This document shows, in pieces, positions 1-64,000 of a DNA stretch of 64,000 nt. Under the pieces are notes generated by a model that was not told where the DNA came from, did not search any database, and worked only from the letters and a program-made list of their open reading frames with translations. The stretch comes from Candidatus Woesebacteria bacterium UBA5941 (GTDB taxonomy: Bacteria; Patescibacteriota; Microgenomatia; UBA8517): positions 19,612-83,611 of the forward strand of contig DJCV01000011.1 in the NCBI GenBank assembly GCA_002430735.1. The letters are read 5' to 3'. Each line of letters begins with the position of its first letter. Position 1 is the first letter of the stretch. The translations under genes were made by a program, and so were the position numbers.

Positions 1-29
1 AGGAAGAAGTGTTAGCGTCGTTTCCATAC

Positions 30-1085
30 TCACAGCTTAATATCTATCCGTTCGTGAACATACTTTCTCGTGTCGTTATGACTAATAATATGTTTGACCG
101 CGACAGTTCCAACAACCCCTCCCAAGAGCGCTGCAGTTCCCAACTGTGACCATGATATCAACTCTCTATTTAGCACCTTTTCAACTGACTTGGTAACACG
201 CGGATGGACGTGCTCCTCTCCACCAATAATATCTTCAAGGATAAGTGCACCAATATCTGAAAGGCTCTTAATATTTGAAAGCTTCTCATTCCAGTACTGT
301 TCAGGTTTACCGAAAAACTGGTCATACCCTAAGTCATATCGCTCAATATGGAGAATTACTCCATCCGCATTATCAGTAATCATAAGAACAGGGACTTTGT
401 ATTTTTTGGCAATTTTGCGAATTTCCATCTTTAGACCGATGTTATCAATTTCTTCAAAAATCATCGTGATTTTTTTTGCTTCAAGCATTTCACTTAGCCC
501 TTCGATTGAAATACCGTGGTCGAGCACATGCACTGTTAAAAATGGATTGTTCTCATACATTCTCCGGGCGGCTATTACTGATTTGTTTACACCAACCAGT
601 GGCAACCCCGCAGGAAGACGATTCAAATTGGTTGTATCAAGTTCATCATAGTCTGCAATGGTAATCTCGCGAGAAATCCCCGACTGCACCAACGTGTATG
701 CAATGTTGCTCCCGACGCTTAATCCAAAAACAGCAATTTTTTCATCGTAAAGCCTTTTTTGTTCCTCTGGGGTTACGAGATCTCTGTTTCTATTTGTAAT
801 GAGTTCGAAGTATGGATCACTGGTAACTGACTTTACGCAACGGTTAAGCCAGGGATAGTAAATATAAACAAATTCATTCTTTTTTCTGTTTTTATATTCT
901 TCAAAATGAGCGCTACTGTATACAGCCTCTTTATCACTCCCAATAAATTCTCCATTCTCGATAAAGTACAACTCTTTCAATTGCCGTTCAAACACATCGA
1001 GCAATTCAACTGATTTGTGTGCTTTGAGAAACGCTTCTCCAGACTCCGGAGTAAATACTGTTGGTGTGTGATCCATTGTATTCAT
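30..1085 (-). CDS. E1/ThiF/MoeB-like adenylyltransferase family protein with ~110-aa N-terminal extension
   Basis: Rossmann segment IAVFGLSVGSNIAYTLVQSGISREITIADYDELDTTNLNR matches the ThiF/E1 nucleotide-binding block and SNLNRQ-like motif. A later IFEEIDNIGLKMEIRKIAKKYKVPVLM segment matches the ThiF core. The Gly loop is degenerate (GLSVGS instead of GxGxxG), and the only Cys is in the N-terminal extension. Confidence 0.6.
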   Translation of the reverse strand: MNTMDHTPTVFTPESGEAFLKAHKSVELLDVFERQLKELYFIENGEFIGSDKEAVYSSAHFEEYKNRKKNEFVYIYYPWLNRCVKSVTSDPYFELITNRNRDLVTPEEQKRLYDEKIAVFGLSVGSNIAYTLVQSGISREITIADYDELDTTNLNRLPAGLPLVGVNKSVIAARRMYENNPFLTVHVLDHGISIEGLSEMLEAKKITMIFEEIDNIGLKMEIRKIAKKYKVPVLMITDNADGVILHIERYDLGYDQFFGKPEQYWNEKLSNIKSLSDIGALILEDIIGGEEHVHPRVTKSVEKVLNRELISWSQLGTAALLGGVVGTVAVKHIISHNDTRKYVHERIDIKL

Positions 1086-1096
1086 TTTTTTGTATT

Positions 1097-1151
1097 AAAA
1101 AAACCCGCTTTTTGCGGGGTGACGAGTAGAGAGCTTACAGAAGCTCTTCTG
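1097..1151 (-). terminator. tandem hairpins downstream of the pilin gene, with a rho-independent terminator (stem cccgc/gcggg followed by 7 U on the minus strand)
   Basis: Stem 1104-1108/1114-1118 with a TTTTT loop is followed on the minus strand by the run of A at 1097-1103 (U-run in the RNA). A second 8-bp hairpin at 1129-1148 (gagagctt/aagctctt) has its T-run on the plus strand. Confidence 0.55.
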
Positions 1152-1265
1152 TTTTTTCTGTCATACTCTGTGACATGTTTCTTGCATATGGTACAGCTTT
1201 TTACGGCAGAAGAAAAGACTGCTAGTTACCAAGTAACATCACAGTCTTTCCTTATTTCTGGCTAA

Positions 1266-1790
1266 TTACCGTGTTACTGAAATAACACCTGATAATTCTC
1301 CACTGGCTGTCGCAATTAAGCGTCCGTTCGTATCACGATACACTGTGTATCCCGTATTTGCAGCAGTTCCTGTTGAAGGATCCACTGGAATTGCAGCGAT
1401 ATATGTTGGAACAACAAGTTCTTGTTGACCTACAGCAGCTTCAATTTCTCCGGCTGCGCCTAAGTTAAAGCAGCTTCCTCCAGTTCCAATACATGTTGGA
1501 GTTGACGGGAAACTGTTAACGTTCGCATCTGTGTTGGTATCTGGTAAGTTACCATTGTGTTCAGCTGCGAATTGATAAATTGCGTTTGTGATACCAAGAA
1601 GATCAGCACGTCGTTGAGAATCACGAGCTTGTGCAAATTGTCGTCCTGGATTAACAGCAACTAAAACGATCGCTGCTAAAATTCCGATAATACCGATAAC
1701 AACGAGCAATTCGATAAGGGTGAATCCTTCGCGTACTGAAGTTTTTCGCATCAAGGTGAGACCAGCTATTTTTTTATTTTTCATGTTCAT
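1266..1790 (-). CDS. type IV pilin (prepilin-type N-terminal cleavage/methylation domain), candidate major pilin
   Basis: N-terminus ...VREG|FTLIELLVVIGIIGILAAI is a class III signal peptide with Gly-1, Phe+1 and Glu+5. The 3' UTR is long and structured and ends in strong terminators. Confidence 0.85.
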   Translation of the reverse strand: MNMKNKKIAGLTLMRKTSVREGFTLIELLVVIGIIGILAAIVLVAVNPGRQFAQARDSQRRADLLGITNAIYQFAAEHNGNLPDTNTDANVNSFPSTPTCIGTGGSCFNLGAAGEIEAAVGQQELVVPTYIAAIPVDPSTGTAANTGYTVYRDTNGRLIATASGELSGVISVTR

Positions 1791-1837
1791 GGCAGTTATG
1801 ACTGGTTCACCTCCTCTTTCCTTAGTTGTACAAGGTT

Positions 1838-2095
1838 TTAGAGTGGCGCGTCAAGTGGAGGGGACACTTTAGTATTCAAATTGCTATAAACACTATCCAG
1901 TTTATCCTGATTTATACGAGGAGTGCCGCTTTGGAGGAGTGATTCGTCTACTTCATTTGAGACACGAAATGCTGAAAAAATAGTCTGAGCAGTGAAAGCC
2001 ACAAGTAAGGCTATCACTAGTAATACTAAACCAAGTCCTCCAATTGACACTAGTCTACTGGAACTGGTGCTGCGTTGTGGTGTTGTTGCTCTCAT
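1838..2095 (-). CDS. small single-pass membrane protein, probably a pilus-assembly accessory protein
   Basis: 85 aa with a TM helix (IGGLGLVLLVIALLVAF). It is translationally coupled within the pilM/N-pilO-pilin operon. Confidence 0.4.
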   Translation of the reverse strand: MRATTPQRSTSSSRLVSIGGLGLVLLVIALLVAFTAQTIFSAFRVSNEVDESLLQSGTPRINQDKLDSVYSNLNTKVSPPLDAPL

Positions 2096-2096
2096 A

Positions 2097-2633
2097 CTAA
2101 AAATTCGTGTATAAAAATCCTCCGTATTTCACTGTCACCGTACTGTCTACTTCATTCGTGGTGAGTGCGAATGTCACGGGACGAATAAATACTTTTAGTT
2201 TGCTTACTGCGATTAATGTATCGCTAATGGCTTGCTTTGTTCCAGTCAACGTGATTAAAAGGGGCAATCCCTTTAAACCAGCCTTGTCGGAAATTTCTGC
2301 TGTTACCGGAAACTCATAATTCGTAAGTACTCCCGATTTTTTAATTTCATCAAGACTAGAAATTACTGAAATAACAGTATTATCTCCCGATAACGTACTG
2401 GTGATTTGATTTATTTTTTCACCGTTTTTCTCAAGTTCCGACTGTAAGACCGCACTATCAACGGCTGCCTCAGATGCTTGAATTTCAGTTGACAGGGTTT
2501 TTACTTCTTGTGCTTTAACTGGCAATTGGCGAAGCAATATAAGTATACCCATGCAAATAACGAGATTTACTACATTCACGGCAATCACTTTAAATAAAAC
2601 GGGTGAGATTTTTTTCTTTTCGGTAATTTCCAT
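2097..2633 (-). CDS. PilO-like type IV pilus assembly protein
   Basis: An N-terminal TM helix is followed by a coiled-coil and periplasmic domain. Its position immediately downstream of PilM-PilN fits PilO. Confidence 0.55.
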   Translation of the reverse strand: MEITEKKKISPVLFKVIAVNVVNLVICMGILILLRQLPVKAQEVKTLSTEIQASEAAVDSAVLQSELEKNGEKINQITSTLSGDNTVISVISSLDEIKKSGVLTNYEFPVTAEISDKAGLKGLPLLITLTGTKQAISDTLIAVSKLKVFIRPVTFALTTNEVDSTVTVKYGGFLYTNF

Positions 2634-2635
2634 AA

Positions 2636-4030
2636 TTACTTTTTATAATCCATCTGCATACTAAATGGGATACTGGCTTCAGTTAACAAACTTGAAAGCG
2701 GGACTGTGACTTTAGAAAATTCAGGCGCATCTTCAAGTACTTGTTTCAGTTTTAAAAGATCTGCTCGTGATTCAGCGATACCGCTAATACTTACCTTACC
2801 TGTTTCGATATTTACATCATAAGCGAGAATTGTTGTTGTCGGGATTCGTTTTTGTTCAATACTATTTACAGGAACTTGCGGGTACGAGATTGCTTTTATA
2901 ACTGCGTCTAATTTATTCGTCGCGGCGTTCACCTTCGTGATTTCGCTCGATACTGCCGTTAAAGAAGGTTGCCCTGATACGACTTCCTTCGGCGTATTTT
3001 TCTTCGACTGCAATGCAAGTGCTTCTTGAGACAGCAATGTGTATGTCCCAAGAGCCGCAAGGAAGCACATAAACACAACGACAGACCATACAAGCGTTAA
3101 CGTCCAAAGCCTGAAATCTCTCATCTGATTTTTGTAGTGAACAACCCACGCAGGAGGAAGCAAGTTGATCGAGTATGCATTTGAAGGCTCTTCTGGATTA
3201 ATCGATTGTTGAGAGATCGCAATAATATAGTGCTGTATATCACTTTCGCTTAGCCCTGTTACTGAGAGTTTTAAACCTTCAATGGGAAGATTCAATTTAA
3301 CTTGTATTGCGTTCAAAAACTCTTTGGTGAGGCCATTTCCACAAACAGCAACCTTTGCAATGTCATTTTTATTAAAGCGTGCGAGAATCTGTGCGAGATT
3401 CGCAACAACAAGCTGGTCATCTGCATTATTAATAACACTCGTGGCGAGCACTTTTTTCCCCGAGATAACGGTTGCAACAATCGTTCCTTTAGATCGATAT
3501 ACGACGAGCTTCCCTTCGGCATTTCCTTCCGCAATCCGCTCCAAACAAAGTGACGTCGTCTCCACAAATACCGGAAGCAATCCGGCAGCATCAACGGCAC
3601 CCACGAATCCAGAGAGGTCACCTACTTCAATTGCAACGAGTAACACTTCGTAAGAGTCACTTTTCTCGCCAATAATTTTCCAATCAAGCACCATTTCCGA
3701 TCCTTCATGAGGCAAGAATTCTCTTGATTGCCAGCGGACTGCTTCATCAAGTTCAGATAATGAAACACGAGGAAGTACGAGTGTTTTCATAAAAGTAGAA
3801 AACTCAGGGAGAATTAAGCCTATTGCTTTTTCTTTCAACCGCTCCTTTTTCCAAATCATTTTCAAAAGGCCAGCAAACTCTCCCGGCTTTTCTACTTTTC
3901 CTTGAGAGACGATGCCGTCAGGTATTTCGTAAGTAGCGGCTTTGACGACATGCTTTCCCTCCTTAGAAGTCTTTACAATCTTTAGCTTATGATTACTAAC
4001 TGATACAGAAACAAATGATCGACGATACAT
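2636..4030 (-). CDS. PilM-PilN fusion protein (actin-like ATPase PilM fused to bitopic PilN)
   Basis: The N-terminal region is actin/FtsA-like (KIVKTSKEG...VLLVAIEVGDLSGFVGAVDAAGLLPV). It continues into a TM helix (WTLTLVWSVVVFMCFLAALGTY) and a PilN-like periplasmic tail. Confidence 0.7.
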   Translation of the reverse strand: MYRRSFVSVSVSNHKLKIVKTSKEGKHVVKAATYEIPDGIVSQGKVEKPGEFAGLLKMIWKKERLKEKAIGLILPEFSTFMKTLVLPRVSLSELDEAVRWQSREFLPHEGSEMVLDWKIIGEKSDSYEVLLVAIEVGDLSGFVGAVDAAGLLPVFVETTSLCLERIAEGNAEGKLVVYRSKGTIVATVISGKKVLATSVINNADDQLVVANLAQILARFNKNDIAKVAVCGNGLTKEFLNAIQVKLNLPIEGLKLSVTGLSESDIQHYIIAISQQSINPEEPSNAYSINLLPPAWVVHYKNQMRDFRLWTLTLVWSVVVFMCFLAALGTYTLLSQEALALQSKKNTPKEVVSGQPSLTAVSSEITKVNAATNKLDAVIKAISYPQVPVNSIEQKRIPTTTILAYDVNIETGKVSISGIAESRADLLKLKQVLEDAPEFSKVTVPLSSLLTEASIPFSMQMDYKK

Positions 4031-4088
4031 GGGCAGAATGTTTATTTATTATAGCTGGATGGGATTAATACACAAAGGCAGATCAAAT

Positions 4089-5459
4089 ATGAGACACGAT
4101 GTATACTTAACTTATACATACTGCCCCATGAGAACGCGTATTCATTCAGGAGAAATTTACATTGGGGTTGTAATCTCTATTGGTATCTTCATCATGCTTT
4201 CACAAGCTGTGGTTTTGCTTTCAAATACCGGTTATGAATTGATTGGATTTACCCGTGCTCGGAATGCAGCGCGCACCCTTGCGCTCACTAAGATGGAGTA
4301 CGCACGGAATCTCCCATACGATAGCGTTGGGACAGTCGGAGGCATCCCATCTGGAACGATTGCACAAAATGAAACGATTTCATTAAATGGACAACAATAT
4401 GTAGTACAAACCACGGTTCTTTATGTTGATGATCCGTTTGACGGCGTGAGCCCTATTGATACCGTTCCGAACGACTATAAAAGAGTTCGTATCGAGGTCA
4501 CATGGGCGGGACTTGGACCCCGATCAACCAAATCTGTCCTCGTGAGCGATATTGCGCCTAAAGGAGTGGAAAAGGTAACAGGTGGGGGAACGCTTTCCTT
4601 CTTAGTGTTTGATTCCACTGGAACCCCAGTCTCAAACGCTTCTGTTACTATCGCAAGTAGTGGACTCACTCCACCAGTCAACCAATCGCTTACTACGAAT
4701 GATAATGGAAGAATTGTTGTACCTGGTGCCCCTGCATGTGTGAAATGCTATCGAGTGACTGTAACAAAATCAGGGATGAGTACAGATCGGACGTATGGAG
4801 CAAATGAAGTTGCAAACCCTGCGAAGCCAGATCTCACCGTAACGGTCGGTGGGCTTACCGATATGAGCTTTACGATTGATAACTTGGCTACGCTTACTAT
4901 TTCAACAGTCGGGGAGAAGTCTCTTGGATTTCCGTCACTTCCTTCACAATCACTCTTGTTGATTGGCCAGAAAATTATTGGGACAGATACCCTCGATAAT
5001 CCCGTATATAAATACTCACAGGCGGTTACCACTGATAGTGGCGGAACACTGACCCTCAGCAATATGGAATGGGATATCTATACGATTCAACCAGCAACAG
5101 CATCAGCACGGGTTGTGAGTGGAACTAACCCACTTGTCCCGCTTCTTCTTTCACCAAGTGCTACCACCAATATCGCAGTGAGCCTTTCACCACGAACAAC
5201 ACATTCCTTGCTCGCCGCGTTTGTCGATGCGAGCCGCAATCCAATTGCCTCTGTTGCTGCAACGCTTATAGATAATGGCACTCCAATTGCAACCATTTCA
5301 GGTGGTTTGAACTCAGATCCAGATTACGGTCAAGGCTTTTTCTCTGGTCTGAGCGCAAAGACCTACACGATTGAAGCAAGCGCTTCCGGGTTTCAACCGA
5401 TTTCAAATCCGGTGTCCGTAAATGGAACTGACTATGATGAACTTATATTAAACCCATGA
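4089..5459 (+). CDS. large pilus-associated protein with N-terminal TM anchor and repeated beta-sandwich (CarboxypepD_reg/Big-like) domains; candidate minor pilin or tip adhesin
   Basis: N-terminal hydrophobic segment IYIGVVISIGIFIMLSQAVVLL. It is coupled to the downstream minor pilin (4-nt overlap). C-terminal motif YTIEASASGFQPISNPVSV. Start 4089 is chosen because the ORF start at 4029 collides with the divergent pilMN start; 4128 is also possible. Confidence 0.45.
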   Translation: MRHDVYLTYTYCPMRTRIHSGEIYIGVVISIGIFIMLSQAVVLLSNTGYELIGFTRARNAARTLALTKMEYARNLPYDSVGTVGGIPSGTIAQNETISLNGQQYVVQTTVLYVDDPFDGVSPIDTVPNDYKRVRIEVTWAGLGPRSTKSVLVSDIAPKGVEKVTGGGTLSFLVFDSTGTPVSNASVTIASSGLTPPVNQSLTTNDNGRIVVPGAPACVKCYRVTVTKSGMSTDRTYGANEVANPAKPDLTVTVGGLTDMSFTIDNLATLTISTVGEKSLGFPSLPSQSLLLIGQKIIGTDTLDNPVYKYSQAVTTDSGGTLTLSNMEWDIYTIQPATASARVVSGTNPLVPLLLSPSATTNIAVSLSPRTTHSLLAAFVDASRNPIASVAATLIDNGTPIATISGGLNSDPDYGQGFFSGLSAKTYTIEASASGFQPISNPVSVNGTDYDELILNP

Positions 5460-6070
5460 GACACCGTAACCAATCTGGATTCACTTTAGTAGAAACAAGC
5501 GTAACAGCCATATTATTAGTTACCCTTGCTGCAGGGATTGTTGGCTTACAGTATATTTTAGGGAACATTCAAGTAAATACTTTTCAAAGCTTCACGAATG
5601 TAGAGGCGGCGAGTGGAGCAATCAATCGAATTGAGCGAGAGATCCGCACTGCACGCCAGGGTGATAATGGGGCATTTCTTCTCGAGTCTGGGACAAACAA
5701 TTCGCTCACGTTTTATTCGGATGTTGATGCAAACGGATCTACGGATAAAGTAACGTACAGTTTGTCCGGAACAACGCTGACTCGAAGCGTTATCAGGCCA
5801 ACAGGATACCCCGTGACATATCCACCAGGAACAGCACAAGTGACGACTGTCACTGACATTATGCGAAACGGAGCAACTCCCCTTTTTACCTACTACAACG
5901 GAAATTGGCCAGGGGACACAACAAATAATCCTCTCGCAACACCAGTTAATCTTTCGAATGTAAAAATGATCCGCATTTATATCCGACTAAATAACAAAGC
6001 TAATGATAGTAGAAATGATTATATTCTCGACACGAGTGCAACCATTAGAATGGTTAAAACAAACCTATGA
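5456..6070 (+). CDS. prepilin-type minor pilin/pseudopilin
   Basis: MRHRNQSG|FTLVETSVTAILLVTLAAGIV is a canonical prepilin leader with Glu+5. Confidence 0.75.
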   Translation: MRHRNQSGFTLVETSVTAILLVTLAAGIVGLQYILGNIQVNTFQSFTNVEAASGAINRIEREIRTARQGDNGAFLLESGTNNSLTFYSDVDANGSTDKVTYSLSGTTLTRSVIRPTGYPVTYPPGTAQVTTVTDIMRNGATPLFTYYNGNWPGDTTNNPLATPVNLSNVKMIRIYIRLNNKANDSRNDYILDTSATIRMVKTNL

Positions 6071-7443
6071 AACGAAAATTAATACAAGGAACTATTACTC
6101 CAGCCCTCATTGTTATAACCGGTGCATTTTTAGTAGTCATTTACGGGCTATTGTTTCTGCTTGTGTTGCAGGTCGACTTTAGCAATAGAAATTTAGCGAG
6201 TGAGAGTGCGCTTTCGCTTGCCGAAGCAGGAATTAATTATTACCGTTGGCATTTAGCACATGATCCGGCAGACTTTACAGATGCAACAACAAGCGCAGCA
6301 CCCTATGTTCATACGGTTACCGATCCGTCAGGAGGTGTCCTCGGCACATATAGCCTGACAATCACACCTCCTGCGAGTGGATCTGCAATTGTGACAATTA
6401 AATCAGTTGGAGCGTCATCGCTGTACTCAAAAGTAACCAGAACAATTACTGCCCAATATGGACGCCAATCATTGGCTAAGTATTCATTTTTACAAAACGC
6501 TTCAGCCTGGTATGGCTCTGGAATTACTGTCAACGGTGATATCCACAGTAATACCGGAATTCGAATGGATGGAACGAACTTGTCGAAAGTAACAAGTGCA
6601 AATACAACTTACACCTGTGGCAGTGAAACGGGGTGTAGCCCTTCCCAAAGTAGACCTGGAGTGTGGGGTTCAGGTGGAGATCAAACTCTCTGGCAATACC
6701 CGGTACCTTCTGTTGACTTTAATGCCATATCGTTTGATTTTGCTCAAATGAAAACGGCAGCGATTGCAAACGGACAGTGGCTTGGTGCGTCAGGTGCCGC
6801 TGGTTACCATTTAATTTTCAATTCCAACGGAACATATACCATTCGCCGGGTTACTGGAACGAACTACTATGACGCATATGATGCTGATAATGGATGTCAA
6901 AGACAGTATCAACGAATTACCAGCGAGACACAGATCGCAACAGGTTCTGTCTCTCAAAAACCAATCTTATTCTTCGAAGACACGTTGTGGGTGGAAGGAA
7001 CAATAAATGGAAAGGCGACAGTAGTGGCAGCAAAATTCCCCGTGCAAACAAGTAACACAAATATTTGGATTCCTACAAATCTTAATTATTTAGCATACGA
7101 CGGAAATCACAGACTCGGACTGATCGCTCAAACTGATATTTACTTTGCACGCGACATTCCCACAAACTTTCGAGTTGACGGTGCACTCATGGCACAGAAA
7201 GGGAAAATTATTAGGCATGGATATATTAGTAGCTGTGGAAGCACAACCAATGCAGTCAGAAACAGCTTGACGATTAACGGTGCGATTATTTCGTATAACA
7301 AGTCCTATTGGAATTTTAATAATCCTGTTGTTTCTGGTTTCACAACACGAACGATTAACTATGACACGAGATTACTCTATGAGCCTCCTCCATACTTTCC
7401 AGTTACTGGTGACTATGAATTCATAAGCTGGAAAGAAGAATAA
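6067..7443 (+). CDS. PilX-like pilus assembly/minor pilin protein
   Basis: N-terminal TM helix followed by ...SLAEAGINYY, resembling the PilX_N AEAG motif. It is third in the minor-pilin operon. Confidence 0.5.
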   Translation: MKRKLIQGTITPALIVITGAFLVVIYGLLFLLVLQVDFSNRNLASESALSLAEAGINYYRWHLAHDPADFTDATTSAAPYVHTVTDPSGGVLGTYSLTITPPASGSAIVTIKSVGASSLYSKVTRTITAQYGRQSLAKYSFLQNASAWYGSGITVNGDIHSNTGIRMDGTNLSKVTSANTTYTCGSETGCSPSQSRPGVWGSGGDQTLWQYPVPSVDFNAISFDFAQMKTAAIANGQWLGASGAAGYHLIFNSNGTYTIRRVTGTNYYDAYDADNGCQRQYQRITSETQIATGSVSQKPILFFEDTLWVEGTINGKATVVAAKFPVQTSNTNIWIPTNLNYLAYDGNHRLGLIAQTDIYFARDIPTNFRVDGALMAQKGKIIRHGYISSCGSTTNAVRNSLTINGAIISYNKSYWNFNNPVVSGFTTRTINYDTRLLYEPPPYFPVTGDYEFISWKEE

Positions 7444-7448
7444 CGATT

Positions 7449-7477
7449 TTGCAATTACTTCAGTTATAGGATACAAT
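7449..7477 (+). promoter_or_regulatory. sigma70-like promoter TTGCAA-17-TACAAT
   Basis: ttgcaa at 7449-7454, a 17-nt spacer, and tacaat at 7472-7477. It lies 31 nt upstream of the ATG at 7509, with aaagggga as an SD-like element. Confidence 0.45.
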
Positions 7478-7508
7478 ACGGAGCTCATTTAATAAAAAGG
7501 GGAAGATA

Positions 7509-7916
7509 ATGCGTAAGAAAGTGCTAATCATTTTCGGTTTCGGCGTGATGCTGTCTATAGGTTTCCTGATCGGTCGAGCGAGCCACCCGGTGCCAGTGAA
7601 TGCTGAACCAGTGGCCATCCAAGAACATACCCCGGAACAAATATTTCCCGTCATCGAAATCGGACAAGAATTCCGGCTAGCGGAGTTCGTTCCACCACGC
7701 GTCGTTGCGGGCATTTTGTCTGCTGGTGGATATGTTCGGCTTGAAACAAAAAGCGAAATTTTCCAAGATTTTGAGGTCATGCTGCCGACGCAGTATCAAG
7801 TAACATATAGCGCGAAACCGGGACGATGTGCGTTTAAGCTGGTGGAAGCAAATATGGCCATCATTTCGCTCCCACCAAATGGCAGTGGGGACTGCTTACC
7901 CATAAGCGAGCGTTAG
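7509..7916 (+). CDS. secreted hypothetical protein (signal peptide, about 110-aa mature domain)
   Basis: MRKKVLIIFGFGVMLSIGFLIG is a signal peptide. The gene has its own promoter and terminator and is slightly more GC-rich than its neighbours. Confidence 0.5.
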   Translation: MRKKVLIIFGFGVMLSIGFLIGRASHPVPVNAEPVAIQEHTPEQIFPVIEIGQEFRLAEFVPPRVVAGILSAGGYVRLETKSEIFQDFEVMLPTQYQVTYSAKPGRCAFKLVEANMAIISLPPNGSGDCLPISER

Positions 7917-7936
7917 CCTCAATTTACCTGAGCAGG

Positions 7937-7967
7937 CCTGTGATATTTTGTCACAGGTCTTTTTTTA
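7937..7967 (+). terminator. rho-independent terminator
   Basis: Stem cctgtga (7937-7943) / tcacagg (7951-7957) with a 7-nt loop is followed by tcttttttt. Confidence 0.65.
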
Positions 7968-8645
7968 TGGCGTTTGAGTAGCGGTAGGGAGGCAGAGTTC
8001 ATTTCCGATGACAGTTCTCCCCGTCTGTTGATTCCCTGGATCGTTACAATCGGGTGGGAGAGGGGTAGCACTGCTACCGGGAGTAGGCGTTGGAGTAGTT
8101 GTCGGTGCAGGAGTTGGAGGATCCGCACAATAACTTAATTTCCAATGGGTGCACCAACTTGGACCACCACCATTTCCCCCACCTCCACTTCCTCCACCAG
8201 AACCACCTGATCCTGCAGGAGTGGGCGTTGGAGTAGGGAAGTATTGACTCACGTCTCCCCCACCATTTCCTCCTCCCCCGCCGCCGACACCATCTTCTGC
8301 AAGCACCGCATTACCAAGTTCATCGTTTCCAACGTTCACTGTTGCACTACCATTAGTCACCTCCGCATTCTGTGCCCAATTTGCATAGTAATATTCAAAA
8401 AGACTGGATGTTTTATCTCTCCCCCACAGTTCGGTACGGGTGCCTTCACTTGTCTGCCATACAGCGTTACCACTTCCGTCAATTTGTAACGAAATGCCAT
8501 TGCCTTTCAAGGTGATTGATTCGACTGGTTCAATCGGCGCTGCTCTTTTGCTCATTCCGTTTCTTGCTAAGAGCGTCACGAGTACGACGAGTGCAATTAC
8601 CCCAATGATAATTCCTCCGATGAGAAGTGGACTTGTTTTTTTCAT
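7965..8645 (-). CDS. membrane-anchored Gly-rich / Pro-Thr-rich low-complexity surface protein
   Basis: N-terminal TM segment LLIGGIIIGVIALVVLVTLLA. It contains GGGGGGNGGG and TPTPTP tracts, and a conserved middle region with a Cys pair (SWCTHWKLSYC). Confidence 0.5.
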   Translation of the reverse strand: MKKTSPLLIGGIIIGVIALVVLVTLLARNGMSKRAAPIEPVESITLKGNGISLQIDGSGNAVWQTSEGTRTELWGRDKTSSLFEYYYANWAQNAEVTNGSATVNVGNDELGNAVLAEDGVGGGGGGNGGGDVSQYFPTPTPTPAGSGGSGGGSGGGGNGGGPSWCTHWKLSYCADPPTPAPTTTPTPTPGSSATPLPPDCNDPGNQQTGRTVIGNELCLPTATQTP

Positions 8646-9859
8646 GATTTAATCGTTTGTTGAAGCCCTCCGATAATGCTGTAAATTGGGGCAATCATGA
8701 TAATGACCATAATCCCAACAACAGCCCCTATTAATAGCATTAATACTGGTTCAAGCAGTCCAGTCATTCGCTTTAGTGAGTAATCAACTTCGCTTTCGTA
8801 GAACTCGGCCATCTCTCCTAACACTTGCTCCAAACTTCCCGATTTTTCTCCTGCTCGGATTGTTTGAATCATGACCGCAGGAAATTCTTTTCTATGCTTC
8901 ATTAATATATCTGATAAAGATTCACCTTTTGAGACACCCGCGCTAAATGTTTTTGCTTCAGCCTTCAAATATGGGTCAGTTAAACTGTCTGCAGAAACAT
9001 CAAGTGCTTCCACAATTGGAACTCCATTTGCGAGTAACGTTGATAATGTACGAGAAAATCGGGCGATATCTATCTGTCGAACGACACCACGAATTCCTGG
9101 CATTTTAGTTACCACTTTCAAAAGAAAGCGCCGAACAGGTCGTAACAAGAAAAGAACGAACAAAACGCCGATTACTCCAAAGACTGAAAACAGTACCAGT
9201 GGTACGTTTTTCCCGATATAATCCCCAACAGTTAAGAGAACTTTCGTATACACAGGGAGCGGAACGTCGAGTCGGAGAAATGCTCCTGAGATTTTCGGGA
9301 GCACGAACAACATCATAATTAATCCATTTCCAAACATAGCGACGACAATCACTGCAGGATACATAAGCGAACCTTTTACTTTTTGGGTCAATTCATGAGA
9401 AGCAGCTAGTTGTTTGGCTAAGTATTGGAATGATTTTTCAAGCGTTCCACTTTCTTCTCCAACTTTTACCATTGTGAGAAAGATAGGGTCAAAGTCTTGT
9501 TTGTAATTTGCAAGAACCGAGGACAAACTCTTTCCTCTCTGCGTTTGAAATGAAATATCCGCAAGTACCCGTTGCATTGCCTTGTTTTTGGATTCCTCTC
9601 GAATAATATCTACCGTCTCTGGAATCGACATTCCGCTGTGTAACATTGTCGAAACAAATCGGCAAAATGCTGCTTTTTCAGATGAACTAATTGACCCTCC
9701 AAACATTCCATGAGGACTTTCCAGTGAATGAATCGATAGAACCTGATATCCATTTGCCTTTAGGGTATTCGCAGCCTCTACCTTCGATGCCGCTTGAATG
9801 GTATCTTCGACGATTGTATTTTCTCTCGTGGATTGTGCTTTATAAACAAAAAGTGCCAT
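8642..9859 (-). CDS. pilC: type IV pilus assembly platform protein PilC (GspF family)
   Basis: Two GspF-like repeats with three TM segments and the characteristic MALFVYKA...G N-terminus. Start is set at the internal Met (9859); the ORF extends to 9895. Confidence 0.85.
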   Translation of the reverse strand: MALFVYKAQSTRENTIVEDTIQAASKVEAANTLKANGYQVLSIHSLESPHGMFGGSISSSEKAAFCRFVSTMLHSGMSIPETVDIIREESKNKAMQRVLADISFQTQRGKSLSSVLANYKQDFDPIFLTMVKVGEESGTLEKSFQYLAKQLAASHELTQKVKGSLMYPAVIVVAMFGNGLIMMLFVLPKISGAFLRLDVPLPVYTKVLLTVGDYIGKNVPLVLFSVFGVIGVLFVLFLLRPVRRFLLKVVTKMPGIRGVVRQIDIARFSRTLSTLLANGVPIVEALDVSADSLTDPYLKAEAKTFSAGVSKGESLSDILMKHRKEFPAVMIQTIRAGEKSGSLEQVLGEMAEFYESEVDYSLKRMTGLLEPVLMLLIGAVVGIMVIIMIAPIYSIIGGLQQTIKS

Positions 9860-9860
9860 A

Positions 9861-11540
9861 TTAGTTATCCGTAACCGCCTGAAGTACTTGCTCAATAGTC
9901 GTAAAGCCGGATGAGACTTTGTTTAATCCGTCTTGCATCATAGAAATCATTCCTTCTTCTTTTGCAGCTTTCAACAAATCATCACTGCCTACTTTGCGAA
10001 CAACCAGGGATCGAATTTTTTCAGTAACTGAAAGTACTTCATAAATGCCGATTCGTCCCAAAAATCCTTTTCCATGGCATTCACTACACCCCATACCACG
10101 GTAAAACTTTTGTCGCGTCGGATCGATATGTACCTCATCAACTAATTTTGCAAGTACTGCAGCATCAGGGGTGTACTCTTTTATACACACCGAGCAGATT
10201 TTTCTCACCAGTCGTTGTGCAATTACGATGTTAAGTGTTGATGCTGCAAGGTATCCTTCAACACCCATATCAAGAAGCCGTGGCAATGCTCCAACTGCAT
10301 CGTTCGTGTGGAGCGTTGAAAGAACTAAATGTCCGGTTAATGCAGAATGAACCGCAATTTCTGCAGTTTCTTTATCACGAATTTCCCCAACCATCATAAT
10401 GTCCGGATCGTGCCGTAGCAGTGCGCGTAACCCTGCAGCAAAATCAAGACCGGCCTTCGCGTTTACTTGAATTTGAGTTACACGATTCACTCCATATTCA
10501 ACTGGATCTTCAATGGTACAAATCTTTACATCAATGGTATTCAGAATTGTGAGTAAGGAATAGAGCGTTGTTGTTTTACCAGATCCGGTAGGTCCAGTCA
10601 CCAAAATCATTCCATTCGGCGCTTCGATTGCTCTATTAACAAGTTCTAAGTTGCGTCCCATAAGTCCAAGTTCCTCTAAACTTGATGGCCGCGCACTTTC
10701 ACGAAGAAGTCGCATAACAATGTTTTCACCATAAAAGCCAGGAATTATAGAAACGCGTAATGCGATCACTTCGTCGTTTACAGTTACTTTGTACCGTCCA
10801 TCTTGAGGGATACGACGTTCATCGAGTTTTAAGTTCGAAAGGATCTTGACGCGCGCAATGAGCGGTTCTTGTACTTTTTGAGGCAATCGAATGATATCAC
10901 GCAAATCTCCATCAATTCGGAAGCGAATAATAACATCTTGTTCTTGAGTCTCGATGTGCATATCACTTGCACGCTCAGCGACAGCGTATTCCATAAAAGT
11001 ATCAAGAATTTTTATAACAGGAAGGTCTTCCGACGCTTTTTTGATATCACCAGACTTCTCTGTTTTCGCCACATTCTCGGTAATAACTTTTTGAAACTCA
11101 TTTTCAAAATTTCTTTTGTATTGCGAAAGTGCACGACTAAAATCTTCAGGGCTCACATAAAAAGGCACAATCTCTCGCCCAGTAAAGCGCTTTGCGAACT
11201 CAAGCGCTTCAACATCAGTTGGATCGCTCATCGCGAGTTTTAGTTTCTCTGCATCTAGCCCTAATGGAACCATCTTGTATGTCTTTGCGAGGTTTTGGGG
11301 AATTAAGCTTAACGCTTCGTCGGTTATGGCAACGTGCTTCATATCAAGCCATCCAACATGGAGATAGTCTGCAATTAATTTCGAATAAATCGTACTATTT
11401 AAAAATCCTCTAAAAACCAATATATCTTCAATTGATTTTCCAATATCTTTTGCCGTTTGTGCAGCATCGTCGAACGCAGCTTCCGGAACGAGACCGGACC
11501 GAACGATGATCTGTTTTAGGATATCAGGGGCAATATTCAT
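9861..11540 (-). CDS. pilB: type IV pilus assembly ATPase PilB (GspE family)
   Basis: Walker A GPTGSGKTT. GspE N-terminal domain is present. C-terminal tetracysteine CSVC...CSEC. Confidence 0.9.
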   Translation of the reverse strand: MNIAPDILKQIIVRSGLVPEAAFDDAAQTAKDIGKSIEDILVFRGFLNSTIYSKLIADYLHVGWLDMKHVAITDEALSLIPQNLAKTYKMVPLGLDAEKLKLAMSDPTDVEALEFAKRFTGREIVPFYVSPEDFSRALSQYKRNFENEFQKVITENVAKTEKSGDIKKASEDLPVIKILDTFMEYAVAERASDMHIETQEQDVIIRFRIDGDLRDIIRLPQKVQEPLIARVKILSNLKLDERRIPQDGRYKVTVNDEVIALRVSIIPGFYGENIVMRLLRESARPSSLEELGLMGRNLELVNRAIEAPNGMILVTGPTGSGKTTTLYSLLTILNTIDVKICTIEDPVEYGVNRVTQIQVNAKAGLDFAAGLRALLRHDPDIMMVGEIRDKETAEIAVHSALTGHLVLSTLHTNDAVGALPRLLDMGVEGYLAASTLNIVIAQRLVRKICSVCIKEYTPDAAVLAKLVDEVHIDPTRQKFYRGMGCSECHGKGFLGRIGIYEVLSVTEKIRSLVVRKVGSDDLLKAAKEEGMISMMQDGLNKVSSGFTTIEQVLQAVTDN

Positions 11541-11566
11541 GGGCAGAATTTACCCAGTATAACACC

Positions 11567-12118
11567 TTAGACTGAAGAGTTTGAGCCCGTAACTTTCACC
11601 AGAACAGTGACCGGAACGGTACTATTCTCTTGGCTAATTTCGATAGTGACCTTACTACGTCCGCGAGTACCGGATAGCTTGTTGTACACACCCTGGGCTT
11701 GTTGTGTTTGAATTACATTGGTTGCTACAAATCCGAGCTTTCCTAATGTTTCTCTATACCAGGTTGTAACAAGATTTACCGGTTGCGTGGTAGATAGCAC
11801 AAGCTCATTCTCGGTTTGAGCAGTAACTATTGAGGGTACGTACATCCATTCTGTAATACCCGTTGCAGCAGGTTTTAGACTTGCGGATGTACTACTGGTC
11901 GGTTGAGGGCTCGCTGAACTTGTGGCAAACAATAACGACTCAAGCGGTGTAGGGTGTGGGGTAGGGCTTTCTGTTTCAGCTGGAGTTGCGGAGGGTGTTG
12001 AGGTTTCGCTTTTCACTGAAAGAACTTCACTCGTGTCAGGCGTGCTTACCTGACCACGTGTCGCAACAGCAACAACTAACACAACGAGTGAAAATACCGT
12101 AAAGGCTACATTTACCAC
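11567..12118 (-). CDS. membrane-anchored Ser/Thr/Pro-rich hypothetical protein
   Basis: N-terminal TM helix followed by an STP-rich linker and a globular C-terminus. Confidence 0.45.
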   Translation of the reverse strand: MVNVAFTVFSLVVLVVAVATRGQVSTPDTSEVLSVKSETSTPSATPAETESPTPHPTPLESLLFATSSASPQPTSSTSASLKPAATGITEWMYVPSIVTAQTENELVLSTTQPVNLVTTWYRETLGKLGFVATNVIQTQQAQGVYNKLSGTRGRSKVTIEISQENSTVPVTVLVKVTGSNSSV

Positions 12119-12175
12119 ACCTCATTATACAACACGCATTGAACTTAAAGATGCCGATCTCAAACAATCCGTAGC

Positions 12176-12478
12176 TCAGTAGTTAATTTTAACGAAATAA
12201 GTCTTATCCATCATTTCACCATTAACGGGAATTCCAAGCATATACCCGAGCGTCTGCGCTACTGTTACCCCAACACGCAATCCGGTAAACGAACCAGGTC
12301 CTGGGTGCACTTCAATTTCACTGAGATCTTCGAGAGTTAAACCAAGCGACGCTAACGTCTCACTAATAAATGGTAATAACTTTTGTGATTTATCCTTTTT
12401 TGCACTCGTTTCATAGGACACCCCATTTACCGTAATTAGTATTTGCTCATTATTTGCAGTGTTTATTGAAAGTTTCAT
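12176..12478 (-). CDS. tsaB: TsaB (YeaZ) N-terminal-half-only protein, t6A threonylcarbamoyl transfer complex
   Basis: The GPGSFTGLRVGV motif is typical of the TsaB/Kae1 family. The protein is only 100 aa, about half of a normal TsaB, and sits adjacent to tsaE. Confidence 0.6.
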   Translation of the reverse strand: MKLSINTANNEQILITVNGVSYETSAKKDKSQKLLPFISETLASLGLTLEDLSEIEVHPGPGSFTGLRVGVTVAQTLGYMLGIPVNGEMMDKTYFVKINY

Positions 12479-12909
12479 AGCGTTCCTGGAATAGAAATTG
12501 TGTGATGATCATTTTCTTCAAGCGAAAAGGTAATTCGTATCGCATGAGAGGGTATCTTTTTTATTCGCTCTGGCCATTCAATACAGACAATAGCATCCGG
12601 CTTTCCCCACAAGTCAAACACTCCGAGTGCTTCAATCTCACGATCTGCTCCATGTTCCAGGCGATACAAATCAAGATGATATAGGGACAAATCCGTAGCG
12701 TGTGGAATGGAATAGGTACGCATTAAGATGAATGTCGGAGAGGTAATAACTCGGCTAACTCCCAAACCCTGTGCGACTCCTTGAACAAATGTTGTTTTCC
12801 CTGAGCCTAAGTCCCCTTGCAATAAAATTACCTCTCCTCCTTTTAGAGTAGCTGCAAATTTTTTGCCAAGATCTTGAGTCTCTTTGGTGCTCTTGGTAAT
12901 AAATTCCAT
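12475..12909 (-). CDS. tsaE: tRNA threonylcarbamoyladenosine biosynthesis ATPase TsaE (YjeE)
   Basis: GEVILLQGDLGSGKTTFVQG P-loop and ~140 aa size typical of the family. Confidence 0.8.
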   Translation of the reverse strand: MEFITKSTKETQDLGKKFAATLKGGEVILLQGDLGSGKTTFVQGVAQGLGVSRVITSPTFILMRTYSIPHATDLSLYHLDLYRLEHGADREIEALGVFDLWGKPDAIVCIEWPERIKKIPSHAIRITFSLEENDHHTISIPGTL

Positions 12910-13268
12910 ATGCCGTAAATTGTAACTGTTCCACCAAATGTATCAATAAGGACATCACGGAACCGTGATTGACGACCTACAACAAAACGTTCGTGAAACT
13001 CATCGGTGCAACCAAAAATAAATACAAATATAATCGCATAAATTCCAGCTCTTCGAGAGCTTATCCCATGCAACCGCAATGCACGATAGGTTAATGCTGC
13101 AAGTAGTCCATATTCGATAACATGCGCAAACTTTTTTATTGAAAACTCTTGCCAATACACCGTTGAAACAGTGGCGGTCTTGAAAGATGAAACATAAAAT
13201 ATCGCGGAACACACAGCAATCACAGGGAACCAAATAAATAAATAGTCGCCCAAAGTACGTTTTGTCAT
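12843..13268 (-). CDS. VanZ-like family membrane protein
   Basis: Four predicted TM helices with a VanZ-like pattern (FAHVIEYGLLAALTYRAL). Its 3' end overlaps the tsaE start by 67 nt. Confidence 0.55.
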   Translation of the reverse strand: MTKRTLGDYLFIWFPVIAVCSAIFYVSSFKTATVSTVYWQEFSIKKFAHVIEYGLLAALTYRALRLHGISSRRAGIYAIIFVFIFGCTDEFHERFVVGRQSRFRDVLIDTFGGTVTIYGIWNLLPRAPKRLKILAKNLQLL

Positions 13269-14044
13269 GAAGATGATTTAGTATACCAATCTTTCCCTAT
13301 CTTCCAAAACAAATATCCTCCATACAGGATTAAACCAATCGCAGGAATCATACACACAACTGCCACGATCGGGACAGATGAATCTCTTTCTGCTCTCTTC
13401 CACGGAGTTTGCGTGGGGACAGCTGTTTCAGGCTGAGTGGCAATTGGAGCGTTGGTTTCTGGAGAGAAACTCTCGGTTTCAGGCTCAGATTTTGCTGCCA
13501 AAACAATCGGTTCGTTCGTTTGAACAATAACAACTGGTGTCTGCGTGTTTTCTGGTAAAACAGTTACAACTGGAGTGCTTGTTGCCACTTGTGAAACTGG
13601 TGTCTGTGTCGAGACTGGGATAGCTAGCTTCACTGTTATTTTTTGCGGTGAAACAGAATCATCACTCGAATTTCCCGACGCTGTATATCTTTTGAGTGAA
13701 AGTAAATACTCACCACCAGGGAATCCTACAGGGACCTTTCCTTTTACAATCCCTTTCGTTTCATTTTCAACAATATCGATGGCAAAATATTCTTTTCCGC
13801 TGGATCCTTCGTACCAAGACAAACCATTCCAGGTAAGACCGTGATATGAATGAGTGCCTTCTTTATAGACCAAGACGCGGATATAATTCCGCGCTTTTTT
13901 GGCACCAGCAATAGTAAATCCTACAGTGAATTCAGATTCTGTAACTTCATTGGGATACGAGTCAATTGAAATCGAGACTGCAAATACTTTTGGAGGCAAA
14001 AAAAGAGAAAGCAAAAGGAGGGCAAGAAGGGCGATCTTACACAC
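13265..14044 (-). CDS. secreted protein with C-terminal TM anchor, hypothetical
   Basis: Signal peptide MCKIALLALLLLSLFLPPKVFA, a TP-rich linker, and a C-terminal hydrophobic helix. Confidence 0.45.
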   Translation of the reverse strand: MCKIALLALLLLSLFLPPKVFAVSISIDSYPNEVTESEFTVGFTIAGAKKARNYIRVLVYKEGTHSYHGLTWNGLSWYEGSSGKEYFAIDIVENETKGIVKGKVPVGFPGGEYLLSLKRYTASGNSSDDSVSPQKITVKLAIPVSTQTPVSQVATSTPVVTVLPENTQTPVVIVQTNEPIVLAAKSEPETESFSPETNAPIATQPETAVPTQTPWKRAERDSSVPIVAVVCMIPAIGLILYGGYLFWKIGKDWYTKSSS

Positions 14045-14048
14045 TTAA

Positions 14049-15206
14049 TTAATAATTAATATGTAAATAGTACGTATTTAGATCACTACCGTCGTGTTTA
14101 ACACGAACATATCGAAGTTTACATCCTCGCGCTCCATTAAAGCTCCCACGGTACAGTATGCCTGGTTGTACAGCCTTTACGATTGAAGAAGTGTCACTAC
14201 TTATATCAATTCCATCGTGTCGCGGATACCATTTATATGTTTTTACGAACCATGTTTGTCCATACCCTTGGTGGAATGAAATTTTTCCATCCAATGGCCA
14301 ATTCCATGTACCAGATGGATCAAATGTGTCGGTTGCGGTACAGGCTCCAGGCCCTGAACAGTTTTCGTAATCAACTCCAGGCTTTAGGTATCGAAACGGA
14401 TTCTCATCCATATTTGATTTTGTAACAATAAAATGAAGATGCGTACCGCTTGAATTGCAGGATGCCCCTTCAATAACCGTCGCAATCTTTTCTCCTTGGG
14501 CAACTTTTCCAACTTCTGTCTCTTGCCCTCGCCCTGCAATAATCGCCTGAATTGCGTCATATTCAGTTTTTGCAGCAGTTAACAATTCTTGATATCGCTT
14601 CTCATCATTTTTTGTGACAGATAATAAATTTGCTTTGGAAGATTTCTGGGTATCAAGCTCTGCTTTCGCAGTAGCAAGTTGTTTAGTAAGCTCCGTCAGC
14701 TGAGTTTTCTGTGTCTGATATCCGTCATTTGCCTTTTTTAAGCGGGTTAAGAGCGCCTGGTCTGCCTCCTGCAGTCGGGTTAAATATTGATATCGTGTTA
14801 ATGCATCACGAAGATTAGTTGACGTTGCAAGCACAAGCGGGTCTCCTCCCAACCGAGATAATTTGTATGTTTCAAGAACGCGTGCATTAAAGGCATCAGT
14901 TAAGTTTGACACTGAACCAGTGAGCGTCCCAATGCGGCCACTTAACAGAGAAATTTGATCCTCTGTTTGCTGAATTTTAAGTTCAGTCAGTTTAATTTGA
15001 GCGTTAAATTGCGAGATTTGATTCGCAAGCGTTGAAGCCTTTTCTTGCAACGATTTAATTTGCTGCTCATACTCGCTAATTTTTCTCTCGAGTTCAGCCT
15101 TCTCTTCCTGTTCAGATTGAGCAAATGCAAATTGAATTGAAGAAACTGGAGCAACTTGAAATACAACGACTAAGAGCGCGAAAAAAATAAGAAGAAGCGA
15201 TCGCAT
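14049..15206 (-). CDS. coiled-coil M23 family peptidoglycan metalloendopeptidase (EnvC-like partner of FtsEX)
   Basis: Signal/TM segment, then a long coiled coil, then an M23 domain with GTHLHF (HxH) intact. It lies immediately downstream of ftsX. Confidence 0.75.
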   Translation of the reverse strand: MRSLLLIFFALLVVVFQVAPVSSIQFAFAQSEQEEKAELERKISEYEQQIKSLQEKASTLANQISQFNAQIKLTELKIQQTEDQISLLSGRIGTLTGSVSNLTDAFNARVLETYKLSRLGGDPLVLATSTNLRDALTRYQYLTRLQEADQALLTRLKKANDGYQTQKTQLTELTKQLATAKAELDTQKSSKANLLSVTKNDEKRYQELLTAAKTEYDAIQAIIAGRGQETEVGKVAQGEKIATVIEGASCNSSGTHLHFIVTKSNMDENPFRYLKPGVDYENCSGPGACTATDTFDPSGTWNWPLDGKISFHQGYGQTWFVKTYKWYPRHDGIDISSDTSSIVKAVQPGILYRGSFNGARGCKLRYVRVKHDGSDLNTYYLHINY

Positions 15207-15210
15207 GAAC

Positions 15211-16128
15211 TCATTGTACCATCCGCAAGCTACGCCATACGGCGCCAATTGCACCTAAGATCGCAATGATGAGTCCAGCGAGTAATTCCGCACCAAATAA
15301 TGCACCCAAAATGACGAGCAAACCCTGCAGGGTGTGAGGCAACACTTCAATGGTTCCAAAATATGCAAGCAATTTTGGAGAACCGTACATGACAACCAAT
15401 GATGCAGAAAACCAACCGAAAAATACTCCGAGGAATGCATATACACTTGCTTCAACCATAATTGGATTACGAATAAATGAACTGGTGGCACCTAATAAGC
15501 TGAGGCTTTCTATCTCATTTTTTCGCATAGAGATACGCATACTCATGACAACTAACAGAACTAAGAGTGAAGTTGCGAGTAGTACGCCAACTGCCACCGC
15601 ACCGGCTACTCGAACTGCTTTTGTAATGGTCCTCAATCGTTCAATAACTGAACCCAACTGGTCTTGACTGCCTACAGACGCAGTAAATCCAACACTTTCA
15701 ACAATTTCTGATTGTTGTAACTCAGAAACAACCGCATCAGCATAGGTTAAGTCCTTTACTGAAACTTCGATAGATGACGGGAAAATACTCGGGCTTACGA
15801 GCTCTCCTAAAAGTGGATTACTTGCGGTCGCGTCTTTGTATAGTTGAAATGCATCTTCCTTGGTTACAATCTTTAGTTCTCGGACACGACTATCATTTCG
15901 ATATTTGTCCTGCAACAGAAGTACTTGATCATCTTTTGCATCAGTTTTAATAAATGCAATAACTTGAGGTCTTGTTTCAAAATACACCAGGAGCTTCGTG
16001 GAACCGTAGACAAGTAATGCAATTAAGGTGGTTACAAAAAAGCTCACGGCCATCACAAGAACAACCGCAATCGCCTGATACGGTGCACGTCGAACGTATG
16101 TAAATCCAGTTTTAATCGGCCTTTTCAT
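15211..16128 (-). CDS. ftsX: cell division permease FtsX
   Basis: Four-TM FtsX topology with a large periplasmic loop. It overlaps ftsE by 17 nt. Confidence 0.8.
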   Translation of the reverse strand: MKRPIKTGFTYVRRAPYQAIAVVLVMAVSFFVTTLIALLVYGSTKLLVYFETRPQVIAFIKTDAKDDQVLLLQDKYRNDSRVRELKIVTKEDAFQLYKDATASNPLLGELVSPSIFPSSIEVSVKDLTYADAVVSELQQSEIVESVGFTASVGSQDQLGSVIERLRTITKAVRVAGAVAVGVLLATSLLVLLVVMSMRISMRKNEIESLSLLGATSSFIRNPIMVEASVYAFLGVFFGWFSASLVVMYGSPKLLAYFGTIEVLPHTLQGLLVILGALFGAELLAGLIIAILGAIGAVWRSLRMVQ

Positions 16129-16792
16129 GTTTTTTGTTAGTATCTTTTATAAGCTTCCCTTTTTTCATTTCCATAACCCGTCCTTTATGTTCTTTAATAA
16201 TCTCACGGTTGTGTGTTGTAACGATCACCGTTTTTCCTTCCTGATTAATACGTGCAAGTAGTTTCATAATACCCTCTGCAGTCTCCCAATCTAAATTACC
16301 TGTAGGCTCATCTGCGAAAATAATTTTTGGATTCACAACAAGTGCTCGAGCAATCGATGCGCGTTGCAATTCTCCTCCCGAGAGTTGAGAAGGGAACAAA
16401 TGAAGCCTGTCCGCAATTCCCACAAGATTTCCCACATGTTCGACCCGCTCTTCCCACTCGCGTTGAGGAACGCCCTTCACTGCTAACGCCAATGCAATAT
16501 TTTCAGCAATTGTGTGTGTGGGAAGCAATTTAAAATCTTGAAAGACGGCACCAACTTGCTGGCGAAGTTTTGGCACATCACGTTTTCGCAAATCATGCAC
16601 GGAGACATCATCGAGGTAAATTTCACCTTCACTGGGAGCAAATTCACGAACGACTAACCGAAGAATGCTCGTTTTTCCTGCTCCTGAAGTTCCGATGATC
16701 AAAACAAATTCGCCATCTTCTATTCGAAAAGAGACGTCATCTAGAGCGGTAATCTGGCCGAAGCGTTTTGAAACGCTTTTAAATTCAAGCAT
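16112..16792 (-). CDS. ftsE: cell division ATP-binding protein FtsE
   Basis: Walker [13 protein letters not shown] signature LSGGELQR, and Walker B IIFADEPT. Confidence 0.9.
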
Positions 16793-16797
16793 GAGGT

Positions 16798-17307
16798 TTA
16801 CTGTATAACTTTAACTTTTCCTACGTCCATGAGCCATCCTGATTTACCAGATATGGTTTGACCACGAACTTCAACCTTTTTATCGACAAAGTTTTGTAAG
16901 TTAATAACTGTTGAAGACAAGGAAACGTCTTTGTTTGCACCAAGACCGCGCTCTAAGCGGTGAGTTCCTTCCCCTGAGATGCCACCTTCTTTAATAACGC
17001 CCTCAGCAGTATCAGGGAATGCTTTTTCGTCATTAATACCTGCTTCAGTCTCAGACGCAACAGAATTTGATGTTGTTACACCAGTTCCTGCATTATTTGA
17101 AGCACTATTGGCACCTCGCTTTGCAAATGTATACCCTGTGCCGATGCCCAAAAGCACAACAACGAGAAACATTCCAACAACCATCATTCCGGCTTTATTG
17201 TTTTGCTCTGGGAACTTTTTCATAACTGGTTCTAATGCAGGCTCAATAAAAGGTGTGTGTGATGCTTGAGGCATTGTTACATGCATTTCCTTTTCCATAG
17301 TCTTCAC
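16798..17307 (-). CDS. hypothetical single-pass membrane protein
   Basis: TM helix MMVVGMFLVVVLLGIGTGY. Confidence 0.4.
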   Translation of the reverse strand: MKTMEKEMHVTMPQASHTPFIEPALEPVMKKFPEQNNKAGMMVVGMFLVVVLLGIGTGYTFAKRGANSASNNAGTGVTTSNSVASETEAGINDEKAFPDTAEGVIKEGGISGEGTHRLERGLGANKDVSLSSTVINLQNFVDKKVEVRGQTISGKSGWLMDVGKVKVIQ

Positions 17308-17370
17308 TATACCATGTTCAGGAAAGTTCTGTGAATAGAGAAGTCGCTTGAGTTTAGCTACAATATACCC

Positions 17371-17895
17371 ATGAAACTCGGATCCAAAGAATTACGAGAT
17401 TACGAACCAACCCAAGAGGAACTTGCGCAAATAAGCAGACAACCACTGTACTTCGTGCTTGATGAGATTCTTGATACATACAACATAGGATCTCTCTTTC
17501 GACTGGCAGATGCGCTGGCAATTGAAAAGGTATATTTGTGCGGTAGCATGCAGTTTCCTCCTTCTTCCAGAATTCACAAAGCTGCGGTAGGAACTGAGCT
17601 GTGGACGCCATGGGAAAAGCGGGACACAGCACTCGAAGTTGTTTTGGAACTAAAGGAAAAAGGTATTGCGACGGTTGCAGTCGAGCAAGATGAACGTTCC
17701 ATTTCACTTCCAGATTTTAAGCCCTCATTCCCCTTGGCAATTGTCTTGGGACATGAAACAACCGGTGTCAAAAAAGAAGTCCTTGATGCTGTCGACACCA
17801 TAATTGAGCTGCCTATGCTCGGGATAAATAAATCGTTTAATGTTTGGGGAAGCGGGGCCGTTGTTGCCTATCGCATGCTTGAATACCTCCGCTAA
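17371..17895 (+). CDS. SpoU/TrmH family (SPOUT) RNA 2'-O-methyltransferase
   Basis: Blocks typical of the SpoU MTase fold: YNIGSLFRLADALA, AIVLGHETTGV, and IELPMLGINKSFNVWGSGAV. Confidence 0.75.
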   Translation: MKLGSKELRDYEPTQEELAQISRQPLYFVLDEILDTYNIGSLFRLADALAIEKVYLCGSMQFPPSSRIHKAAVGTELWTPWEKRDTALEVVLELKEKGIATVAVEQDERSISLPDFKPSFPLAIVLGHETTGVKKEVLDAVDTIIELPMLGINKSFNVWGSGAVVAYRMLEYLR

Positions 17896-18972
17896 TTACT
17901 TCAGTTTCAATTCAGCTTCAATAAATTCTTCTAAATCGCCATCCAAAATCTTTTCAGTATCTCCTGTTTCAACATTTGTTCGTAAATCCTTAATCATTTT
18001 GTACGGATGCAACACATACGAGCGAATTTGGCTCCCCCATGATGGTGGGACGTACTCCCCTTTTAAATCCTTTTTTTCTTTCAATGCTTTCTCTTGTTCA
18101 AGCTGCCATAATTTTGCACGGAGCATATTCATGGCGTACTTCCGATTCTGCTCTTGAAATCGTTCTGTTCTACAACTGACAACAATGCCTGTTGGCCTAT
18201 GCACAATACGAACTGCAGTTGAGACCTTATTTACATTTTGTCCACCATGACCACCCGCCCGAGTAAAACTAATATCTAAATCATCATCTTTTATTTCAAC
18301 GTCCGGCACATCCATATCTTCTAATTCAGGCATCACATCTACCATTGCAAAAGAAGTTTGACGCAAGTTGTCCGCATTAAATGGAGATTGTCGAACCAGG
18401 CGATGGGTACCCGATTCACGTTTCAAATAGCCATAGCTGTATTGTCCCGTTATTTTAAATACTACGCTTTTTACCCCTGCTTCTTCACCCGGTGTCTCGT
18501 CGAGCAGTTCGACAGACCAGTTGCGCCGCTCACAAAAGCGAGTATACATACGATACAACATAGAGCTCCAGTCCATTGCCTCAGTCCCTCCCTGTCCGGC
18601 GTGAATACTCATGATAGAATTCTTTTTGTCATACTTACCCGATAGGTATGAAGTGAGCTCGAGCTTTGATATGCGTCTTTCTGTTTTAGTTAATTCAGAC
18701 TCAAGTTCAGTTTGAGCATCCTCATCTGATAGGAGCGACTCGAGTAACTCAAGTGTTTCTCGAACATCGTTAATTTCAGCGAGTTCATCACGAAGATTTG
18801 CAGCTTCCTGAAGAAGCATTTTTGCTTTTTCTTGATCATTCCACAAATGAGGATCAGCAGTTTCACTATCCAAAATCTCAAGTCGCTTCTTTTTTTCGAC
18901 AATACCCAAATGTGCCTCATACGATGTAAAGCGTTCAGTTAATTCTTGAAGTCGTTTTTTAGTTTCATACAT
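17896..18972 (-). CDS. prfB: peptide chain release factor 2
   Basis: SPF tripeptide (RQSPFNAD) and GGQ motif (AGGHGGQNVNK). It is a single uninterrupted 358-aa ORF. Confidence 0.9.
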   Translation of the reverse strand: MYETKKRLQELTERFTSYEAHLGIVEKKKRLEILDSETADPHLWNDQEKAKMLLQEAANLRDELAEINDVRETLELLESLLSDEDAQTELESELTKTERRISKLELTSYLSGKYDKKNSIMSIHAGQGGTEAMDWSSMLYRMYTRFCERRNWSVELLDETPGEEAGVKSVVFKITGQYSYGYLKRESGTHRLVRQSPFNADNLRQTSFAMVDVMPELEDMDVPDVEIKDDDLDISFTRAGGHGGQNVNKVSTAVRIVHRPTGIVVSCRTERFQEQNRKYAMNMLRAKLWQLEQEKALKEKKDLKGEYVPPSWGSQIRSYVLHPYKMIKDLRTNVETGDTEKILDGDLEEFIEAELKLK

Positions 18973-18998
18973 ACGCTGACAAGTATATCAAACACTCC

Positions 18999-19493
18999 TC
19001 AATTTGGTTGACACAACACCTTCCTGGCCGCTTCTTGATCAGCAGGGGATAATGTAGACATATCCTTCACAACTGACTGCATTGTAGGCGCTTCCTTCGC
19101 ACTTGAGATAGGAATCTCTTCCGCCACACCCAACACATCTACTAATTTTTCCCGTCCCCCTTCGAGAACTGTTGAAATCGGCTTTGGAGCATCCTTCCAA
19201 CCGATAAGCTCGGTAAACACTGTTTTTCCACCGATGAGAAATAAACCTTCAAGAATTAACGCTAACGCAAAGCCAAATGAAAGTCCTGGCAAAATACCTT
19301 TCACGCTCCACCCCACGTAGGTATGGCGCAAATGGCCCAGGGTGTATATCAAAAGGAAAATTAAAACGACCATGAGGATTGCTTGTAATAAATTGGGAGC
19401 AAAGACAAAACCTCCGGGAAGGTTTATATCAAAAGTCTGAAAAAGCCGTTCAATAACTGTTTGCACAGGCACAGGAAGAGTTGATGTATCCAT
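18999..19493 (-). CDS. hypothetical membrane protein
   Basis: Two or three TM helices. The sequence resembles no family I recognise. Confidence 0.4.
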   Translation of the reverse strand: MDTSTLPVPVQTVIERLFQTFDINLPGGFVFAPNLLQAILMVVLIFLLIYTLGHLRHTYVGWSVKGILPGLSFGFALALILEGLFLIGGKTVFTELIGWKDAPKPISTVLEGGREKLVDVLGVAEEIPISSAKEAPTMQSVVKDMSTLSPADQEAARKVLCQPN

Positions 19494-19524
19494 AGCTCAT
19501 TGTACAACGCGAATGAAGAAATTC

Positions 19525-19836
19525 TTACAAGGAAGAAGCTGATGCGTTTAAATTAGTAAACTCTCCATCAACAGACTCAATCTTTGTTGAATCAATCTCT
19601 TTTCCAATGACATCTATCTCTGTAGATGTTGAGACTGTAGGAACTGGAGTGAAATCAGGACTCGATTGCTGAGTTTCCATTTGTGTAACAGGGGGTGGAG
19701 GAAGCTTGGTTGTTGTGCTTCTTGATGGCTTTTTTAATACAACAAACCCTACAACCCCAACGATTGCAAGCAGTGTAACTGCAACGAGTGCAATAAATGC
19801 ACTAAAGCCGTTTTGTGACTGTTTTAAATAATTCAT
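19525..19836 (-). CDS. hypothetical single-pass membrane protein (alternative upstream start would add a His-rich leader)
   Basis: MNYLKQSQNGFSAFIALVAVTLLAIVGVVGFVV. The start at 19836 abuts the upstream gene; the longer ORF to 19926 would overlap it by 89 nt. Confidence 0.4.
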   Translation of the reverse strand: MNYLKQSQNGFSAFIALVAVTLLAIVGVVGFVVLKKPSRSTTTKLPPPPVTQMETQQSSPDFTPVPTVSTSTEIDVIGKEIDSTKIESVDGEFTNLNASASSL

Positions 19837-19837
19837 A

Positions 19838-20572
19838 TTATGGTTGTGTTGATGCCGATGGTGATGCTGTGACAATCGGGGTTGCGGATGGTGCGGTTGA
19901 TGGAACAGGTGTTCCAGATAAGGCAAGGGCTCTCAGTGTTTTAAAAGCAGTATCAACGGCTCGTCGTGCATCGTTCAAACTGCCAACAACTGCCTTTACA
20001 TCAGTACGAAAGAGCTCTATCGTTGATTTTACGTTTTGCCCTAGCGAATCATCGGTTACGGTGATTGCGTACGTCTTACCGTTTTGAGCATCGACTTTCG
20101 CTTGAGCGGTAGAGATTGATGTCCGCGCTGTTGAAATTACTGCCGTAAGACCGGAGATGTCAGTCCCCGCATTCCCTAATTCCTGCGCTCGGCGCTCAAC
20201 TTTATCAAGAATACCGGTTAATCTTTGTAACACTTCATTCCAATGTGTGATCCAAGCAGCGTTTCTGTTTGCTATCCGCTCATCAATATTATTAACCACT
20301 TGTTGTTTTTTTACGTCTTTTATTTGGGTTAAGTTTTGCCTCAACGTTGTTTTAACCTCTTCTCGCTTTTTGAGTGCTGCCTCTTTGAGTGCTTTAATTT
20401 GGGCCTCTCTGTCAGCACTATTTACTCTCCTAAGATCTACAGGAGTTACTTTTGGGGTAGGAACGGCAGTTGATTGAGAAGAGCCGGTTGCAGTATTTGC
20501 GTCTTGTGCGGAAATAGTTGCGGGAAGCAAAAATAAGAGGGATAAAAAAGCGAGCGTTACCCTACGTTTCAT
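19838..20572 (-). CDS. secreted hypothetical protein
   Basis: Signal peptide MKRRVTLAFLSLLFLLPATISAQ, followed by a helical Lys/Glu-rich body. Confidence 0.45.
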   Translation of the reverse strand: MKRRVTLAFLSLLFLLPATISAQDANTATGSSQSTAVPTPKVTPVDLRRVNSADREAQIKALKEAALKKREEVKTTLRQNLTQIKDVKKQQVVNNIDERIANRNAAWITHWNEVLQRLTGILDKVERRAQELGNAGTDISGLTAVISTARTSISTAQAKVDAQNGKTYAITVTDDSLGQNVKSTIELFRTDVKAVVGSLNDARRAVDTAFKTLRALALSGTPVPSTAPSATPIVTASPSASTQP

Positions 20573-20604
20573 GTATTCACTCTAATGCTCAGTAAAAGCT
20601 ACTG

Positions 20605-21312
20605 TCAAGGGGTTGTAGAGGCTTTTGGTGTTGCTGATGCCATTGGGGTCGCAGATGCACGTGGACTTCCACTTGGCGCTGGCGTTGCAGAGGCTTTTGG
20701 TGTTGCTGATGCCGTTGTTTTTGATTTAGGTCCAGTGATCACTCGAATTGACATTTTTCCAGTAAGACCTGATGTTGGAGATACTGTTCCAAAGCTTGCA
20801 GATAATGATTGTGCAACTTCTGTTACAACAGACATTGGCACATCTGATGAATATTCAAGTGTAGTGCTCGTGGCATTTTGACTCGTTGCGTTACTAGTGG
20901 TTACTTTTGTATAGCCTGCTTTTTCAATTAATGACTTTGCAACTGCAGCATCGCCAGTTGTACCAGTCCCATTTTGAACTTCAATACTTACGCCAGTTCT
21001 TTGCGTAGAAGAAGGGGTTGCTGATGGTGCTGGACTTGCACTGCGAGCCGGAGTCGCAACTGGTGTCTCACTTGGTGTTGGAAGAGTATCTAATCCCGAA
21101 ACAAATGGAGATGGAGTTGGGTTCTCAGTCGTAGATGTACTGCTTTGATAGAGGAAAAATCCACCTGCAGCAAGAATGATAACGAGTCCGATCACTGCGA
21201 AAATCCATTTAGGGAAGCCACCAGACGATTGTCGAGTAGGTCGAGGATCCGGAAAACTTACTGCCGGTTCTGGTTGCATAGGTGTTGGCTGAATGTCTTG
21301 TTGCTCGTGCAT
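20605..21312 (-). CDS. membrane-anchored LytR_C-domain protein with C-terminal ASATPKAS repeats
   Basis: TM helix WIFAVIGLVIILAAGGFFLY. A LytR C-terminal-like block IEVQNGTGTTGDAAVAKSLIEKAGYTKV. Tandem repeats at the C-terminus. Confidence 0.5.
   Translation of the reverse strand: MHEQQDIQPTPMQPEPAVSFPDPRPTRQSSGGFPKWIFAVIGLVIILAAGGFFLYQSSTSTTENPTPSPFVSGLDTLPTPSETPVATPARSASPAPSATPSSTQRTGVSIEVQNGTGTTGDAAVAKSLIEKAGYTKVTTSNATSQNATSTTLEYSSDVPMSVVTEVAQSLSASFGTVSPTSGLTGKMSIRVITGPKSKTTASATPKASATPAPSGSPRASATPMASATPKASTTP
20611..20712. repeat. imperfect tandem duplication (72-nt period) inside a coding region
   Basis: gttg[t/c]agaggcttttggtgttgctgatgcc occurs at 20611-20640 and 20683-20712. It encodes the ASATPKAS C-terminal repeats. 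Confidence 0.7.
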
Positions 21313-21382
21313 TTTTTGTATCGGCTATATAACAACATAATTACACGAGCTTGTCAACCGCGTGAGTTTAATCGATTAAACT

Positions 21383-22546
21383 TCACTTTTTAAGCCAATT
21401 GTCGTATAGATGAGTGAATTTTTCCTGCAAAATTGCTGTTCTGATAGCCTCCATCAGGGTATTCATATAGTGAATATTGTGAATTGAAGCAAGTCTTCCC
21501 CCTAATAGTTCATTATTCACAAAAAGGTGACGAATATATCCACGGCTAAATGTTTTGCATGTCATACAAGTGCAGACACTACTAATGGGAGCCATGTCTG
21601 TTGGAGAAAACTTATGAACATCACTTCTAAATTTGTTATGTATTCCGCCACCATCTTCTGGAAAGAGAAAAAGTAACCCCGTTCTCGCCATTCTAGTGAC
21701 TGACGTATTGTCGAATGTATCAACACCTCGTTTTACTGCTTCAAAAATCCCTTCTGGTCCGCCACCGAGTCCTAACGCGTGAACAGGTTTTCCGGATGGA
21801 AGAGACTCAACAATGGTATCCAAAGCATCTGCTGTTATCTGAGGATCGCTGCCTATGGTTGAGCCACCTATCGCAATTCCTGGAAAATCTAGCCGCAAAA
21901 CAAAATCTAGCGATGCACGACGAAGAATAGGATCTGTTTCTCCCTGAACTACGCCATATAGTGCCTGTTTGTGTTCGCGGGTTTTTTGCAATTCTGTCCA
22001 CCGCGCATGGGATCTTGTCTCCCATCTCATGGTGCGTTCAAAGGCATCCTTTTGTTTTTCGCGGGTACTTAATTGAGAAAGTGGTTGATCAAAAGCCATG
22101 ATAATGTCAGCAGAAAGCACATCCTGTATTTCCATAGACTTTTCTGGAGTAAGCAGATGTTTGCTCCCATCAATGTGTGAACGAAAAACAGCACCTTCTT
22201 CTGTAATTGTCACTTGAGAGGATCGCTCTTTTGCCTCCTTTGGTGTCCACAAAAATGCGACTTGATATCCACCACTATCTGTAAATGTAGGGCCGTCCCA
22301 TTTCATAAACGGTGCAAAGCCATGGTACTCACGGATCGTTTCAACTCCCGGGGATAAATATAAATGGTATGTATTCGCCAAAACGGCCTGAGAACCAGTA
22401 TCGAGTAGCTCCTGTGGTGTTACCGTTTTAACGGTCGCTTGAGTACCCACTGGGATGAATGCTGGTGTTTGTATTTCTCCGTGGGGAGTATGAATAATGC
22501 CTGCGCGTGCAAATCCTTCTTGGTGCTTTAGGGTGAATAGATTCAT
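21383..22546 (-). CDS. tgt: queuine tRNA-ribosyltransferase (tRNA-guanine transglycosylase)
   Basis: Conserved N-terminus ...TPHGEIQTPAFIPVGTQATVK. Zn site CTCMTCKTFSRGYIRHL. Confidence 0.9.
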   Translation of the reverse strand: MNLFTLKHQEGFARAGIIHTPHGEIQTPAFIPVGTQATVKTVTPQELLDTGSQAVLANTYHLYLSPGVETIREYHGFAPFMKWDGPTFTDSGGYQVAFLWTPKEAKERSSQVTITEEGAVFRSHIDGSKHLLTPEKSMEIQDVLSADIIMAFDQPLSQLSTREKQKDAFERTMRWETRSHARWTELQKTREHKQALYGVVQGETDPILRRASLDFVLRLDFPGIAIGGSTIGSDPQITADALDTIVESLPSGKPVHALGLGGGPEGIFEAVKRGVDTFDNTSVTRMARTGLLFLFPEDGGGIHNKFRSDVHKFSPTDMAPISSVCTCMTCKTFSRGYIRHLFVNNELLGGRLASIHNIHYMNTLMEAIRTAILQEKFTHLYDNWLKK

Positions 22547-22560
22547 AAGTAGCTAGAATA

Positions 22561-23778
22561 TCATGTGACATGAATTTTACGAGGAGTAGCTTTATAAACG
22601 AACAGTGCGATTAAACTACAACTAAATCCAATGACGGATAATGCTTGTAAGTCGCCTACCTGATCAGCTAAGAAGCCCGCGAGCACTGGACCTAATACAC
22701 AGCCGATGTTTGTAAAAAAGCTCGTTAATATTTCAATCTCTTGTTCATATTCAGGAGATTCACCAATGTAATCTGCGAAACATCCTTTTAACGATGGCCA
22801 TGCAAGAGAGGAAACAACCGATGAAACAAACACTATTGGTAAGAGGAGAGGAGTTTTACCAACAAAGATAAAACTTCCAACCGCCATTGTCCCCAAAATG
22901 AAACCGGTAAAGCTGGTTCTCTTCTTCCCATACTTGGCAGTAACAGGTCCAACAATCCACAACACTAAAATAGTAGGAAGGTAATAGAGAGTTAAAAACA
23001 GTCCTCCAATAGAATGCTCGCCTTTCAATCCTTGGGAGATCAATGGACCTATCGTTGCAAATGATAGATCGAAGACAAAAAGAAGCATATTCAATAGCAA
23101 AACGGGTGCTAAGATTTTTCCCACTTTCCAAAAGGAACGAGAACTGTGTATTTTTTTATGAGTATCTTCTCGTTTATGTGGAGCGTTACTTATCTTGAGC
23201 AGGAGCAGATAAAACACATAAATGCAGCACAAGAAAAACCAGCTCACTGCAAAGATTGGTGGGCCAACGCGTTCTCCAATTGCATAACTCGCAATTAAAG
23301 GGGCGACGATTAAACCTAATCCTTTAAATACATCCAGAATTCCCCAACTGCTTGCGTGTTCTTTTTTATCACTACCGCCGACAAAATTGTATAAACCATA
23401 CGAGAGAAAGTTCCAATATAGCCCCCATACGGCCATTGCAACTAAGTACATAAATATTGAGTTTGCTCCTAACAAAAGAACGAAGTAGCCTGCACATCCG
23501 GCAATGACAAACAAAAACATTCTTCTAAAATCAGTGTTCTTTAGAAATCGCGACAAAAACACATCGAGTGCTGCACCTGCCATGGAAGAGGATCCGATAA
23601 TTAAACCCAATTCCGTTTTTGAGAAGCCTCTTTCAGAAAGCATCAAAGGAAGTGCATATACAAGAAGCGTATCAAAAACCGCAAAGAAGAAAACCATTAC
23701 TGCCAGCGCAAGCAATGCCCTGTGTGACCGTTCTTTTATAGAAATGCTAAAGAATGAATCTGCAAGAATACGCCGCAT
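22561..23778 (-). CDS. MFS transporter
   Basis: About 12 predicted TM helices. An MFS-like loop motif follows TM2. Confidence 0.7.
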   Translation of the reverse strand: MRRILADSFFSISIKERSHRALLALAVMVFFFAVFDTLLVYALPLMLSERGFSKTELGLIIGSSSMAGAALDVFLSRFLKNTDFRRMFLFVIAGCAGYFVLLLGANSIFMYLVAMAVWGLYWNFLSYGLYNFVGGSDKKEHASSWGILDVFKGLGLIVAPLIASYAIGERVGPPIFAVSWFFLCCIYVFYLLLLKISNAPHKREDTHKKIHSSRSFWKVGKILAPVLLLNMLLFVFDLSFATIGPLISQGLKGEHSIGGLFLTLYYLPTILVLWIVGPVTAKYGKKRTSFTGFILGTMAVGSFIFVGKTPLLLPIVFVSSVVSSLAWPSLKGCFADYIGESPEYEQEIEILTSFFTNIGCVLGPVLAGFLADQVGDLQALSVIGFSCSLIALFVYKATPRKIHVT

Positions 23779-23785
23779 AAAACCC

Positions 23786-26233
23786 CTACTGCTTCTCCCA
23801 CATAAATCCGTTTGTGCTTGTATCTGCTTTCAAGATAATAGCGTCCCCATCTGCTATTTTTCCAGCAAGCATTGACTGTGCTATTACATCCCCCACTTTC
23901 AACTCTATCATTCTGCGCATCGGACGCGCACCAAGCGCCGGATCATATCCCTCCTCTACAACTTTCGTAATAACAGACTCATCAAAAGTGATCTGTATCC
24001 CTTTTTCTTTCATCTGCTCTGTAACAAATCCCAGTTGTCGTTTGGCTACTTCCATCAAATGTTCTTTAGATAGCGGTTCATACACAACAACACCGTCAAA
24101 ACGATTTAAAAATTCTGGGCTAAATACCCGATCCTGCAAGACTTTGTTTAGTACCTCTTTTTGCAATGTTTCTTTATCAATTGGAGATTTCATGAGCTCT
24201 CGAATGTATTCAGATCCGGCGTTGCTCGTGGCAATTATAAATGTGTGTGTTGCGGAGACACTTCGCCCAAAAGCGTCGGTGATCCGGCCTTCATCAAGTA
24301 ATGACAGAAATAAATTAAACACTTCCTTTGGTGCTTTTTCAATTTCATCAAGCAGGAGAAGGCTTGCTGGATGATTTTTTAAATTTGTCGTGAGTGTACC
24401 TGGCATGTTTTTCGAGACACTCCCGATTAACCGCTCAATCCCTTCATTTCCAGCATATTCAGACATGTCAAAACGAACAATTCTCTTTTCACTACCAAAA
24501 TACACATCGGCTAGAGCCTTTGCTGTTTCTGTTTTCCCAACACCCGTAGGCCCTAAAAACAAGAATGACCCAACAGGACGATTATTTTTCACCACTCCTG
24601 ACGTTTTTGCCCGCAATGCCTTTGATAACAACATGACTGGATATTCTTGATTTACTAATCTTCGATGAATAATTTCTTCTAAATGCGAAAGCTTATCTTT
24701 CTCTGCATCCCCCAAACTTGAAAGCGCGATGCCTGTCTTTTCAGACAAGACGGCTTGTACTTCATTACGACTAATTGGTCCGTCTAAGTTATGTTCTTCG
24801 TGATAGAGCATAAGCGCATCTAACAGTTCTAATGCTTTCTCTGGGAATGGGGTATCCGTCAAGTACTGTGCGCTTCCGGCAAGTATGTCTCGCATCACAG
24901 GAACAGGGGTCATAATGTGCCGACGTTTTTCGCTATATCTCGCAGCTGAAAGCAATACACTCATTGCCTCATCAATTGTAATTTCATTAACTTGCACCTC
25001 TTCAAAAAACTTGTTCAACCGATCGTTGCGGGATACAAATCGATCGTAGTCATGTTTGTCTAAGATGCTCATAACGTACAATCGTTTATTCTCAAGTGCT
25101 TGGGTTAAAATGTCAGTTAAATCCATACCTTCAATTTCACTATTAGTTAATTTATGAATATCACGAATAACTAAAATGACGTTTCCTGCAGACTCTGCTT
25201 CCTTAAGGATTTGAAGAAAAAGGGTCTTTTTTGCATTAATGTCGTGACTGCCACTCATTAGTGCGTTGTAGTCAAAATCGAGTATTCGCTTGTATGACAT
25301 TTCTTTACCGAGAAGCCCTTCCCGTGCACGCTTTGCAAACTCATACACTACTGTCTTTTTGCCAACGCCAGGGACGCCAGTTAACATAACACCCCGTCCA
25401 GCCGTCAACACCCGAACCATTCGAGATACGGTTTCTTCACGTCCAATTAAGTGATGAGTAAATTCTCGTGGCAAACCCATATCACTGACATATTTATCGA
25501 GGGTCGGGGTATAGCCAAAAAGTAACGACATACCAATCCCCGGCTGTTGAAATACGAGCTTAGGGGTAAGTGTTGTATTGTTTGTTCGCCGCTGATCCCA
25601 CCACTTTGCAGCAAGCAAAATATCTTCCTTTTTAATTTGTAATGCTCGAAGATGCGCTTCATCAATAGGGTTTTCGCGCAAAACATCACTCATTAAATCA
25701 AAAAACCATGCATGTTCCTTTTGTGCCAACTTCATTTGTTCCGGGAATAGCGTCTTAACTTTTTCGTTACCCAAGTGGGTCAATAAAAAGTGACCGGCCT
25801 CACTTGAAAACAGATGATTTCTCGATAATGCAAGTGTGTTATGGGTGAGATCTTGCATCACAAAAATAGGTTGTCGTTTGTACACTCTGTAAATTGACAG
25901 TGAGAGAAATGGCAAAACCAACCACAGTAAAAATCCAACAGCACCACCTGCAAACAGAAAAATGATGACAAACACTCCAACAATAAGCACCACAATTCGT
26001 GCAACTGCTCCAATCGCACGGCTAATCATATTAAAACTCAGTTCTTGCAAATCCTGTATTGGATGAATGCCTGGTCTATCGGTTGAAGCAGAAAGGCGTT
26101 TCCATGGTGCAAACAATGTGGGAAGTAGTAATGGAAGTGACAACTGGTGGTTTATCGAAAGAACCGTATTTTTTAACCGGAGGATGTAATAGTTCAAGGC
26201 ATAGGTGTAATGCCACGCAAGGAATTCCATCAC
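23786..26233 (-). CDS. membrane-anchored Clp/Hsp100-family double AAA+ ATPase
   Basis: Two N-terminal TM helices, then AAA1 (GVPGVGKKTVV) and AAA2 (GPTGVGKTETAKALA, sensor and Arg finger regions). Confidence 0.75.
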   Translation of the reverse strand: MMEFLAWHYTYALNYYILRLKNTVLSINHQLSLPLLLPTLFAPWKRLSASTDRPGIHPIQDLQELSFNMISRAIGAVARIVVLIVGVFVIIFLFAGGAVGFLLWLVLPFLSLSIYRVYKRQPIFVMQDLTHNTLALSRNHLFSSEAGHFLLTHLGNEKVKTLFPEQMKLAQKEHAWFFDLMSDVLRENPIDEAHLRALQIKKEDILLAAKWWDQRRTNNTTLTPKLVFQQPGIGMSLLFGYTPTLDKYVSDMGLPREFTHHLIGREETVSRMVRVLTAGRGVMLTGVPGVGKKTVVYEFAKRAREGLLGKEMSYKRILDFDYNALMSGSHDINAKKTLFLQILKEAESAGNVILVIRDIHKLTNSEIEGMDLTDILTQALENKRLYVMSILDKHDYDRFVSRNDRLNKFFEEVQVNEITIDEAMSVLLSAARYSEKRRHIMTPVPVMRDILAGSAQYLTDTPFPEKALELLDALMLYHEEHNLDGPISRNEVQAVLSEKTGIALSSLGDAEKDKLSHLEEIIHRRLVNQEYPVMLLSKALRAKTSGVVKNNRPVGSFLFLGPTGVGKTETAKALADVYFGSEKRIVRFDMSEYAGNEGIERLIGSVSKNMPGTLTTNLKNHPASLLLLDEIEKAPKEVFNLFLSLLDEGRITDAFGRSVSATHTFIIATSNAGSEYIRELMKSPIDKETLQKEVLNKVLQDRVFSPEFLNRFDGVVVYEPLSKEHLMEVAKRQLGFVTEQMKEKGIQITFDESVITKVVEEGYDPALGARPMRRMIELKVGDVIAQSMLAGKIADGDAIILKADTSTNGFMWEKQ

Positions 26234-26269
26234 TCATAATAGCACTAAATTAGAGAGAAAATGGTACAT

Positions 26270-26845
26270 TTACGCGCGAATATTTCTGAGTATGGTCACA
26301 AATATATCTTTGTATTGATGAACGATTATTCCTGAATAGAGAAACGTGAGTGGCAATACAATCCAATTTTCAACTGCACTTCCCGTCGTGACACGTAAAA
26401 ATCGCAATGGAGGGACACCCACCTTAATTTTAAACGGAAAAAAGAGAGGAATCCCTTCTTTCGTTAATCCATCTGCAAACAAATGAGATGCAAAACCAAT
26501 CATAATTGAGGCTAGCAGAATATGAACGTCAACAGACTCAGGGTTAAACACTTTTGGAAGACCCCACTCTAAAAAGCGATAGAGTAAGTACCCTCCTAAT
26601 AATGAATGAGAAATCGTTCTATGCCCCAAAAAGAGATGTCTAAATACTTTCCCGACAGCATTTCCGGCTGGGAGCAAGTCCCACAAGCGGTTACTAGCTT
26701 GATCCATGTCAGGGAATAAAGCTCCGACAATGTTTCCAACAATAGAAGTAATAAGCGTCGGGAGTGTTATTGCAGCAGGTGGAAAGAATGCTGCAGCGGT
26801 GAGAAGAGAACCGAATGCAAACATATCATGAGTACGAGCAGTCAT
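26270..26845 (-). CDS. membrane-bound metal-dependent hydrolase (YdjM/DUF457-like)
   Basis: Polytopic protein with conserved His/Asp positions (FPDMDQ, GHRTISHS). Confidence 0.5.
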   Translation of the reverse strand: MTARTHDMFAFGSLLTAAAFFPPAAITLPTLITSIVGNIVGALFPDMDQASNRLWDLLPAGNAVGKVFRHLFLGHRTISHSLLGGYLLYRFLEWGLPKVFNPESVDVHILLASIMIGFASHLFADGLTKEGIPLFFPFKIKVGVPPLRFLRVTTGSAVENWIVLPLTFLYSGIIVHQYKDIFVTILRNIRA

Positions 26846-26872
26846 GCGCCATACTATCGTATATACTAGCGC

Positions 26873-27814
26873 ATGAGCAACTCTCTTCCAATTGATTTTC
26901 TTGCACGGCTAGAACGTATTTTTCCAAAAAACTACGATCAGATCATCTCAACATTCAACAACAAGCGTCTTCCCACTTTTCGTATAAATACTTTGAAAAA
27001 CTCACGGGAGAGTGTATTGGAAACACTCACGGTACAAGGCTTTACGTGCGAACAAGTGTCTTGGTATCGCGATGCCTTTATTTTGACAAGTAAAACGCAG
27101 CGGGAATTAACGGAAACTGACACATACAAAGAGGGGCACATTTACCTCCAAAACTTATCGAGCATGATTCCGGTTTTATTGCTAAACCCTCAAGAGAATG
27201 AAACGATTCTCGATGCTTGTGCAGCTCCTGGAAGTAAGACTACACAAATAGCTGCTGCAATGCAGAATTCTGGTCAAATTATCGCCAATGACATGAGCCG
27301 CGTACGACTCTATAAGTTATTGGCCAATATTAAAACTCTTGGGGTAACGACAATAACAACAACACATTTCCGTGCGCAAGAACTGTGGAGGAAGTTTCCC
27401 AATACGTTTGATCGAGTACTTGTAGATGTCCCCTGCAGTTTAGAAGGACGATTTCTGGCAGATAACCCAAAAACATACAAAGACTGGTCAGTAAAAAAAG
27501 TGAAGAAACTTGCAGAGTATCAAAAGCAGATTCTTCATTCATCGATCTCAACAGCGAAATCTGGGGCAACGATTATTTATTCTACTTGCACTATTTCACC
27601 CGAAGAAAACGAAGGCGTTGTTGACTGGGTACTAAAAAAGCACGGACATTTAGTTGAATTGGTAGAGGCATCACTTAATTCAGCAATTGAAATCGCTCCT
27701 CCTGTTCTCGAATGGGACGGGAAAGAATATGGAGAAAGGATGCACCTGACGAAGCGCGTTGCGCCTTCGCAAACAATGGAAGCTTTTTTTGTTGCTCAGT
27801 TTCTCAAGAAGTAA
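26873..27814 (+). CDS. RsmB/RsmF-type (NOL1/NOP2/Sun) RNA cytosine-C5 methyltransferase
   Basis: SAM site DACAAPGSKT and catalytic motifs DVPCS and TCT. Confidence 0.8.
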   Translation: MSNSLPIDFLARLERIFPKNYDQIISTFNNKRLPTFRINTLKNSRESVLETLTVQGFTCEQVSWYRDAFILTSKTQRELTETDTYKEGHIYLQNLSSMIPVLLLNPQENETILDACAAPGSKTTQIAAAMQNSGQIIANDMSRVRLYKLLANIKTLGVTTITTTHFRAQELWRKFPNTFDRVLVDVPCSLEGRFLADNPKTYKDWSVKKVKKLAEYQKQILHSSISTAKSGATIIYSTCTISPEENEGVVDWVLKKHGHLVELVEASLNSAIEIAPPVLEWDGKEYGERMHLTKRVAPSQTMEAFFVAQFLKK

Positions 27815-28423
27815 TTACCGACCGTCTCTTTTTGGTGCGTTATCTAAACTTTTCCACAAGTATCGAGAAGCATACGTTCGATACGGACTCCATTTCTCAA
27901 CAATTAATTGCATGGATGCAATGTCATCACGATCAATGCCATAGAGCTTTGCAATAGCACTTCTAAGTCCCAAGTCTCCATAAGAGAATACATCCTCTCT
28001 CCCTAAGCTAAACATCAGAATCATTTCAGCGGTCCATGGTCCGATTCCCTTCACTTTTGTAAGGGTGTCGATCACCTCTTTATCAGAAAGTGTTGGTAAC
28101 AATTCGAGATCTACTTCACGATCTGTAATCATTTGTGCGAGTCCTTTTATATATTTCACTTTTGAGTATGAAACACCCACTCCACGAATTTCCTCATCAG
28201 TTAATTGCAATACATGTTTTGGAGTAATTTTTTTCCTACCAAAAAGTAGCTTAAAACGATTCCAAATAGTGTCTGCTGCTTTCGTCGAGAGCTGTTGACC
28301 AACAATACTGCTCACAATATCTGAAAAAAGATCTGTTGTTGGGATGGGTGCTGGGAGTACATCGTAATCGTTCATTACTGCTGCCAGGATTTTGTCCTTT
28401 TGTAAATGTGAACGATAGTTCAT
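27815..28423 (-). CDS. HhH-GPD DNA glycosylase (AlkA-like 3-methyladenine DNA glycosylase II)
   Basis: Helix-hairpin-helix VKGIGPWTAEMIL, followed by a catalytic Asp region. Confidence 0.75.
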   Translation of the reverse strand: MNYRSHLQKDKILAAVMNDYDVLPAPIPTTDLFSDIVSSIVGQQLSTKAADTIWNRFKLLFGRKKITPKHVLQLTDEEIRGVGVSYSKVKYIKGLAQMITDREVDLELLPTLSDKEVIDTLTKVKGIGPWTAEMILMFSLGREDVFSYGDLGLRSAIAKLYGIDRDDIASMQLIVEKWSPYRTYASRYLWKSLDNAPKRDGR

Positions 28424-28839
28424 TTAGAGAGAAGATGTGGAACAATTGAAACTACGAGTGCGGTTACCGTTCCACAAAGAACAGCACCCCAGATAATGTC
28501 TATAAACGCAATTTTGACGCTCCAATTATTGAGCGTAGCAAGGTTCGTTAAATCATAGACCGCATATGTTAATGCTCCAAAGAGAGCACCCCAAAGAAAT
28601 GCTTCAGTCATAGGCTTGCCCATCACTTTCGGAATGACAAATAAACAAAGCGCAAGAGGTATCACTATATATACTAAAATGGCTGGCGCCCACAGTGGCG
28701 ATAACGTTCCCTGCGCATTCTTTCTCATCAAATGCCCAATTTCCTGCAGATATAATTTATTTGCAATAAATCCGAGCCAAACCCCATCAATGATGAGAGT
28801 AATAATGGTTGTTACAGCAAAAACTACAATGCCATTCAT
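28420..28839 (-). CDS. hypothetical polytopic membrane protein (DUF2177-like)
   Basis: Four TM helices. Confidence 0.4.
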   Translation of the reverse strand: MNGIVVFAVTTIITLIIDGVWLGFIANKLYLQEIGHLMRKNAQGTLSPLWAPAILVYIVIPLALCLFVIPKVMGKPMTEAFLWGALFGALTYAVYDLTNLATLNNWSVKIAFIDIIWGAVLCGTVTALVVSIVPHLLSK

Positions 28840-28934
28840 ACTGCATTATACCAACTATTTCATTGCTTTTTTGAATATTTATTTATCCCGTACACACGAC
28901 ACTTATAGTTCACTCCAGACTCACTATTACACAC

Positions 28935-28963
28935 TTGAATTTGTTGTAAATTCCTTTTACATT
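28935..28963 (+). promoter_or_regulatory. candidate sigma70-like promoter TTGAAT-17-TACATT
   Basis: ttgaat at 28935-28940, a 17-nt spacer, and tacatt at 28958-28963. It lies upstream of the SD gaggtg and the ATG at 28988. Confidence 0.35.
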
Positions 28964-28987
28964 TAATAAAGAAATGAGGTGAGTTGA

Positions 28988-29113
28988 ATGCCTGCCAAAA
29001 AACGAAAACCAGCTACTAAGAAAAAGGTTGTTAAAAAAGCCGTTAAAAAGGTGAACAAACGAACGGTCAAAAGAACCACCAAGAAAAAAGCTACTAAGAA
29101 AAAGAAAAAGTAA
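28988..29113 (+). CDS. 41-aa lysine-rich highly basic protein (histone H1/Hc1-like tail composition), absent from the ORF track
   Basis: atg at 28988 to taa at 29111 translates to MPAKKRKPATKKKVVKKAVKKVNKRTVKRTTKKKATKKKKK. SD gaggtg lies 11 nt upstream, a candidate promoter upstream of that, and a strong terminator immediately downstream. Confidence 0.55.
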   Translation: MPAKKRKPATKKKVVKKAVKKVNKRTVKRTTKKKATKKKKK

Positions 29114-29131
29114 TGGTTTTTTATAAAGAAA

Positions 29132-29160
29132 GAGAGCGCTGTACGTAAGCGCTCTTTTTC
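29132..29160 (+). terminator. rho-independent terminator (possibly bidirectional)
   Basis: 8-bp stem gagagcgc (29132-29139) / gcgctctt (29149-29156) with a 9-nt loop, followed by ttttt. Confidence 0.65.
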
Positions 29161-29195
29161 GTGTGCGTTATATATGAAGAATGAAAATTACCTAC

Positions 29196-30128
29196 TTATC
29201 CTCGCTTTTGAAAGCGTTTGTTTAGCAAGTAGAGAATGAGAAGAACTGGCACCCAAACCACTGCATAAACTGCAAACCAAATACCCATGCTGCCTAGAGC
29301 TCTCAAATGGGTAATCAACGATCTTATTGCAAGCTTAAAGATAACCTGTGGCCTAAAAGTCTCACTCGGTGCATACGGAAGTGCAATTTCATCTGTTGAT
29401 AAATAAATCGTAATTTTTGCAAGCTTTGCATTTTCTTCTAGTGATTGTTGCCTTCCTTTTAATGCATCAATTTGAGACTGAATACTAATTAGCTCTCTCG
29501 TTATATTTGTAAGGTCCGAAATAACTGTTGCTTGAGAGAGAATATCTTCCATTGCAGCCTTTGTCTTTTCCAACGTCTCGATACGTGCTTCAACATCTAC
29601 ATACTGATCAGTTACATCTGTTCCCACCAAGTTCTCAGAGACAACTTTAATACTCCAACCGCGCAAAGTGTCGAGTGTTGATTCCAATTTATCACTGGGA
29701 ATACGAATAGTAATGGTACCCGTTGGAGCATCCTGAGGATTATTTGTCTCTGCATTCACCATATATCCACCATTGGCGACAGCGTGATCAATAACCTTTT
29801 TTCGTGTTTCAACCACATTTTCTACGAGCAAAGAAAGGTAGCTGTTCTGGATCACTAACCGATCGGTTATTTGTGGGGTTGGTGCATAGCTATCTGGAGC
29901 AGGGAAACCGATCGAGCCAACTGCTGAGGCTTTCATATCCATATCAGTCGTACCGTATGGCATAGATTCGACAGTCATTGAAGGGCTCACCTGTCTATTC
30001 AAAGTAGCACTTTGCATTGGCATAATAGTTACACCTAAAAAGTAGCGAACTAGGAAATATGCAACAAACAGAAGTAGTACGGTACTTAATTTATGAGTTT
30101 TGATCCAATCAAGTAAACGAGTGACCAC
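29196..30128 (-). CDS. DUF4349-like membrane-anchored protein
   Basis: N-terminal TM helix, a central coiled-coil, and a C-terminal TM helix. This arrangement is typical of DUF4349. Confidence 0.55.
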   Translation of the reverse strand: MVTRLLDWIKTHKLSTVLLLFVAYFLVRYFLGVTIMPMQSATLNRQVSPSMTVESMPYGTTDMDMKASAVGSIGFPAPDSYAPTPQITDRLVIQNSYLSLLVENVVETRKKVIDHAVANGGYMVNAETNNPQDAPTGTITIRIPSDKLESTLDTLRGWSIKVVSENLVGTDVTDQYVDVEARIETLEKTKAAMEDILSQATVISDLTNITRELISIQSQIDALKGRQQSLEENAKLAKITIYLSTDEIALPYAPSETFRPQVIFKLAIRSLITHLRALGSMGIWFAVYAVVWVPVLLILYLLNKRFQKRG

Positions 30129-30181
30129 ATTTCAAGCATAATGATCTGAGAAATAGATGTCAACGGAGGAGCTCGATCACA

Positions 30182-32887
30182 CTAGCGAGGTAACTGTGGA
30201 AAATGACATTTTTTCCACTTTTTTCCACTTCCACACCAGCACGGATCATTTCGTCCCATCTTGTTCTTTTTTTCACCAGGCCCTGTTTTCCCAACAGTAT
30301 TAAGTCTTCTTGTTGCATCATCAATCAATCCCATGCTATCGGAAGTGTCAATATTTGTTACAGCGCTTGCAATCGGTATCTCCTGAGGAGCTTGCGCAAT
30401 TCCTACCCTGAATATTCGTAATGCCAGTTCACGATCAATCCGTTCAACCAAGGCTTCAAATAACTCAAAGGCTTCATTTTTAAATTCGACCAGCGGATCT
30501 CTTTGCCCTACGCCTCTCAGTCTCACGGCATCTCGCAATCCGTCAATGTGATCAATATGCTCAATCCAATGTCTATCAAGAGCTCCTAAATATGCGAACC
30601 GTTCAATCTCACGCATTGCAGGTTCTCCAATTTGTTTTTCCCGAGAGTCGTATGCTTGTGTAATAACACCTTTCATAAATTCAGAAAGTTTTTCTTTATC
30701 CTTCATGCCCTCCATTTGCTTCTTAATCTCATGTCGAGAATGATCGTCAAAAGGCACAATTTCAGAAAGTTCGACAGACATCTTTTCGTAATCAGGAGCC
30801 TCATCAAATTCCGGCCAAGTGAGAATCATAATACGATCAACCTGCTCATGTAACTTTCTTATGATTTCTTCCTTCAGGTTTTCAGCACTCAGTAATCGCT
30901 TTCGTAAGGAATAAATGATTTCCCGTTCTTGATTTGCAACGTCATCGTATTCAACTGTCTGTTTTCTTGCATCAAAGTGGAACCCTTCTACCTTTACCTG
31001 TGCTTGTTCAATTGCCTTTGAGATTAACCCGTTTTCAATAGGCTGATCTTCAGGAAGTTTTAATCGATCCATTAAATTCTTGATTTGCTCTCCACCGAAG
31101 ATTCGCATCAAATCGTCCTCGAGAGATAAATAGAACTTTGTTGAGCCAGGGTCACCTTGTCGTCCACTTCGTCCACGAAGCTGATTATCAATACGACGAC
31201 TTTCGTGTCGTTCTGTTCCAATAACATGGAGTCCTCCTGATGCGACCACTGCGTGATGTGCCTTCTCCCATTCCACATATGCTTTCGATTTTTTCCACTT
31301 TTCCATATCCATTTCTTCTTTCTTTTCTGGCTGTGATCCACCGAGGATGATATCGACTCCACGTCCGGCCATGTTCGTTGCAACGGTAACCGCTCCTGGT
31401 TTTCCAGCATCTGCTAATATGAGTGCCTCTTGCTCGTGATTTTTAGCATTCAACACGTTGTGAGGAATTTTCTTGTGTTTTAAATACTCACTAATAATTT
31501 CATTCTTTTCAATTGAAGTGGTACCAACCAAAACGGGTTGTCCTTTTTTGTGGCGTTGAATGATTTCATCACCAACTGCAGTGTATTTTGCTCGCACTGT
31601 TTTATAAATCGCGTCGCCTTCGTCTTTTCTCACATTGTTTCTATGCGTTGGGATAACAACGACATTTAATTTATAAATCTTTTTAAACTCAGCTGCCTCG
31701 GTTGCTGCAGTACCTGTCATACCAGCCAAGTGATCATACATTCGGAAATAATTTTGGAATGAAATGGTTGCCAGTGTTTTACTTTCCTGTTGAATTGGCA
31801 CTCCTTCTTTTGCTTCAACTGATTGGTGAATACCGTCGCTCCATCGTCTTCCTGGCATTAGCCGTCCGGTAAACTCATCGACGATAACAACCTGATTATC
31901 CTTGACCACATACTCGCGATCACGAAGATAAAGTGTCTTTGCACGGAGAGCGTTTTCAATGTGGTGAATCGTCTCAAAATCTTTTTCGTATAGATTTGTC
32001 ACTTTCAGCAGTTTTTCAACTTTGGCGATACCATGTTCGGTGAGTGTTGCACTTCTCATCTTTTCATCAATCACATAATCAGTTTCGTCTGATAATTTTT
32101 CGATTAATTTTGCGAATGTGTAGTATTTATCGGTTGGCTCACTGTCAGGAGCTGAAATAATAAGTGGAGTACGTGCTTCATCAATTAACACTGAATCAAC
32201 TTCGTCAACAATTGCAAAGTAATGTCCGCGCTGGGACATATCTGAAACCGCAGACACCATGTTGTCTCTCAAGTAGTCGAATCCGTATTCGTTGTTTGTC
32301 CCATATGTCACATCAGCCGCATATGCTTCTTTTCGTGAAACTGGTTTTAAGTGGGCTAACCGCTCGTCGCCATGACTGGTATCGTTGTGATGTGGGTCAA
32401 AAATATAACTTCGTTGTTCTTGAGAAATAACTCCCACGCTCATACCCAAGAGCGCAAATGTTGGTGCATTCCACCCGGCGTCACGACGAGCAAGGTAATC
32501 GTTGACGGTTACTAAATGAACTCCCCGACCAGTGAGCGCACGTAAATATAATGCAGGGACAGCTGAGAGTGTTTTTCCTTCTCCTGTTTTCTGCTCGGCA
32601 ACGTTGCCGCTGAACAGTGCTGCAGCAGCCATTAATTGAACGTCATAATGTTTTAATCCAATTGCGCGGAAGCTCGCATAACGTACGAGAGAAAATGCTT
32701 CTGGCATAATGTCTTCAAGCTTTTCGCCTTTTGCGAGACGTGCTTTTAATTTTGCCGTTTCTTTGGGGAAATCACTGAGTTTCAACTTCTCATGTGCTTT
32801 GTCAAAGGAGTTAACCCGAGCAACAATTGCTTCGAGTCGTTTCACTTCGCGAACATTGGTATCCAAAATACGAGAGAGGAACTTCAT
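30182..32887 (-). CDS. secA: preprotein translocase ATPase SecA
   Basis: DEAD-like motor motifs and the C-terminal zinc finger CWCGSGKKWKKCH. Confidence 0.95.
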   Translation of the reverse strand: MKFLSRILDTNVREVKRLEAIVARVNSFDKAHEKLKLSDFPKETAKLKARLAKGEKLEDIMPEAFSLVRYASFRAIGLKHYDVQLMAAAALFSGNVAEQKTGEGKTLSAVPALYLRALTGRGVHLVTVNDYLARRDAGWNAPTFALLGMSVGVISQEQRSYIFDPHHNDTSHGDERLAHLKPVSRKEAYAADVTYGTNNEYGFDYLRDNMVSAVSDMSQRGHYFAIVDEVDSVLIDEARTPLIISAPDSEPTDKYYTFAKLIEKLSDETDYVIDEKMRSATLTEHGIAKVEKLLKVTNLYEKDFETIHHIENALRAKTLYLRDREYVVKDNQVVIVDEFTGRLMPGRRWSDGIHQSVEAKEGVPIQQESKTLATISFQNYFRMYDHLAGMTGTAATEAAEFKKIYKLNVVVIPTHRNNVRKDEGDAIYKTVRAKYTAVGDEIIQRHKKGQPVLVGTTSIEKNEIISEYLKHKKIPHNVLNAKNHEQEALILADAGKPGAVTVATNMAGRGVDIILGGSQPEKKEEMDMEKWKKSKAYVEWEKAHHAVVASGGLHVIGTERHESRRIDNQLRGRSGRQGDPGSTKFYLSLEDDLMRIFGGEQIKNLMDRLKLPEDQPIENGLISKAIEQAQVKVEGFHFDARKQTVEYDDVANQEREIIYSLRKRLLSAENLKEEIIRKLHEQVDRIMILTWPEFDEAPDYEKMSVELSEIVPFDDHSRHEIKKQMEGMKDKEKLSEFMKGVITQAYDSREKQIGEPAMREIERFAYLGALDRHWIEHIDHIDGLRDAVRLRGVGQRDPLVEFKNEAFELFEALVERIDRELALRIFRVGIAQAPQEIPIASAVTNIDTSDSMGLIDDATRRLNTVGKTGPGEKKNKMGRNDPCWCGSGKKWKKCHFPQLPR

Positions 32888-32945
32888 ACGCTAGTAAGCA
32901 TTTTAGCAGACAGAGTGCTAAATGTGGAGTATAGCTTAACCTGCA

Positions 32946-33518
32946 CTACATGATTTGTCGAGTAATGAGATCAGAAAATGCAACGACCATAAAAATACTA
33001 ATTACATCGAGCAAAAAGACAGTGACCGCAAATCGAACTGTCTTTATTTTCGATACCCCCATTAATGAAACCCCAAGCTCATCAGGAAGTGGTGAGGCAA
33101 TGATGAAAGCTCCTAATACAGGAACCACCCAGGAAAAGGCTTTGAGTCTCAATACTTTTGAAATATGTCTCCCTCCAAACCGACGATAGATATCAAACAA
33201 CTCACCACTCAAATTGTCGCGAACAAAGCGAAAGATCAGATAATCACTCATAAGCGACCCTAAACTTGCCACGATGACCACAAGGAAAATGTTATAGCTG
33301 GGAGCAAGAAGTAATAGTGTTAAGAGTCCTGCTGAAAACGTGAATGCTGAAACATATAATGCTCCACCAATAAATATTCCAACCAGACCCATTACACTCA
33401 AGAAATCGGTTAGTTTTGGGAGGAGTGGAGAGAGTGAAAACAAAGTAACAGCAAGAAAGCATATGTAAGCGATCAATAAGTGCGTATATCGAAACCTACG
33501 CTTTCTTCTTTTGGGCAT
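32946..33518 (-). CDS. hypothetical polytopic membrane protein
   Basis: Basic N-terminus MPKRRKRRFRY followed by 4-5 TM helices. Confidence 0.45.
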   Translation of the reverse strand: MPKRRKRRFRYTHLLIAYICFLAVTLFSLSPLLPKLTDFLSVMGLVGIFIGGALYVSAFTFSAGLLTLLLLAPSYNIFLVVIVASLGSLMSDYLIFRFVRDNLSGELFDIYRRFGGRHISKVLRLKAFSWVVPVLGAFIIASPLPDELGVSLMGVSKIKTVRFAVTVFLLDVISIFMVVAFSDLITRQIM

Positions 33519-33544
33519 ACACTTACTATACTAAAAAAAGAGCG

Positions 33545-33564
33545 GGAGGTGCATGCACCTCCCT
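33545..33564 (-). terminator. perfect 20-nt palindrome GGGAGGTGCATGCACCTCCC followed by a U-run on the minus strand
   Basis: On the minus strand the hairpin is followed by gctcttttttt, directly downstream of the gene ending at 33575. Confidence 0.55.
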
Positions 33565-33574
33565 GTTGGCAGTG

Positions 33575-33925
33575 CTATGGTCGAGCTGTTGCCTGTTGCA
33601 GGTACATAGTTTCAAGGCTTGTCAGTGTTTCGTCGAGAGTTTCAATATCGGTGTCTATAATTTTCAGTGTCACTGGGTATTCCTTAATGCCACTTTGCAG
33701 AATCCTACTCAACGACAATTCTACATCGCGCAGCTTGCCAAAAATCAAAAAGGTGGTTTCATGCAGATCGTGGTTTACAACCTTGCGGTCTGCACCAATC
33801 CCTTCTTTGCTAGCATCTGCAAGCGAGCCAGCACGTATCCAGAGTGCTGCGACTTGATCACTTAACGACCAACTCGTATTTAGGTTATCCATCATACCCT
33901 CCAGATTATTTTTCTGATGGTGCAT
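33575..33925 (-). CDS. hypothetical protein
   Basis: 116-aa ORF followed by a terminator. I recognise no family. Alternative start at MMDNLN. Confidence 0.4.
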   Translation of the reverse strand: MHHQKNNLEGMMDNLNTSWSLSDQVAALWIRAGSLADASKEGIGADRKVVNHDLHETTFLIFGKLRDVELSLSRILQSGIKEYPVTLKIIDTDIETLDETLTSLETMYLQQATARP

Positions 33926-34021
33926 TTTATCATTTCCTCCACCTCAAGTCGAGCGTGGCCACCTCGAGAAACAAGAACTGCTTCATTTTTTTAATAAACG
34001 GAGTTATGATATGAACTACAG

Positions 34022-34501
34022 ATGGCAACACGACATAAAAAAGTAGAAACAGAACCTCGATCAACTATTTTGTATCGTTCAGAAACAAATAAAGTGTTTG
34101 GCGGAGTATGTGGCGGGTTAGGCGAAGTATTTCAACTCGACCCGACTCTCATCAGAGCTTTATTTGCAGTTGCATTTTTGTTTGGTGGAACAGGACTCCT
34201 CTTTTATCTAATTCTCTGGATTGTAATCCCTTCTGAATCAAAACTCTCTCAATCTTCTGATGTAAATATTAGGGAAAATTTTGACGAGATGAAAGAGAGA
34301 GCACAAAGTTTTACTAAAGACCTGGGTGGCACAAATGACAATTCTCGCAATACCCTTGGAATACTGCTCGTCTTACTCGGGATATTTTTCTTAATGGGGA
34401 ACTTCGGATTCTCTCACTTATTCAATTTCCAGAGAACGTGGCCTGTTTTATTTATTGTTGTTGGTTTTGTGTTCCTCACTCAAAAGAGAAATCGGAAGTA
34501 A
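34022..34501 (+). CDS. PspC-domain membrane protein
   Basis: VFGGVCGGLGEVFQLDPTLIRALFAVAFLFGGTGLLFYLILWIVIP is the PspC domain signature. Confidence 0.7.
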   Translation: MATRHKKVETEPRSTILYRSETNKVFGGVCGGLGEVFQLDPTLIRALFAVAFLFGGTGLLFYLILWIVIPSESKLSQSSDVNIRENFDEMKERAQSFTKDLGGTNDNSRNTLGILLVLLGIFFLMGNFGFSHLFNFQRTWPVLFIVVGFVFLTQKRNRK

Positions 34502-35146
34502 AGAACAAAGGTACACAACGTTCGCCTCAGGAAACACTTCAACAACGTGAGGAAATACTGTTTTTAATCTCTTAAAATATGCTTCCGCAATTTTTCGATT
34601 TGGTCCATCGTATAGTCGGTTAATTAATACCATTCCGTTTTTAGACACGGCTTTTTTTAGATTTTTTATAAAGGCATCACTATTAAATTTCTGTGGAAAC
34701 TCTTCACCAACATAGGTGTCCACACAAATTAAGTCATATTTTGTGGTTGGGGTTTTTTCGATAAACGCATAAGCATCACCAATCACTTCGTGAACTCGCA
34801 GTTTATTTAATCCTAAATACTGCTTTCCTAACTCTACAATCACTGGATCAATATCAACACCCGTAATGTGAGATGTTTTCCAATGCTTCCTAATAATACG
34901 GGCAGCAGTCCCACCACCTAACCCTAATATCAGGACGCGTCCAAATTGAAGATCAGCCTTTTGTAATTTAGACAAGCTTTCTTTCCACACAGTCTCAACA
35001 GGGCCACCAACCTGCCACAATCCTCCACCCATTATTTGATATCCGGCATAGGTGTCCCACTTCACTTCAAGTGTTCCGTTAATCGGTGACTCTATTGTTT
35101 TCAGAGTTACTGACCCTTCTCGTAAAAATTCAACTATTTTGTTCAT
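34448..35146 (-). CDS. spermidine synthase-like class I SAM-dependent methyltransferase
   Basis: LILGLGGGTAARI glycine-rich SAM loop, GVDIDPVIVELGKQY, and DLICVDTY (SpeE-like). Confidence 0.55.
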   Translation of the reverse strand: MNKIVEFLREGSVTLKTIESPINGTLEVKWDTYAGYQIMGGGLWQVGGPVETVWKESLSKLQKADLQFGRVLILGLGGGTAARIIRKHWKTSHITGVDIDPVIVELGKQYLGLNKLRVHEVIGDAYAFIEKTPTTKYDLICVDTYVGEEFPQKFNSDAFIKNLKKAVSKNGMVLINRLYDGPNRKIAEAYFKRLKTVFPHVVEVFPEANVVYLCSLLPISLLSEEHKTNNNK

Positions 35147-35162
35147 AAGATGAAAGATTGTA

Positions 35163-36980
35163 TCACTTGTACCCTTTTGCTTGGAGGTCAAATAGATCTT
35201 TATACTTACCTTTTTTCTGGAGGAGCGCTTTATGTGTTCCATACTCAAGAACTTTTCCATTAGCCATAAGCAAGATTTGATCGGCGATGCGCACTGTTGA
35301 AAAACGTTGTGTTACGAAAATCAGGATTTTTTGTGTAGCCAGTCGCTTTAACTCTTTAAAGATTTGCTCCTCAGCTTCAGGATCAACGCTACTGGTCGGT
35401 TCATCCATAACAATAACCTCAGCATGTTTTCGAAATAGCATTCGTGAAATACCGATGCGTTGCCATTGCCCTATTGAAGGCCTGGTTCCATGTTTAAATT
35501 CGGGAGACAATGGCGTTTCATATTTCATTGGAAGTTTCTCGATATAGCTATTTATGCCGGTTCGTTTCGCTGCGTTTTCAATTTCCTCAATATTTTCAAT
35601 GCTCTCAATATCGCCATATCCAATTGATTCATGAGCGGAGAACGGATATGTCTCAAACTCCTGAAATAAAATTGCCAACCGCGCTCGCCATTGTGAAGCT
35701 GAATACTCCTTTAGGTTAGTTCCATTTATGTAGATGTCGCCTTTATCAGGATCATAGAAACGTGCGAGTAACTTTAACAAAGTAGACTTTCCTGATCCAT
35801 TAGTTCCGACAATTGCTAAATGCTCATTTTGTTTGATCAATAAACTAATCCCACGCAAGGTATATCGTTGTCCTTTTTTGTAGCGGAACCAAACATCCTT
35901 AAACTCTATTGTTTCAACGACATCTGGAGGTGCGAGACCTTCGTCGAGTTTTATAGTCGGCTCAAGTTTTAAGAGCCACACTAAGTCCGACACATACATA
36001 TAGTTTTCATAAATGCTAATAAGGGAGCTCGCCAAGCCTTGGAACTCACCTTCTACCCGTCTTAATGCTTGGTAATACAATTGAAAAGACCCAACACTCA
36101 AGGATTTTGTAAGCACTAAGAATGCCATCCAGATGGTGAGCCCCGCATCAAAAATATCCAGTGGAATAAAACTCGCGACTGTAGCCTTCTCCCAATCCCA
36201 ATCAAACTGTGCCCGTTTGTCTAAAATCTTTCGCGCATTCGTTTCGTACTTACCAGACAAATGAGGAATTAAGTTTAATAACTTTAATTCCATATAACTT
36301 CTATTTCGCAGCAAGTAATAGTTCAACCAACCTTGCGTTTTCTGAAGCGGAGCAAGCTCTGTTGAAAGGTTGTATTGTTTCTTAATTAGCCGAGAGTTTA
36401 CGAATATTCGAGGAAATGAAGAGAGCACAACTCCCAGTGCGACTAATGGACTTAAGGTGACCAAAATTGCAACTGCTGAGATTAACGAGACAACGCTTCC
36501 GGGTATATCTGCGAGTGGACCAATTAATTGATATGCTCTCCCTGACTCTTCATCAATTTTTGTGTATCGATCTTTAAAACTAGGGCTCTCAATTGTCTTC
36601 AAATCGAGTTCAGATAGCTTCCGCGACACCAGTAGATGAAGTTTAGAATTAAACCCGCGTACTAAAATCGCCTGCATAAATCGACTTGCACGGTTGATCA
36701 GAATTTGAATAAAGCTTAAGGTAACAGAACCAGCAATTAAGAGTGTTAGAAGCTGCATTACTTGAGGAAACGTGTCTGAAGTTGCTCCTTGAATCAAGGT
36801 ATCGATGATAATCTTTTGGAGTAAAAGTGTCGGGGTTACGAGCAGTCCAGATAAAATGTTAATAGCAAATACTGCCACAAGAAATTTTGGCTGAATCTGA
36901 AATGCTAATTTTGCAATCTCTCGAAATGTGAAGATGAACTGACGGACGCGGCCTGCCGACTTTCGAGATAATTCACGCAT
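35163..36980 (-). CDS. ABC exporter, fused permease and ATPase (MsbA/LmrA-like)
   Basis: Six-TM N-terminal domain. Walker A GTNGSGKSTLLK, signature SIGQWQRIGISR, and Walker B IVMDEPTS. Confidence 0.85.
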   Translation of the reverse strand: MRELSRKSAGRVRQFIFTFREIAKLAFQIQPKFLVAVFAINILSGLLVTPTLLLQKIIIDTLIQGATSDTFPQVMQLLTLLIAGSVTLSFIQILINRASRFMQAILVRGFNSKLHLLVSRKLSELDLKTIESPSFKDRYTKIDEESGRAYQLIGPLADIPGSVVSLISAVAILVTLSPLVALGVVLSSFPRIFVNSRLIKKQYNLSTELAPLQKTQGWLNYYLLRNRSYMELKLLNLIPHLSGKYETNARKILDKRAQFDWDWEKATVASFIPLDIFDAGLTIWMAFLVLTKSLSVGSFQLYYQALRRVEGEFQGLASSLISIYENYMYVSDLVWLLKLEPTIKLDEGLAPPDVVETIEFKDVWFRYKKGQRYTLRGISLLIKQNEHLAIVGTNGSGKSTLLKLLARFYDPDKGDIYINGTNLKEYSASQWRARLAILFQEFETYPFSAHESIGYGDIESIENIEEIENAAKRTGINSYIEKLPMKYETPLSPEFKHGTRPSIGQWQRIGISRMLFRKHAEVIVMDEPTSSVDPEAEEQIFKELKRLATQKILIFVTQRFSTVRIADQILLMANGKVLEYGTHKALLQKKGKYKDLFDLQAKGYK

Positions 36981-37038
36981 GATTCATTCTATCAAAATTC
37001 ACATTCGGTTTTTGTTTGGTTTGTGATATATTTATGAT

Positions 37039-38199
37039 ATGGACAAGCCATTAGCAGAACTATTGAGACCAGAATTGCTTTCTCAGTACATTGGGCAGGA
37101 ACAGTTAACGGGCTCTGGAAAAATTATCCCAAAGCTTATAGAAGGTGCACAAAGAAATGGCTTCTTTCCTTCAATTATTCTCTGGGGTCCCCCTGGCGTT
37201 GGAAAAACCACACTTGCACGAATCATTGCGTATGAAATTAAAAAGCCATTTCATGAATTTAGTGCAGTGAGCGCTTCAGCTAAGGAAATTCAGAAAGCAT
37301 TAGCTGCACATTTAGGAGAAACACCCGTTGTTTTTATTGACGAAATTCATCGATTTAATAAAGCGCAGCAAGACAAACTCCTCCCTTTTGTTGAAAAAGG
37401 CGAAATGATTTTCATTGGTGCAACAACCGAAAACCCTTCCTTTGAAGTAATACGCCCGCTTCTTTCACGGAGTCGGGTGCTTGTCTTGCAAGAACTAACA
37501 AATGAGAACTTATTGGAAGTTTTAAAAAGAGGGCTTTCCCATATCAAAAAAACGATTTCAAAAGAGGCACAGGACTTTTTGCTGGATAGCGCAAACGGAG
37601 ATGCTCGCACACTTCTAAACGTCTTGGAAATTGCAGGACACATGGCTGAGAAGAAGGAATTGGTTCTAGCAGATATTGAGCAGGCATTGCAGAGAAGATC
37701 AATTGGATTTGATAAGCAAGGTGATGAGCATTACAACATTATTTCAGCATTTATCAAAAGTATGAGAGCAAGCCAGACGGATGCAGCTCTCTACTATCTC
37801 GCGCGAATGGTTGAGGCAGGACAAGACCCGTTATATATTGCAAGGCGTATGGTGATCTTTGCATCTGAAGATATCGGTATGGCACAACCAACAGCTCTGG
37901 TTGTCGCAAATGAGGTGTTTCGCTCATGCGAGGTGATCGGTTACCCGGAATGTGCAATTAATCTCGCACATGGCGTCGTCTATTTGTCTGTAGCGAAAAA
38001 GGATCGACGGGTATACGATGGATTACGCGCGGCTCAAGCGGATGTACAAAGTTTTGGGAATTTGCCAATTCCTTTAAAAGTAAGAAACGCTCCAACAAAA
38101 CTCATGAAAGACTTAGATTATGGAAAGTCGTATGAAATGTATGACACTGAAAGTTATCTCCCAGACAAGATAAAAACCAAGAAATACTTCAAAAAATAA
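37039..38199 (+). CDS. rarA: replication-associated recombination protein A (RarA/MgsA AAA+ ATPase)
   Basis: LWGPPGVGKTTLARIIA, Walker B VFIDEIHRFNK, and the MgsA C-terminal domain. Confidence 0.9.
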   Translation: MDKPLAELLRPELLSQYIGQEQLTGSGKIIPKLIEGAQRNGFFPSIILWGPPGVGKTTLARIIAYEIKKPFHEFSAVSASAKEIQKALAAHLGETPVVFIDEIHRFNKAQQDKLLPFVEKGEMIFIGATTENPSFEVIRPLLSRSRVLVLQELTNENLLEVLKRGLSHIKKTISKEAQDFLLDSANGDARTLLNVLEIAGHMAEKKELVLADIEQALQRRSIGFDKQGDEHYNIISAFIKSMRASQTDAALYYLARMVEAGQDPLYIARRMVIFASEDIGMAQPTALVVANEVFRSCEVIGYPECAINLAHGVVYLSVAKKDRRVYDGLRAAQADVQSFGNLPIPLKVRNAPTKLMKDLDYGKSYEMYDTESYLPDKIKTKKYFKK

Positions 38200-38206
38200 T
38201 TATTGG

Positions 38207-38235
38207 TTGCAATCATTATTTTTGAACGGTAAAAT
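38207..38235 (+). promoter_or_regulatory. sigma70-like promoter TTGCAA-17-TAAAAT driving the GC-rich orphan gene
   Basis: ttgcaa at 38207-38212, a 17-nt spacer, and taaaat at 38230-38235. Downstream are a leader hairpin cctga...tcagg and the SD aggagg at 38282-38287. Confidence 0.45.
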
Positions 38236-38292
38236 TCTCCCATCCTGATGCGGTCATCGTAGTCAGGCAAAGTTCCTTTACAGGAGGTTTCT

Positions 38293-38640
38293 ATGTTACT
38301 GCGTGAAGCAATTCAGCCGGAAGTGTTGGTGCAAAAGCTGGTAGTTGCAAGCAAGAGCCAACCGCAGCCAGGGCCGACGGAAGGTGACGTTGTCGTCCGA
38401 GCCGGAAATATAACAGTCGAAGCTGGTAACGCTATTCGATTCTGTTTCATGACCCCTGTGACTGTAGTGTCAGGGCAGTTGCCGGCGAAAATTCCAAACG
38501 ACGTGGAATTCGCTGAAAACGTGAAGTGGAATGGCCAGCTCTACGACGCTCAAGAGCTGGACATCGGCATTCACTATAACGGCACGACCAAGATCACCAG
38601 CATCAGCCCGGCCAAGAAGCGCGAAGCAGTCCCGGCTTAA
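38293..38640 (+). CDS. compositionally foreign orphan protein (115 aa), hypothetical
   Basis: The ORF has a strong SD (aggagg 5 nt upstream). Its GC is about 57% against a window background of about 42%. Codon usage is ctg/ccg/gcc/ggc-rich and unlike neighbouring genes. It is flanked by its own promoter and terminator. Confidence 0.6.
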   Translation: MLLREAIQPEVLVQKLVVASKSQPQPGPTEGDVVVRAGNITVEAGNAIRFCFMTPVTVVSGQLPAKIPNDVEFAENVKWNGQLYDAQELDIGIHYNGTTKITSISPAKKREAVPA

Positions 38641-38657
38641 CATCCTCCTCATCGTGG

Positions 38658-38694
38658 GGTGGTCATCAAATTATTGATGGCCACCATTTTTTTT
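38658..38694 (+). terminator. rho-independent terminator
   Basis: 12-bp stem ggtggtcatcaa / ttgatggccacc with a 4-nt loop, followed by 8 T. Confidence 0.7.
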
Positions 38695-38696
38695 GC

Positions 38697-39410
38697 TTAA
38701 GAAAGAAGCATGAGAGTGGCCATGCCCACCATCGAAAGATCTTCAAATAGTGCGACTTTAGACATAGGGAGTTTAAAAAACCCTCCCAAACATGCACATT
38801 CTATTTGTCGTTTCCCCATCAATGCTTTGATAACACCAATACTTCCAATTCCCATCACAACGATTGTCACAACACTCAAAAGATCCATCGAGTAGCGAAG
38901 GAGAAATCCTATGCCTAGGAACAGTTCTATAAACGGATATATGGTTCCGTATCCTGGAATCCATTGCGCAAGCAGATCGTACTTTTTAAACGCAGCTGGG
39001 AAATTTTTAATATTGGCAATTTTAAATGCTGAAAAAATAATAAAGAATGCTCCCATGAAGTCTGCCATTAACTCTTCACTCATCCACATACTATTCACTG
39101 CTGCTCGAATTATCATAAAGAGAATAACAACTCCATAAATAAGAAGTACTGGCGTATAAACGCTGTAATCGTGACCATGCGCGACTTGTACGACTGGACT
39201 GGTCACCAAAGTATAATGAGTCCCCTTCTCATGCAGCACGTTATTTAACATATCCATCGCAAGTGGTTTTTTTGAAGTCACCACTACTTCGTTTTTTTGA
39301 TAGGATGCACGAACCTTTATCACACCAGGGACTTTTTCAAAGGCGTCTTCAATGGTTAATGCACAGTTTGCACAATGCATTCCTTGGACGTAGTATTTTT
39401 GGGTTATCAT
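38697..39410 (-). CDS. heavy-metal-associated (HMA) domain fused to a 4-5 TM membrane domain
   Basis: N-terminal GMHCANCA metal-binding motif with a ferredoxin-like HMA fold. The C-terminal polytopic domain carries a CACLGG motif. Confidence 0.65.
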   Translation of the reverse strand: MITQKYYVQGMHCANCALTIEDAFEKVPGVIKVRASYQKNEVVVTSKKPLAMDMLNNVLHEKGTHYTLVTSPVVQVAHGHDYSVYTPVLLIYGVVILFMIIRAAVNSMWMSEELMADFMGAFFIIFSAFKIANIKNFPAAFKKYDLLAQWIPGYGTIYPFIELFLGIGFLLRYSMDLLSVVTIVVMGIGSIGVIKALMGKRQIECACLGGFFKLPMSKVALFEDLSMVGMATLMLLS

Positions 39411-39428
39411 AGGTACAATGACACTGTT

Positions 39429-40415
39429 ATGTTACCATTTTCGTCAATATCAGTAGCATTCATAACAGGACTGACGAGCGGCGGATTTTCATGCGCTGCA
39501 ATTCAAGGTGGATTACTTTCTTCTTCACTCTCTAAAATACCTCAAAAAGGATTAGGACTTGCCGCCTTTTTAGGATCGAAACTTATTGCGTACGTTGTAC
39601 TCGGAGCTATCCTCGGTGCGCTCGGTGGAACACTTCAAATTAGTTTACAAACACAAGCATTCCTTCAAATTGGTGCAGGTCTTTATATGCTCGCGAGTGC
39701 CGCTAATTTACTGGAGCTCCATCCTATTTTTCGATACACAGTAATTACACCACCACGATTTATATATCGCTTTATTAAATCGACTACCAAAACAGAATCC
39801 GTATTCACACCAGCACTCCTCGGCGCGTTTACCGTATTTCTCCCTTGTGGAGTAACACAGGGAATGATGATTTTAGCGCTCTCTTCAGGAAGTGCATTAA
39901 GTGGGGCTGGAATACTTGGCGCGTTCATTATTGGGACAATGCCTCAATTTATTGCGCTCGGAATCGCTTTTGGAACAATGATGTCAAACACGATCTTCAA
40001 AACTGCAGCATCGCTCGCTGTTGTATACGTCGGGCTTGTTGCGATTAACACGGGGCAAATATTGAGAGGCTCACCTCATACATTTCAAAATTATGTATAC
40101 GTTATCCGACAATCCGAACCCACCGGCCAATTGGCAGAAGTTCTCAACGGGGTACAGGAGGTAAAAGCTGAAGTCTCAACGCACGGATATAAAATGTCAT
40201 CAAATGTCTTAAAAGCAGGAGTTCCAGTACAACTCAGGCTTGTATCAGAAAAAGCCGAAGGATGCGCACGAGCGTTTTCAATCCCTTCACTTGGCATTTC
40301 AATGCTTCTCCCTGAAACCGGCGAGAAGACCATTACATTTACCCCATCTAAAAAAGGTCTTCTCACATACTCATGTAACATGGGTATGTATACCGGATCA
40401 TTCCAGGTTATTTAG
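39429..40415 (+). CDS. polytopic membrane protein with conserved Cys motifs and a C-terminal cupredoxin-like domain; putative metal transport or redox protein
   Basis: GLTSGGFSCAAIQGG and VFLPCGVTQG lie in TM helices. The C-terminal soluble domain ends ...YSCNMGMYTGSFQVI, a Cys/Met metal-binding pattern. Start may be 39375. Confidence 0.5.
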   Translation: MLPFSSISVAFITGLTSGGFSCAAIQGGLLSSSLSKIPQKGLGLAAFLGSKLIAYVVLGAILGALGGTLQISLQTQAFLQIGAGLYMLASAANLLELHPIFRYTVITPPRFIYRFIKSTTKTESVFTPALLGAFTVFLPCGVTQGMMILALSSGSALSGAGILGAFIIGTMPQFIALGIAFGTMMSNTIFKTAASLAVVYVGLVAINTGQILRGSPHTFQNYVYVIRQSEPTGQLAEVLNGVQEVKAEVSTHGYKMSSNVLKAGVPVQLRLVSEKAEGCARAFSIPSLGISMLLPETGEKTITFTPSKKGLLTYSCNMGMYTGSFQVI

Positions 40416-40630
40416 TTTCCGCTTCCTTGGTCCGTTGAAACGTTCACATCTATCTTGTCAGGAACAGTAATTTGAGTTTGATTTGGTGTCGTTGCACGTC
40501 TCAACACTGGCAGCCCAAAATAGATTGCAAAAACGATAAGAGCAATAAACACGCCGAGATACACAAGCGGCATTAAACTATTTGATTGATCGTTTGTTGG
40601 AGCTGGGTTATTAACAATAGTAGCCATCAA
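40412..40630 (-). CDS. small single-pass membrane protein
   Basis: 72 aa with TM helix LMPLVYLGVFIALIVFAIYFGL. Confidence 0.35.
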   Translation of the reverse strand: MMATIVNNPAPTNDQSNSLMPLVYLGVFIALIVFAIYFGLPVLRRATTPNQTQITVPDKIDVNVSTDQGSGN

Positions 40631-40730
40631 TCACCTCCTTAATATAACTAGTATGGATTACTCTTGTATGAACTCCGTTGAATAATAATGTGAAGTGTGT
40701 AAGAAATCCTCAAAGAATTCTCCGTTGTTC

Positions 40731-42371
40731 TTAAGGTTGGTATGTAATGATTAATTTTGGAGCGTTAGCTGGAGACCCATCGTATGAGGCAGAGAACTTT
40801 CTTCCCCATGCACCTCCAGTGCCTTTCATGATCACAGACAAGCTATTTCCTGAATTCCAATCGCTGCGGTTCACAACTTCTTGAATAACTGGCGCCATTT
40901 GATTCAATGTGTACCAAGTGTTTGCTGTCCAAGAAACATTTGAAGAATGTGCTACTTTTGCTGTAGTTAATGTTCGGGTTGAGAGTTTGGCCGTTGAACT
41001 AAATACAGCACTGTTTCCAACTTTCTCAGCTGCAATGCTCATGGCCATTGACTGCCATGCAGTTTGACTCGCGAGTACTTGTACTTGAGCTGACAAAATA
41101 GTTGCGTTTCGTGGAATATTAACCCCCGTAAATCGATATCCAGTGTAGCTTGATGTAGTGCTACTTCCATTCCCAGTCCACAAAGTAGGCGCTGTCAAGT
41201 TCATACTCGTTCCATCTTGATTTGCATCGTTGGCTGATGAGGCAACTTGCAAGGTCACGGTTGTTTGCACTGGAGTTGGTGTTGGAGTAGGCGTTGGGGT
41301 TGGGGTGGGTGTAGGCGTAGGTGTGGCTGTAGATGTTGGAGTCGCCGTTCCTGTTGGTGTTGGAGTAGGTGTCTCAGTCGGGGTTGCAGTAGGTGTAGGT
41401 GTTGGAGTAGGTGTAGCTACACTAATTCCAGCGTTCACGAGAATTTCGCTATCTGTAAATAGTGGAATTGAAAGTCCAAGTGCCACGTTAATTCTCTCAA
41501 TTACAGCGTTTGCAAATAAGCCTTCTATTACAGTCCCTCCGTGAATATTGTCAGCCAATGTGACGTGATGAGGCTCGTCACCGTTTGAAAGTAAAGTGAT
41601 TGCTTCTCCTCCAACAATAAGATTACCAAATGCATCGACTCGACTTAGCGTTGCAGTCGCAAATGCCTGTTGGTCAAAAATAACAACTCGAGGCCTGGTC
41701 GTTGCAAGAGAGAGAATACCATTATTTGTCTCATTGACAGCATCGGTAACTTTCTGTCGCTTTACTGGATCAGGAAACTGAGATTGCCAATACAAACTCT
41801 GACCAGGATCTGCGATGGTTCCTAATACTACTTTTGTGGTTGTATCTGCAGCGAGCACCGTATCTAGAGCTGTGGTGACATTTGAAAGGTACGTATTTAT
41901 TTTATTAGTCAGGGCCTGTCCCGCTATAGTACCGTTATAAATATCTGCACCATCACGGTAATACGCAAAGTCATTATTTCCAATTTGGAAATATACAACG
42001 TCGATTAAACCTGATTGGATTTGATTTGCAATCCCTGTGTGTTGTCCTGCGATCACAACATCATCTGCTTCTGCTCCACTTCGTGCCCAATTATATTCAA
42101 ACCCACTTCGACGAGGTTCTGGCCGTGTTCCCCAACTTCCGAGATTAAATCCTCGATATTCTTCTAATAATTCAGTCCATGCAAGTGTTGTTGCGGCATA
42201 CGGAGTGTTTGCTGCTCGGTTATCATTTGATCGATATTCGTCAGAACTACTATCACTCATGACCGCAAGTCGAACAGTAACGGTTTGCGCATCGGAAGTT
42301 ATTGGAGAGGCGAGAAGGAAGACGGTTATCGCAACCAGGCTTATACCAAAGATGTGGAACAGGTACTTCAT
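40731..42371 (-). CDS. secreted SGNH/GDSL-type hydrolase with (TP)n linker and C-terminal beta-rich (binding-like) domain
   Basis: Signal peptide present. GDSL block II QIGNNDF. Long TPTPTP linker. C-terminal roughly 200-aa domain. Confidence 0.6.
   Translation of the reverse strand: MKYLFHIFGISLVAITVFLLASPITSDAQTVTVRLAVMSDSSSDEYRSNDNRAANTPYAATTLAWTELLEEYRGFNLGSWGTRPEPRRSGFEYNWARSGAEADDVVIAGQHTGIANQIQSGLIDVVYFQIGNNDFAYYRDGADIYNGTIAGQALTNKINTYLSNVTTALDTVLAADTTTKVVLGTIADPGQSLYWQSQFPDPVKRQKVTDAVNETNNGILSLATTRPRVVIFDQQAFATATLSRVDAFGNLIVGGEAITLLSNGDEPHHVTLADNIHGGTVIEGLFANAVIERINVALGLSIPLFTDSEILVNAGISVATPTPTPTPTATPTETPTPTPTGTATPTSTATPTPTPTPTPTPTPTPTPVQTTVTLQVASSANDANQDGTSMNLTAPTLWTGNGSSTTSSYTGYRFTGVNIPRNATILSAQVQVLASQTAWQSMAMSIAAEKVGNSAVFSSTAKLSTRTLTTAKVAHSSNVSWTANTWYTLNQMAPVIQEVVNRSDWNSGNSLSVIMKGTGGAWGRKFSASYDGSPANAPKLIITYQP
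41262..41420. repeat. (ACN-CCN)n low-complexity coding repeat encoding a Thr-Pro linker
   Basis: Runs of gttgg/ggtgt/aggcgt units that translate on the minus strand to TPTPTP... Confidence 0.7.
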
Positions 42372-42464
42372 TTAATCAAACTTAGTTAGCGTAGCTCTGA
42401 TATTTTTATTTGTCAAGCAATTTACAGGAGCCACACAGACGTTTCTCGCGAAAAATCACTGATT

Positions 42465-43760
42465 TTAGGATTTCTCAGACACTTTCTCTATTTTCTCCTT
42501 GCCCATCCACTTTTGAAGCACCGCAGGGATCAGAATTGAGCCATCTTTCTGCTGATAATTTTCGATAATGGCAATCACCGTTCGTCCGATAGCAAAAACA
42601 GTTGCGTCGTTCATATGCACAAATTGGTTTTCATTGGAGGTACGTCTCACCCGGGTGTTCAATCGTCGACTTTGGTAATCAGTATTGTAGTCACTCGTAT
42701 GAGTTTCTCTGTATTTGCCTTGAGATGGGATCCATGTTTCTATGTCAAACTGCCGATAATCAGGTCCGCCCATATCGCCGGTACAAATTGAAACTACTTG
42801 ATAGGGAAGTTCAAGCTGTTTCATCAAATACTCTTGTATTGCGACTATAAAGCGTTGCTCATCCTCACCCTGTTCAGGAAGAGTAAAGCTTTCAATTTCA
42901 ATTTTATTAAACTGATGAACACGTAAAATGCCTCTGGTATCTTTTCCATAAGAACCCGCTTCCCGTCTAAAGCTTGTCGAATAACCAACATATCGAATTG
43001 GAAATAATTTTTCAGCTAGTACCTCATCCAAATGAAGTGGACCAAGCGTATGTTCTGCGCTCCCTACTAAGTAAGCGTCATCGCTCTCAATGTAGTATCG
43101 CTCCTCAGTAGGACGCATTCGAGACATGCGGTCAAAAATCTCAGGTTTAATCATGACAGGTGGAACAACGGGAATAAATGCTTTTGTGCTTATTGTAAGT
43201 TCATTCTCATCAGCAATTTTTTGCAGTATCTCGCTATTGGTTAAAACAGACATCGCAAATTGAAGTAACGCAAATTCAAGTAATGCACCATCACCTTTTA
43301 GGTAATTAAAACGAGCTCCACTCACTTTTGCTGCAGTTTCAACATCGATAATACCCAATGATTCTCCTAACGCAATATGATCCTTTGGGTAGAAATCAAA
43401 CTTAGCAGGCTTACCCCATGTTCTCACTACCACGTTTTCATTTTCATCCTTGCCTACTTTTACATCACTCGCAGCCAAGTTAGGAATAGCCCACAATGCC
43501 TCTTTCCATTCTTGCTCAACTTTTGTCAGTTCAGGTTCCTTAAGAGACAATTCTTCTTTCACCTTCTTACCCAAATCAATATCTTTGTTTTTTGCCGCTT
43601 CGTTTTTTTGCTTGCGTAACACCTCCACATCCTGAAGTACTGCTTTCCAGCGTGCATCGACCTCTAAAAAGGTATCAACTAAAGAAGACTCTTTTTGTTT
43701 GGCTGTAATTCCTGCTTTTACGAGATCGCTATTATCACGGATAAATTGAGGATCTAACAT
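42465..43760 (-). CDS. serS: seryl-tRNA synthetase
   Basis: N-terminal coiled-coil arm and class II motifs (FRREAGSYGKDTRGILRVHQF). Confidence 0.92.
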   Translation of the reverse strand: MLDPQFIRDNSDLVKAGITAKQKESSLVDTFLEVDARWKAVLQDVEVLRKQKNEAAKNKDIDLGKKVKEELSLKEPELTKVEQEWKEALWAIPNLAASDVKVGKDENENVVVRTWGKPAKFDFYPKDHIALGESLGIIDVETAAKVSGARFNYLKGDGALLEFALLQFAMSVLTNSEILQKIADENELTISTKAFIPVVPPVMIKPEIFDRMSRMRPTEERYYIESDDAYLVGSAEHTLGPLHLDEVLAEKLFPIRYVGYSTSFRREAGSYGKDTRGILRVHQFNKIEIESFTLPEQGEDEQRFIVAIQEYLMKQLELPYQVVSICTGDMGGPDYRQFDIETWIPSQGKYRETHTSDYNTDYQSRRLNTRVRRTSNENQFVHMNDATVFAIGRTVIAIIENYQQKDGSILIPAVLQKWMGKEKIEKVSEKS

Positions 43761-43772
43761 GAGCCGAGTATA

Positions 43773-44345
43773 TTACAATCCAAGCTCCGGGGCAATTTGC
43801 TGCATAGCAGTTAATGCGATTTCAATAAACTCGCGGAGCTCAATTCCGAGTTTTTCTTCACACATTTCTATTTGTTTGCGATCAACACCACCAGCAAAAC
43901 TCTTTTGTTTCCACTTTGAGAGCACGGACTCAACTGAGACTGAGGAGAGCTTTTTGTCAGGTTTTACTAGAGCCACTGCAACAATTAATCCTGTTAATTC
44001 ATCACAACAATACAGAGCCCATTCAATTTGATTTTTTGGCTCAGGATTTCCGGGAACGTATCCCCAACCATGAGCAAGAATCGCATCGTGAATATCGGCT
44101 TCAATCGAAAATTCCTTCAACCAATCCAAAACCATGTGCGTATGCTGACCGGGATCGTTTTTTGTAATTTCGTAATCAGCATCGTGTAACATTCCTGCGA
44201 TCTCCCATTGTTCTTTTTGATCTGCATGGCCAAGTCGAACTGAGAGTGCACCCATTACAATAGAGACAGCATAACAATGCCGACGCAGATTGACGGATTG
44301 CATTTTTGAATGAAGAAACTCACGGGAACTATCAAGCGTTAGCAT
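43773..44345 (-). CDS. HD-domain phosphohydrolase
   Basis: H...HD motif (RHCYAVSIVMG...GMLHDADYE). Confidence 0.7.
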   Translation of the reverse strand: MLTLDSSREFLHSKMQSVNLRRHCYAVSIVMGALSVRLGHADQKEQWEIAGMLHDADYEITKNDPGQHTHMVLDWLKEFSIEADIHDAILAHGWGYVPGNPEPKNQIEWALYCCDELTGLIVAVALVKPDKKLSSVSVESVLSKWKQKSFAGGVDRKQIEMCEEKLGIELREFIEIALTAMQQIAPELGL

Positions 44346-44378
44346 GAACTGAGTATAACACGAGGGGAAGCAGGGGTT

Positions 44379-44840
44379 TTATGAGATATCAAGGACAGTG
44401 TATGTCACTTTTCCAGCAGGTGCTTCTACTTCAACAACTTCACCGACCTTTTTGTCGATTAATGCTTGTCCTAAAGGAGACTCGTGTGAGATTTTCTTGT
44501 TAATAGGATCTGCTTCCCATTCTCCAACGATTTTATAATCACTTTTCTTCCCATTTACTTCAACTGTAACGGTTGTACCCAAAGAAACACTTGAAGTGCT
44601 TTTTGGAGCATCAGAGACAATTACTGCATTCTCCACAACGATCTTCAGTTCTTCAATTCGTCCATCAAGGAATTCAAGTTCGTCTCGAGCACTGGTGTAA
44701 TCAGAGTTCTCAGAAAGATCTCCTTCTCCACGAGCACGCTCAAGCCGGGCCACGAGTTGTGGTCGCTTAACGTTTACGAGTTCCTCATATTCAGATTTCA
44801 ACTGATCAAAACCTGACTGAGTTAATTGAATTTGTTTCAT
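44379..44840 (-). CDS. greA: transcription elongation factor GreA
   Basis: MKQIQLTQSGFDQLKSEYEEL...GDLSENSDY matches the GreA N-terminal coiled coil and acidic tip. The C-terminal FKBP-like domain is present. Start is set at the internal Met. Confidence 0.85.
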   Translation of the reverse strand: MKQIQLTQSGFDQLKSEYEELVNVKRPQLVARLERARGEGDLSENSDYTSARDELEFLDGRIEELKIVVENAVIVSDAPKSTSSVSLGTTVTVEVNGKKSDYKIVGEWEADPINKKISHESPLGQALIDKKVGEVVEVEAPAGKVTYTVLDIS

Positions 44841-45203
44841 TGGTTCGTCCATATGTATTGTGTAATTTCTCTTCAATGTTAGCTCAAACAAACCCTCCCA
44901 AGATTGTTTATATCGTGGTGAAAACTTATCTGAAGTTTATTTGACTTCTATCAAAAAAATGTTTGTTCGATAAGCTTTCATAAGCGGGGAACTTGAACTA
45001 ACAGATGGTAGTATATGGTTTAACACACCTATTGTCAAGCTCTTTCATTAATAAAAGCTGCTCAAACAGCCGTGATTAACACTCACACACTCTATCGAAT
45101 CTCGACCATAAATACAAGATAAAGATCTGTCAATTCACGGTAACCTTTCGACTGTAGTTCCCGGTGTGATCTCAACATCGAACTCATTTTCGAGGGCATA
45201 ATT

Positions 45204-45494
45204 ATGCTGTTGTTCAGTTGCAAACAAATCATTTTACAAAAAAATAATAAGGTTAACTGGGGAGAAACAACGCAGTATGGAAATCATGCGTTTGCTGAAG
45301 ACTTTACCAAAGAGCATACCGTGAAATTAGAAGGATTAACTCCAGGTATTGCGTATAAATTTGAAGTGATGAGTCAGAATAGAAATTATGTATATGATTC
45401 ATTTCACGAATTTATTACAAAACCTGAGCAACACTTTATGTTTGATATAATTGCAGCATGTCTGAAATTAGTAAGTGTCATACTTACTGAATAA
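45204..45494 (+). CDS. short ORF resembling a fibronectin-III-like fragment (possible gene remnant)
   Basis: TTQYGNHAFAEDFTKEHTVKLEGLTPGIAYKFEV resembles the N-terminal FN3 domain of metallophosphatases. There is no signal peptide, and the product is only 96 aa. Confidence 0.3.
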   Translation: MLLFSCKQIILQKNNKVNWGETTQYGNHAFAEDFTKEHTVKLEGLTPGIAYKFEVMSQNRNYVYDSFHEFITKPEQHFMFDIIAACLKLVSVILTE

Positions 45495-45504
45495 GTAAAC
45501 GTAT

Positions 45505-46080
45505 ATGGATACGGAAATACCAGAAATAACGCACCACCTTCCTACACCCCAAGAGAAATTAGAAAAAACTGCACAACGCTTAGCAAACGCAGATTTAAAG
45601 CAGGAAGTTATCAATGACGCACTGGTGATTGCAAAAGACCCTTTAACCGTACCAGTTACTGAAATTGACCAGATAGTTAGTTTTGTTCGTTCAATTGAAG
45701 ACGAGGACTTAAGAGGGAAATGCTCAGAAAGAACTGCAGAGTCTGTGTTTGCTGGGCTTGCCCACTACGGATGGGAGAGACAAGATTCGGATGACAACTC
45801 TGGGATTATCCCCACCGGACTCCATATTATTTCAGGGAAGGAGTTACCAAACGGTAAGCTGTTGGCTTTTGACACTATCGCCCGTGGGATTATTTTTCAA
45901 GAAGATGACAAACCAAGTCAGAAGCCACTTGCGCAAACAATCGTATTCATGGGAAATTCCGAAGATGAAATGAAAAGCACCCTCTATGCATTCTACGGTG
46001 GCAACTTTGCAAAAGAAGAAATTGAAGACACACCAGCCGAACGGTTTGTAGCACAAAGGAAGCCCTCAAAGATGATCTAG
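45505..46080 (+). CDS. hypothetical acidic protein
   Basis: 191-aa ORF, coupled with neighbouring plus-strand genes. Confidence 0.45.
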   Translation: MDTEIPEITHHLPTPQEKLEKTAQRLANADLKQEVINDALVIAKDPLTVPVTEIDQIVSFVRSIEDEDLRGKCSERTAESVFAGLAHYGWERQDSDDNSGIIPTGLHIISGKELPNGKLLAFDTIARGIIFQEDDKPSQKPLAQTIVFMGNSEDEMKSTLYAFYGGNFAKEEIEDTPAERFVAQRKPSKMI

Positions 46081-46120
46081 TAGCTCGTCTAGAAGTGTAT
46101 TTCTTGTTATCATTTAACAT

Positions 46121-46558
46121 ATGTCATCAGTCAGCACTTATCTTAACTTCGCTGGGAACACAGAAGAAGCTTTCCTCTTTTATAAATCCGTCTTTGGCAC
46201 TGAATTTGATGGCGGCATTATGCGCATGAGTGAAGCTCCTATTGAGGAAGGTAAAACACTATCAGAAAGTGAGAAGAATGCCGTTATGCATGTACAGCTT
46301 CCAATCCTTGGCGGACACGTGTTAATGGGTACTGATATAACAGCGTCAATGGGATTTGACGTTATTAAAGGGAATAACGTCTATATTAATCTCCAACCTG
46401 ATACGAAAGCAGAAACGGAACGTTTGTTTAAAGCCCTCTCAGCGGGTGGGACAATTGAAATGGAATTACAAGAAGCTTTTTGGGGAGACTACTATGGATC
46501 CTGTATTGATAAGTTCGGAACGCGCTGGATGGTTAACTGTTCTGAAAAGAAAAAGTGA
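46121..46558 (+). CDS. VOC (glyoxalase/bleomycin-resistance/PhnB-like) family protein
   Basis: PhnB-like pattern YLNFAGNTEEAFLFYKSVFG...HVQLPILGGHVLMGTD...EAFWGDYYG. Confidence 0.7.
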   Translation: MSSVSTYLNFAGNTEEAFLFYKSVFGTEFDGGIMRMSEAPIEEGKTLSESEKNAVMHVQLPILGGHVLMGTDITASMGFDVIKGNNVYINLQPDTKAETERLFKALSAGGTIEMELQEAFWGDYYGSCIDKFGTRWMVNCSEKKK

Positions 46559-47442
46559 TGCAAAAAATAGTTCCCCACTTTTGGTTTGATACAAAAGAAG
46601 ATATACACGAAGCAACCAGGTTATATACTTCCCTCTTTCCTAATTCTCAAATTACGAATGTCTTAACGATCACAGACACTCCTTCAGGTGACAGCGATAT
46701 CGTAACGTTCACTTTAGCGGGGCAAGATTTCATGGGTATTAGTGCTGGGCCATATTTTAAATTCAACCCCTCTATCTCGCTTTTTGTGGTATTTGATACT
46801 GAAGCTGAGATTGAAGCTGTGTGGAATAAGTTAGTTGAAGGAGGAGAGGTTTTAATGGAATACCAAACCTACCCATGGGCCCAGAAGTACGGATGGCTCA
46901 AGGATAAGTTTGGACTTTCATGGCAGCTTTCAATGAGTGATAACCACAAATTAAATCAGAAGATTACTCCAATGCTTATGTTCACCCAGGATAAAGCAGG
47001 GAAAGCAAAAGAGGCGATTGAACTGTACACGAGCATTTTTCCTAATTCAAAAGTTGAAATGATTGCCCCGTATGAAAAAGGAGATGGAGATACAGAAGGG
47101 TTTATCAAACACTCACGGTTCACGCTTTCTGGGCAACTGTTCATGGCAATGGATAGTAGTGGACCACATAAATTTGTTTTTACAGAAGCGATTTCATTAC
47201 TCGTTCACTGTGATACTCAAGAAGAGATTGATCACTATTGGGAAAAGCTCTCAGCAGTGCCTGAATCTGAACAATGCGGATGGCTCAAAGACAAATTTGG
47301 TGTATCGTGGCAAATTTCACCAACTGAAATGAATAACATGATGGAAAATGGAACCCCTGAACAGGTAGCACGAGTAACGCAAGCCTTCCTTAAAATGAAG
47401 AAATTTGATATCGCTGAACTTCAGAAAGCATACAAAGGATAA
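46555..47442 (+). CDS. tandem-domain VOC/PhnB-like protein
   Basis: Two repeats, each with the W..KYGWLKDKFG.SWQ signature. Confidence 0.7.
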   Translation: MMQKIVPHFWFDTKEDIHEATRLYTSLFPNSQITNVLTITDTPSGDSDIVTFTLAGQDFMGISAGPYFKFNPSISLFVVFDTEAEIEAVWNKLVEGGEVLMEYQTYPWAQKYGWLKDKFGLSWQLSMSDNHKLNQKITPMLMFTQDKAGKAKEAIELYTSIFPNSKVEMIAPYEKGDGDTEGFIKHSRFTLSGQLFMAMDSSGPHKFVFTEAISLLVHCDTQEEIDHYWEKLSAVPESEQCGWLKDKFGVSWQISPTEMNNMMENGTPEQVARVTQAFLKMKKFDIAELQKAYKG

Positions 47443-47509
47443 TTAATTTATACTCCAAAAAACACATATAGCGCGTTAATTCACGTTCTTTAATGTATAA
47501 TTCTCGAAC

Positions 47510-47989
47510 ATGACAATAGATAAGAATCAGATGGAATATCGAAAAAAAGCTTCTGCAATTATTTTTGATTCCGAAAATCGACTACTTTTAGTACAGCTCC
47601 ATGATTACGATGAACATCAATGGAACGTCCCTGGTGGGGGAATAGAAGTTGGTGAAACCCCTCTAACTGCAATTCGTAGAGAAATGGAAGAAGAACTGGG
47701 AACAACACATTTCGAATTAGTCGAGCAATCTAAAATTATAGATCGATATGATTTTCCTGATCAGTTGATAGAAAGAATAATAAATGAGGGTAGAAATTAC
47801 AGAGGACAAGAGCAAATCCAGTTTATTTTTAAATTCACAGGGAAAGATTCTGAAATTAAGATACAAGAAGATGAAATTCGCAAGTACAAATGGGTACCCT
47901 TATCAAAATTAGAAGAACATTTAGTTTTTCCTAATCAGTTAGAAAACATTCTAAACGTAATAGAGAATTCCGCATTAAACATTAAGTAA
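47510..47989 (+). CDS. NUDIX hydrolase
   Basis: Nudix box GGGIEVGETPLTAIRREMEEELG. Confidence 0.8.
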   Translation: MTIDKNQMEYRKKASAIIFDSENRLLLVQLHDYDEHQWNVPGGGIEVGETPLTAIRREMEEELGTTHFELVEQSKIIDRYDFPDQLIERIINEGRNYRGQEQIQFIFKFTGKDSEIKIQEDEIRKYKWVPLSKLEEHLVFPNQLENILNVIENSALNIK

Positions 47990-47995
47990 CTTTTG

Positions 47996-48068
47996 TGACC
48001 CCACTGGAATTCGAATCCAGGTTCCCAGAATGAGAATCTGGTGTCCTAGTCCACTAGACGATGGGGCC
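47996..48068 (-). tRNA. tRNA-Glu (anticodon CUC)
   Basis: The reverse complement folds as a cloverleaf. Acceptor stem GGCCCCA/TGGGGTC, D-arm TCGTCTAGTGGACTAGGAC, anticodon stem CCAGA/TCTGG with loop TTCTCAT, and T-arm TGGATTCGAATTCCA. It closely parallels canonical bacterial tRNA-Glu. No CCA is encoded. Confidence 0.8.
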
Positions 48069-48139
48069 AAATAGTAGCGTAATACCTCTATATTTTAGCC
48101 TATACTATCGGCAATCTCAATAAAGCGGCTCAAGCTAGA

Positions 48140-50560
48140 TTATGAAGCAGAGATGTAATTCGATTGTCTGCGTTTTTTGTTAGGAACTCCAACAAATGGA
48201 TCTTTTGTCAAAGCAACACCCAAGACATCAGTTAAGCTGTCTTTAAACAAGAACTTAATATCTTTCTTCACATTCTCTGGCACATCTTCCATATCTTTTT
48301 CATTGTCAGCTGGAAGAATAATCGTCTTTAAACCTGCACGGTGTGCAGCAACCACCTTTTCTTTCACCCCACCAATCTCAAGTACTCGTCCTCTTAATGT
48401 CACTTCTCCCGTCATTCCGACATCACGCTTCACTGGGATACCAGTTACCGCTGAGACTACAGCTGTAGCCAACGCAATACCGGCAGATGGACCATCCTTT
48501 GGTGTTGCTCCTTCAGGAACGTGGACGTGAACATCAATGTTTTTCAAAAAATCCTTGTCAACACCTAAGTCTTCAGCATGGGCACGAGTCCACGTGAATG
48601 CTGCTTTAGCGCTTTCTTTCATAACGCTTCCCAGTTGCCCGGTTAATGTTAATTTTCCTGTTCCTGGCATAAGGGCTACTTCAATAAAGAGAATTTCCCC
48701 ACCGACTGATGTAACGGCGAGACCGGTTGACATTCCCACTTCATCATTACGTCCTGCAATTTGTGAATTGAATTTTCGTGGCCCTAAATATGTTGGGACA
48801 TCTTTTACATCAACTGTTATCTTTTTCTTTGCATCCTCAGCAACCATTCGCGCAACTTTCCGACAAATAGCAGCAATGTTTCGCTCTAAATCTCGAACTC
48901 CTGACTCTCGCGTATAATTCTTAACCACCGTTCTAACTGCTTCATCAGTAATGGTTATATTTTTCTCTGTTAGTCCATGCGCCTTCACCTGCTTTGGCCA
49001 CAAGTATTTGCGAGCAATATTGAATTTTTCATCTTCAATGTACCCAGCAAATCGAATAATTTCTAATCGATCACGCAGTGGCCCTGGAATGGTGTCTAAT
49101 ACGTTTGCGGTACAGATAAACATGACTTGTGACAAATCAAACGGCACTTCTAAATAGTGATCTGAAAATTCTTTATTTTGTTCAGGATCTAAAATTTCAA
49201 GTAAGGCAGATGATGGATCTCCACGATAATCCATGCCGAGTTTATCGATTTCATCAAGCATAAATACCGGGTTTCTCGTTCCAGCGGTTTTAATGCTTTG
49301 GATCATTCGACCAGGAAGAGCTCCCACATAGGTACGTCTGTGTCCGCGGAGTTCTGCTTCATCTCGAATTCCTCCCAATGAGACTCGAACAAACTCTCGA
49401 CCTAATGCCTTTGCAATGGACCTTCCGATTGAGGTTTTACCAACACCTGGAGGACCTACGAAACAAAGAATAGTTGGATGCGTACTCATTTCGCTTTCTT
49501 TTTTGGCCTGCTTTGCATGTTCTTCTTCCTTTAACTTCATGACTGAGAGAAACTCTAAAATTCGCTCTTTAGCTTTCCCTAAGCCATAATGATCTTCGTC
49601 CAATACCTCACCGGCTTTCTGCACGGATACTTTTGTTGGGGTAAGGGTTGCCCATGGCATGTCACACAACCAATCTAAATAATTGCGGATGTATCCTGTT
49701 TCTGGATTGTGAGGAGACATGTTCGAAAGGCGCTTATATTCTTTCATTGCTTTCTCATACACATCTTTTGGCATTTTTGCCTTTTTAATTTTTGCCTTAT
49801 ATTCGTTTACATCATCATCTTCCTCTTCACCGTCTTCGTTGAGTTCTTGTTCAATTGCACGCTTCCGTTCTCTCAAAATGCTTTTCTTCATTTGATCATC
49901 AAATCGCTTCTGAGTTTTCACTGAAATTGTTCTTTCTAATTCAAGAACTGACACTTCATGTGCCGTGTATTCAAGGACTTTCTCAAGACGTTTTTTAACG
50001 GACAGTTCTTCCAAAAGGAGTTGCTTTTCTTCAGTCTTCACATCAAGTACGCCTGCAACGGAATCCACGAGTTCTACGGTATCAGTGTGTTGTGACAAGA
50101 TTCTCATAATAGTGGTAATCTCAACACCTTTGCCAAGGTTGACCGCTTTTCTAAACAGGTCAACAAGCCGTTTGCTCATTGCTTCTACTTCAGTGTCATC
50201 AAAGTGCTCCTCAGGGAGTTCTTCAACGCGTGCTACTAAATATGGCTCTTCTGATAATGTCTCAACTAATCGAACCCTGCTTTGTCCTTTTACCATTGCG
50301 TGAATTTCTCCATCGGTTGTCATCATTTGAGTAATCACGACCAGTGTTCCAATTGGGTATAAATCAGCCATAGAAGGTTCGGCTTGATCAGGCTTTTTCT
50401 GAGCGAAGATTGCGACGATTCGGTCGTCCTGATATGCAGCATCCACTGCAGCAATAGACTTAGGGCGTCCAAATGAGAGAAGAGAATCAGTGTGTGGAAA
50501 TACAACTGAACCACGAACCGGAACGACAGGAATTGGTTTTGTGTAAATGGATTCTGGCAT
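48140..50560 (-). CDS. lon: ATP-dependent protease Lon
   Basis: LON N-domain, AAA+ module GPPGVGKTSIGRSIA, and proteolytic Ser-Lys dyad region PKDGPSAGIA. Confidence 0.95.
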   Translation of the reverse strand: MPESIYTKPIPVVPVRGSVVFPHTDSLLSFGRPKSIAAVDAAYQDDRIVAIFAQKKPDQAEPSMADLYPIGTLVVITQMMTTDGEIHAMVKGQSRVRLVETLSEEPYLVARVEELPEEHFDDTEVEAMSKRLVDLFRKAVNLGKGVEITTIMRILSQHTDTVELVDSVAGVLDVKTEEKQLLLEELSVKKRLEKVLEYTAHEVSVLELERTISVKTQKRFDDQMKKSILRERKRAIEQELNEDGEEEDDDVNEYKAKIKKAKMPKDVYEKAMKEYKRLSNMSPHNPETGYIRNYLDWLCDMPWATLTPTKVSVQKAGEVLDEDHYGLGKAKERILEFLSVMKLKEEEHAKQAKKESEMSTHPTILCFVGPPGVGKTSIGRSIAKALGREFVRVSLGGIRDEAELRGHRRTYVGALPGRMIQSIKTAGTRNPVFMLDEIDKLGMDYRGDPSSALLEILDPEQNKEFSDHYLEVPFDLSQVMFICTANVLDTIPGPLRDRLEIIRFAGYIEDEKFNIARKYLWPKQVKAHGLTEKNITITDEAVRTVVKNYTRESGVRDLERNIAAICRKVARMVAEDAKKKITVDVKDVPTYLGPRKFNSQIAGRNDEVGMSTGLAVTSVGGEILFIEVALMPGTGKLTLTGQLGSVMKESAKAAFTWTRAHAEDLGVDKDFLKNIDVHVHVPEGATPKDGPSAGIALATAVVSAVTGIPVKRDVGMTGEVTLRGRVLEIGGVKEKVVAAHRAGLKTIILPADNEKDMEDVPENVKKDIKFLFKDSLTDVLGVALTKDPFVGVPNKKRRQSNYISAS

Positions 50561-50601
50561 TGCTTACGTGTTAGCAGTCTAACAACTTGAGTGCTACGAT
50601 G

Positions 50602-51066
50602 TCAAGACCTCAATTTTCGACGTTTGGCATGCATCGTATCAAAAAAGAGTGCAACGGTCACCCCAATCAAGGCTCCAAAAGCAATATCGCTCGGGTAATG
50701 GACACTTGCAGCCACGCGCCCTAACGCAATTAATGCGGATAAAACGAGGAGAAATATTCCTAAACGCCGTCTGTGTAGAGCTACGGTAGTTGATATTGCA
50801 AAAGCGAGCCCTGCGTGTGCTGAGGGAAAGCTTGAGAGGAGTGCGAGCCCTGCATCAGGTTCAACCATTTGCACTTCAAAAGGACGTGGACGCGCAAACA
50901 ACTCTTTGAGCAAGACTGAGACGATTAATGTGACAGTTGTTACAAAGAACGCGTGCCAAAACACTTCGCGATCAGATTTTCGCGAGTACAAGAATCCAAG
51001 CACCAGAAGTACTAAAAAAATAACACCGTTCGTGTTTAAAAAAACAATGAGTGGTTGTTCAATCAT
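50602..51066 (-). CDS. PAP2-family membrane phosphatase
   Basis: Motifs SFPSAHA and SVHYPSDIAFGALIG. Confidence 0.7.
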   Translation of the reverse strand: MIEQPLIVFLNTNGVIFLVLLVLGFLYSRKSDREVFWHAFFVTTVTLIVSVLLKELFARPRPFEVQMVEPDAGLALLSSFPSAHAGLAFAISTTVALHRRRLGIFLLVLSALIALGRVAASVHYPSDIAFGALIGVTVALFFDTMHAKRRKLRS

Positions 51067-51760
51067 GAATGACTATTCTCGTTCCTGGATTTTCTTCACT
51101 CGCACGCACTATTCGTTGTCCCTCTGTAAGTACTGGGGTCACCCACTCGTAAAGGGTTTTCGCGATAGGGGTCGGTAAATTAACACATCCATGGCTTCTT
51201 TGCGTCCCGAAGTCACTATGCCAATAGGTGCCATGGAGTCCGTATCCAAGACCCGCAGCAACATCCTCGTTACTGAAAAACATCACATACGGGACATTGG
51301 GAAGATTATAGTAGTATCGTCCTTCTCCTCCTTCCATTTTCGTCGCGCGAATTTTCATCCAAATACGAAATTCACCAGTAGGAGTTGGTGTTCCGGGTAG
51401 ACCGGAGGACACAGGTGTTTCTAAATAGAGTGTTCCCCCATCCCACGCTCTGAGACGTTGGTCTGATAAATCAACTTCTATCCATCTCTCGCTCGGTTCA
51501 GCCATTCCAAGAACCGCAGTGGCATCATTTTCTGTGGCGAGAACTTCTGTCGGAACTGTTACCTGAGACCCCGACCAATATCCCAAACGTCCAGAGGGAT
51601 CAATAATTCCTGAATAATCATTGGTTTCACAGGCCGAAGGTGAGGCTGCAACAGTGGTGGTTTCAATGGTTGTTCTCCATAAAACCCCCATTGCAAAGAG
51701 AAACACTACCGGGATCAAATACAAGTACGGACGAATCGTCTTATACACTTTCTTTGTCAT
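51059..51760 (-). CDS. L,D-transpeptidase (YkuD domain)
   Basis: Catalytic HGCVNLP motif (RSHGCVNLP). N-terminal TM anchor. Confidence 0.75.
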   Translation of the reverse strand: MTKKVYKTIRPYLYLIPVVFLFAMGVLWRTTIETTTVAASPSACETNDYSGIIDPSGRLGYWSGSQVTVPTEVLATENDATAVLGMAEPSERWIEVDLSDQRLRAWDGGTLYLETPVSSGLPGTPTPTGEFRIWMKIRATKMEGGEGRYYYNLPNVPYVMFFSNEDVAAGLGYGLHGTYWHSDFGTQRSHGCVNLPTPIAKTLYEWVTPVLTEGQRIVRASEENPGTRIVIHD

Positions 51761-51823
51761 CTCTCATGCTACCGTAGATTTACTGAAAAAAGCAAAGACA
51801 AAACGTAGTAATATAGAAGCTAC

Positions 51824-52192
51824 ATGAGTTACCGAAGGCCCATACACAGAAGTTTTTACTACGCATCAGATGGCATTAAGGAAGCATTTCGAAATGAGCC
51901 TAATTTTAGAGCTCACATTATTGTTTCAATTATTGTTTTAGTTCTAGGTTTCTTCTTAGGGCTTACGAATCTTGAATGGATCGTGCTCTTCTTAACGATT
52001 GCCTTTGTGATCGTGCTCGAACTGATTAACACATCAATTGAAGCCTTGGTTGATCTGGCCAGTCCAGAGATCCATCCGAAAGCCAAAGTCGCAAAAGATG
52101 TTGCTGCAGCTGCTGTACTTCTTGCGGCACTGTCTGCAGGGCTTATTGGGATGCTTCTTTTTATACCAAAAATCTTTTATTTCTTTAATTAA
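51824..52192 (+). CDS. dgkA: diacylglycerol/undecaprenol kinase DgkA
   Basis: Three-TM, 122-aa protein with conserved acidic motif ELINTSIE. Confidence 0.75.
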   Translation: MSYRRPIHRSFYYASDGIKEAFRNEPNFRAHIIVSIIVLVLGFFLGLTNLEWIVLFLTIAFVIVLELINTSIEALVDLASPEIHPKAKVAKDVAAAAVLLAALSAGLIGMLLFIPKIFYFFN

Positions 52193-52200
52193 TAGCGCGT

Positions 52201-52944
52201 CTATTTGAGGAAAAATGCAGTGAGTAAACCTACGACAATTGCATAGTATCCAAAATATGAATATCGTTTGCTTGTAAGGGTGCTCAGTAAAAAGCCAATT
52301 GAGAAATACGCCGTAACTCCAGCGACAACTGCTCCAAACAGGTACTCAAGCGTCGCTCCGTTTGTCGCAAACCCATGAGAAAGAACCTGAACAACGCTCG
52401 CACCTAAAATCGCTGGGATGGAAAGCAGAAACGTGAATTCAGCAACTTTTTTGCGCTCAACACCGAGGAATGTACCAATAAAGATTGTTGCTCCTGAGCG
52501 AGAAATACCAGGAATAATCGCAACAGCTTGCGCAATACCAATACAAATTGCGTCTAGTACACCCACTTTTGTCCGGTCGGTTTTTGCTCGATCGACGAAT
52601 AGATTTAAAACACCGCTCATGGCTAAGGTTATCCCTGCCCAAAAGACACTACTAAAAAGCAATTCAAACTCTTCTCGAAAGACAACTCCGGCAATTGCGG
52701 CTGGAATACTACCTATGGCAAGTAACAGCAATTGTCTCGGAGTAATTAGTAAGAGCGTTTTCCTAAAGTAAATAAGAACAGCAACAGTTGTCGCCACATG
52801 GAGCATCACATCAAAAAACACCCCAGTTTGTGTAAACCCTGGAAGGAGATGTTGCACAAAGACTAAATGTGCAGATGAAGAAATGGGAAGAAACTCAGTA
52901 ATCCCCTGGACAACGCCCAGAATTGCCGCTGTTAGATAGTTCAT
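52201..52944 (-). CDS. uppP: undecaprenyl-diphosphate phosphatase UppP (BacA)
   Basis: Motifs GITEFLPISSSAHL and PGISRSG. Confidence 0.9.
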   Translation of the reverse strand: MNYLTAAILGVVQGITEFLPISSSAHLVFVQHLLPGFTQTGVFFDVMLHVATTVAVLIYFRKTLLLITPRQLLLLAIGSIPAAIAGVVFREEFELLFSSVFWAGITLAMSGVLNLFVDRAKTDRTKVGVLDAICIGIAQAVAIIPGISRSGATIFIGTFLGVERKKVAEFTFLLSIPAILGASVVQVLSHGFATNGATLEYLFGAVVAGVTAYFSIGFLLSTLTSKRYSYFGYYAIVVGLLTAFFLK

Positions 52945-53597
52945 AAGCTATTGTATGTCTCCTCAGTGAGCTTATCTAGAGGAATTGCATTCTCAATTGA
53001 ATACTCTCCAATTTTCGTCCTCCTCAGGTTTGATAAGTGAGCAGCTGTCCCCAACCTAATACCAATGTCACGCGCAAGGGAGCGAATATATGTTCCACTA
53101 CTTACTTCACATTCAACGACAAGGAGTGGGTGTTCATATGAAATAACGTTTAATGCATAAATAGTAATTGGCCGTGGAGGAAGCACGATGTCACCACCGC
53201 TTCGAGCTATTTCATATGCTTTTTTGCCGTTTTGTTTTATTGCTGAATAAATGGGAGGAACTTGCTCAGAATCTCCGAGGAATGTTTGTAAAACTGAATC
53301 GATTTTTTCGCGGGTAAAGGGATTTGTTTGCTTTTCTTCTACAACCTCCCCTTCTGAGTCATCAGTCGTTGTACTTATGCCGAGCGTAATTTCTCCAATG
53401 TATGTCTTTTTAGTGGCCTTCGTTATTTCGCCTAATTTTTTTGTGTCTTCACGAGTTACTGCGACGATTAATAGTCCAGTGGCATTTGGATCGAGCGTCC
53501 CCGCATGTCCAACACGGCGTTCACGAGCCACCCGACGCACACGATCAACGACATCATGAGAAGTAATACCTTTCGGCTTATCAATAAGAAGAAGCAT
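52941..53597 (-). CDS. truB: tRNA pseudouridine(55) synthase TruB
   Basis: Catalytic motif GHAGTLDPNATGLL. The protein is short, with no or minimal PUA domain. Confidence 0.9.
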   Translation of the reverse strand: MLLLIDKPKGITSHDVVDRVRRVARERRVGHAGTLDPNATGLLIVAVTREDTKKLGEITKATKKTYIGEITLGISTTTDDSEGEVVEEKQTNPFTREKIDSVLQTFLGDSEQVPPIYSAIKQNGKKAYEIARSGGDIVLPPRPITIYALNVISYEHPLLVVECEVSSGTYIRSLARDIGIRLGTAAHLSNLRRTKIGEYSIENAIPLDKLTEETYNSL

Positions 53598-53603
53598 ATA
53601 AAG

Positions 53604-54233
53604 TTACTGCTTTAAATAGGCCAATGCCTTTTGAAGATTTTGATCTACTTGATTCCAATTCACAATATTCCAGAACGCATCAACGTAATCAGCGCGTTTG
53701 TTTTGATATTTGAGGTAATATGCGTGTTCCCACACATCTAGCCCTAAAATTGCATCTTTCTTTTCCATCCATGGAGTATCTTGATTTGGGGTTGATACTA
53801 TTTTGACCGTGTTCTCATCATGTAAAACGAGCCAGACCCACCCACTTCCAAATCGTCCAAGTGCAGCTTCTTTAAACTGTGCTTTAAAGGTTTCCAGGTC
53901 ACCAAATGATTTTGTTATAACGGATGTAACAAGCTCTGAAGGTGTTCCGCTTTCATCATGTGGTGCCAACAGTTTCCAGAAGAATGCGTGGTTTGCATGT
54001 CCTCCTCCATTGTTTTGAACCTTCACACGAATATCCTCTGGAAGTGATTTCAGATCAGAGACTAATTCCCATACTTCTTTATTTTGAAGCTGAGGATGAG
54101 ATTCAAGCGTCTTGTTGAGATTATCAACATACGCTTGATGATGCTTATCGTGATGAATGGTCATAGTAGACTCATCAATAAAAGGTTCAAAGACATTTGG
54201 AGAATAAGGAAGATTGGGTAAGGAGAATGACAC
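53604..54233 (-). CDS. Fe/Mn superoxide dismutase
   Basis: HHDKHHQAYVDNLN and DVWEHAYYLKYQNKRADY metal-ligand motifs. Confidence 0.92.
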   Translation of the reverse strand: MSFSLPNLPYSPNVFEPFIDESTMTIHHDKHHQAYVDNLNKTLESHPQLQNKEVWELVSDLKSLPEDIRVKVQNNGGGHANHAFFWKLLAPHDESGTPSELVTSVITKSFGDLETFKAQFKEAALGRFGSGWVWLVLHDENTVKIVSTPNQDTPWMEKKDAILGLDVWEHAYYLKYQNKRADYVDAFWNIVNWNQVDQNLQKALAYLKQ

Positions 54234-54235
54234 AG

Positions 54236-54517
54236 TTAACGCTTTTTACCTGCCGCAGCAACTTCGCCGATACTATCAGCAACACGTGTTAATCGACCTG
54301 TTGCTTTATTTTCAACGAAAATGCCTCCACCAGTGTCATACGCGACTTCATCGCCTTTTTGCCCAATTTGCTTCCAACTTTTACGTATTTCGTTGATGTC
54401 TTCGGCACTTTCTTGACCGAGTTGAATTTTTGTTTGTCTTTCCCAATCAATTTGATTTGCGTCAGGTGAAGTCTGCTTTTCGCTTTCTGGGTTAAATCCT
54501 GGTGGATGTCCTTCCAT
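54236..54517 (-). CDS. small hypothetical hydrophilic protein
   Basis: ORF from an internal Met (MEGHPPGF...). I recognise no family. Confidence 0.35.
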   Translation of the reverse strand: MEGHPPGFNPESEKQTSPDANQIDWERQTKIQLGQESAEDINEIRKSWKQIGQKGDEVAYDTGGGIFVENKATGRLTRVADSIGEVAAAGKKR

Positions 54518-54581
54518 CTTTCTATTATGTACCGAGTTATCCAAAAAATCAACATTTCCCCTCACCCTGTATAATGGATGT

Positions 54582-55592
54582 ATGAGAAAACTAGTTCTCA
54601 GTATTTTTGTCGCTTTTTTAGGATTCGGGCTTTTCGTGCCTTTCGTTTCTGCGCAAGAAACAACTAAAGAAATTAAAAACAATCGATTTGGAATTCATAT
54701 TGTCGATGAAAGTGACCTCGTTGATGCAGCAAAGCTCGTTAATAGTAATGGTGGTGAATGGGGATATGTAACTTTTGTAATTAGAGAAGATGAATTGGAT
54801 ACAGCGAGGTGGACTGCAGCATTTAACCAGATGAAGGAATTAAAGCTCATACCAATTGTTCGCATTGCAACACTACAGCTTGGTGGTATGTGGGTAAAGC
54901 CAACCACTGAAAGTGCCGATAAATGGGCTGAGTTCTTAAATAGTCTTCCGTGGCCCATTAAAAAGCGTTATGTCATCTTATTTAATGAGCCGAATCACCG
55001 CGTTGAATGGGGAGGAGAGATCAACCCTCGTGAGTATGCAAGAATCGCCCGTGCATATTGGGAAGAATTGAAAAAAGCCTCATTTGAGTTTGCAGTTCTT
55101 CCTGCAGGACTTGATGCAGCAGCACCGAATGGACCGACCACTATGGATTCAAAAGATTACTTTGATCAAATGGTGCAAGAAGATCCGCTCATATTCACAC
55201 TCTTTGATGGATGGGCCAGTCACAGTTATCCAAATCCTGGCTTCTCAGGTAGCCCGTCAGAGAATGGAAAAATGACAATACGAGGGTTTGAATGGGAGCT
55301 TAACTACTTGTCACAATATCATTTACCTCAAAATTCACCAGTATTTATTACTGAAACTGGGTGGCGCAATTCAAATAACAAGCAAGAACAAATCGCTTCC
55401 TATTACCAACAAGCGTTTAGTGAAGCGTGGAATCATCCAAATGTTGTTGCTGTTACTCCATTTTTACTTCGGTACGATGCAAAGCCATTTAATACATTTT
55501 CATGGAAGATTCCTGGAACTGACACATATTATCCATACTACAAAGAAGTATTAGGAATTAGTAAAAACGCAGGAACACCGGAGACGGAATAA
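54582..55592 (+). CDS. secreted clan GH-A-like glycoside hydrolase (TIM barrel)
   Basis: Signal peptide MRKLVLSIFVAFLGFGLFVPFVSAQ. Acid/base motif NEPN (LFNEPNH) and nucleophile motif ITETGW. Confidence 0.55.
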   Translation: MRKLVLSIFVAFLGFGLFVPFVSAQETTKEIKNNRFGIHIVDESDLVDAAKLVNSNGGEWGYVTFVIREDELDTARWTAAFNQMKELKLIPIVRIATLQLGGMWVKPTTESADKWAEFLNSLPWPIKKRYVILFNEPNHRVEWGGEINPREYARIARAYWEELKKASFEFAVLPAGLDAAAPNGPTTMDSKDYFDQMVQEDPLIFTLFDGWASHSYPNPGFSGSPSENGKMTIRGFEWELNYLSQYHLPQNSPVFITETGWRNSNNKQEQIASYYQQAFSEAWNHPNVVAVTPFLLRYDAKPFNTFSWKIPGTDTYYPYYKEVLGISKNAGTPETE

Positions 55593-55602
55593 TTATTATT
55601 CC

Positions 55603-56328
55603 TTAGTAAGTAACGAAGTATTTGATAGAAGCGTTTTTCTTCACTTCAGTCAACCATGTTTGGAATTCAGTGCTTAATTTTTGTTGTTGTAACTGAGTCT
55701 TAACTTCAGCTTGAATTTCTTCAGTCTTTTTATCCTTCGGTAAAATATCTTTGTTCTTATCCATATATTCTTTTACTTCCTGATCAGTTGGGTTAATTTT
55801 GTCAGCTAAAATCTTCTCAACGATCTTTTGTGTTCTGATTTGCTTGTTTAATTCGTCTCGGCTCATTCCCTGCATGGTTAATAATGTGTTTAAGTCTTGC
55901 CCTTGAGCTTTTACACTCTCTTCAATTTTTGAAACTTCACTGTTTAATTCTTCGTCTGAAATAGAAATTCCTTTTTTCTTGGCTTCTTGATTGATGAGCA
56001 TGTCAGTGACGGTCGCGTCGAGTTGCTGTTGTCCGAATCGTTTTTCAAGTTCTGAGATGATAGTTGGTCGGTATACCAATTCACCATTTACAGTTGCAGC
56101 TAAAATTAACCCTCTGGAGAGGTATAAAATAATACCGATAACAGCGATTGCGACAATAATTGCAGCTTTTCGTTTTCCAGACATTTGTTTTACAGATGAA
56201 GTATCAATTGGAGTTTCCATTTTGCTTTCCATTGCAACATCTTGCTTTGGGGCAGTTACTTTTTTAACAGAAGCTTTGCTTGCTCGTGTAGATTTACTTT
56301 TAGTTGCTTTTGTCTTTCGTGCAGCCAT
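55603..56328 (-). CDS. membrane-anchored SurA-N/PpiD-like chaperone-domain protein (no obvious PPIase domain)
   Basis: Basic N-terminal tail and a TM helix. The helical domain resembles SurA N-terminal/trigger-factor-like chaperones. Confidence 0.45.
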   Translation of the reverse strand: MAARKTKATKSKSTRASKASVKKVTAPKQDVAMESKMETPIDTSSVKQMSGKRKAAIIVAIAVIGIILYLSRGLILAATVNGELVYRPTIISELEKRFGQQQLDATVTDMLINQEAKKKGISISDEELNSEVSKIEESVKAQGQDLNTLLTMQGMSRDELNKQIRTQKIVEKILADKINPTDQEVKEYMDKNKDILPKDKKTEEIQAEVKTQLQQQKLSTEFQTWLTEVKKNASIKYFVTY

Positions 56329-56391
56329 ATCGGGAGTATACCCAATGTTACAGGAAAATTACAAGCCGCAAATTCAATATATAATCCAAGC

Positions 56392-57120
56392 ATGACTAAA
56401 TGGAAAACTGCAGAACTCATTGAATCACATGACCTTTCTCCTTCAGTTAAGTCGTTGCGATTCAAAGTAAGTGACTGGGAACCGCATATTGCAGGTCAAC
56501 ATTATATGGTGAGAGTTGAATCTCCTGAAGGGTATATTGCAGAGCGATATTACTCGCTTTCTAACAGTCCTCTTGAAGAAGGAATTATTGAATTGGGTGT
56601 ACAACTGCTTCCTGACGGAGAAGTTTCAACATTTCTACATACACTTCCTCTCGGTGGAAAAATAAAATTGCGAGGGCCATTTGGCACACATTTTTCCTGG
56701 GTTCCTGAAGATAAAAATTCTATTATTCTTATTGCTGGTGGATCAGGCCTTATTCCGTTTATGTCGATGATCCGATTAAACCATGAGCAGTTGCGTAACG
56801 AGCAATCAGTACCAATGAAGATTATCGGAAGTTTTCGAACAAAAAAAGACATCCTGTACTACGATGAATTACTCGCTATTACAAAGATGAACCCAAATAT
56901 TTCATTTACACTCACGTTAACGCAAGAAAAAAGCCATGGCTGGACTGGAAGAGTCGGGCGAATTGATGCACAATACTTACAACGAGAATTAAGCACTGAA
57001 CGAAATAGTGACTCCCATTTCTATGTTTCAGGATCTACCCGCTTTGTTGAAGCAATGAAGAAACAATTAGAATCAATTGGTATTACAAACGAACGAATGA
57101 AAGAAGAGCAGTTTGGATAA
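56392..57120 (+). CDS. ferredoxin-NADP reductase-like FAD/NAD(P)-binding oxidoreductase
   Basis: FAD motif ERYYSL (RxYS) and NAD motif AGGSGLIPF. Confidence 0.7.
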   Translation: MTKWKTAELIESHDLSPSVKSLRFKVSDWEPHIAGQHYMVRVESPEGYIAERYYSLSNSPLEEGIIELGVQLLPDGEVSTFLHTLPLGGKIKLRGPFGTHFSWVPEDKNSIILIAGGSGLIPFMSMIRLNHEQLRNEQSVPMKIIGSFRTKKDILYYDELLAITKMNPNISFTLTLTQEKSHGWTGRVGRIDAQYLQRELSTERNSDSHFYVSGSTRFVEAMKKQLESIGITNERMKEEQFG

Positions 57121-57375
57121 TTACTTCTTGTTACCCCATCGCCATTTTGGAGTTTCCCCAAACTGGTAACAAACAGCAAGGAGCGCTGCAATTCCAATCG
57201 CTGTTAAGAATAGATAACTCACGATCCCTGCACGACTTGCAAGAGCATCACGAATAAGTGCCACTAAAAACAATTGATAGAAGATATAGAATGCAGTTGC
57301 CGTCCACCCTTGCCATGTTACAGGATACCAACCCCATCCGTATGTCTTTGCACGAAACCATAATTTCTTTTTCAT
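57121..57375 (-). CDS. small two-TM membrane protein, Trp-rich
   Basis: 84 aa with conserved-looking GWGWYPVTWQGW. Confidence 0.4.
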   Translation of the reverse strand: MKKKLWFRAKTYGWGWYPVTWQGWTATAFYIFYQLFLVALIRDALASRAGIVSYLFLTAIGIAALLAVCYQFGETPKWRWGNKK

Positions 57376-57402
57376 ATACCTAGTATATACCGTTTGTGAA
57401 GA

Positions 57403-57624
57403 TTACTTCTTTCGTTTTTTACTTTTTGAAGACTTGCGAGCTGCTGTTCGTTTTGCTGGTTTAGATTTCTTGTGTCTGCTCGTCAACATGTGATCGCTAT
57501 ATCCCCATACGAGTCCAAAAATTGTTCCTAAGAGCAGACCTAAAAGAAGGTGTTCAATCATGAGTCCAAGAAGAATACCAAGCACTATTCCGATACCCAA
57601 TTTCATCTCTTTTTCTTTAGACAT
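57403..57624 (-). CDS. small membrane protein with basic C-terminal tail
   Basis: 73 aa. Two TM helices followed by KKSKPAKRTAARKSSKSKKRKK. Confidence 0.4.
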   Translation of the reverse strand: MSKEKEMKLGIGIVLGILLGLMIEHLLLGLLLGTIFGLVWGYSDHMLTSRHKKSKPAKRTAARKSSKSKKRKK

Positions 57625-57638
57625 ACTCCATTAAAGAA

Positions 57639-58070
57639 TTAAATGTACCCCTTTGTAAAGACCCAATATAATGCCAATAATACGACAATAAAAAGAAGGA
57701 CGTACTTTGAGCCGCGTAAGTCACTCTTTGATAAGTTCATGGTATTTGCGACAGTCACGATGCAGTAGCCTGAAAGCAGATATCCCCACCACGGAAGTGT
57801 GTAATTAGCAGTCAGATAAAAGGTCACCAGAAGCAGTAGTATTCCAACGATAAGTGGGGCAACACCAACAAGAAATCTTCGGAAAATATCAGTCCGTCCA
57901 ATCTCAACACTCCCCAACTGTAACCCATGTTCTGTAAACCGAGGGAACAAGCTGACACGTCCAGTAGGGACTCTCAGTATTTTTGCAGTCAGAAAATGAG
58001 CCATTTCATGTATAACCGTTCCCGGGAAATAGATAATTGCGAGGAATAATAATTTATGACGCATATACAT
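57639..58070 (-). CDS. HExxH membrane protein (putative intramembrane zinc metalloprotease-like)
   Basis: HEMAHF motif in the first TM region. Polytopic. Confidence 0.5.
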   Translation of the reverse strand: MYMRHKLLFLAIIYFPGTVIHEMAHFLTAKILRVPTGRVSLFPRFTEHGLQLGSVEIGRTDIFRRFLVGVAPLIVGILLLLVTFYLTANYTLPWWGYLLSGYCIVTVANTMNLSKSDLRGSKYVLLFIVVLLALYWVFTKGYI

Positions 58071-58120
58071 ATATAAGCATAAAAAAGTGGCGATGATTAG
58101 TCGCCACTACAGAAAAAACC

Positions 58121-58885
58121 TTATGGTCTTTTCACAATGTGTGTTATCGCTCCGTGTCTGTCCTTGCCTCCACTACTTGAATGCCAATCTTCGCCAAACA
58201 TTACGTTTTTTGCCCCGATATGAGGCATTATCCGTGAATAAACGATTTCGAGCCCTTGCAAGAGAAAATACTGCAAGAGATCGGTTTGACCCAAGAACAA
58301 GTGATTCTCAATCATATAGGTACCGGAACAAGAACAATATGCCCTCATCACATCCTCATTCACGACTTCTACATGTGGATCCCGTTGGTACAATCCATAC
58401 CGAAAGTCTTCCTTGCCCACCGCGCGAACAAATAAATGACCTCCTGGTTTTAGTGCCGTGAGTGCTCTATCGAGCAGGTTAAAAACCGCATAGCGCGAAG
58501 GAAAATGCACAAACAGATCTACGCACAATATGGTGTCATATACGTTTGTTCCAAAATCAACATATCGAATATCGCCGTAGTTAATCTGAATGGGAAGGTC
58601 ATAATCCTTTATCAGCTCATCCAGAAAGTCCAACTTCTCGGTATCATGATCGTAGGCGACTACATTCATACCTTTCAATGCATATGACATGCAGGATCGT
58701 CCGTGCCCAACACCTAAATCCAGTAATGTGCCATTAGGCACAACAAGCTGTTGCTCATAGCGCCAGCTTTCTGGATCGCCAACAGAGAACGCCCAGTGGC
58801 CACCGGGCTCCATTTCAGTGTCAGTAGTAATTCGATAAAAAAGATCAATCTGTGTCGGTGTCCATTGTGGGACAAAAACGTTCAT
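58121..58885 (-). CDS. class I SAM-dependent methyltransferase
   Basis: Motif I LLDLGVGHGR, post-I acidic residue VVAYDHD. Confidence 0.65.
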   Translation of the reverse strand: MNVFVPQWTPTQIDLFYRITTDTEMEPGGHWAFSVGDPESWRYEQQLVVPNGTLLDLGVGHGRSCMSYALKGMNVVAYDHDTEKLDFLDELIKDYDLPIQINYGDIRYVDFGTNVYDTILCVDLFVHFPSRYAVFNLLDRALTALKPGGHLFVRAVGKEDFRYGLYQRDPHVEVVNEDVMRAYCSCSGTYMIENHLFLGQTDLLQYFLLQGLEIVYSRIMPHIGAKNVMFGEDWHSSSGGKDRHGAITHIVKRP

Positions 58886-58935
58886 ACTAACTCCCTAATT
58901 AAACCCGAATGTGAACTTGTAGTGTAGCAAAGAAG

Positions 58936-59685
58936 TTAGCGCTTTTCAAAATACAGTGTCACTGTAGAAGTGATAGTCTGTTGTCCTGGCTGCAATTCTG
59001 GTGAAGCTGCATTTCCTCCACCCATGCCCTGAGCCATTGCTTTATCAGCGTACATATATGGACTGACCATTCCAGGGGATGATTCAACAATATTTGTGAT
59101 TTGCCCTAAGCTAATACCTAATGATGATGCTAATTTTTCAGCTTGCTCTTTTGCATTCGCAATTGCCTTGTCTCGGGCTTCTTCACGGTACTTTTCAGGT
59201 TCGTCCACAGTAAAGCGTGTGCCTTGAATTTGATTTGCTCCCACCTTCGTTGCCGTTTCCATAATACGCGCAGCAAGTGAAGTGTCTTTTGTTTTGACAG
59301 TGAGAGTTACATTTCCGTTATATCCTGTTGCTCGATTCCTGCCTCCATCATACACATAGTTGGGGTTCACAGAAAAATTAGATGTCTTCATATCACTATC
59401 AGCAACCCCTAACTCTTTCATAGCCTTAATTAATTCGTTGTTTTTTTCAGTTATCTGCTTTTGAGCAAGATCTGCGGTCTGTATATTTTCAACAAAAAGA
59501 CCTACATCAACGTATGCAGTATCGGGAACAACATCCACTTTTCCTTCCCCTACAACTGATAATTCGCTTGAAATAGTTGATGTCGTAACAGACACCGGAA
59601 TTGAGAGGTTTAAAGTATGCACTAAGAACAACCCAACGAGAATGAATGCGAGAATTACAAAGAAGTGAGAGAAGTGAGCCTTCAT
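58936..59685 (-). CDS. SIMPL-domain (DUF541/BP26-like) periplasmic protein
   Basis: N-terminal TM/signal, then the SIMPL pattern VVGEGKVDVVPDTAYVDVGL. Confidence 0.7.
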   Translation of the reverse strand: MKAHFSHFFVILAFILVGLFLVHTLNLSIPVSVTTSTISSELSVVGEGKVDVVPDTAYVDVGLFVENIQTADLAQKQITEKNNELIKAMKELGVADSDMKTSNFSVNPNYVYDGGRNRATGYNGNVTLTVKTKDTSLAARIMETATKVGANQIQGTRFTVDEPEKYREEARDKAIANAKEQAEKLASSLGISLGQITNIVESSPGMVSPYMYADKAMAQGMGGGNAASPELQPGQQTITSTVTLYFEKR

Positions 59686-59750
59686 AGGATCATATTAATA
59701 AGCTCTTGCTCGTTTTTCAAGGAGGAGATTTGCTGTGATATACTCATTAT

Positions 59751-60062
59751 ATGAACGTCCAAATCATAGGAGACGGCATTGAGATTGATGATCGAATCCG
59801 TGAAGTAGTTGAGACGAAAATGGCTTCAGAAATAGAGAAATACCTCAAAGATTTTGCTGATGACTTAAAAAAAGCCACGGTGCGAATCGAGAAACTTTCG
59901 CATGGCGGATTTCATGTGAACTGGGATATGCGACTTCCTGGGAAAAACGGTCATATTTTTAGCCAAGAAGACGGAGATGACTTACTGAATGTATTAATTG
60001 CACTGCGAAAAGAAGTGGAATCTCAGGTTCGAGATTATAAAGAACGACTTCAGAAGTATTAA
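59751..60062 (+). CDS. hpf: ribosome hibernation promoting factor (HPF/RaiA, short form)
   Basis: MNVQIIGDGIEIDDRIREVVETK... matches the HPF/YfiA fold signature. Confidence 0.8.
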   Translation: MNVQIIGDGIEIDDRIREVVETKMASEIEKYLKDFADDLKKATVRIEKLSHGGFHVNWDMRLPGKNGHIFSQEDGDDLLNVLIALRKEVESQVRDYKERLQKY

Positions 60063-61891
60063 GCGTGACTCTTGTCCCCTCGTTCGTGGCGACGTCTATC
60101 TAAATCAGTTAAGTACTTCTTTCTCATGCGCAGAGACAGTGGAGTAATTTCCAATAATTCATCATTTTCCAAGAAATCGAGAGACTGCTCAAGTGAAAAC
60201 TGAATTGACGGGGTCAGTTGAATAACTCCATCACTTCCAGATGATCGCATGTTTGATAACTTCTTCCCTTTACACACGTTCATCGTGATATCTTCCTCTT
60301 TCGCATTCTGTCCAATGATCATTCCTTCGTAAATTTTCGCTTGTGGCTCGATAAACGTTACACCACGACCTTGGGCATTCTGCAATCCGTACGCAAGTGC
60401 TTCTCCCGTTTGATCTGAAATAATAACACCCTTTCGAAGCTGAGGAACTGGCTTCCCAACAGGTTCATATCCGATGAGCTGGGAACTAAAGAGCACTGTT
60501 CCTTTTGTTTGAGTCAAGAGCAAGCTTCTCAATCCAATAAGCACTCGTGTCGGTGCATGATATACGAATTCAACTTCAACATCAGAAATTGATTGCATGC
60601 TTATCATCGTTGCATATCGCTTACCCATTTCCTGGTTAATAACTCCAGTAAATTCAGCAGGAACAATAATCGTTACTTCTTCCATTGGTTCCTTCTTTAC
60701 TCCATCAATCTCTTTTACAATAACTTCAGGTTTTCCAACTTCCATTTCATATCCTTCTCGACGAAGCGTTTCCAAAAGTACCGATAAATGCAATTCTCCG
60801 CGACCTGAAAGTTTAAATTTTCCATTTCCCAAGACTTCAACGCGCAAACTTAAATTACTCTCCAGCTCTCGCTTTAAACGTTCTTCAATTTGTCTGCTTG
60901 TTGAAAAGTCCCCTTCTTGTCCTGCAAATGGTGAGGTGTTAGGTCCAAGCAACATGTGAAGTGTTGGCTCGGAAATCGCAATAGAAGGAAGTGATTCAGT
61001 ATCTCCAGGCTCAGCAATGGTTTTCCCGATTTGTGCGTCTTGAATACCGGTGAATGTGGCAATATCTCCTGCTTCAACAACTGCTGCTTCTTTTCTGCTT
61101 AACCCTTCATTTAACATGAGCTTTTCAACAGTCCAAATCTTGTTTGGAGTATCAGTTAAGATTACTTTTTGACCAACTTTAACCGTTCCTCGATGTACCT
61201 TTCCGATTACAATGCGACCCAAGTGAGTATCGTAATCCATGCTAGTAATAACCATCTTGAAGGTTCCTTCCGTTGAGTTAGTTGGAGCTGGTACTTCTTT
61301 TACAATAGTTTCCAAAAGAGGAATGACATCCCCTGGTTCATTGTGATCTGATGGCATTTGATAGAACGCAACTCCACGTCGTCCAATTGCGTAGACGATT
61401 GGGAAATCGAGTTGGGCTTCATCTGCAGCAAGCTCTAAGAACAAACTTTCAATTTTATCCTTCACTTCAGGAACACGTGCGTATGGCTTATCAATTTTAT
61501 TAATGACAACAATGACCTTAAGTCCAAGGGCAAGTGCTTTCTTTAAAACGAAGCGGGTTTGAGGCATTGGCCCTTCTTGCGCGTCAACAATTAAGAGTGC
61601 TCCATCGGCCATTCCAAGAGTTCGCTCAACTTCACCTGAGAAGTCAGCGTGGCCCGGGGTATCAATAATGTTAATTTTCGTGTCTTTGTATTGAATTGCA
61701 CAGTTTTTGGCGAGAATAGTGATTCCACGCTCACGTTCTAAATCATTGCTATCCAAAATACGCTCCTGTCCCATTTCTTCCTGATTATCACGGAATGTGT
61801 GAGTCTGTTTCAGGAGTGCATCAACTAACGTCGTTTTTCCATGATCGACGTGGGCAATGACTGCAATATTTCTAATGTTTTGTGTACTCAT
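60059..61891 (-). CDS. typA: translational GTPase TypA/BipA
   Basis: G1 [11 protein letters not shown]2/G3 motifs, BipA-specific C-terminal domain, 610 aa. Confidence 0.92.
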
Positions 61892-62031
61892 AAGCGTAGT
61901 AGTATATCATTTTTTCGGCCAAATCCCTACTCCCAAGCGAGAAAATAAGAATTATTCTTAAAAAGAAGCCTTCTGCACACCGAGAACCCGCTCGAAGGCG
62001 GGTCTTCGGTACTTAACTGCATACTTCACAA

Positions 62032-62328
62032 TTAAGCGGCAGTGTTCCCGTCAGTGGTAGCTGGCGCAACTGGAGCTACTGGTGTCGTAGGCATTTCAGT
62101 TACAGGAGCTACTGGTGCAGCTGGTTCAGGTTGGGCCATAGGCTCAACTACTGGTGCAGCTGGCATGGCAGGAGTAACCGGAGCTACTGGGTCGCTCGCC
62201 ATAGGCGTCGCAACAGGAGCTTGAGGTTCAACTGCTGGGGTTTGAGGCATGTTAGCAACTGGTGTTACTGGGTCTACCACAGATCCCATAGCTGGCGTTG
62301 TTGGGTTTGTTGTTTGATTTTGATCCAT
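62032..62328 (-). CDS. Pro/Ala/Val-rich intrinsically disordered repeat protein
   Basis: Strong SD GGAGGTG 7 nt upstream of the ATG on the minus strand. PVAPV-type repeats. Confidence 0.5.
   Translation of the reverse strand: MDQNQTTNPTTPAMGSVVDPVTPVANMPQTPAVEPQAPVATPMASDPVAPVTPAMPAAPVVEPMAQPEPAAPVAPVTEMPTTPVAPVAPATTDGNTAA
62040..62300. repeat. degenerate PVAPV coding repeats
   Basis: Recurrent gg(t/a)gc(t/a)actgg units. Confidence 0.5.
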
Positions 62329-62372
62329 TCGTACTCACCTCCTCTTCACACTTCATTCTAAAATAATAGTGA

Positions 62373-62825
62373 TTACTTCGTTAGATTCGTTTTTCGAACG
62401 AGCTTAGCGCTGTATACAATTTGTCTTAGCTCTCCATCTGCCCCTTCAATTTCATTCGCTCCAGTCATTCGCTGGTATTCACGTAGATAATATGACAAGC
62501 CCTCTTGTACATCAGCGAGTTCTGTCTTCACTGCTTCAATTTTGTCGACAATTGCCTTCCCTGCAGTCGCGTTTAGTAACTGCTTTTTGGTAGCAGACTT
62601 TTGCTTTGATGCATCTTTTGCCATCTTGTCATGTTCTCGATAGACAGGATCATTTTCGAGATAACTTTGAAGCATTTCTTTGTGAGGCTTCATGTCTTCT
62701 TTCAATTGTTCAAGCTTTACAATTCGTTCTTTGATAGTCGATTCAATTGATAAAAGCGTCTCTGCCTCTTTCATTTGTTGTGACTGTTCTTCTTCGAGTG
62801 ATAATTGTGGTTCGTCCATACGCAA
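62373..62825 (-). CDS. hypothetical coiled-coil protein
   Basis: 150 aa, helical and Glu/Lys-rich. I recognise no family. Confidence 0.45.
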   Translation of the reverse strand: MRMDEPQLSLEEEQSQQMKEAETLLSIESTIKERIVKLEQLKEDMKPHKEMLQSYLENDPVYREHDKMAKDASKQKSATKKQLLNATAGKAIVDKIEAVKTELADVQEGLSYYLREYQRMTGANEIEGADGELRQIVYSAKLVRKTNLTK

Positions 62826-62890
62826 AATTCAATGTACCTAATTTCGCTTGAAAAACCAAGGGGCAAAGAATCGTATGTTATAGTGACCCG

Positions 62891-64000
62891 ATGAAAGACT
62901 TCACGACTCCAATGATGAAGCAATACATGGCGATTAAAGAGCGCTATCCTGATTGTTTACTCTTCTTTAGATTAGGCGACTTTTACGAACTTTTTTTGAA
63001 CGACGCAAAAATTGGCTCTGAAGTATTAGGCATTACACTAACAGGCAGGCCGAAAGGCAAAGATGGCAGAATTCCGATGGCAGGAGTTCCCTATCATGCG
63101 GTAGACAGCTACTTAAACAAACTCGTTAAGGCTGGATATAAAGTTGCCATATGCGAACAACTTTCAGAACCTGACAAAAAAGGCATTGTTGAACGGGATG
63201 TTATTCGTGTAGTTACTCCTGGCACAGTCATGGATGAGCGAGCACTTGAGAAGAAAGAGCATAACTATATATTAGCGCTTACTATTGAAGGAAGTACGGT
63301 TGCAATAGCCCTCTCAGATCTTTCGACAGGGGAGCTTAAAACTGAGGAGTATATCACTGATAACTGGCAAGATCTGTTGCGTGACGAGTTAACTCGGATT
63401 CATCCAACTGAATGTATATTGCCACCCAAGCTCTATAACAATCCTGAAGCTCTGAAATTTTTAAAGACAATAAAGGACATGACAATCTTTTTATTTCCAT
63501 CCTGGGATTCACTTGTTCGCAATTCTGAAGAAGGGCTAAAAACACACTTTGGGGTAAAAACACTTGCAGCTTATGAGATTGATACAAAAAAATCTGCGCA
63601 AAAGGCTTGCTTTGCGTTACTTTCCTATCTAAAAGACACACAAAAAAGTTCTCTTCCTCACATTAATAAAATCACGATCTTTTCTGCCGATGACTACGTA
63701 CACCTTGATCGAGCGACGATTCTAAATCTTGAATTATTCTCCACAATCCGTGAACGGGACACGAAGGGAAGTTTTTTAACTGCAATCGATTGTACAGAGA
63801 CTGCAATGGGCGGGCGTCTACTCAGAGAATGGATTACACATCCGCTACAGAATAAAAAACATATTGAAGAGCGACTCACGAGTGTCGAAGAGTTCTTACA
63901 CAATGCAGTGACTTGTAAACGCATCCTAAAGAACATAGAAGATATAACTGATGTAGAACGAACCTTTTCTCGTGTAAGTGTTGGGATTGGCAACGCGCGT
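62891..64000 (+). CDS. mutS: DNA mismatch repair protein MutS, N-terminal part (truncated by window end)
   Basis: MKDFTTPMMKQYMAIKERYPDCLLFFRLGDFYELF is the canonical MutS domain I mismatch-binding N-terminus. The ORF is open to the end of the window. Confidence 0.85.
   Translation, partial: MKDFTTPMMKQYMAIKERYPDCLLFFRLGDFYELFLNDAKIGSEVLGITLTGRPKGKDGRIPMAGVPYHAVDSYLNKLVKAGYKVAICEQLSEPDKKGIVERDVIRVVTPGTVMDERALEKKEHNYILALTIEGSTVAIALSDLSTGELKTEEYITDNWQDLLRDELTRIHPTECILPPKLYNNPEALKFLKTIKDMTIFLFPSWDSLVRNSEEGLKTHFGVKTLAAYEIDTKKSAQKACFALLSYLKDTQKSSLPHINKITIFSADDYVHLDRATILNLELFSTIRERDTKGSFLTAIDCTETAMGGRLLREWITHPLQNKKHIEERLTSVEEFLHNAVTCKRILKNIEDITDVERTFSRVSVGIGNAR

Follow-up and report, generated by a model that had tools for sequence, protein, structure and literature searches.

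The locus lies at the left edge of the window, by which we mean the whole 64-kb stretch of DNA that was analysed. Its first complete reading frame (30..1085, minus strand, from the ORF list; 351 aa plus stop) encodes a ThiF-like protein, hereafter the cyclase. The frame is real rather than a chance ORF, given that homologues are numerous: 414 were found at E ≤ 1e-3, with 47-64% identity among the matches listed, and a profile of the family matched 998 clusters (50% identity level) at E ≤ 1e-30. Between the cyclase start and an upstream pilin gene, a pattern scan found a terminator-like hairpin, CCCGC-AAAAA-GCGGG followed by a T run (1104..1118, minus strand; a match to the consensus only), suggesting that the cyclase is the first gene of its own transcription unit. 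Besides this hairpin, the gap at 1086-1265 holds a single same-strand ORF of 23 aa.

The earlier note had placed the partner genes beyond coordinate 1, which was borne out. The next operon gene, a Leu/Phe/Trp-type amino-acid dehydrogenase, starts inside the window (1..33, minus strand, from the window sequence and recovered contigs) and runs off its edge; its start is either GTG at 33..31, in a 4-nt overlap with the cyclase stop, or ATG at 27..25. We recovered the left flank from public contigs that agree with the window over 11,085 bases with 0 mismatches. The gene order in these contigs is cyclase, ELFV dehydrogenase, PaaK-like ligase and 7TM histidine kinase, so that the leftward extension, run in search of peptide, Ubl, E2/JAB or YcaO genes, yielded the latter three genes instead. 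The operon genes overlap by 4 nt or are separated by gaps of a few tens of bases, and this tight packing leaves no space for a peptide or Ubl gene. No flavin oxidase was detected in the 64-kb window (tblastn and an HMM of the oxidase from the Candidate Phyla Radiation, CPR) or in the 10 kb beyond its edge, and no operon gene gave a family match to a TyzA/TrzA/OxzA-type acyltransferase in a search with general family models, none of them dedicated to TyzA/TrzA.

The dehydrogenase matches Pfam ELFV_dehydrog and, in the PDB, LeuDH (3vpx, E 2e-75) and TrpDH (5b37, E 7e-69). All 38 CPR dehydrogenases compared carry Gly and Leu, as does TrpDH 5b37, at two positions that are Ala and Val in the four LeuDH structures. 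The G124/L307 rule for PheDH reportedly stems from work by Seah, Engel and colleagues, and this work and the alignments together hint at a Phe/Trp-type side-chain pocket.

The E1/ThiF core claimed earlier for the cyclase holds up. Pfam ThiF matches residues 99-234 of the 351-aa protein (E 8e-17), and the motifs that had been quoted, ITIADYDELDTTNLNR (residues 141-156) and IFEEIDNIGLKMEIRKIAKKYKVPVLM (residues 209-235), are found where they had been placed. The ThiF/E1-fold adenylation core comprises residues 89-351 (33..821, minus strand), as judged by Foldseek against the PDB and by alignment with E. coli ThiF, and is without a Zn-binding or catalytic Cys. Its fold matches in the PDB are AclA (9egb, E 1.7e-12) and also ThiF (1zud), TcdA (4d7a), PaaA (5ff5) and SUMO E1. 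The reported absence of Cys after the adenylation domain was confirmed: C83, in the N-terminal part, is the only Cys in the protein, and the Cys-containing C-terminal segments of ThiF have no counterpart in a MAFFT alignment with the E. coli enzyme. We thus see an enzyme of the ThiF/E1 fold that is atypical in being Cys-less and in carrying an extra domain at its N-terminus.

The best curated family match, which spans both the N-terminal domain and the ThiF core, is to the Rv1355c (TrzS) family of NCBIfam (NF005901; 201.7 bits, E 1.8e-59; query 20-337 against profile 30-324 of 722), whereas the next best models (ThiF, TcdA and MoeB) reach ≤53 bits. The equivalog cut-off of this family, which covers the full cyclase plus oxidase, is 476 bits. 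The cyclase scores below it because the oxidase half (profile ~375-713) is absent from the 351-aa protein, and, having missed the cut-off, it is not a TrzS equivalog. Against a comparison protein that we counted as bona fide Rv1355c-family (839.8 bits, above the 476 cut-off), BLASTP gave 33% identity over 262 aa (E 4e-36), with GLSVGS, YPW, RNR, NLNR, EExD, ER[YF]DL and WxQL shared by the two. More widely, YPW, RNR, G-x-SVG, NLNR, EExD, K219, ER[YF]DL and WxQL are common to members from CPR, Streptomyces, Nocardia, Rhodococcus and Kitasatospora. In sequence, the protein is nearer to the cyclase half of this family than to any other ThiF-type family. Its assignment as a cyclase is well supported, its substrate and product being putative.

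The nucleotide-binding loop, G121-L-S-V-G-S126 (708..725, minus strand), was located by its invariance in alignments and by alignment with ThiF. The earlier note had read it correctly as GLSVGS, at residues 121-126, but "degenerate" was the wrong word for it. Compared with GLGGLG of E. coli ThiF in the MAFFT alignment, the loop has one residue fewer and a Ser replacing a Gly. G121, S123, G125, S126 and N127 are invariant among 40 cyclase family members, G121, S123, V124 and G125 are invariant in the wider-clade alignment, and VGLSVGS is identical in one bona fide Rv1355c-family protein.

The remainder of the ATP site, all on the minus strand, is also conserved. In the T97-N-R99-N100 motif (786..797), R99 and N100 are invariant in both alignments (the 40 family members and the wider clade); in the MAFFT alignment R99 falls two residues away from the arginine finger of ThiF, Arg11, of which it is the probable equivalent. 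N153-L-N-R156 (618..629) corresponds to the ATP phosphate-binding motif S66-N-L-Q-R70 of ThiF, with N153 and R156 invariant and aligned with ThiF N67 and R70. K168 (582..584), the equivalent of the phosphate-binding Lys83 of ThiF, is invariant and aligned with it. In E212-I-D214 ... K219 (429..452), E212, D214 and K219 are invariant, D214 corresponding to ThiF D127 and K219 occupying the position of ThiF R132. The roles of the ThiF ATP-site residues have been described (PMC12596934). In TrzS, Asp217 is the counterpart of the conserved ThiF Asp127, and a D217A substitution in the M. smegmatis enzyme abolishes cyclase activity (PMC12856293). The ThiF-type ATP site of the cyclase is intact, including the equivalent of this essential Asp; like TrzS, the cyclase conserves that residue and is without the Zn and catalytic cysteines.

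Residues 1-88 (822..1085, minus strand) form an N-terminal domain of strand-helix-strand, four helices in all, and then a beta hairpin; P78-W79 is invariant, and the domain is specific to the oxazolone-cyclase clade. The AlphaFold2 model has a pLDDT of 90.2 for the full-length cyclase and 88.7 for this domain alone, with values >90 across residues 11-90. The N-terminal extension described earlier is real in that it is a folded alpha/beta domain, but at ~88 residues it is shorter than the 110 aa given for it. It had also been called unrelated to the core, whereas it belongs to the same module: it is kept from CPR to the Streptomyces, Rhodococcus and Kitasatospora relatives in the wider-clade alignment, it is covered by the Rv1355c-family match, and family-profile matches in fused TrzS-like proteins begin at profile positions 3-20. 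When the AlphaFold model of the domain was searched with Foldseek, no PDB structure, the MccB and PaaA clamps among them, gave a fold match (best E = 2). A Gly loop and an N-terminal domain of this kind are normal for the TrzS/Rv1355c oxazolone-cyclase clade, whose members act on small molecules, and serve as its signature.

The characterised enzymes of this type, TrzS, TyzB and OxzB, use ATP to cyclise N-acyl-Trp/Tyr/Phe, forming oxazolones (PMC12856293, PMC10404671, bioRxiv 10.1101/2020.06.11.147165). Known oxazolone makers are proteobacteria and mycolic-acid actinobacteria, in which an N-acyltransferase and a flavin oxidase are always present, and the oxazolones are destroyed by acid or methanol (PMC12856293). 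TrzS (Rv1355c, formerly 'MoeY'), the N-acyl-tryptazolone synthase of M. tuberculosis and M. smegmatis, uses ATP to turn N-acyl-tryptophan into an oxazolone (Kleetz et al., J Biol Chem 2025, PMC12856293). [quoted passage not shown] In place of an acyltransferase, the operon described here has a dehydrogenase and a PaaK-like ligase; it is without an oxidase and has a histidine kinase attached.

In the TyzACB tyrazolone pathway, ring closure of an N-acyl aromatic amino acid falls to a stand-alone, ATP-using cyclase, TyzB (Rv2338c, formerly 'MoeW'; Grigg et al., J Biol Chem 2023, PMC10404671). Compared by description, it is similar in being a stand-alone ThiF-like cyclase with a separate nitroreductase-superfamily oxidase, as in most CPR relatives of our cyclase. 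It differs in its size (318 aa) and in its partners, the acyltransferase TyzA and the oxidase TyzC rather than a ligase and a dehydrogenase, and it falls in a different similarity-network subcluster from TrzS, according to the paper's network. OxzB, the ThiF-nitroreductase oxazolone synthetase of Pseudoalteromonas rubra (de Rond et al., bioRxiv 10.1101/2020.06.11.147165), shares by description the pairing of a ThiF-like cyclase with a nitroreductase-type oxidase, the dependence on ATP and a small-molecule substrate; unlike the system here, it is fused, proteobacterial and partnered by the N-acyltransferase OxzA.

The closest solved structure is AclA of Tenacibaculum discolor (PDB 9egb/9egc; sequence E 1.6e-7; Foldseek target TM-score 0.76 over the ThiF core at the E-value given above), whose loop GGAGIGS aligns with FGLSVGS of the cyclase. 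AclA, however, has ~265 aa, only 19% identity to the cyclase and no N-terminal domain, and our literature search found no paper on its function. TcdA/CsdL (4d7a; sequence E 4e-7) is likewise ThiF-like and without Zn cysteines. It cyclodehydrates an N-carbamoyl amino-acid moiety using ATP, giving a product called the oxazolone form (PMC12596934), but its substrate is a tRNA and it has no N-terminal domain.

The cyclase operon recurs in ~40 Patescibacteria genomes. In a census of 41 distinct loci, for which the denominators differ per gene, the dehydrogenase lies directly downstream of the cyclase in 32/40 loci, the PaaK-like ligase is present in 34/36, the histidine kinase in 26/31 and a flavin oxidase in 23/34 related CPR loci. 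These four are the only conserved neighbours across the loci, and the most frequent junction in the related operons is a 4-nt stop/start overlap. A single-domain response regulator is also carried by close relatives. The CPR oxidase, of ~350 aa, matches positions 375-713 of the Rv1355c profile at 183 bits and the Acg family of FMN oxidoreductases at 137 bits; on these profile matches, we take this nitroreductase-type protein to be the other half of TrzS.

Natural fusions confirm that the dehydrogenase, ligase and cyclase genes are tied together. One protein joins dehydrogenase, PaaK-like ligase and cyclase (P0312), and another joins a PaaK-like ligase to the cyclase (P0269; 40% identity to the ligase of the source genome, E 1e-137). 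The cyclase is also fused to a nitroreductase (P0258) and to an aromatic MIO enzyme (P0266). Other fusion partners of the module are an alpha/beta hydrolase, a MIO aminomutase or lyase, and a 257-aa unknown domain, the last next to KAS III. In another phylum, Streptomyces loci have PaaK-like, cyclase and oxidase genes in a row. Beside the Rhodococcus TrzS homologue, the putative TrzA gave no family match.

We consider that the gene, the first of a small-molecule operon, probably encodes a ThiF-like cyclase that stands alone, depends on ATP and belongs to the oxazolone-synthetase clade. The data show that the protein is homologous to this clade and keeps its catalytic residues, and that the gene lies in an operon whose members also occur as natural fusions; we infer a substrate, a product and a role for each partner. 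The NAD(P)-dependent dehydrogenase would convert an aromatic amino acid to the corresponding 2-oxo acid, or the reverse. The divergent PaaK-like adenylate-forming ligase may replace the TyzA/TrzA/OxzA acyltransferase in making the N-acyl amino acid, a role that we propose on the basis of gene position and fusions. By analogy with its family, the cyclase would adenylate a small N-acyl amino acid, probably an aromatic one, at its carboxylate, and the amide oxygen would attack the acyl-adenylate to give a 5(4H)-oxazolone ring; neither a Cys thioester nor a protein or peptide substrate would take part in this reaction. In most related Patescibacteria operons, the flavin oxidase would then desaturate the ring substituent, whereas in the source lineage, which has no oxidase nearby, the product may stay saturated or be oxidised otherwise. 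The functions given here to the stand-alone CPR cyclases and their PaaK-like partner are predictions. With this qualification, the operon, which was previously undescribed and is conserved in ultra-small Patescibacteria, would be a new variant of the oxazolone pathway.

Several observations count against an oxazolone as the product. Identity to the bona fide TrzS-family protein is only 33%, and 201.7 bits fall short of 476. Moreover, every characterised oxazolone pathway has three components, and two of these, the oxidase and the acyltransferase, are absent near the cyclase and hence missing or replaced. ThiF-like enzymes also readily take on new functions (PMC12596934), and for this reason the nucleophile and the ring formed could differ. 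We therefore considered that an enzyme of the same clade might adenylate a small-molecule carboxylate made by the dehydrogenase and ligase in the same manner but employ a different nucleophile, giving a non-oxazolone ring, an amide or ester (e.g., a lactam), or else an acyl donor in activated form for a later step. The absence here of the oxidase and acyltransferase of the known pathways, the varied fusion partners of the module (alpha/beta hydrolase, MIO enzyme and 257-aa domain) and the diversity of nucleophiles stressed in a review of ThiF-like enzymes (PMC12596934) all favor this alternative. However, 23 of the 34 CPR relatives keep a TrzS-type oxidase in the operon, the active-site motifs are common to the cyclase and bona fide TrzS-family proteins, and oxazolone formation is the only chemistry demonstrated for the clade. 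We regard a different nucleophile as unlikely, though with an appreciable chance of being correct.

An oxazolone cyclase remains our preferred reading, and a housekeeping role, either as a ThiF/MoeB sulfur-carrier adenylyltransferase or as the TcdA tRNA ct6A dehydratase, is very improbable by comparison. Homologues in JGI do carry the labels 'molybdopterin/thiamine biosynthesis adenylyltransferase' and 'tRNA A37 threonylcarbamoyladenosine dehydratase', and TcdA, itself without Zn cysteines, forms an oxazolone-type ring on t6A (review PMC12596934). Nevertheless, the cyclase scores far below the cut-offs of the corresponding models (53.4 bits against 159 for ThiF, 44.7 against 304 for TcdA, NF011696, and 29.9 against 266 for MoeB), and the operon partners and natural fusions point to small-molecule metabolism. 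No thiamine or Moco gene, including ThiS and MoaD, was found within 10 kb on either side, in agreement with the earlier view that this is not an ordinary thiamine or molybdopterin enzyme. On the family scores, the missing cysteines and the missing partner genes, we rejected a ThiF, MoeB or TcdA housekeeping role.

Even less credible is that a ribosomal peptide or Ubl is activated by this protein in the manner of an E1, whether through a MccB/PaaA-like clamp, as a TOMM partner or as a Cys-less conjugation or antiviral E1. The E1/ThiF fold with an N-terminal add-on, the presence of PaaA and MccB among the structural and sequence matches, and weak PADLOC matches to the E1 domain of CBASS E1-E2 proteins (≤38.9 bits) would suit such a role. 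Against it, no Ubl, E2, JAB, YcaO or peptide gene was found in the recovered neighbourhood, 10 kb on either side, and the operon genes overlap or abut, with no precursor-peptide gene adjacent to the cyclase. In the Foldseek search of the PDB, the N-terminal domain did not match RRE or clamp domains, and it is common to TrzS-type enzymes acting on small molecules, and the Rv1355c-family score of 201.7 bits is far above that of any other model. For CBASS Cap2, Bil and 6A-MBL, PADLOC returned E1-domain matches only, and in the family-model search the 6A-MBL cap2_3 model scored 14.4 bits against a cut-off of 320. The RiPP clamp or RRE, TOMM, Ubl or antiviral context suspected in the earlier note was thus not recovered, the neighbours being a dehydrogenase, a ligase and a kinase; the left flank and the purely generic E1 matches in PADLOC led us to reject the RiPP, Ubl and defence readings. 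Least probable of all, to a degree that we consider negligible, is a catalytically dead ThiF-like scaffold with a decayed GxGxxG loop, to which the one-residue shortening relative to ThiF GLGGLG might point, given that the loop is invariant in the family and present identically in a bona fide Rv1355c/TrzS-family protein, which speaks firmly against decay, that the remaining ATP-site residues are invariant, and that tested TrzS enzymes need ATP (PMC12856293; a comparison at the level of the family).

For the oxazolone cyclase, these results indicate that the module, including the GLSVGS loop and the N-terminal domain, is conserved in Patescibacteria in a different operon, with a candidate second route to the N-acyl amino-acid precursor. 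We found no paper linking oxazolones to Patescibacteria and none combining PaaK, ThiF and nitroreductase; the titles and abstracts of the literature on Patescibacteria and ThiF held nothing relevant.

With their genomes of ~1 Mb, Patescibacteria are generally portrayed as having next to no biosynthesis. We speculate, with a good deal of doubt, that the operon could be a self-contained chemical-signalling cassette, in which dehydrogenase, ligase and cyclase (with the oxidase in most lineages) turn an aromatic amino acid into a reactive oxazolone-class molecule that is sensed by the co-inherited 7TM histidine kinase. In the source lineage, type IV pilus genes adjoin the operon, and episymbionts of this kind are thought to make contact with their hosts by such pili. 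If the idea is right, no small-molecule signal pathway would have been reported earlier from the Candidate Phyla Radiation, and a physiological role would be given to bacterial oxazolones, whose synthesis by ThiF-like cyclases was found only in 2020-2025 and whose role is still listed as unknown in the literature (PMC12856293). The operon also offers a candidate pair of small molecule and sensor in bacteria that interact with their hosts in ways still little understood.

More broadly, the assignment offers a concrete function, open to testing, for ~1,000 protein clusters whose present annotations name thiamine/molybdopterin or tRNA enzymes.

The ThiF-like gene at 30..1085 (minus strand, 351 aa), here called the cyclase, is clearly a genuine gene. 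It has 414 homologues at E <= 1e-3, the 119 non-identical homologues listed are 327-389 aa long with 47-64% identity, and a search of 1.84 billion representatives with its family profile gave 998 clusters (50% identity level; E <= 1e-30). An antisense 185-aa ORF within it (94..651, plus strand) appears to be a shadow ORF and was not counted as a gene. The Pfam ThiF match spans residues 99-234 (E 8e-17), and the motifs quoted in the earlier note were found: GLSVGS at 121-126, ITIADYDELDTTNLNR at 141-156, and IFEEIDN...VPVLM at 209-235. The AlphaFold2 model, built from the 40-sequence family alignment, was confident (mean pLDDT 90.2, pTM 0.89). The N-terminal extension claimed in that note is indeed a folded alpha/beta domain before the ThiF core, but it spans residues 9-87 in the model rather than ~110 aa; it folds equally well alone (pLDDT 88.7). 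Foldseek returned no PDB match for this domain alone (best E = 2), and the PDB matches of the whole cyclase (AclA 9egb, ThiF, TcdA, PaaA and SUMO E1) were confined to the ThiF core.

By far the best curated model was NCBIfam NF005901, "Rv1355c family protein" (201.7 bits, E 1.8e-59), with cyclase residues 20-337 aligned to profile positions 30-324 of 722. Rv1355c, or TrzS, is a cyclase-oxidase fusion that uses ATP to convert N-acyl-tryptophan to an oxazolone, which it then desaturates using O2 (PMC12856293), and TyzB (Rv2338c) and OxzB carry out the same chemistry on N-acyl-Tyr/Phe (PMC10404671; bioRxiv 10.1101/2020.06.11.147165). A Rhodococcus plasmid protein that is a bona fide member of the Rv1355c family (839.8 bits, cut-off 476) is 33% identical to the cyclase over 262 aa (E 4e-36), and its loop reads VGLSVGS. 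Given that profile matches in the fused proteins of ~715-770 aa begin at profile positions 3-20, the N-terminal domain belongs to the module of this clade. On score and architecture the cyclase falls outside the Rv1355c equivalog. It is nearest to the only ThiF-like clade known to act on small molecules, and it very probably works like the cyclase half of the Rv1355c protein.

The invariant residues in 40 family members are R99-N100, G121, S123, G125, S126, N127, D145, D147, N153, N155-R156, K168, E212, D214, K219, R223, T237-D238-N239, E248-R-Y-D251 and W312-x-Q-L-G316. In a 12-sequence alignment of CPR (Patescibacteria), Streptomyces, Acidimicrobiales, Verrucomicrobia, Nocardia, Rhodococcus and Kitasatospora members, P78-W79, R99-N100, G121-x-S-V-G125, E212-x-D214, K219, E248-R-x-D251 and W312-x-Q-L were invariant. 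Aligned with E. coli ThiF (251/251 identical to PDB 1zud), cyclase N153, R156, K168 and D214 coincide with ThiF N67, R70, K83 and D127, and K219 lies at the position of R132. A review of ThiF-like enzymes names ThiF R70, K83, D127 and R132 among the contacts to ATP or the substrate C-terminus (PMC12596934), and a D217A variant of M. smegmatis TrzS, altered at the counterpart of the conserved ThiF aspartate, is without cyclase activity (PMC12856293). The Gly loop, previously described as degenerate, differs from G-L-G-G-L-G of ThiF by deletion of one residue and replacement of one Gly by Ser and is invariant in the family; GLSVGS is thus a conserved variant and not decay. C83 is the sole cysteine of the cyclase, which bears out the reported lack of Cys after the ThiF core. 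The cyclase is a ThiF-fold enzyme whose ATP site is complete and conserved and which lacks a catalytic Cys.

The exact cyclase protein is encoded by four public contigs, of which three match the window without a mismatch across all 11,085 overlapping bases and hence extend it leftwards. The partners expected beyond the window edge were recovered there as four genes 3' of the cyclase; these are not the small peptide, Ubl, E2/JAB or YcaO genes that the earlier note had in mind, but encode a dehydrogenase, a ligase, a kinase and a synthetase. The ELFV amino-acid dehydrogenase (11053..12144 of L002, the locus of the window's own lineage; first codons at window 33/27..1; 361-363 aa; Pfam ELFV_dehydrog_N and ELFV_dehydrog) starts either in an overlap with the cyclase stop (GTGA) or 2 nt after it. 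Among NCBIfam models it scores highest against Trp_DH_ScyB (307 bits), and its PDB matches include LeuDH 3vpx (E 2e-75) and TrpDH 5b37 (E 7e-69). The divergent PaaK-like adenylate-forming ligase (486-499 aa) carries a TSGSTGTP motif and scores 49-56 bits against PaaK models and E 1.6e-6 against PaaK 4r1l. The 7TM histidine kinase (L002 13673..15277; HisKA_7TM, HisKA and HATPase_c domains) is followed by a class I aminoacyl-tRNA synthetase with the MetRS-type Pfam domains tRNA-synt_1g and Anticodon_3. Directly upstream of the operon is a type IV pilus cluster (window 1266..~11000) with a pilin (1266..1790, minus strand; prepilin with a GFTLIELLVV motif), a PilO-like gene (2097..2633, minus), PilM (2636..4030, minus) and, further along, T2SSE and T2SSF; a terminator-like hairpin (1104-1118) separates it from the cyclase.

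When one genome per species was scanned, 47 loci were found, nearly all from Patescibacteria MAGs (Paceibacteria, Nomurabacteria, Kaiserbacteria, Woesebacteria and Magasanikbacteria) and three from Streptomyces; after ORFs were called and clustered, 41 distinct loci were counted. The dehydrogenase was immediately downstream of the cyclase in 32/40 eligible loci, most frequently with a 4-nt overlap, and the PaaK-like ligase was present in 34/36, a ~350-aa oxidase in 23/34 and the histidine kinase in 26/31. The oxidase represents the remaining half of TrzS: its matches are to Rv1355c profile positions 375-713 (183 bits), to the FMN oxidoreductases of the Acg family (137 bits) and to Pfam Nitroreductase. 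In a CPR lineage that has diverged to 32% identity (L045 1..9577), the oxidase, dehydrogenase, ligase, cyclase and kinase genes are all retained but rearranged, and genes for a class I methyltransferase and an alpha/beta hydrolase have been added among them, suggesting that the product is tailored. The Streptomyces loci have PaaK-like, cyclase and oxidase genes in series. Several MAGs with this Paceibacteria-type operon (L005, L010, L034, L045, L009, L024 and others) bear the record titles "uncultured Gammaproteobacteria" or "Candidatus Saccharibacteria"; these labels are probably wrong.

Natural fusions link the dehydrogenase, ligase, cyclase and oxidase genes together. Among representative-library proteins, P0312 (1242 aa) joins dehydrogenase, PaaK-like and cyclase parts, P0269 (863 aa) joins PaaK-like and cyclase parts, its ligase part being 40% identical to the ligase of this genome (E 1e-137), and P0258 (743 aa) joins cyclase and nitroreductase. 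Two others fuse the cyclase to an alpha/beta hydrolase (P0262, 659 aa) or to an aromatic-amino-acid MIO enzyme of the tyrosine aminomutase/ammonia-lyase type (P0266, 924 aa; 546.9 bits to the Tyr 2,3-aminomutase model, cut-off 501). In the CPR dehydrogenases (L002 and 37 orthologues), the catalytic Lys/Lys/Asp are kept in 38/38, and two pocket positions are Gly and Leu in 38/38, as in TrpDH 5b37; they are Ala and Val in four LeuDH structures. We take the Gly/Leu pair, from PheDH/LeuDH engineering, to be a mark of aromatic specificity. At the position equivalent to LeuDH L40, 32 of them have Phe and 6 have Val, with this genome among the latter.

The cyclase shares a unit with an aromatic-type amino-acid dehydrogenase and a PaaK-like ligase, most often joined by the TrzS-type oxidase, and it is sometimes fused to its partners. 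We propose that the dehydrogenase would interconvert an aromatic amino acid and its 2-oxo acid, and that the ligase would adenylate an acid and make an N-acyl amino acid, replacing the acyltransferases TyzA, TrzA or OxzA. [quoted passage not shown] The persistence of the link to the 7TM kinase suggests that this kinase may sense the product or some related cue.

Other chemistry within the same oxazolone-cyclase clade is an unlikely alternative but one that deserves weight, since, of the three canonical partners, two are absent or substituted. A housekeeping ThiF/MoeB/TcdA enzyme is very improbable: the ThiF, TcdA and MoeB models score <= 53 bits, no Cys is conserved across the 40 family members, the cysteine-bearing C-terminal segments of ThiF have no counterpart in the alignment, and the ordinary thiamine or Moco neighbours that would have pointed this way are absent from the 10 kb on either side of the gene. 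This neighbourhood also has no Ubl, E2, JAB or YcaO gene and no space that a peptide gene could occupy, and together with the family scores this makes a RiPP, Ubl or defence enzyme more improbable still. That the enzyme is dead is scarcely credible with both loop and ATP site conserved.

In the lineage of this genome the operon has no oxidase gene: it is absent from L002, from its closest relatives L005, L049 and L034, and from L054 (GCA_040959955.1, 62% identical), and no oxidase homologue was found in the 64-kb window or 10 kb beyond its edge. The product in this lineage may remain a saturated, reactive azlactone. In a rough midpoint-rooted NJ tree (L054 not included), L002, L005, L049, L034 and L024 group together at the base. 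A single-domain response regulator directly follows the kinase in L054 (region 11676..13676), L005, L034 and L049; in the window's genome none is beside the kinase, and the MetRS-type synthetase gene is next. The same pilus genes adjoin the operon in L005, L034 and L054.

The cyclase clade is already known, and a published similarity-network analysis gives its neighbours as oxidase and/or acyltransferase only. Our literature search found no paper connecting oxazolones, or this gene set, with Patescibacteria. The Streptomyces locus L047 (2599..7934; also L046 and L048) is an orphan cluster of ligase, cyclase (loop GLSVGM) and Acg-type flavin oxidase, without dehydrogenase or kinase, for which a known product was not found; a large ORF upstream of it, on the minus strand, shows what by eye only looks like a P450-type heme-binding motif. 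On a Kitasatospora sp. NBC_00070 plasmid (NZ_CP108248.1; L053 5194..8078), a 616-aa protein has a cyclase module preceded by an extra 257-aa N-terminal region with no Pfam or NCBIfam match, and a ketoacyl-ACP synthase III gene comes after it. In PLSDB, 9 annotated actinobacterial plasmids carry TrzS-type genes. On the Rhodococcus sp. AQ5-07 plasmid NZ_CP046101.1 (L052 2872..6965), a full-length Rv1355c/TrzS homologue adjoins a GGDEF-domain gene, which recalls the c-di-GMP gene neighbourhood reported for M. tuberculosis trzAS.

Follow-up and report, generated by a model that had tools for sequence, protein, structure and literature searches.

Two questions are raised by a short open reading frame (ORF) in the 64-kb stretch of DNA analyzed here, which we refer to as the window. 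Is this ORF a gene, and if so, what could a protein that is made largely of lysine do? The GC content is ~42%, and the ORF lies between genes for a DUF2177 protein and a DUF4349 protein:

28420 to 28839, minus strand: DUF2177 gene, neighbor of the small ORF
28988 to 29113, plus strand: coding sequence of the polybasic protein MPAKKRKPATKKKVVKKAVKKVNKRTVKRTTKKKATKKKKK, 41 codons plus TAA, with an ATG start
29196 to 30128, minus strand: DUF4349 gene, neighbor of the small ORF and convergent with it

Both neighbors are on the minus strand. That is, the small ORF is on the strand opposite to both flanking genes, as an earlier note on this DNA had said. The ATG is the first start codon in frame and there is none earlier.

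The predicted product is a small polycation. It contains 20 K, 3 R, 5 V, 5 T, 4 A, 2 P, and 1 N, and 56% of its residues are lysine or arginine, in agreement with the earlier description of a 41-aa ORF at 28988-29113 with more than 50% Lys/Arg. There are no acidic residues (neither D nor E), no histidine, and no aromatic residues. The net charge is +23, the pI is ~12, and the mass is 4.8 kDa. The sequence has a repeat unit of ~4 residues, two small (V, A, or T) and two lysines. The basic residues show a periodicity of ~3.6-4 residues, with the maximum of spectral power at 90-100 degrees per residue in the proteins from the window and from two related loci (L085 and L087, below) alike, and this period leaves a narrow stripe of V, A, and T on the 41-aa peptide. 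AlphaFold2, given the single sequence, predicted one helix spanning residues 9-40 with a mean pLDDT of 89.5, but the method is prone to calling a Lys/Ala/Val-rich sequence of this sort helical, and we take the model to indicate helical propensity only and not a fold. The DNA of the ORF is not a simple tandem repeat. The one tandem array in it, at the 3' end, consists of 2.5 copies of AAGAAA, and we rejected a simple-repeat artifact on these grounds.

The gene had been described as unannotated. This holds for the 60-aa ORF track only. The 10 kb surrounding the ORF are the same, base for base, as contigs from two JGI metagenomes (samples 3300005677 and 3300013289), and the JGI gene calls on both of these identical contigs include the 41-aa gene.

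We found the same arrangement of genes in three relatives, which were identified via contigs encoding homologs of the DUF4349 protein. Together with the window they make four orthologous loci. In all of them, SecA is followed by DUF4349, then by the small ORF, which lies on the opposite strand, and then by DUF2177/HhH-GPD/RsmB genes. The small ORFs in the relatives are:

L085, 5063 to 5176, minus strand: ortholog MPAKKKKIVKKAVKKVVKKAKKTVKKAAKKTSAKKRK, 37 aa
L087, 6654 to 6767, minus strand: ortholog MPAKKRKAVKKTVKKVVKKAKKAVRKTAKKKTAKKRK, 37 aa
L290, 8715 to 8822, minus strand: ortholog MPAKKKKTVKKAVKKVMKKKTVKKAAKKKTAKKRK, 35 aa

In L087, automated gene calling had started from an upstream TTG and made the ORF too long, at 98 aa. 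Between the window and the relatives, identity is 80-81% for SecA and 57-66% for the flanking proteins. Orthologs of the small protein share 62-73% identity, which is about level with the neighboring proteins. All of the orthologs begin with MPAKK. The indels that distinguish them are all multiples of 3 and in frame, and the version in the window apparently has one extra PAKKRK/PATKKK unit relative to the others. For the pair L085 and L087, dN/dS is ~0.23 (0.117/0.504). The earlier note had proposed looking at the same locus in relatives for indels that disrupt the frame. We found no disruption; all three relatives keep the frame, the start, the ribosome-binding site, the promoter, and the terminator.

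The gene is not found at every related locus. There was no polybasic ORF in the 4-8 kb fetched at L083, L084, L086, and L088-L090, nor within 4-8 kb at two Woesebacteria-type loci (L288 and L289). In all of these loci that lack the small ORF, the arrangement of genes is rearranged. Since the gene is absent near the locus in several close relatives, it is either mobile within genomes or dispensable. With regard to the lineage, the named homologs of the DUF4349 protein are from Woesebacteria, Roizmanbacteria, and Gottesmanbacteria at ~50-53% identity. In a scan of species genomes, SecA was at most 60% identical to that of species representatives, and the best matches were mostly metagenome-assembled genomes of Patescibacteria. 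The DNA is thus probably from a bacterium of the candidate phyla radiation (CPR, or Patescibacteria), of the Microgenomates type. A scan of metagenomes with the DUF4349 protein confirmed no locus.

The sequences around the small ORF contain signals for transcription and translation that are conserved in the four orthologous loci:

28935 to 28940, plus strand: -35 hexamer TTGAAT; (AC)TTGAA is invariant in the window, L085, L087, and L290
28958 to 28966, plus strand: block TACATTTAA, identical in the four orthologous loci and containing the -10 element TACATT (28958 to 28963)
28973 to 28982, plus strand: Shine-Dalgarno region AATGAGGTGA, with the core GAGGTG at 28976 to 28981, identical in the four orthologs
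29128 to 29160, both strands: bidirectional intrinsic terminator with a 13-bp stem (core AGAGCGCT/AGCGCTCT) and a 7-nt loop, identified from its fold and a four-locus consensus

The spacer between TTGAAT and TACATT is 17 nt. The two hexamers match the consensus at 8 of 12 positions, which is below the threshold of the consensus scanner, and the promoter was not listed there. It is nevertheless kept in all four loci, with TTGAAA as the -35 in L290 and TTGAAT in the others. GAGGTG is 6 nt upstream of the ATG, and AATGAGGTGA has no second exact copy in the window. The predicted transcription unit has a 5' UTR of ~17 nt with a strong ribosome-binding site. The four loci all keep the -35, TACATTTAA, AATGAGGTGA, ATGCC, the reading frame, and the terminator hairpin. 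Between the conserved blocks of promoter, Shine-Dalgarno sequence, and start, in contrast, the sequence diverges. The TTGAAT-17-TACATT promoter and the GAGGTG Shine-Dalgarno sequence had both been pointed out before and both are borne out by this comparison.

The terminator had been noted as well, as a hairpin with an 8-bp stem. It is real and larger than described: the GC-rich core of 8 bp (29133-29140 and 29148-29155, with the loop GTACGTA) extends to a stem of 13 bp. The hairpin energy is -21.2 kcal/mol (z = -3.4 relative to shuffled sequences), and the stem is flanked by an A-tract on one side and a T-tract on the other. In the consensus fold of the four orthologous loci, 3 of the 13 pairs have compensatory double changes. 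The terminator scanner called it on the minus strand. It lies 20 nt past the stop codon of the small ORF and 41 nt past that of the convergent DUF4349 gene and, being 3' of both stops, is common to the two. Judged from these features, the small ORF is a predicted single-gene unit, separately transcribed, conserved, and under purifying selection.

Searches of protein collections gave nothing for the small protein. There was no match with phmmer against 5.8 billion clusters or against 1.84 billion representatives. A look-up of clusters by exact sequence revealed that the peptides are absent from the collection of 15 billion proteins. The empty phmmer searches are therefore uninformative rather than negative; in addition, the correction for low complexity removes the score. 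Pfam, NCBIfam, and PDB had no match to the peptide from the window, and with the 37-aa orthologs included there was none in Pfam or NCBIfam at E values of up to 0.1-10. We also searched the literature for the MPAKK-type motif, for lysine-rich small proteins in CPR bacteria or DPANN archaea, and for nucleoid proteins of CPR bacteria, and found no description of such a protein.

We scanned metagenome contigs at the DNA level for codons specifying MPAKK(K/R/..)K downstream of a ribosome-binding site. At least 119 stretches matched. Among the matches listed, at least 41 ORFs (at least 36 distinct peptides) stay at or above 50% K/R through to the stop codon; these are 13-116 aa long and are on contigs of 24-70% GC. 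The N-terminus of these peptides is fixed by the search pattern, and some of them are duplicates. We set a criterion for a terminator, a hairpin plus a T-run within 70 nt. Among the matches listed, a terminator follows 23 of 40 polybasic ORFs compared to 8 of 69 other matches to the pattern (Fisher p = 6e-7). When the same pattern was used on viral contigs, only 1 of 78 matches was polybasic, and that one was marginal (p = 2e-9). The class is therefore cellular, and the pattern itself does not generate such ORFs; a phage origin of the class was rejected on the same result.

It is possible that no functional protein is made from the ORF in the window. The frame could have arisen incidentally from an A-rich spacer or a small RNA, or the true gene could be a hydrophobic ORF on the other strand:

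28963 to 29082, minus strand: antisense hydrophobic ORF, rich in F and L

Purine-rich DNA keeps both strands open, and F/L-rich antisense ORFs of 39-80 aa are found in the window and in L085. The empty protein searches could also be read in favor of a spurious ORF, but they are explained by the gap in the collection and the low-complexity correction. The antisense ORFs are rich in F and L because the sense DNA is purine-rich. They start at TTG codons that are not conserved and that differ between genomes, and they have no ribosome-binding site; we rejected a type I toxin-like gene on the antisense strand for these reasons. The sense ORF, in contrast, has the conserved ribosome-binding site, ATG, frame, and MPAKK, the in-frame indels, and the dN/dS described above. 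Similar ORFs are on contigs of 60-70% GC, where A-rich DNA is not a feature of the background. As for a small RNA, Rfam (at gathering thresholds and at E of 1 or less) gave only chance-level scores of 15-17 bits and no family for the region. We consider it very improbable that the ORF is spurious.

The choice of codons also bears on translation. The lysine codons alternate between AAG and AAA, and the longest run of A in the ORF is 6. A longest run this short has a probability of ~0.045 given the synonymous codon usage of the window and 0.058 when the ORF's own lysine codons are permuted. Over 19 related ORFs, the combined p for avoidance of A-runs is 1e-6. The alternation of lysine codons would fit selection on translation, against poly(A) slippage. 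Based on sequence evidence of these several kinds, we infer that the ORF is very probably a real, translated gene.

Tracts of poly-lysine and poly(A) are known to perturb ribosomes. A translated ORF in which 49% of the codons specify lysine might thus act in cis, as a leader or stalling peptide that senses lysine, Lys-tRNA, or the status of translation and controls a downstream gene. Some 15-aa members of the class are inside operons, on high-GC contigs. In the window, however, the strong terminator follows after ~20 nt and is itself followed by the convergent gene, with no co-oriented gene. There is therefore no target gene to regulate. The layout is the same in L085, L087, and L290, and an amino-acid-sensing leader or attenuator was rejected for this locus. 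In addition, the codon choice avoids long A-runs. A regulatory role of this kind is extremely unlikely.

What might the protein do? A polycation of this composition should hardly be able to do anything but bind polyanions. It is probably a nonspecific binder of nucleic acid or another polyanion, and most likely would coat DNA or RNA, like a protamine or the tail of histone H1. DNA, or the nucleoid, is our tentative choice for the main target. The best explanation overall, which we favor without regarding it as established or even probable, is by analogy an H1-tail-like or Hc2-like nucleic-acid-binding polycation that serves as counter-ion and compaction factor. One point against binding to DNA is that there is no detectable homology to families of DNA-binding proteins in Pfam, NCBIfam, or PDB.

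The earlier note had likened the composition to that of H1 tails and of Hc1-, Hc2-, or AlgP-like proteins. The likeness in composition to H1 tails and to Hc2 (basic residues plus A, V, T, and P, with nothing acidic) stands. A family tie to Hc1, Hc2, or AlgP finds no support; there is no profile match to any of them. The C-terminal domain of linker histone H1 and the tails of some HU proteins (mycobacterial HupB/MDP1 and Deinococcus HU) are K-rich with A, P, T, and V and contain 'PAKK'-type motifs, as does the 41-aa peptide. Such tails go from disordered in the free state to helical on DNA, and they serve chiefly to neutralize charge. They are attached to a folded DNA-binding domain, whereas the tail-like peptide here makes up the entire protein and has a promoter and a terminator of its own. 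Protamines are likewise very small and almost purely basic, and are minimal peptides that condense DNA. They are eukaryotic and arginine-rich, whereas the 41-aa peptide is prokaryotic and lysine-rich; it is a putative condenser that, like them, plausibly binds polyanions and does nothing else.

Hc2 of chlamydiae consists of repeats of K/R plus A/V/T/P without acidic residues; its length is variable, and it is a nonspecific binder of DNA as well as RNA (PMC2848022). Hc2, the Hc2-like BpH1 of Bordetella, and the 41-aa protein are all low-complexity proteins in which short repeats combine two basic residues with A/V/T/P, and none of them has acidic residues. The length of Hc2 orthologs varies by gain and loss of repeats in frame, and this is also true of the polybasic class, in synteny groups other than that of the window. 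There are clear differences. Hc2 is a protein of 165-237 aa in which pentamer units build up higher-order repeats of 36 aa, whereas the small protein is 35-41 aa with units of about four residues, and its charge density is 56% compared to ~40% for Hc2. The peptide from the window had no match to the Hc2 profiles (PF07382, NF038052, and NF038053). Longer members of the class scored 12-15.6 bits against the Hc2 profile (cut-off 40) and at most 10.8 bits where the cut-offs are 80-135. Membership in the Hc2 family is not supported, given the lack of a profile match, of the 165-237-aa size, and of the 36-aa repeats. Nor is membership in Hc1 (PF07432): there is no Pfam match, and the Lys-rich part is the whole protein, with no N-terminal dimerization domain.

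The main rival to a DNA-coating function, and a serious one, is that the gene encodes a tiny ribosomal or ribosome-associated protein comparable to bS22, eL41, or bL37. The product would be a basic helix buried in a pocket of rRNA, and its annotation would have been missed because of its size. The precedent is good. The ribosomal protein bS22 has 30-33 aa and is helical; in Borrelia it is 61% K/R and was unannotated, and its discoverers predicted more such cases (PMC10618245). The bS22 proteins of Flavobacterium and Borrelia begin MP.G(K/R)KRK (PMC10618245, supplement), which resembles the opening of the protein studied here. Like bS22, which is analogous to eL41 and mS38, the 41-aa protein is tiny, ~60% K/R, helical (as predicted), and of a kind that often goes unannotated, and its expression signals are strong. 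In addition, ribosomal proteins of CPR bacteria, e.g., uS19, carry Ala/Lys-rich extensions (PMC9297842).

We compared the peptide to the bS22 proteins that are known. It had no match to the NCBIfam model ribo_bS22 (NF047430), which gave 62.6 bits with bS22 from M. smegmatis as the positive control. Nor did it match any PDB chain at E of 10 or less, whereas a bS22 query recovers bS22 chains and mS38. Against bS22 from Flavobacterium (Fjo) and Borrelia (Bbu), hhalign aligned 3 columns with a probability of 1% and BLASTP gave E = 11, both aligning 'MPx' only, in a test of low power. The power is low because no curated model recognizes that type; NF047430 also misses the bS22 proteins of Flavobacterium and Borrelia. 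In general, comparisons of sequence are weak tests for peptides like these, which is a point in favor of the ribosomal reading. Membership in bS22 as now defined was rejected based on these comparisons. The window, only 64 kb of a contig of ~942 kb, contains no separate bS22-like ORF.

Across Borrelia, bS22 is almost invariant, with one substitution (PMC10618245). In contrast, the orthologs of the small protein are 62-73% identical and range from 35 to 41 aa where SecA is 80% identical. Proteins of the class also vary in length. Five further synteny groups have a polybasic ORF beside an orthologous neighbor (43-82% identity); the ORFs in them are 38-73, 41-63, 67-82, 13, and 15 aa long, and orthologs within a group thus differ by up to two-fold. 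The composition is different as well. In bS22, R and H are abundant and the sequence is near-invariant within a genus, whereas the 41-aa protein has far more K than R and no His, aromatic, or Met residues to make contacts. We prefer the H1-tail-like or Hc2-like reading over the ribosomal one because of the composition (K far in excess of R, the remaining residues limited to A, V, T, P, and N, and neither His nor aromatic residues), because of the repeat character, because conservation is moderate and not extreme, and because length varies freely among orthologs in the wider class. The predicted helix also points toward an H1-tail-like polycation. By analogy, this composition, the repeat, the moderate conservation, and the variation in length are traits of Hc2 and are unlike those of proteins held in a fixed pocket of rRNA. 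A ribosomal role is unlikely on balance, although it has to be taken seriously.

The polyanion need not be nucleic acid. The protein could be an organizer of polyphosphate granules or, in an episymbiont, a cationic peptide that acts on membranes or is directed at the host. Extreme positive charge together with an amphipathic repeat would suit either role, and CPR bacteria live attached to hosts. For the granules there is a precedent in AlgP of Pseudomonas, which is histone-H1-like and spaces polyphosphate granules (PMC9239181). AlgP and the 41-aa peptide are both lysine-rich, H1-like, low-complexity polycations, but AlgP is large with a long KPAA array, whereas the peptide has two prolines, no KPAA repeats, no AlgP-like N-terminal domain, and no profile match. 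There are no adjacent genes for polyphosphate metabolism in any locus examined. A membrane-associated polycation had been among the options listed in the earlier note. This option finds no support: there is no signal peptide and no export partner nearby, and the nonpolar face consists of V, A, and T only, with no hydrophobic face beyond that, which is too weak for typical membrane-active peptides. Such roles are improbable, if less so than a regulatory or spurious ORF.

The H1-tail-like or Hc2-like reading suggests how the protein might work. The free peptide would be disordered. On contact with a polyanion its charge would be neutralized and the peptide would adopt the predicted amphipathic helix, binding nucleic acid without sequence specificity. 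The most likely partner would be chromosomal DNA, on which the peptide would act as counter-ion and compaction factor, in the manner of H1's C-terminal tail and of the lysine-rich repeats in chlamydial Hc2. Selection would then keep the charge density and the repeat character and not the exact sequence or length.

Low-complexity, lysine-rich proteins that bind nucleic acids are already a known kind. What would be new here is the tail-only version of 35-41 aa, with its own predicted promoter and terminator, conserved in one CPR lineage and with counterparts in bacteria and archaea at large; it is undescribed in the literature searched and belongs to no curated family. In ultra-small CPR bacteria and DPANN archaea, very little cell volume has to accommodate both a genome and ribosomes. 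To our knowledge, the way in which these cells neutralize and organize so much nucleic-acid charge has hardly been studied at all. A gene that is conserved, apparently well expressed, and encodes nothing but a predicted polylysine helix offers a candidate for this function that can be synthesized. It could equally be an overlooked component of the ribosome.

We also considered the class as a whole. A more far-reaching and rather doubtful possibility is that there is an unrecognized and very widespread class of stand-alone, protamine-like MPAKK microproteins in prokaryotes (13-116 aa, more than 50% K/R), which function either as a counter-ion and compaction system for the nucleoid or as lineage-specific ribosomal components that fill rRNA pockets like those of bS22 and eL41. 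Such a class could range over CPR bacteria, other bacteria of 24-70% GC, and archaea. Its members might owe their likeness to convergence and not to homology, and those that are very short may be something else. An enrichment analysis of 65 flanking proteins revealed no functional theme. The class would have escaped notice because the peptides are absent from the protein collections searched and are not matched by curated families.

This is a practical blind spot. The peptides are missing from a collection of 15 billion proteins, have no score with HMMER, and are sometimes over-extended by gene callers. They were found only via synteny and DNA patterns, and one restrictive pattern gave dozens, from both prokaryotic domains. 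Polybasic ORFs of the class are on archaeal contigs, with flanking markers that include Cdc6/Orc1, CDP-archaeol synthase, and a wyosine-formation (Tyw1-like) enzyme (L114, L127, L168, and L131), and on bacterial contigs, with flanking markers that include YkuD, WhiB, and sigma-70 (L118, L140, L174, and L094).

Public gene calling sometimes over-extends polybasic genes of this kind. L087 is one of two loci (with L085) that carry a 37-aa orthologue of the 41-aa polybasic gene in the window. Its public gene call begins at an upstream TTG start and is 98 aa long, in place of the 37-aa ORF:

L087 6654-6950, (-) strand, over-extended public gene call

This call reads across the promoter of the 37-aa ORF itself, and it is an example of how polybasic micro-genes become mis-annotated. 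Start sites were also inconsistent for the neighbouring DUF4349 gene (window 29196-30128, (-) strand), which is called as 273 aa or 310 aa on identical DNA in loci L001 and L002. The calls for the small genes downstream of it likewise disagree between these two loci. For bS22, the tiny basic ribosomal protein that we compared with the window protein, the NCBIfam model NF047430 (ribo_bS22) recognised the actinobacterial form and matched neither the Flavobacterium johnsoniae nor the Borrelia burgdorferi bS22, both of which were assigned by experiment. The bS22 types of these two species stay invisible to routine annotation.

The spacer that separates the small gene from the divergently transcribed DUF2177/HhH-GPD operon contains a conserved ACACGAC(AC) block, and is otherwise divergent among the window, L085 and L087:

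window 28893-28901, ACACGAC(AC) block
L085 ~5262-5270, ACACGAC(AC) block
L087 ~6975-6985, ACACGAC(AC) block

This block may be the promoter of the DUF2177/HhH-GPD operon, or an operator.

We scanned metagenome and viral contigs with a DNA pattern consisting of a ribosome-binding site followed by MPAKK-type codons. Among the metagenome matches listed, two were 13-aa ORFs of identical sequence:

L114 700-741, (+) strand, 13-aa ORF MPAKKKKAAKKKR
L127 2172-2213, (-) strand, 13-aa ORF MPAKKKKAAKKKR

Both contigs are low in GC (~0.30) and archaeal. Each 13-aa ORF has a small hairpin and T-run, and on both contigs a Cdc6/Orc1 gene lies ~460-470 nt away, with 82% identity between the products of these two genes. 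The site may be near a replication origin.

Also among the matches listed, three further contigs with a GC content of 64-69% had 15-aa ORFs (MPAKKKKAAKKGKKK or a form ending in AKKK):

L161 796-843, (+) strand, 15-aa ORF
L100 1843-1890, (+) strand, 15-aa ORF
L130 803-850, (-) strand, 15-aa ORF

Each is flanked, at a spacing of 4-15 nt, by a conserved 110-aa ORF and a gene for a CAP-domain protein. This arrangement places the 15-aa ORFs within an operon; they do not stand alone, and may represent another type of element.

Viral contigs with the same pattern (L223, L228, L229, L233, L240 and others), together with L093, encoded other protein families. These include an 89-aa protein that carries MKKKG(Y/F)AKGG repeats and a family of 52-64 aa that contains 'VWPSAYASG' or 'YPSAYANGW'. 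None of these families was purely polybasic.

A contig (L008) of a Sungiibacteriota MAG has a 21-aa ORF with a clean hairpin plus T-run downstream of it:

L008 3540-3605, (-) strand, 21-aa ORF MAAKRKKAAAKKTKKTTKRRS

It differs from the window gene at the N-terminus and shares no synteny with it. Polybasic micro-ORFs therefore reach beyond the MPAKK pattern used in the scan.

Two conserved proteins, of ~205 aa and ~430 aa and without a match in Pfam, are each convergent to a polybasic micro-ORF (L104, L108, L156, L168, L183; L118, L140, L147, L153, L178). This placement is kept in relatives that share 43-78% identity. The group of ~205 aa is archaeal, since a CDP-archaeol synthase gene adjoins it on L168.

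Follow-up and report, generated by a model that had tools for sequence, protein, structure and literature searches.

Divergent genes for an HMA-MauE fusion and a DsbD_2-CupA-type cupredoxin fusion in a Patescibacteria genome: two probable copper-handling membrane proteins

Two divergently oriented genes, here named A and B, were found side by side in the window, by which is meant the whole 64,000-nucleotide stretch of Candidatus Woesebacteria DNA that was analysed (Table 1). The initial annotation had reported both open reading frames and four motifs, all of which were confirmed: GMHCANCA and CACLGG lie at residues 10-17 and 205-210 of the A protein, and SCAAIQGG and FLPCGVTQG at residues 21-28 and 137-145 of the B protein. 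It had also described the start regions as overlapping back to back, which is not the case, as the ATG of gene A ends at 39410, that of gene B begins at 39429 and an 18-bp spacer separates them. The start of gene B was placed at 39429, from which the gene calls in three source records yield the 328-aa product that close homologues also have; a longer ORF from 39375, which would overlap gene A, was rejected on the same grounds. For gene A, the start at M11 that one gene caller uses (P0121) was likewise discarded, since the HMA domain would lose its first beta-strand and all 114 aligned homologues have M1.

A Shine-Dalgarno sequence is missing from both genes, while AGGAGG is found on both flanking small ORFs. 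The TACAAT box of the spacer recurs, as GTACAAT and at the same distance, in the relatives L168 and L004, and the mRNA of gene B may be leaderless. A generic promoter scan gave no sites above those of shuffled sequence, and only one inverted repeat, of 8 nt, lies close to the spacer; no operator can be claimed. At the other end of gene A, a hairpin with a T-run sits 12 nt past the stop codon (38697-38699); placed between two convergent genes, it may serve gene A in addition to the 115-aa ORF.

A foreign cassette had been proposed next to the pair. The ORF that was probably meant, of 115 aa, does stand out in composition (GC3 0.60, where neighbouring genes have about 0.34). Genes A and B have a native composition (GC3 0.37 and 0.34) and relatives show synteny at the locus; a foreign origin was therefore rejected for them. 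The 115-aa ORF and a 72-aa ORF had no PHROG, Pfam or NCBIfam match, and an Rfam search of 37900-40800 returned no match, so the GC-rich region of the 115-aa ORF matches no known RNA family. A homologue search of the window revealed no further HMA, CupA, CopA, CopZ or CsoR gene beyond genes A and B. Similarly, no thioredoxin, thioredoxin-reductase-like or CPHC glutaredoxin-like gene, and no thioredoxin-fold partner of A or B, was present in the window.

Table 1 Features of the locus (positions are those of the window)
Feature	Position	Strand	Description and basis
115-aa ORF	38293-38640		composition outlier
12-bp hairpin + T-run	38658-38685	plus	3' of the 115-aa ORF; terminator scan
Gene A	38697-39410	minus	237 aa, HMA-MauE fusion membrane protein; ORF, Pfam, AF2 model
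A extra TM helix and MauE-like 4-TM core	38700-39167	minus	residues 82-237; Pfam, AF2
A CAC motif (C205-A-C207)	38790-38798	minus	loop before the last TM helix; conservation
A HMA (ferredoxin-like) domain	39201-39410	minus	residues 1-70; Pfam, Foldseek
A C13 and C16 codons	39363-39374	minus	within GMHCANC
Spacer between divergent start codons	39411-39428	no strand	18 nt, AGGTACAATGACACTGTT; read from sequence
TACAAT box in spacer	39414-39419		9 nt before the gene B ATG
Gene B	39429-40415	plus	328 aa, DsbD_2 (CcdA-like) core and CupA-type cupredoxin domain; ORF, Pfam, AF2 model
B six-TM core	39429-40067	plus	residues 1-213; conservation, AF2 helices
B C22 (TM1)	39492-39494	plus	invariant
B C140 (break in TM4)	39846-39848	plus	invariant
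B cupredoxin domain	40122-40412	plus	residues 232-328; phmmer vs PDB, profile, Foldseek
B C279 codon	40263-40265	plus	CupA C74 equivalent
B C316-N-M318-G-M320	40374-40388	plus	CxMxM site

The A protein was confirmed as a fusion of an HMA domain to a transmembrane (TM) domain. Pfam HMA (PF00403) scored 43 bits (cut-off 24.8, E 5.9e-11) and Pfam MauE (PF07291) 52.6 bits over residues 114-236 (cut-off 27, E 7.5e-14); the Pfam scores of A, like those of B given below, are far beyond chance. The AF2 model (pLDDT 92.8) consists of a beta-alpha-beta-beta-alpha-beta domain and five TM helices, at residues 82-106, 111-132, 154-171, 175-198 and 218-236. In fold (Foldseek TM-scores of 0.74-0.85 with CopZ, PacS and MerP) and in its GMxCxxC loop the N-terminal part is an HMA domain, and the CxxC pair is retained in 147/157 family A homologues. 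The CxC pair (C205, C207) is present in all 157. An alignment of 114 homologues further showed K130, Y144, D145, E162, E223 and M227 to be invariant and M230 near-invariant, the last helix bearing E223, M227 and M230. Relatives of A that lack the HMA domain have His-rich or Cys-rich N-terminal tails instead.

It has been reported that the membrane protein MauE forms disulfides like DsbB and can replace it in E. coli, that its experimentally defined CXC active site lies in a loop outside the cell, and that a Lys of the first core helix and a Glu of the second are conserved and make up a proposed quinone site (bioRxiv 10.64898/2026.03.05.709764). A shares with MauE the Pfam profile of the four-helix core and the CXC before the last helix. 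It also has an invariant K130 on the first and E162 on the second core helix, whose correspondence to the published residues was judged by helix only. A differs in an extra N-terminal helix, in the HMA domain that replaces the thioredoxin-fold partner of MauE (DsbA, MauD or a fused domain), in the L-G that follows CXC in place of F-G, in the additional E223 and M227, and in a metal-efflux context. Furthermore, the positive-inside count (K+R 8.3 vs 1.05) predicts that the CXC loop of A is cytoplasmic, as is the HMA domain, whereas that of MauE is periplasmic, and no thioredoxin-fold gene flanks A.

The membrane part of B is a DsbD_2/CcdA-like core of six TM helices with a conserved Cys in TM1 and in TM4. 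Pfam DsbD_2 (PF13386) matched residues 10-203 with 89.5 bits (cut-off 24.9, E 3.4e-25), and six helices, with TM4 broken at 138-140, were also obtained in the AF2 model (pLDDT 85.9). C22 and C140 occur in 120/120 homologues of B. The pair is flanked by conserved His and Met residues, namely H98 (invariant, in the basic TM3-TM4 loop), H217 (near-invariant, just past TM6), M87 and M146. Both termini are predicted outside the cell by the loop charges (K+R 10.6 vs 2.4). The additional helix at the N-terminus of one relative, L150, is consistent with termini on the outside. Weak DsbD_TM (PF02683) matches are recorded for many B homologues, and profile searches returned no solved structure related to the membrane part.

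In CcdA the Cys residues are likewise in TM1 and TM4 and both ends are outside, and in DsbD a Cys-pair domain, gamma, is fused outside the membrane. B thus shares with CcdA/DsbD, and with Pfam DsbD_2 ('UreH-like') proteins, the six helices, the positions of the Cys, the ends predicted outside and a fused Cys domain on the outer side. It differs in that the fused domain is, judged by its residues, a Cu(I)-binding cupredoxin and not a thioredoxin fold, and in that its genomic partners are CopZ, a CsoR-family repressor and CopA instead of cytochrome c maturation genes. A related group, COG2836 of Firmicutes, combines HMA and DsbD_2 with or without DUF2318 and is, according to a prediction for gut Firmicutes, part of the CsoR regulon (PMC4938975). 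It has in common with B a DsbD_2 core joined to a soft-metal domain, but this domain is HMA in COG2836 and a CupA-type cupredoxin in B.

The Cys/Met-rich C-terminus of B (residues 314-328, YSCNMGMYTGSFQVI) had been taken as a sign of a Cu(I)-binding cupredoxin-like fold, and the domain proved to resemble Streptococcus pneumoniae CupA in sequence, fold and putative ligands. Pfam Cupredoxin_1 scored 32.2 bits (cut-off 27), so that all four domain assignments of A and B (HMA, MauE, DsbD_2 and Cupredoxin_1) exceeded their curated cut-offs. Searches against the PDB gave E-values of 8.5e-8 (phmmer) and 1.6e-13 (with a profile) for CupA (2mry/4f2e), and of 4.9e-6 and 9.4e-13 for the CopA metal-binding domain (4f2f). 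The predicted model matched CupA with a TM-score of 0.89, an rmsd of 1.6 A and 29% identity (Foldseek). C279, C316, M318 and M320 align with CupA C74, C111, M113 and M115, for which the ligand identities and the role of CxMxM as a Cu(I) site have been reported (PMC5646241). Among the 120 homologues C279 and C316 are present in all, and M318 and M320 each in 116. Loss of the Cys/Met ligands in homologues had been named as an outcome that would speak against a metal function; since the ligands are conserved, this reading stands. The domain accordingly has the barrel of CupA and appears to contain its Cu(I) site, with S1 formed by two Cys and S2 by the bridging Cys and two Met.

The B domain, CupA and the metal-binding domain of pneumococcal CopA (4F2E/2MRY, 4F2F) share the fold and the S1/S2 set of two Cys and CxMxM, and they are tethered to the membrane. 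However, CupA has a single N-terminal helix, faces the cytoplasm and feeds a cupredoxin-type CopA, whereas the B domain is C-terminal on a six-TM Cys-pair core and CopA is lacking from the window. From the topology and the charge distribution, the CupA-like domain, with its full two-copper ligand set, would lie on the outside of the cell. The CopA proteins of B-related loci have HMA-type N-termini. It has been reported that the S1 cysteines of CupA reduce Cu(II) in vitro, the re-reductant being left open (PMC5646241). Reviews describe CupA as confined to a few streptococci, but the B family is abundant in Patescibacteria, which account for most of its 1073 homologues, and CupA-type sites thus reach far beyond that range.

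The gene neighbourhoods of B were surveyed at 76 non-redundant related loci, with denominators that vary by gene. A CopZ-like gene lies directly downstream of B at 62/64 loci, often overlapping it. A CsoR-family repressor gene (PF02583, E 1e-21; Cys, His and Cys at CsoR-like spacing) is found within 400 nt upstream at 35/55 loci, at 34 of which it is divergent. CopA of the CPC/DKTGT type was near B at 15/35 loci and a stand-alone TM-anchored CupA with CxMxM at 10/35. Relatives have the layout expected of a CsoR-controlled cop operon, with an adjacent csoR-family gene and a copZ or copA gene, which is missing in the window. Genes of thiol redox chemistry were also encountered: 17 B-related loci encode a TM-anchored CPHC glutaredoxin-like protein (weak Pfam match), 11 a thioredoxin and 10 a thioredoxin-reductase-like protein, the latter two recognised by motifs only. 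The copZ, csoR-family, copA and cupA context points to copper rather than mercury. Of the earlier suggestion of a copper or mercury-like function, it can be retained that A and B are soft-metal proteins, most likely for copper, while mercury is unlikely from the genes of the relatives.

Family A is widespread, with at least 596 loci found in a search seeded with a 20-sequence subset of the 114-sequence alignment. At 80 loci of Bacteroidota, Planctomycetota and others, the genes are set among those of AcrB/CusA-type RND pumps, and their neighbours include a CusB-like adaptor that bears a heavy-metal-binding domain, as well as another small protein with an HMA domain and a hydrophobic leader at its N-terminus. 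Further conserved neighbours were read, by eye alone, as a TonB-dependent receptor and a TolC-like channel. In Bacteroidota the family A genes are thus part of Cus/Czc-type efflux operons. None of the 80 loci has a B-like gene (DsbD_2 or cupredoxin) nearby, and A is present at 1/80 B loci.

Apart from the window, the divergent A-B pair was seen in just two related genomes, L167 and L004; across these three the spacers measure 16-29 nt and the proteins have diverged to 47-62% identity. L168, the closest relative of B (69% identity), has the same flanking genes and lacks A, and in another CPR genome, the one with P0124, A is present and B missing. These facts speak against a conserved module, as does the occurrence of family A mostly elsewhere and in other contexts. 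A and B are not co-conserved, and their pairing is a local peculiarity.

The domains, the conservation of their ligands and the genes around them were observed, and the topology is predicted; beyond this, we hypothesise that copper is the metal in vivo, that it flows outward and that A and B are functionally linked. By analogy with known systems, our best reading, which we favour tentatively and at a little under an even chance, is that both membrane proteins handle Cu(I) by Cys pairs in a thiol relay across the membrane. A cytoplasmic HMA-type donor would give Cu(I) to the membrane Cys pair of B, this pair would alternate its access between the two membrane faces, and Cu(I) would then be passed to the outer CupA-like domain. 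Such a relay would be ATP-independent and would operate alongside CopA under CsoR control, as a copper counterpart of MerP-MerT-NmerA run outward. For nearly all relatives, CopZ, whose gene follows that of B directly, could be the donor. In the window the tethered HMA domain of A is the sole one, and A might act as a membrane-tethered substitute for CopZ or as a second Cu(I) unit. It speaks against the relay that a stand-alone CPR CupA, if cytoplasmic as in pneumococcus, could not meet an extracellular CupA-like domain. The lack of co-conservation of A and B, and the CXC loop that lies outside in MauE but is predicted inside in A, also count against it.

The relay has to be weighed against the homology of the B core to the electron-transferring CcdA/DsbD and against the thioredoxin-system genes of some related loci, both of which would suit a protein that conducts reductant and no metal. 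In that case the TM1/TM4 Cys of B would carry electrons from thioredoxin to the CupA-like domain, either to keep C279 and C316 reduced for Cu(I) binding or for repeated reduction of Cu(II) at the surface, and A would be an opposing, DsbB-like module that oxidises its own HMA Cys. The DsbD_2 and DsbD_TM matches, the CcdA-like position of the Cys and predicted N-out/C-out topology, the parallel between the outer Cys-pair domain and DsbD gamma, and the glutaredoxin-like, thioredoxin and reductase-like genes of relatives all agree with such a conduit. The same is true of the reduction of Cu(II) by the CupA S1 Cys (PMC5646241), and of the replacement of DsbB by MauE through CXC, since A retains CXC and has K130 and E162 on the matching helices. 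However, a conduit leaves the near-universal copZ downstream of B and the conserved His/Met without explanation, the window offers neither protein a thioredoxin-fold partner, and the CXC loop of A is predicted in the reducing cytoplasm. Moreover, the quinones that MauE is proposed to use are, to our knowledge, generally missing from CPR bacteria. We consider electron transfer of this kind a possible but doubtful account.

Two further explanations were considered. A and B may both be copper-related and still have no functional link, A having been inserted, or retained, next to B fortuitously in a single small lineage of CPR, and each protein would then work with partners whose genes lie elsewhere in the genome; the restriction of the pair to three genomes, the separate occurrence of B in L168 and of A in the P0124 genome, and the RND efflux setting of family A in Bacteroidota, without DsbD_2 or cupredoxin genes, are as expected for such neighbours. 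But the nearly abutting divergent layout has been kept despite the divergence of the proteins, A and B both lack the Shine-Dalgarno sequence that the flanking small ORFs have, and the usual copZ partner has been lost in the window, where A is the sole supply of HMA. Mere adjacency is rather improbable in our judgement. Uptake of mercury or another soft metal, imported for detoxification as by MerP/MerT, is highly improbable. Transport by membrane Cys pairs is the Mer paradigm, and MerP, a MerTP fusion and the HMA domain of mercuric reductase are among the matches of the A HMA domain. A and B also share with MerT-MerP and MerTP the logic of an outer soft-metal domain, a membrane Cys pair and a cytoplasmic HMA domain, but their membrane parts have no homology to those of the Mer proteins and their context is that of copper. 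All NCBIfam scores for Mer families were far below the cut-offs (for example MerTP 33 bits vs 180, MerP 32.6 vs 92.6), with the scanned window proteins matching Mer families in the HMA part only. A Mer transporter would have a three-helix MerT core with a vicinal Cys pair, and merR and merA in its operon; no Mer protein is among the conserved neighbour clusters of the related loci, a general survey rather than one aimed at MerA/MerR. By contrast, relatives have a CsoR-family repressor, CPC-type CopA, CopZ and CupA, and CxMxM is a Cu(I) site in CupA. The Mer reading was rejected on this gene context and the sub-cut-off scores.

A broader proposal, which we put forward as a speculation with less than even prospects and somewhat on the unlikely side, is that A and B represent two copper-handling classes derived from opposing disulfide-redox cores. 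One would be the CsoR-regulated CcdA-like core with an outward CupA domain in Patescibacteria, acting as an ATP-independent Cu(I) relay, or as a surface trap for Cu(I) that reduces Cu(II) and recharges itself. The other would be HMA-MauE, in at least several hundred species and in the Cus/Czc-type operons of Bacteroidota, with a CXC site, possibly a quinone site, coupled to copper. In the lineage of the window the two would have been wired together, the HMA domain of A replacing a lost CopZ.

As it stands, the finding is an annotated example of two common architectures, whose function is proposed by analogy. The layouts differ from those of CopA, CopZ and MerT, as had been stated, and represent a variation on copper-handling parts already known. 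Neither fusion is rare, and both form large families already in databases. No experimental study of a DsbD_2-CupA or HMA-MauE fusion was found in the literature. Bacteria are known to export copper by means of P-type ATPases, RND pumps and chaperones, either soluble or anchored. A Cys-pair, ATP-independent route would be added to these if the DsbD_2-CupA protein moves Cu(I) or feeds electrons to an outward-facing Cu site, and a candidate would be at hand for what re-reduces the CupA cysteines, a question left open for pneumococcal CupA (PMC5646241). Patescibacteria, with their minimal genomes, retain a putative multi-part copper module together with a CsoR-family repressor gene. HMA-MauE, if it acts as proposed, would extend the function of MauE, newly proposed to be the formation of disulfides in proteins, to the handling of metals, and it is flagged here as a conserved component of Bacteroidota metal-efflux operons.

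Genes A and B are divergently oriented and separated by 18 bp (see the table). In Pfam searches, gene A was matched to HMA (43 bits, cut-off 24.8) and MauE (52.6 bits, cut-off 27), and gene B to DsbD_2 (89.5 bits, cut-off 24.9) and Cupredoxin_1 (32.2 bits, cut-off 27). In the NCBIfam scan, matches to gene A covered the HMA part alone and were all far under cut-off, while gene B matched no model. The motifs quoted for both proteins in the initial annotation were all found in place; the overlapping starts proposed there were not, as the two starts do not overlap. A longer ORF for gene B from 39375 was rejected because three source records start it at 39429 (328 residues) and close homologues are equally long. 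Contigs of the Patescibacteria (CPR) MAG GCA_002430615.1, as well as several JGI metagenome contigs, are identical to the window sequence; Woesebacteria, Microgenomates and unclassified Patescibacteria supply the named homologues of gene B.

Genes and elements around the gene A-gene B spacer (window coordinates)
Feature	Position	Strand	Description
115-aa ORF	38293-38640	+	strong AGGAGG ribosome-binding site
12-bp hairpin with T-run	38658-38685	+ as called	terminator scan; lies between the 115-aa ORF and gene A, which converge
Gene A	38697-39410	-	ORF, 237 aa
Gene B	39429-40415	+	ORF, 328 aa
72-aa single-helix membrane protein	40412-40630	-	stop codon shares 4 nt with that of gene B
546-aa protein	40731-42371	-	hydrophobic N-terminal leader

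The gene B protein was modelled by AlphaFold2 (62 homologues; pLDDT 85.9) as six long helices (TM4 being broken at residues 138-140) and, C-terminal to them, a beta-rich domain. When B was searched by sequence against PDB chains, the sole matches, both pneumococcal and both to this C-terminal domain, were CupA (2mry/4f2e, E 8.5e-8) and, in CopA, the cupredoxin-type metal-binding domain (4f2f, E 4.9e-6). The family profile search of the PDB gave 1.6e-13 and 9.4e-13 for the two, and they were again the top two in Foldseek (target-normalised TM-scores 0.89 and 0.83; rmsd 1.6 and 1.5 Å). C279, C316, M318 and M320 of B were aligned with C74, C111, M113 and M115 of CupA, in which C74 and C111 make up S1, a Cu(I) site of high affinity, and C74, M113 and M115 form the site S2 (PMC5646241; PMC7558416). 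Among 120 homologues with 48-69% identity, C279 and C316 were invariant and M318 and M320 were each retained in 116; the membrane cysteines C22 (TM1) and C140 (TM4) and H98 were also invariant, and H217 was retained in 112. The guess of a Cu(I)-binding, cupredoxin-like C-terminus was right, because the domain matches CupA in sequence and fold and the aligned ligands are conserved in homologues; judged from sequence and model, it is a CupA-type site. Since Lys and Arg in family B (the homologues of gene B) are concentrated in loops 1-2, 3-4 and 5-6 (mean 10.6, versus 2.4 in the N-terminus, loops 2-3 and 4-5 and the post-TM6 segment), both ends of B, including the CupA-like domain, are predicted to lie outside by the positive-inside rule. 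CcdA and DsbD have the same orientation, with both ends outside, and one relative (L150) has an extra N-terminal helix after MSVKK, which agrees with outward ends.

A word-indexed search gave 1073 homologues in family B. A metagenome scan returned 80 loci (76 non-redundant), and neighbours were counted among those having sufficient flanking sequence. A CopZ-like HMA protein of 60-85 aa was encoded on the same strand, overlapping or directly after the stop of B, in 62 of 64 loci, and 54 of these 62 proteins had M.C..C at the start. CsoR-family repressor genes (Pfam PF02583, E 1e-21) were found at most 400 nt upstream of B in 35 of 55 loci, divergent in 34, and all 35 repressors had Cys/His/Cys at CsoR-like spacing. 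The flanks also encoded CopA, a P-type ATPase with an HMA N-terminus and CPC and DKTGT motifs (15/35 loci), and a stand-alone TM-anchored CupA homologue with CxMxM (10/35 loci). These neighbours place family B in a copper-stress module that includes a CsoR-family repressor gene; in gut Firmicutes, the CsoR regulon has been independently predicted to contain COG2836, a related HMA and DsbD_2 group (PMC4938975). Less frequent neighbours were glutaredoxin-like proteins with CPHC and a TM anchor (17 loci) and, as read from motifs, WCGPC thioredoxin-like (11 loci) and thioredoxin-reductase-like (10 loci) proteins. No CsoR, CopA, CupA or CopZ homologue was found in the 64-kb window.

The stand-alone CupA homologues of Patescibacteria (C...CGM[NG]M, single-helix anchor; L090 4183-4542, L105 1007-1366, L139 5166-5549 and others) adjoin HMA-type CopA, so that a cupredoxin chaperone is paired with a ferredoxin-type ATPase domain, in contrast to the cupredoxin-cupredoxin pair of streptococci. 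CupA is still described in reviews as confined to a few streptococci (PMC5646241, PMC7558416), and these homologues contrast with such statements. Three further families recur near the csoR/B-copZ module. The first, in 30 loci, is a membrane protein of 174 aa containing HCPLC; the second, in 25 loci, has 176 aa and CCRE at its end; the third, in 20 loci, has 228 aa, its N-terminal segment is hydrophobic and it contains PCCGNSTWFPDCNHG. Examples lie at L098 4598-5122, L110 4976-5506 and L115 1-685. None had a Pfam match, and they may be additional components of the copper module.

The gene A protein was modelled (AlphaFold2, pLDDT 92.8) as an HMA fold joined through a linker to five helices, with the CAC motif in the loop preceding the last helix; Foldseek and profile searches gave matches to the HMA part alone. 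An exhaustive HMMER search returned 173 cluster representatives of family A (the homologues of gene A) at E<=1e-30, nearly all 225-255 aa and matching at full length. CxxC was present in 147 and CxC in all of 157 homologues; K130, Y144, D145, E162, E223 and M227 were invariant and M230 near-invariant. Scanning a single genome for each species gave at least 596 loci, and the best 80 of these, all full-length, were mainly from Flavobacteriaceae and other Bacteroidota, with Planctomycetota, Marinimicrobia, Ignavibacteria and one Alphaproteobacterium. Nearby were a small protein that has an HMA domain and a hydrophobic leader at its N-terminus (40/80 loci), a CusB-like adaptor bearing the domains HMBD and DUF3347 (32/80), an AcrB/CusA-type RND pump (28/80) and, read by eye, an apparent TonB-dependent receptor (30/80) and an apparent TolC-like channel (26/80). 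HMA-less relatives of A have a His-rich or Cys/His-rich N-terminal tail in place of the HMA domain (P0250, P0233). These metal-efflux neighbours and tails place family A as metal-associated in its own right. A conserved Cys-rich 137-aa protein was also observed among the HMA-MauE neighbours in Bacteroidota and Planctomycetota (neighbourhoods L006-L085, e.g. L039 1069-4776, L065 859-2577, L009 9005-9385), and in two family A variants (P0160, P0257) about 130 aa are inserted after the HMA domain, ahead of the first helix.

In E. coli, canonical MauE can stand in for DsbB via a periplasmic CXC motif, and docking suggests a quinone site at a conserved Lys and Glu on its first two helices (2026 preprint, bioRxiv 10.64898/2026.03.05.709764). 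The CXC motif is kept in gene A, whose corresponding helices carry an invariant Lys and Glu. The loop charges of family A (Lys+Arg 8.3 versus 1.05) nevertheless predict a cytoplasmic HMA domain and CXC loop, unlike the periplasmic CXC of MauE; homology would conversely lead one to expect that the extra N-terminal helix puts the HMA domain outside, beside a periplasmic CXC.

The divergent layout was found again in two relatives, L167 (A 58%, B 62% identity; 16-nt spacer) and L004 (A 47%, B 53%; 29-nt spacer; L086 is the same contig), the latter retaining copZ downstream. The closest relative of B (L168, 69% identity) lacks A in the same flanking genes, ordered ABC ATPase, MgsA, small GC-rich ORF, B and small TM protein, and one other CPR genome has A and no B. 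A was present in only 1 of 80 family B loci, and no DsbD_2 or cupredoxin gene lay within 6 kb of A in the 80 family A loci. GC3 was 0.37 for A and 0.34 for B, against 0.30-0.375 for neighbours, in a housekeeping region with SecA, MgsA, SerRS, GreA and Lon. The pair had been proposed as an accessory module together with an adjacent foreign cassette; given the native GC3, housekeeping surroundings and scattered co-occurrence, it is neither foreign nor obligate. Rather, two copper-type membrane proteins have come to be juxtaposed in a lineage-specific way, and in this genome the juxtaposition coincides with the usual local copZ and csoR having been lost. Both architectures are already numerous in databases under generic names ('sulfite exporter TauE/SafE family protein', 'copper chaperone CopZ'). 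The literature search found no experimental study of an HMA-MauE or DsbD_2-cupredoxin fusion; it is the two families that are worth testing, the pair itself being a local arrangement.

Domain identities, conserved ligands, the copper-regulon context of family B and the metal-efflux context of family A are shown by the data, and the topologies of A and B are predictions. We tentatively hypothesise that B relays Cu(I) by way of thiols, working beside CopA. A cytoplasmic HMA donor, CopZ in most relatives and possibly the tethered HMA of A in the window, would give Cu(I) to B; the ion would pass the C22/C140 pair, which would alternate its access and has H98, M87, M146 and H217 at its flanks, and end at the outer CupA-like site. 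The main rival, which we consider somewhat less likely, is that B is a CcdA-like electron conduit, keeping the outward CupA cysteines reduced or repeatedly reducing Cu(II), with A as its oxidising MauE counterpart. In discussion of CupA the electrons have an 'unknown source' (PMC5646241), which such a conduit would provide. That A and B are independent neighbours is improbable in our judgement; loci with either gene alone fit it, and the layout recurring in two relatives does not. Mercury-type uptake is unlikely and the remotest of these readings, set beside the copper-regulon context of family B.

Neither A nor B has a Shine-Dalgarno sequence, and AGGAGG precedes both flanking small ORFs. A GTACAAT box 8-9 nt 5' of the ATG of B in the window, L168 and L004, together with the missing Shine-Dalgarno, suggests a leaderless B transcript; a generic promoter scan gave no excess over chance. 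The 115-aa ORF has atypical composition (GC 0.53; GC3 0.60 versus about 0.34 in neighbours), and a 38%-identical homologue occupies the same position in L168 (GC3 0.49 versus about 0.28). It had no significant Pfam match and no NCBIfam, PHROG or Rfam match, and is probably what the initial annotation called the foreign cassette. The hairpin may serve both this ORF and gene A. The 546-aa protein is missing from the syntenic locus L004; its N-terminal region resembles GDSL lipases below threshold and is followed by a long linker of Thr-Pro repeats and a C-terminal domain, and its PHROG match is weak (phrog_15511, 5e-8). The 72-aa protein is kept beside B in both L004 and L168 (44% and 36% identity, respectively); in L004, copZ lies between its gene and B, a place from which copZ is gone in the window.
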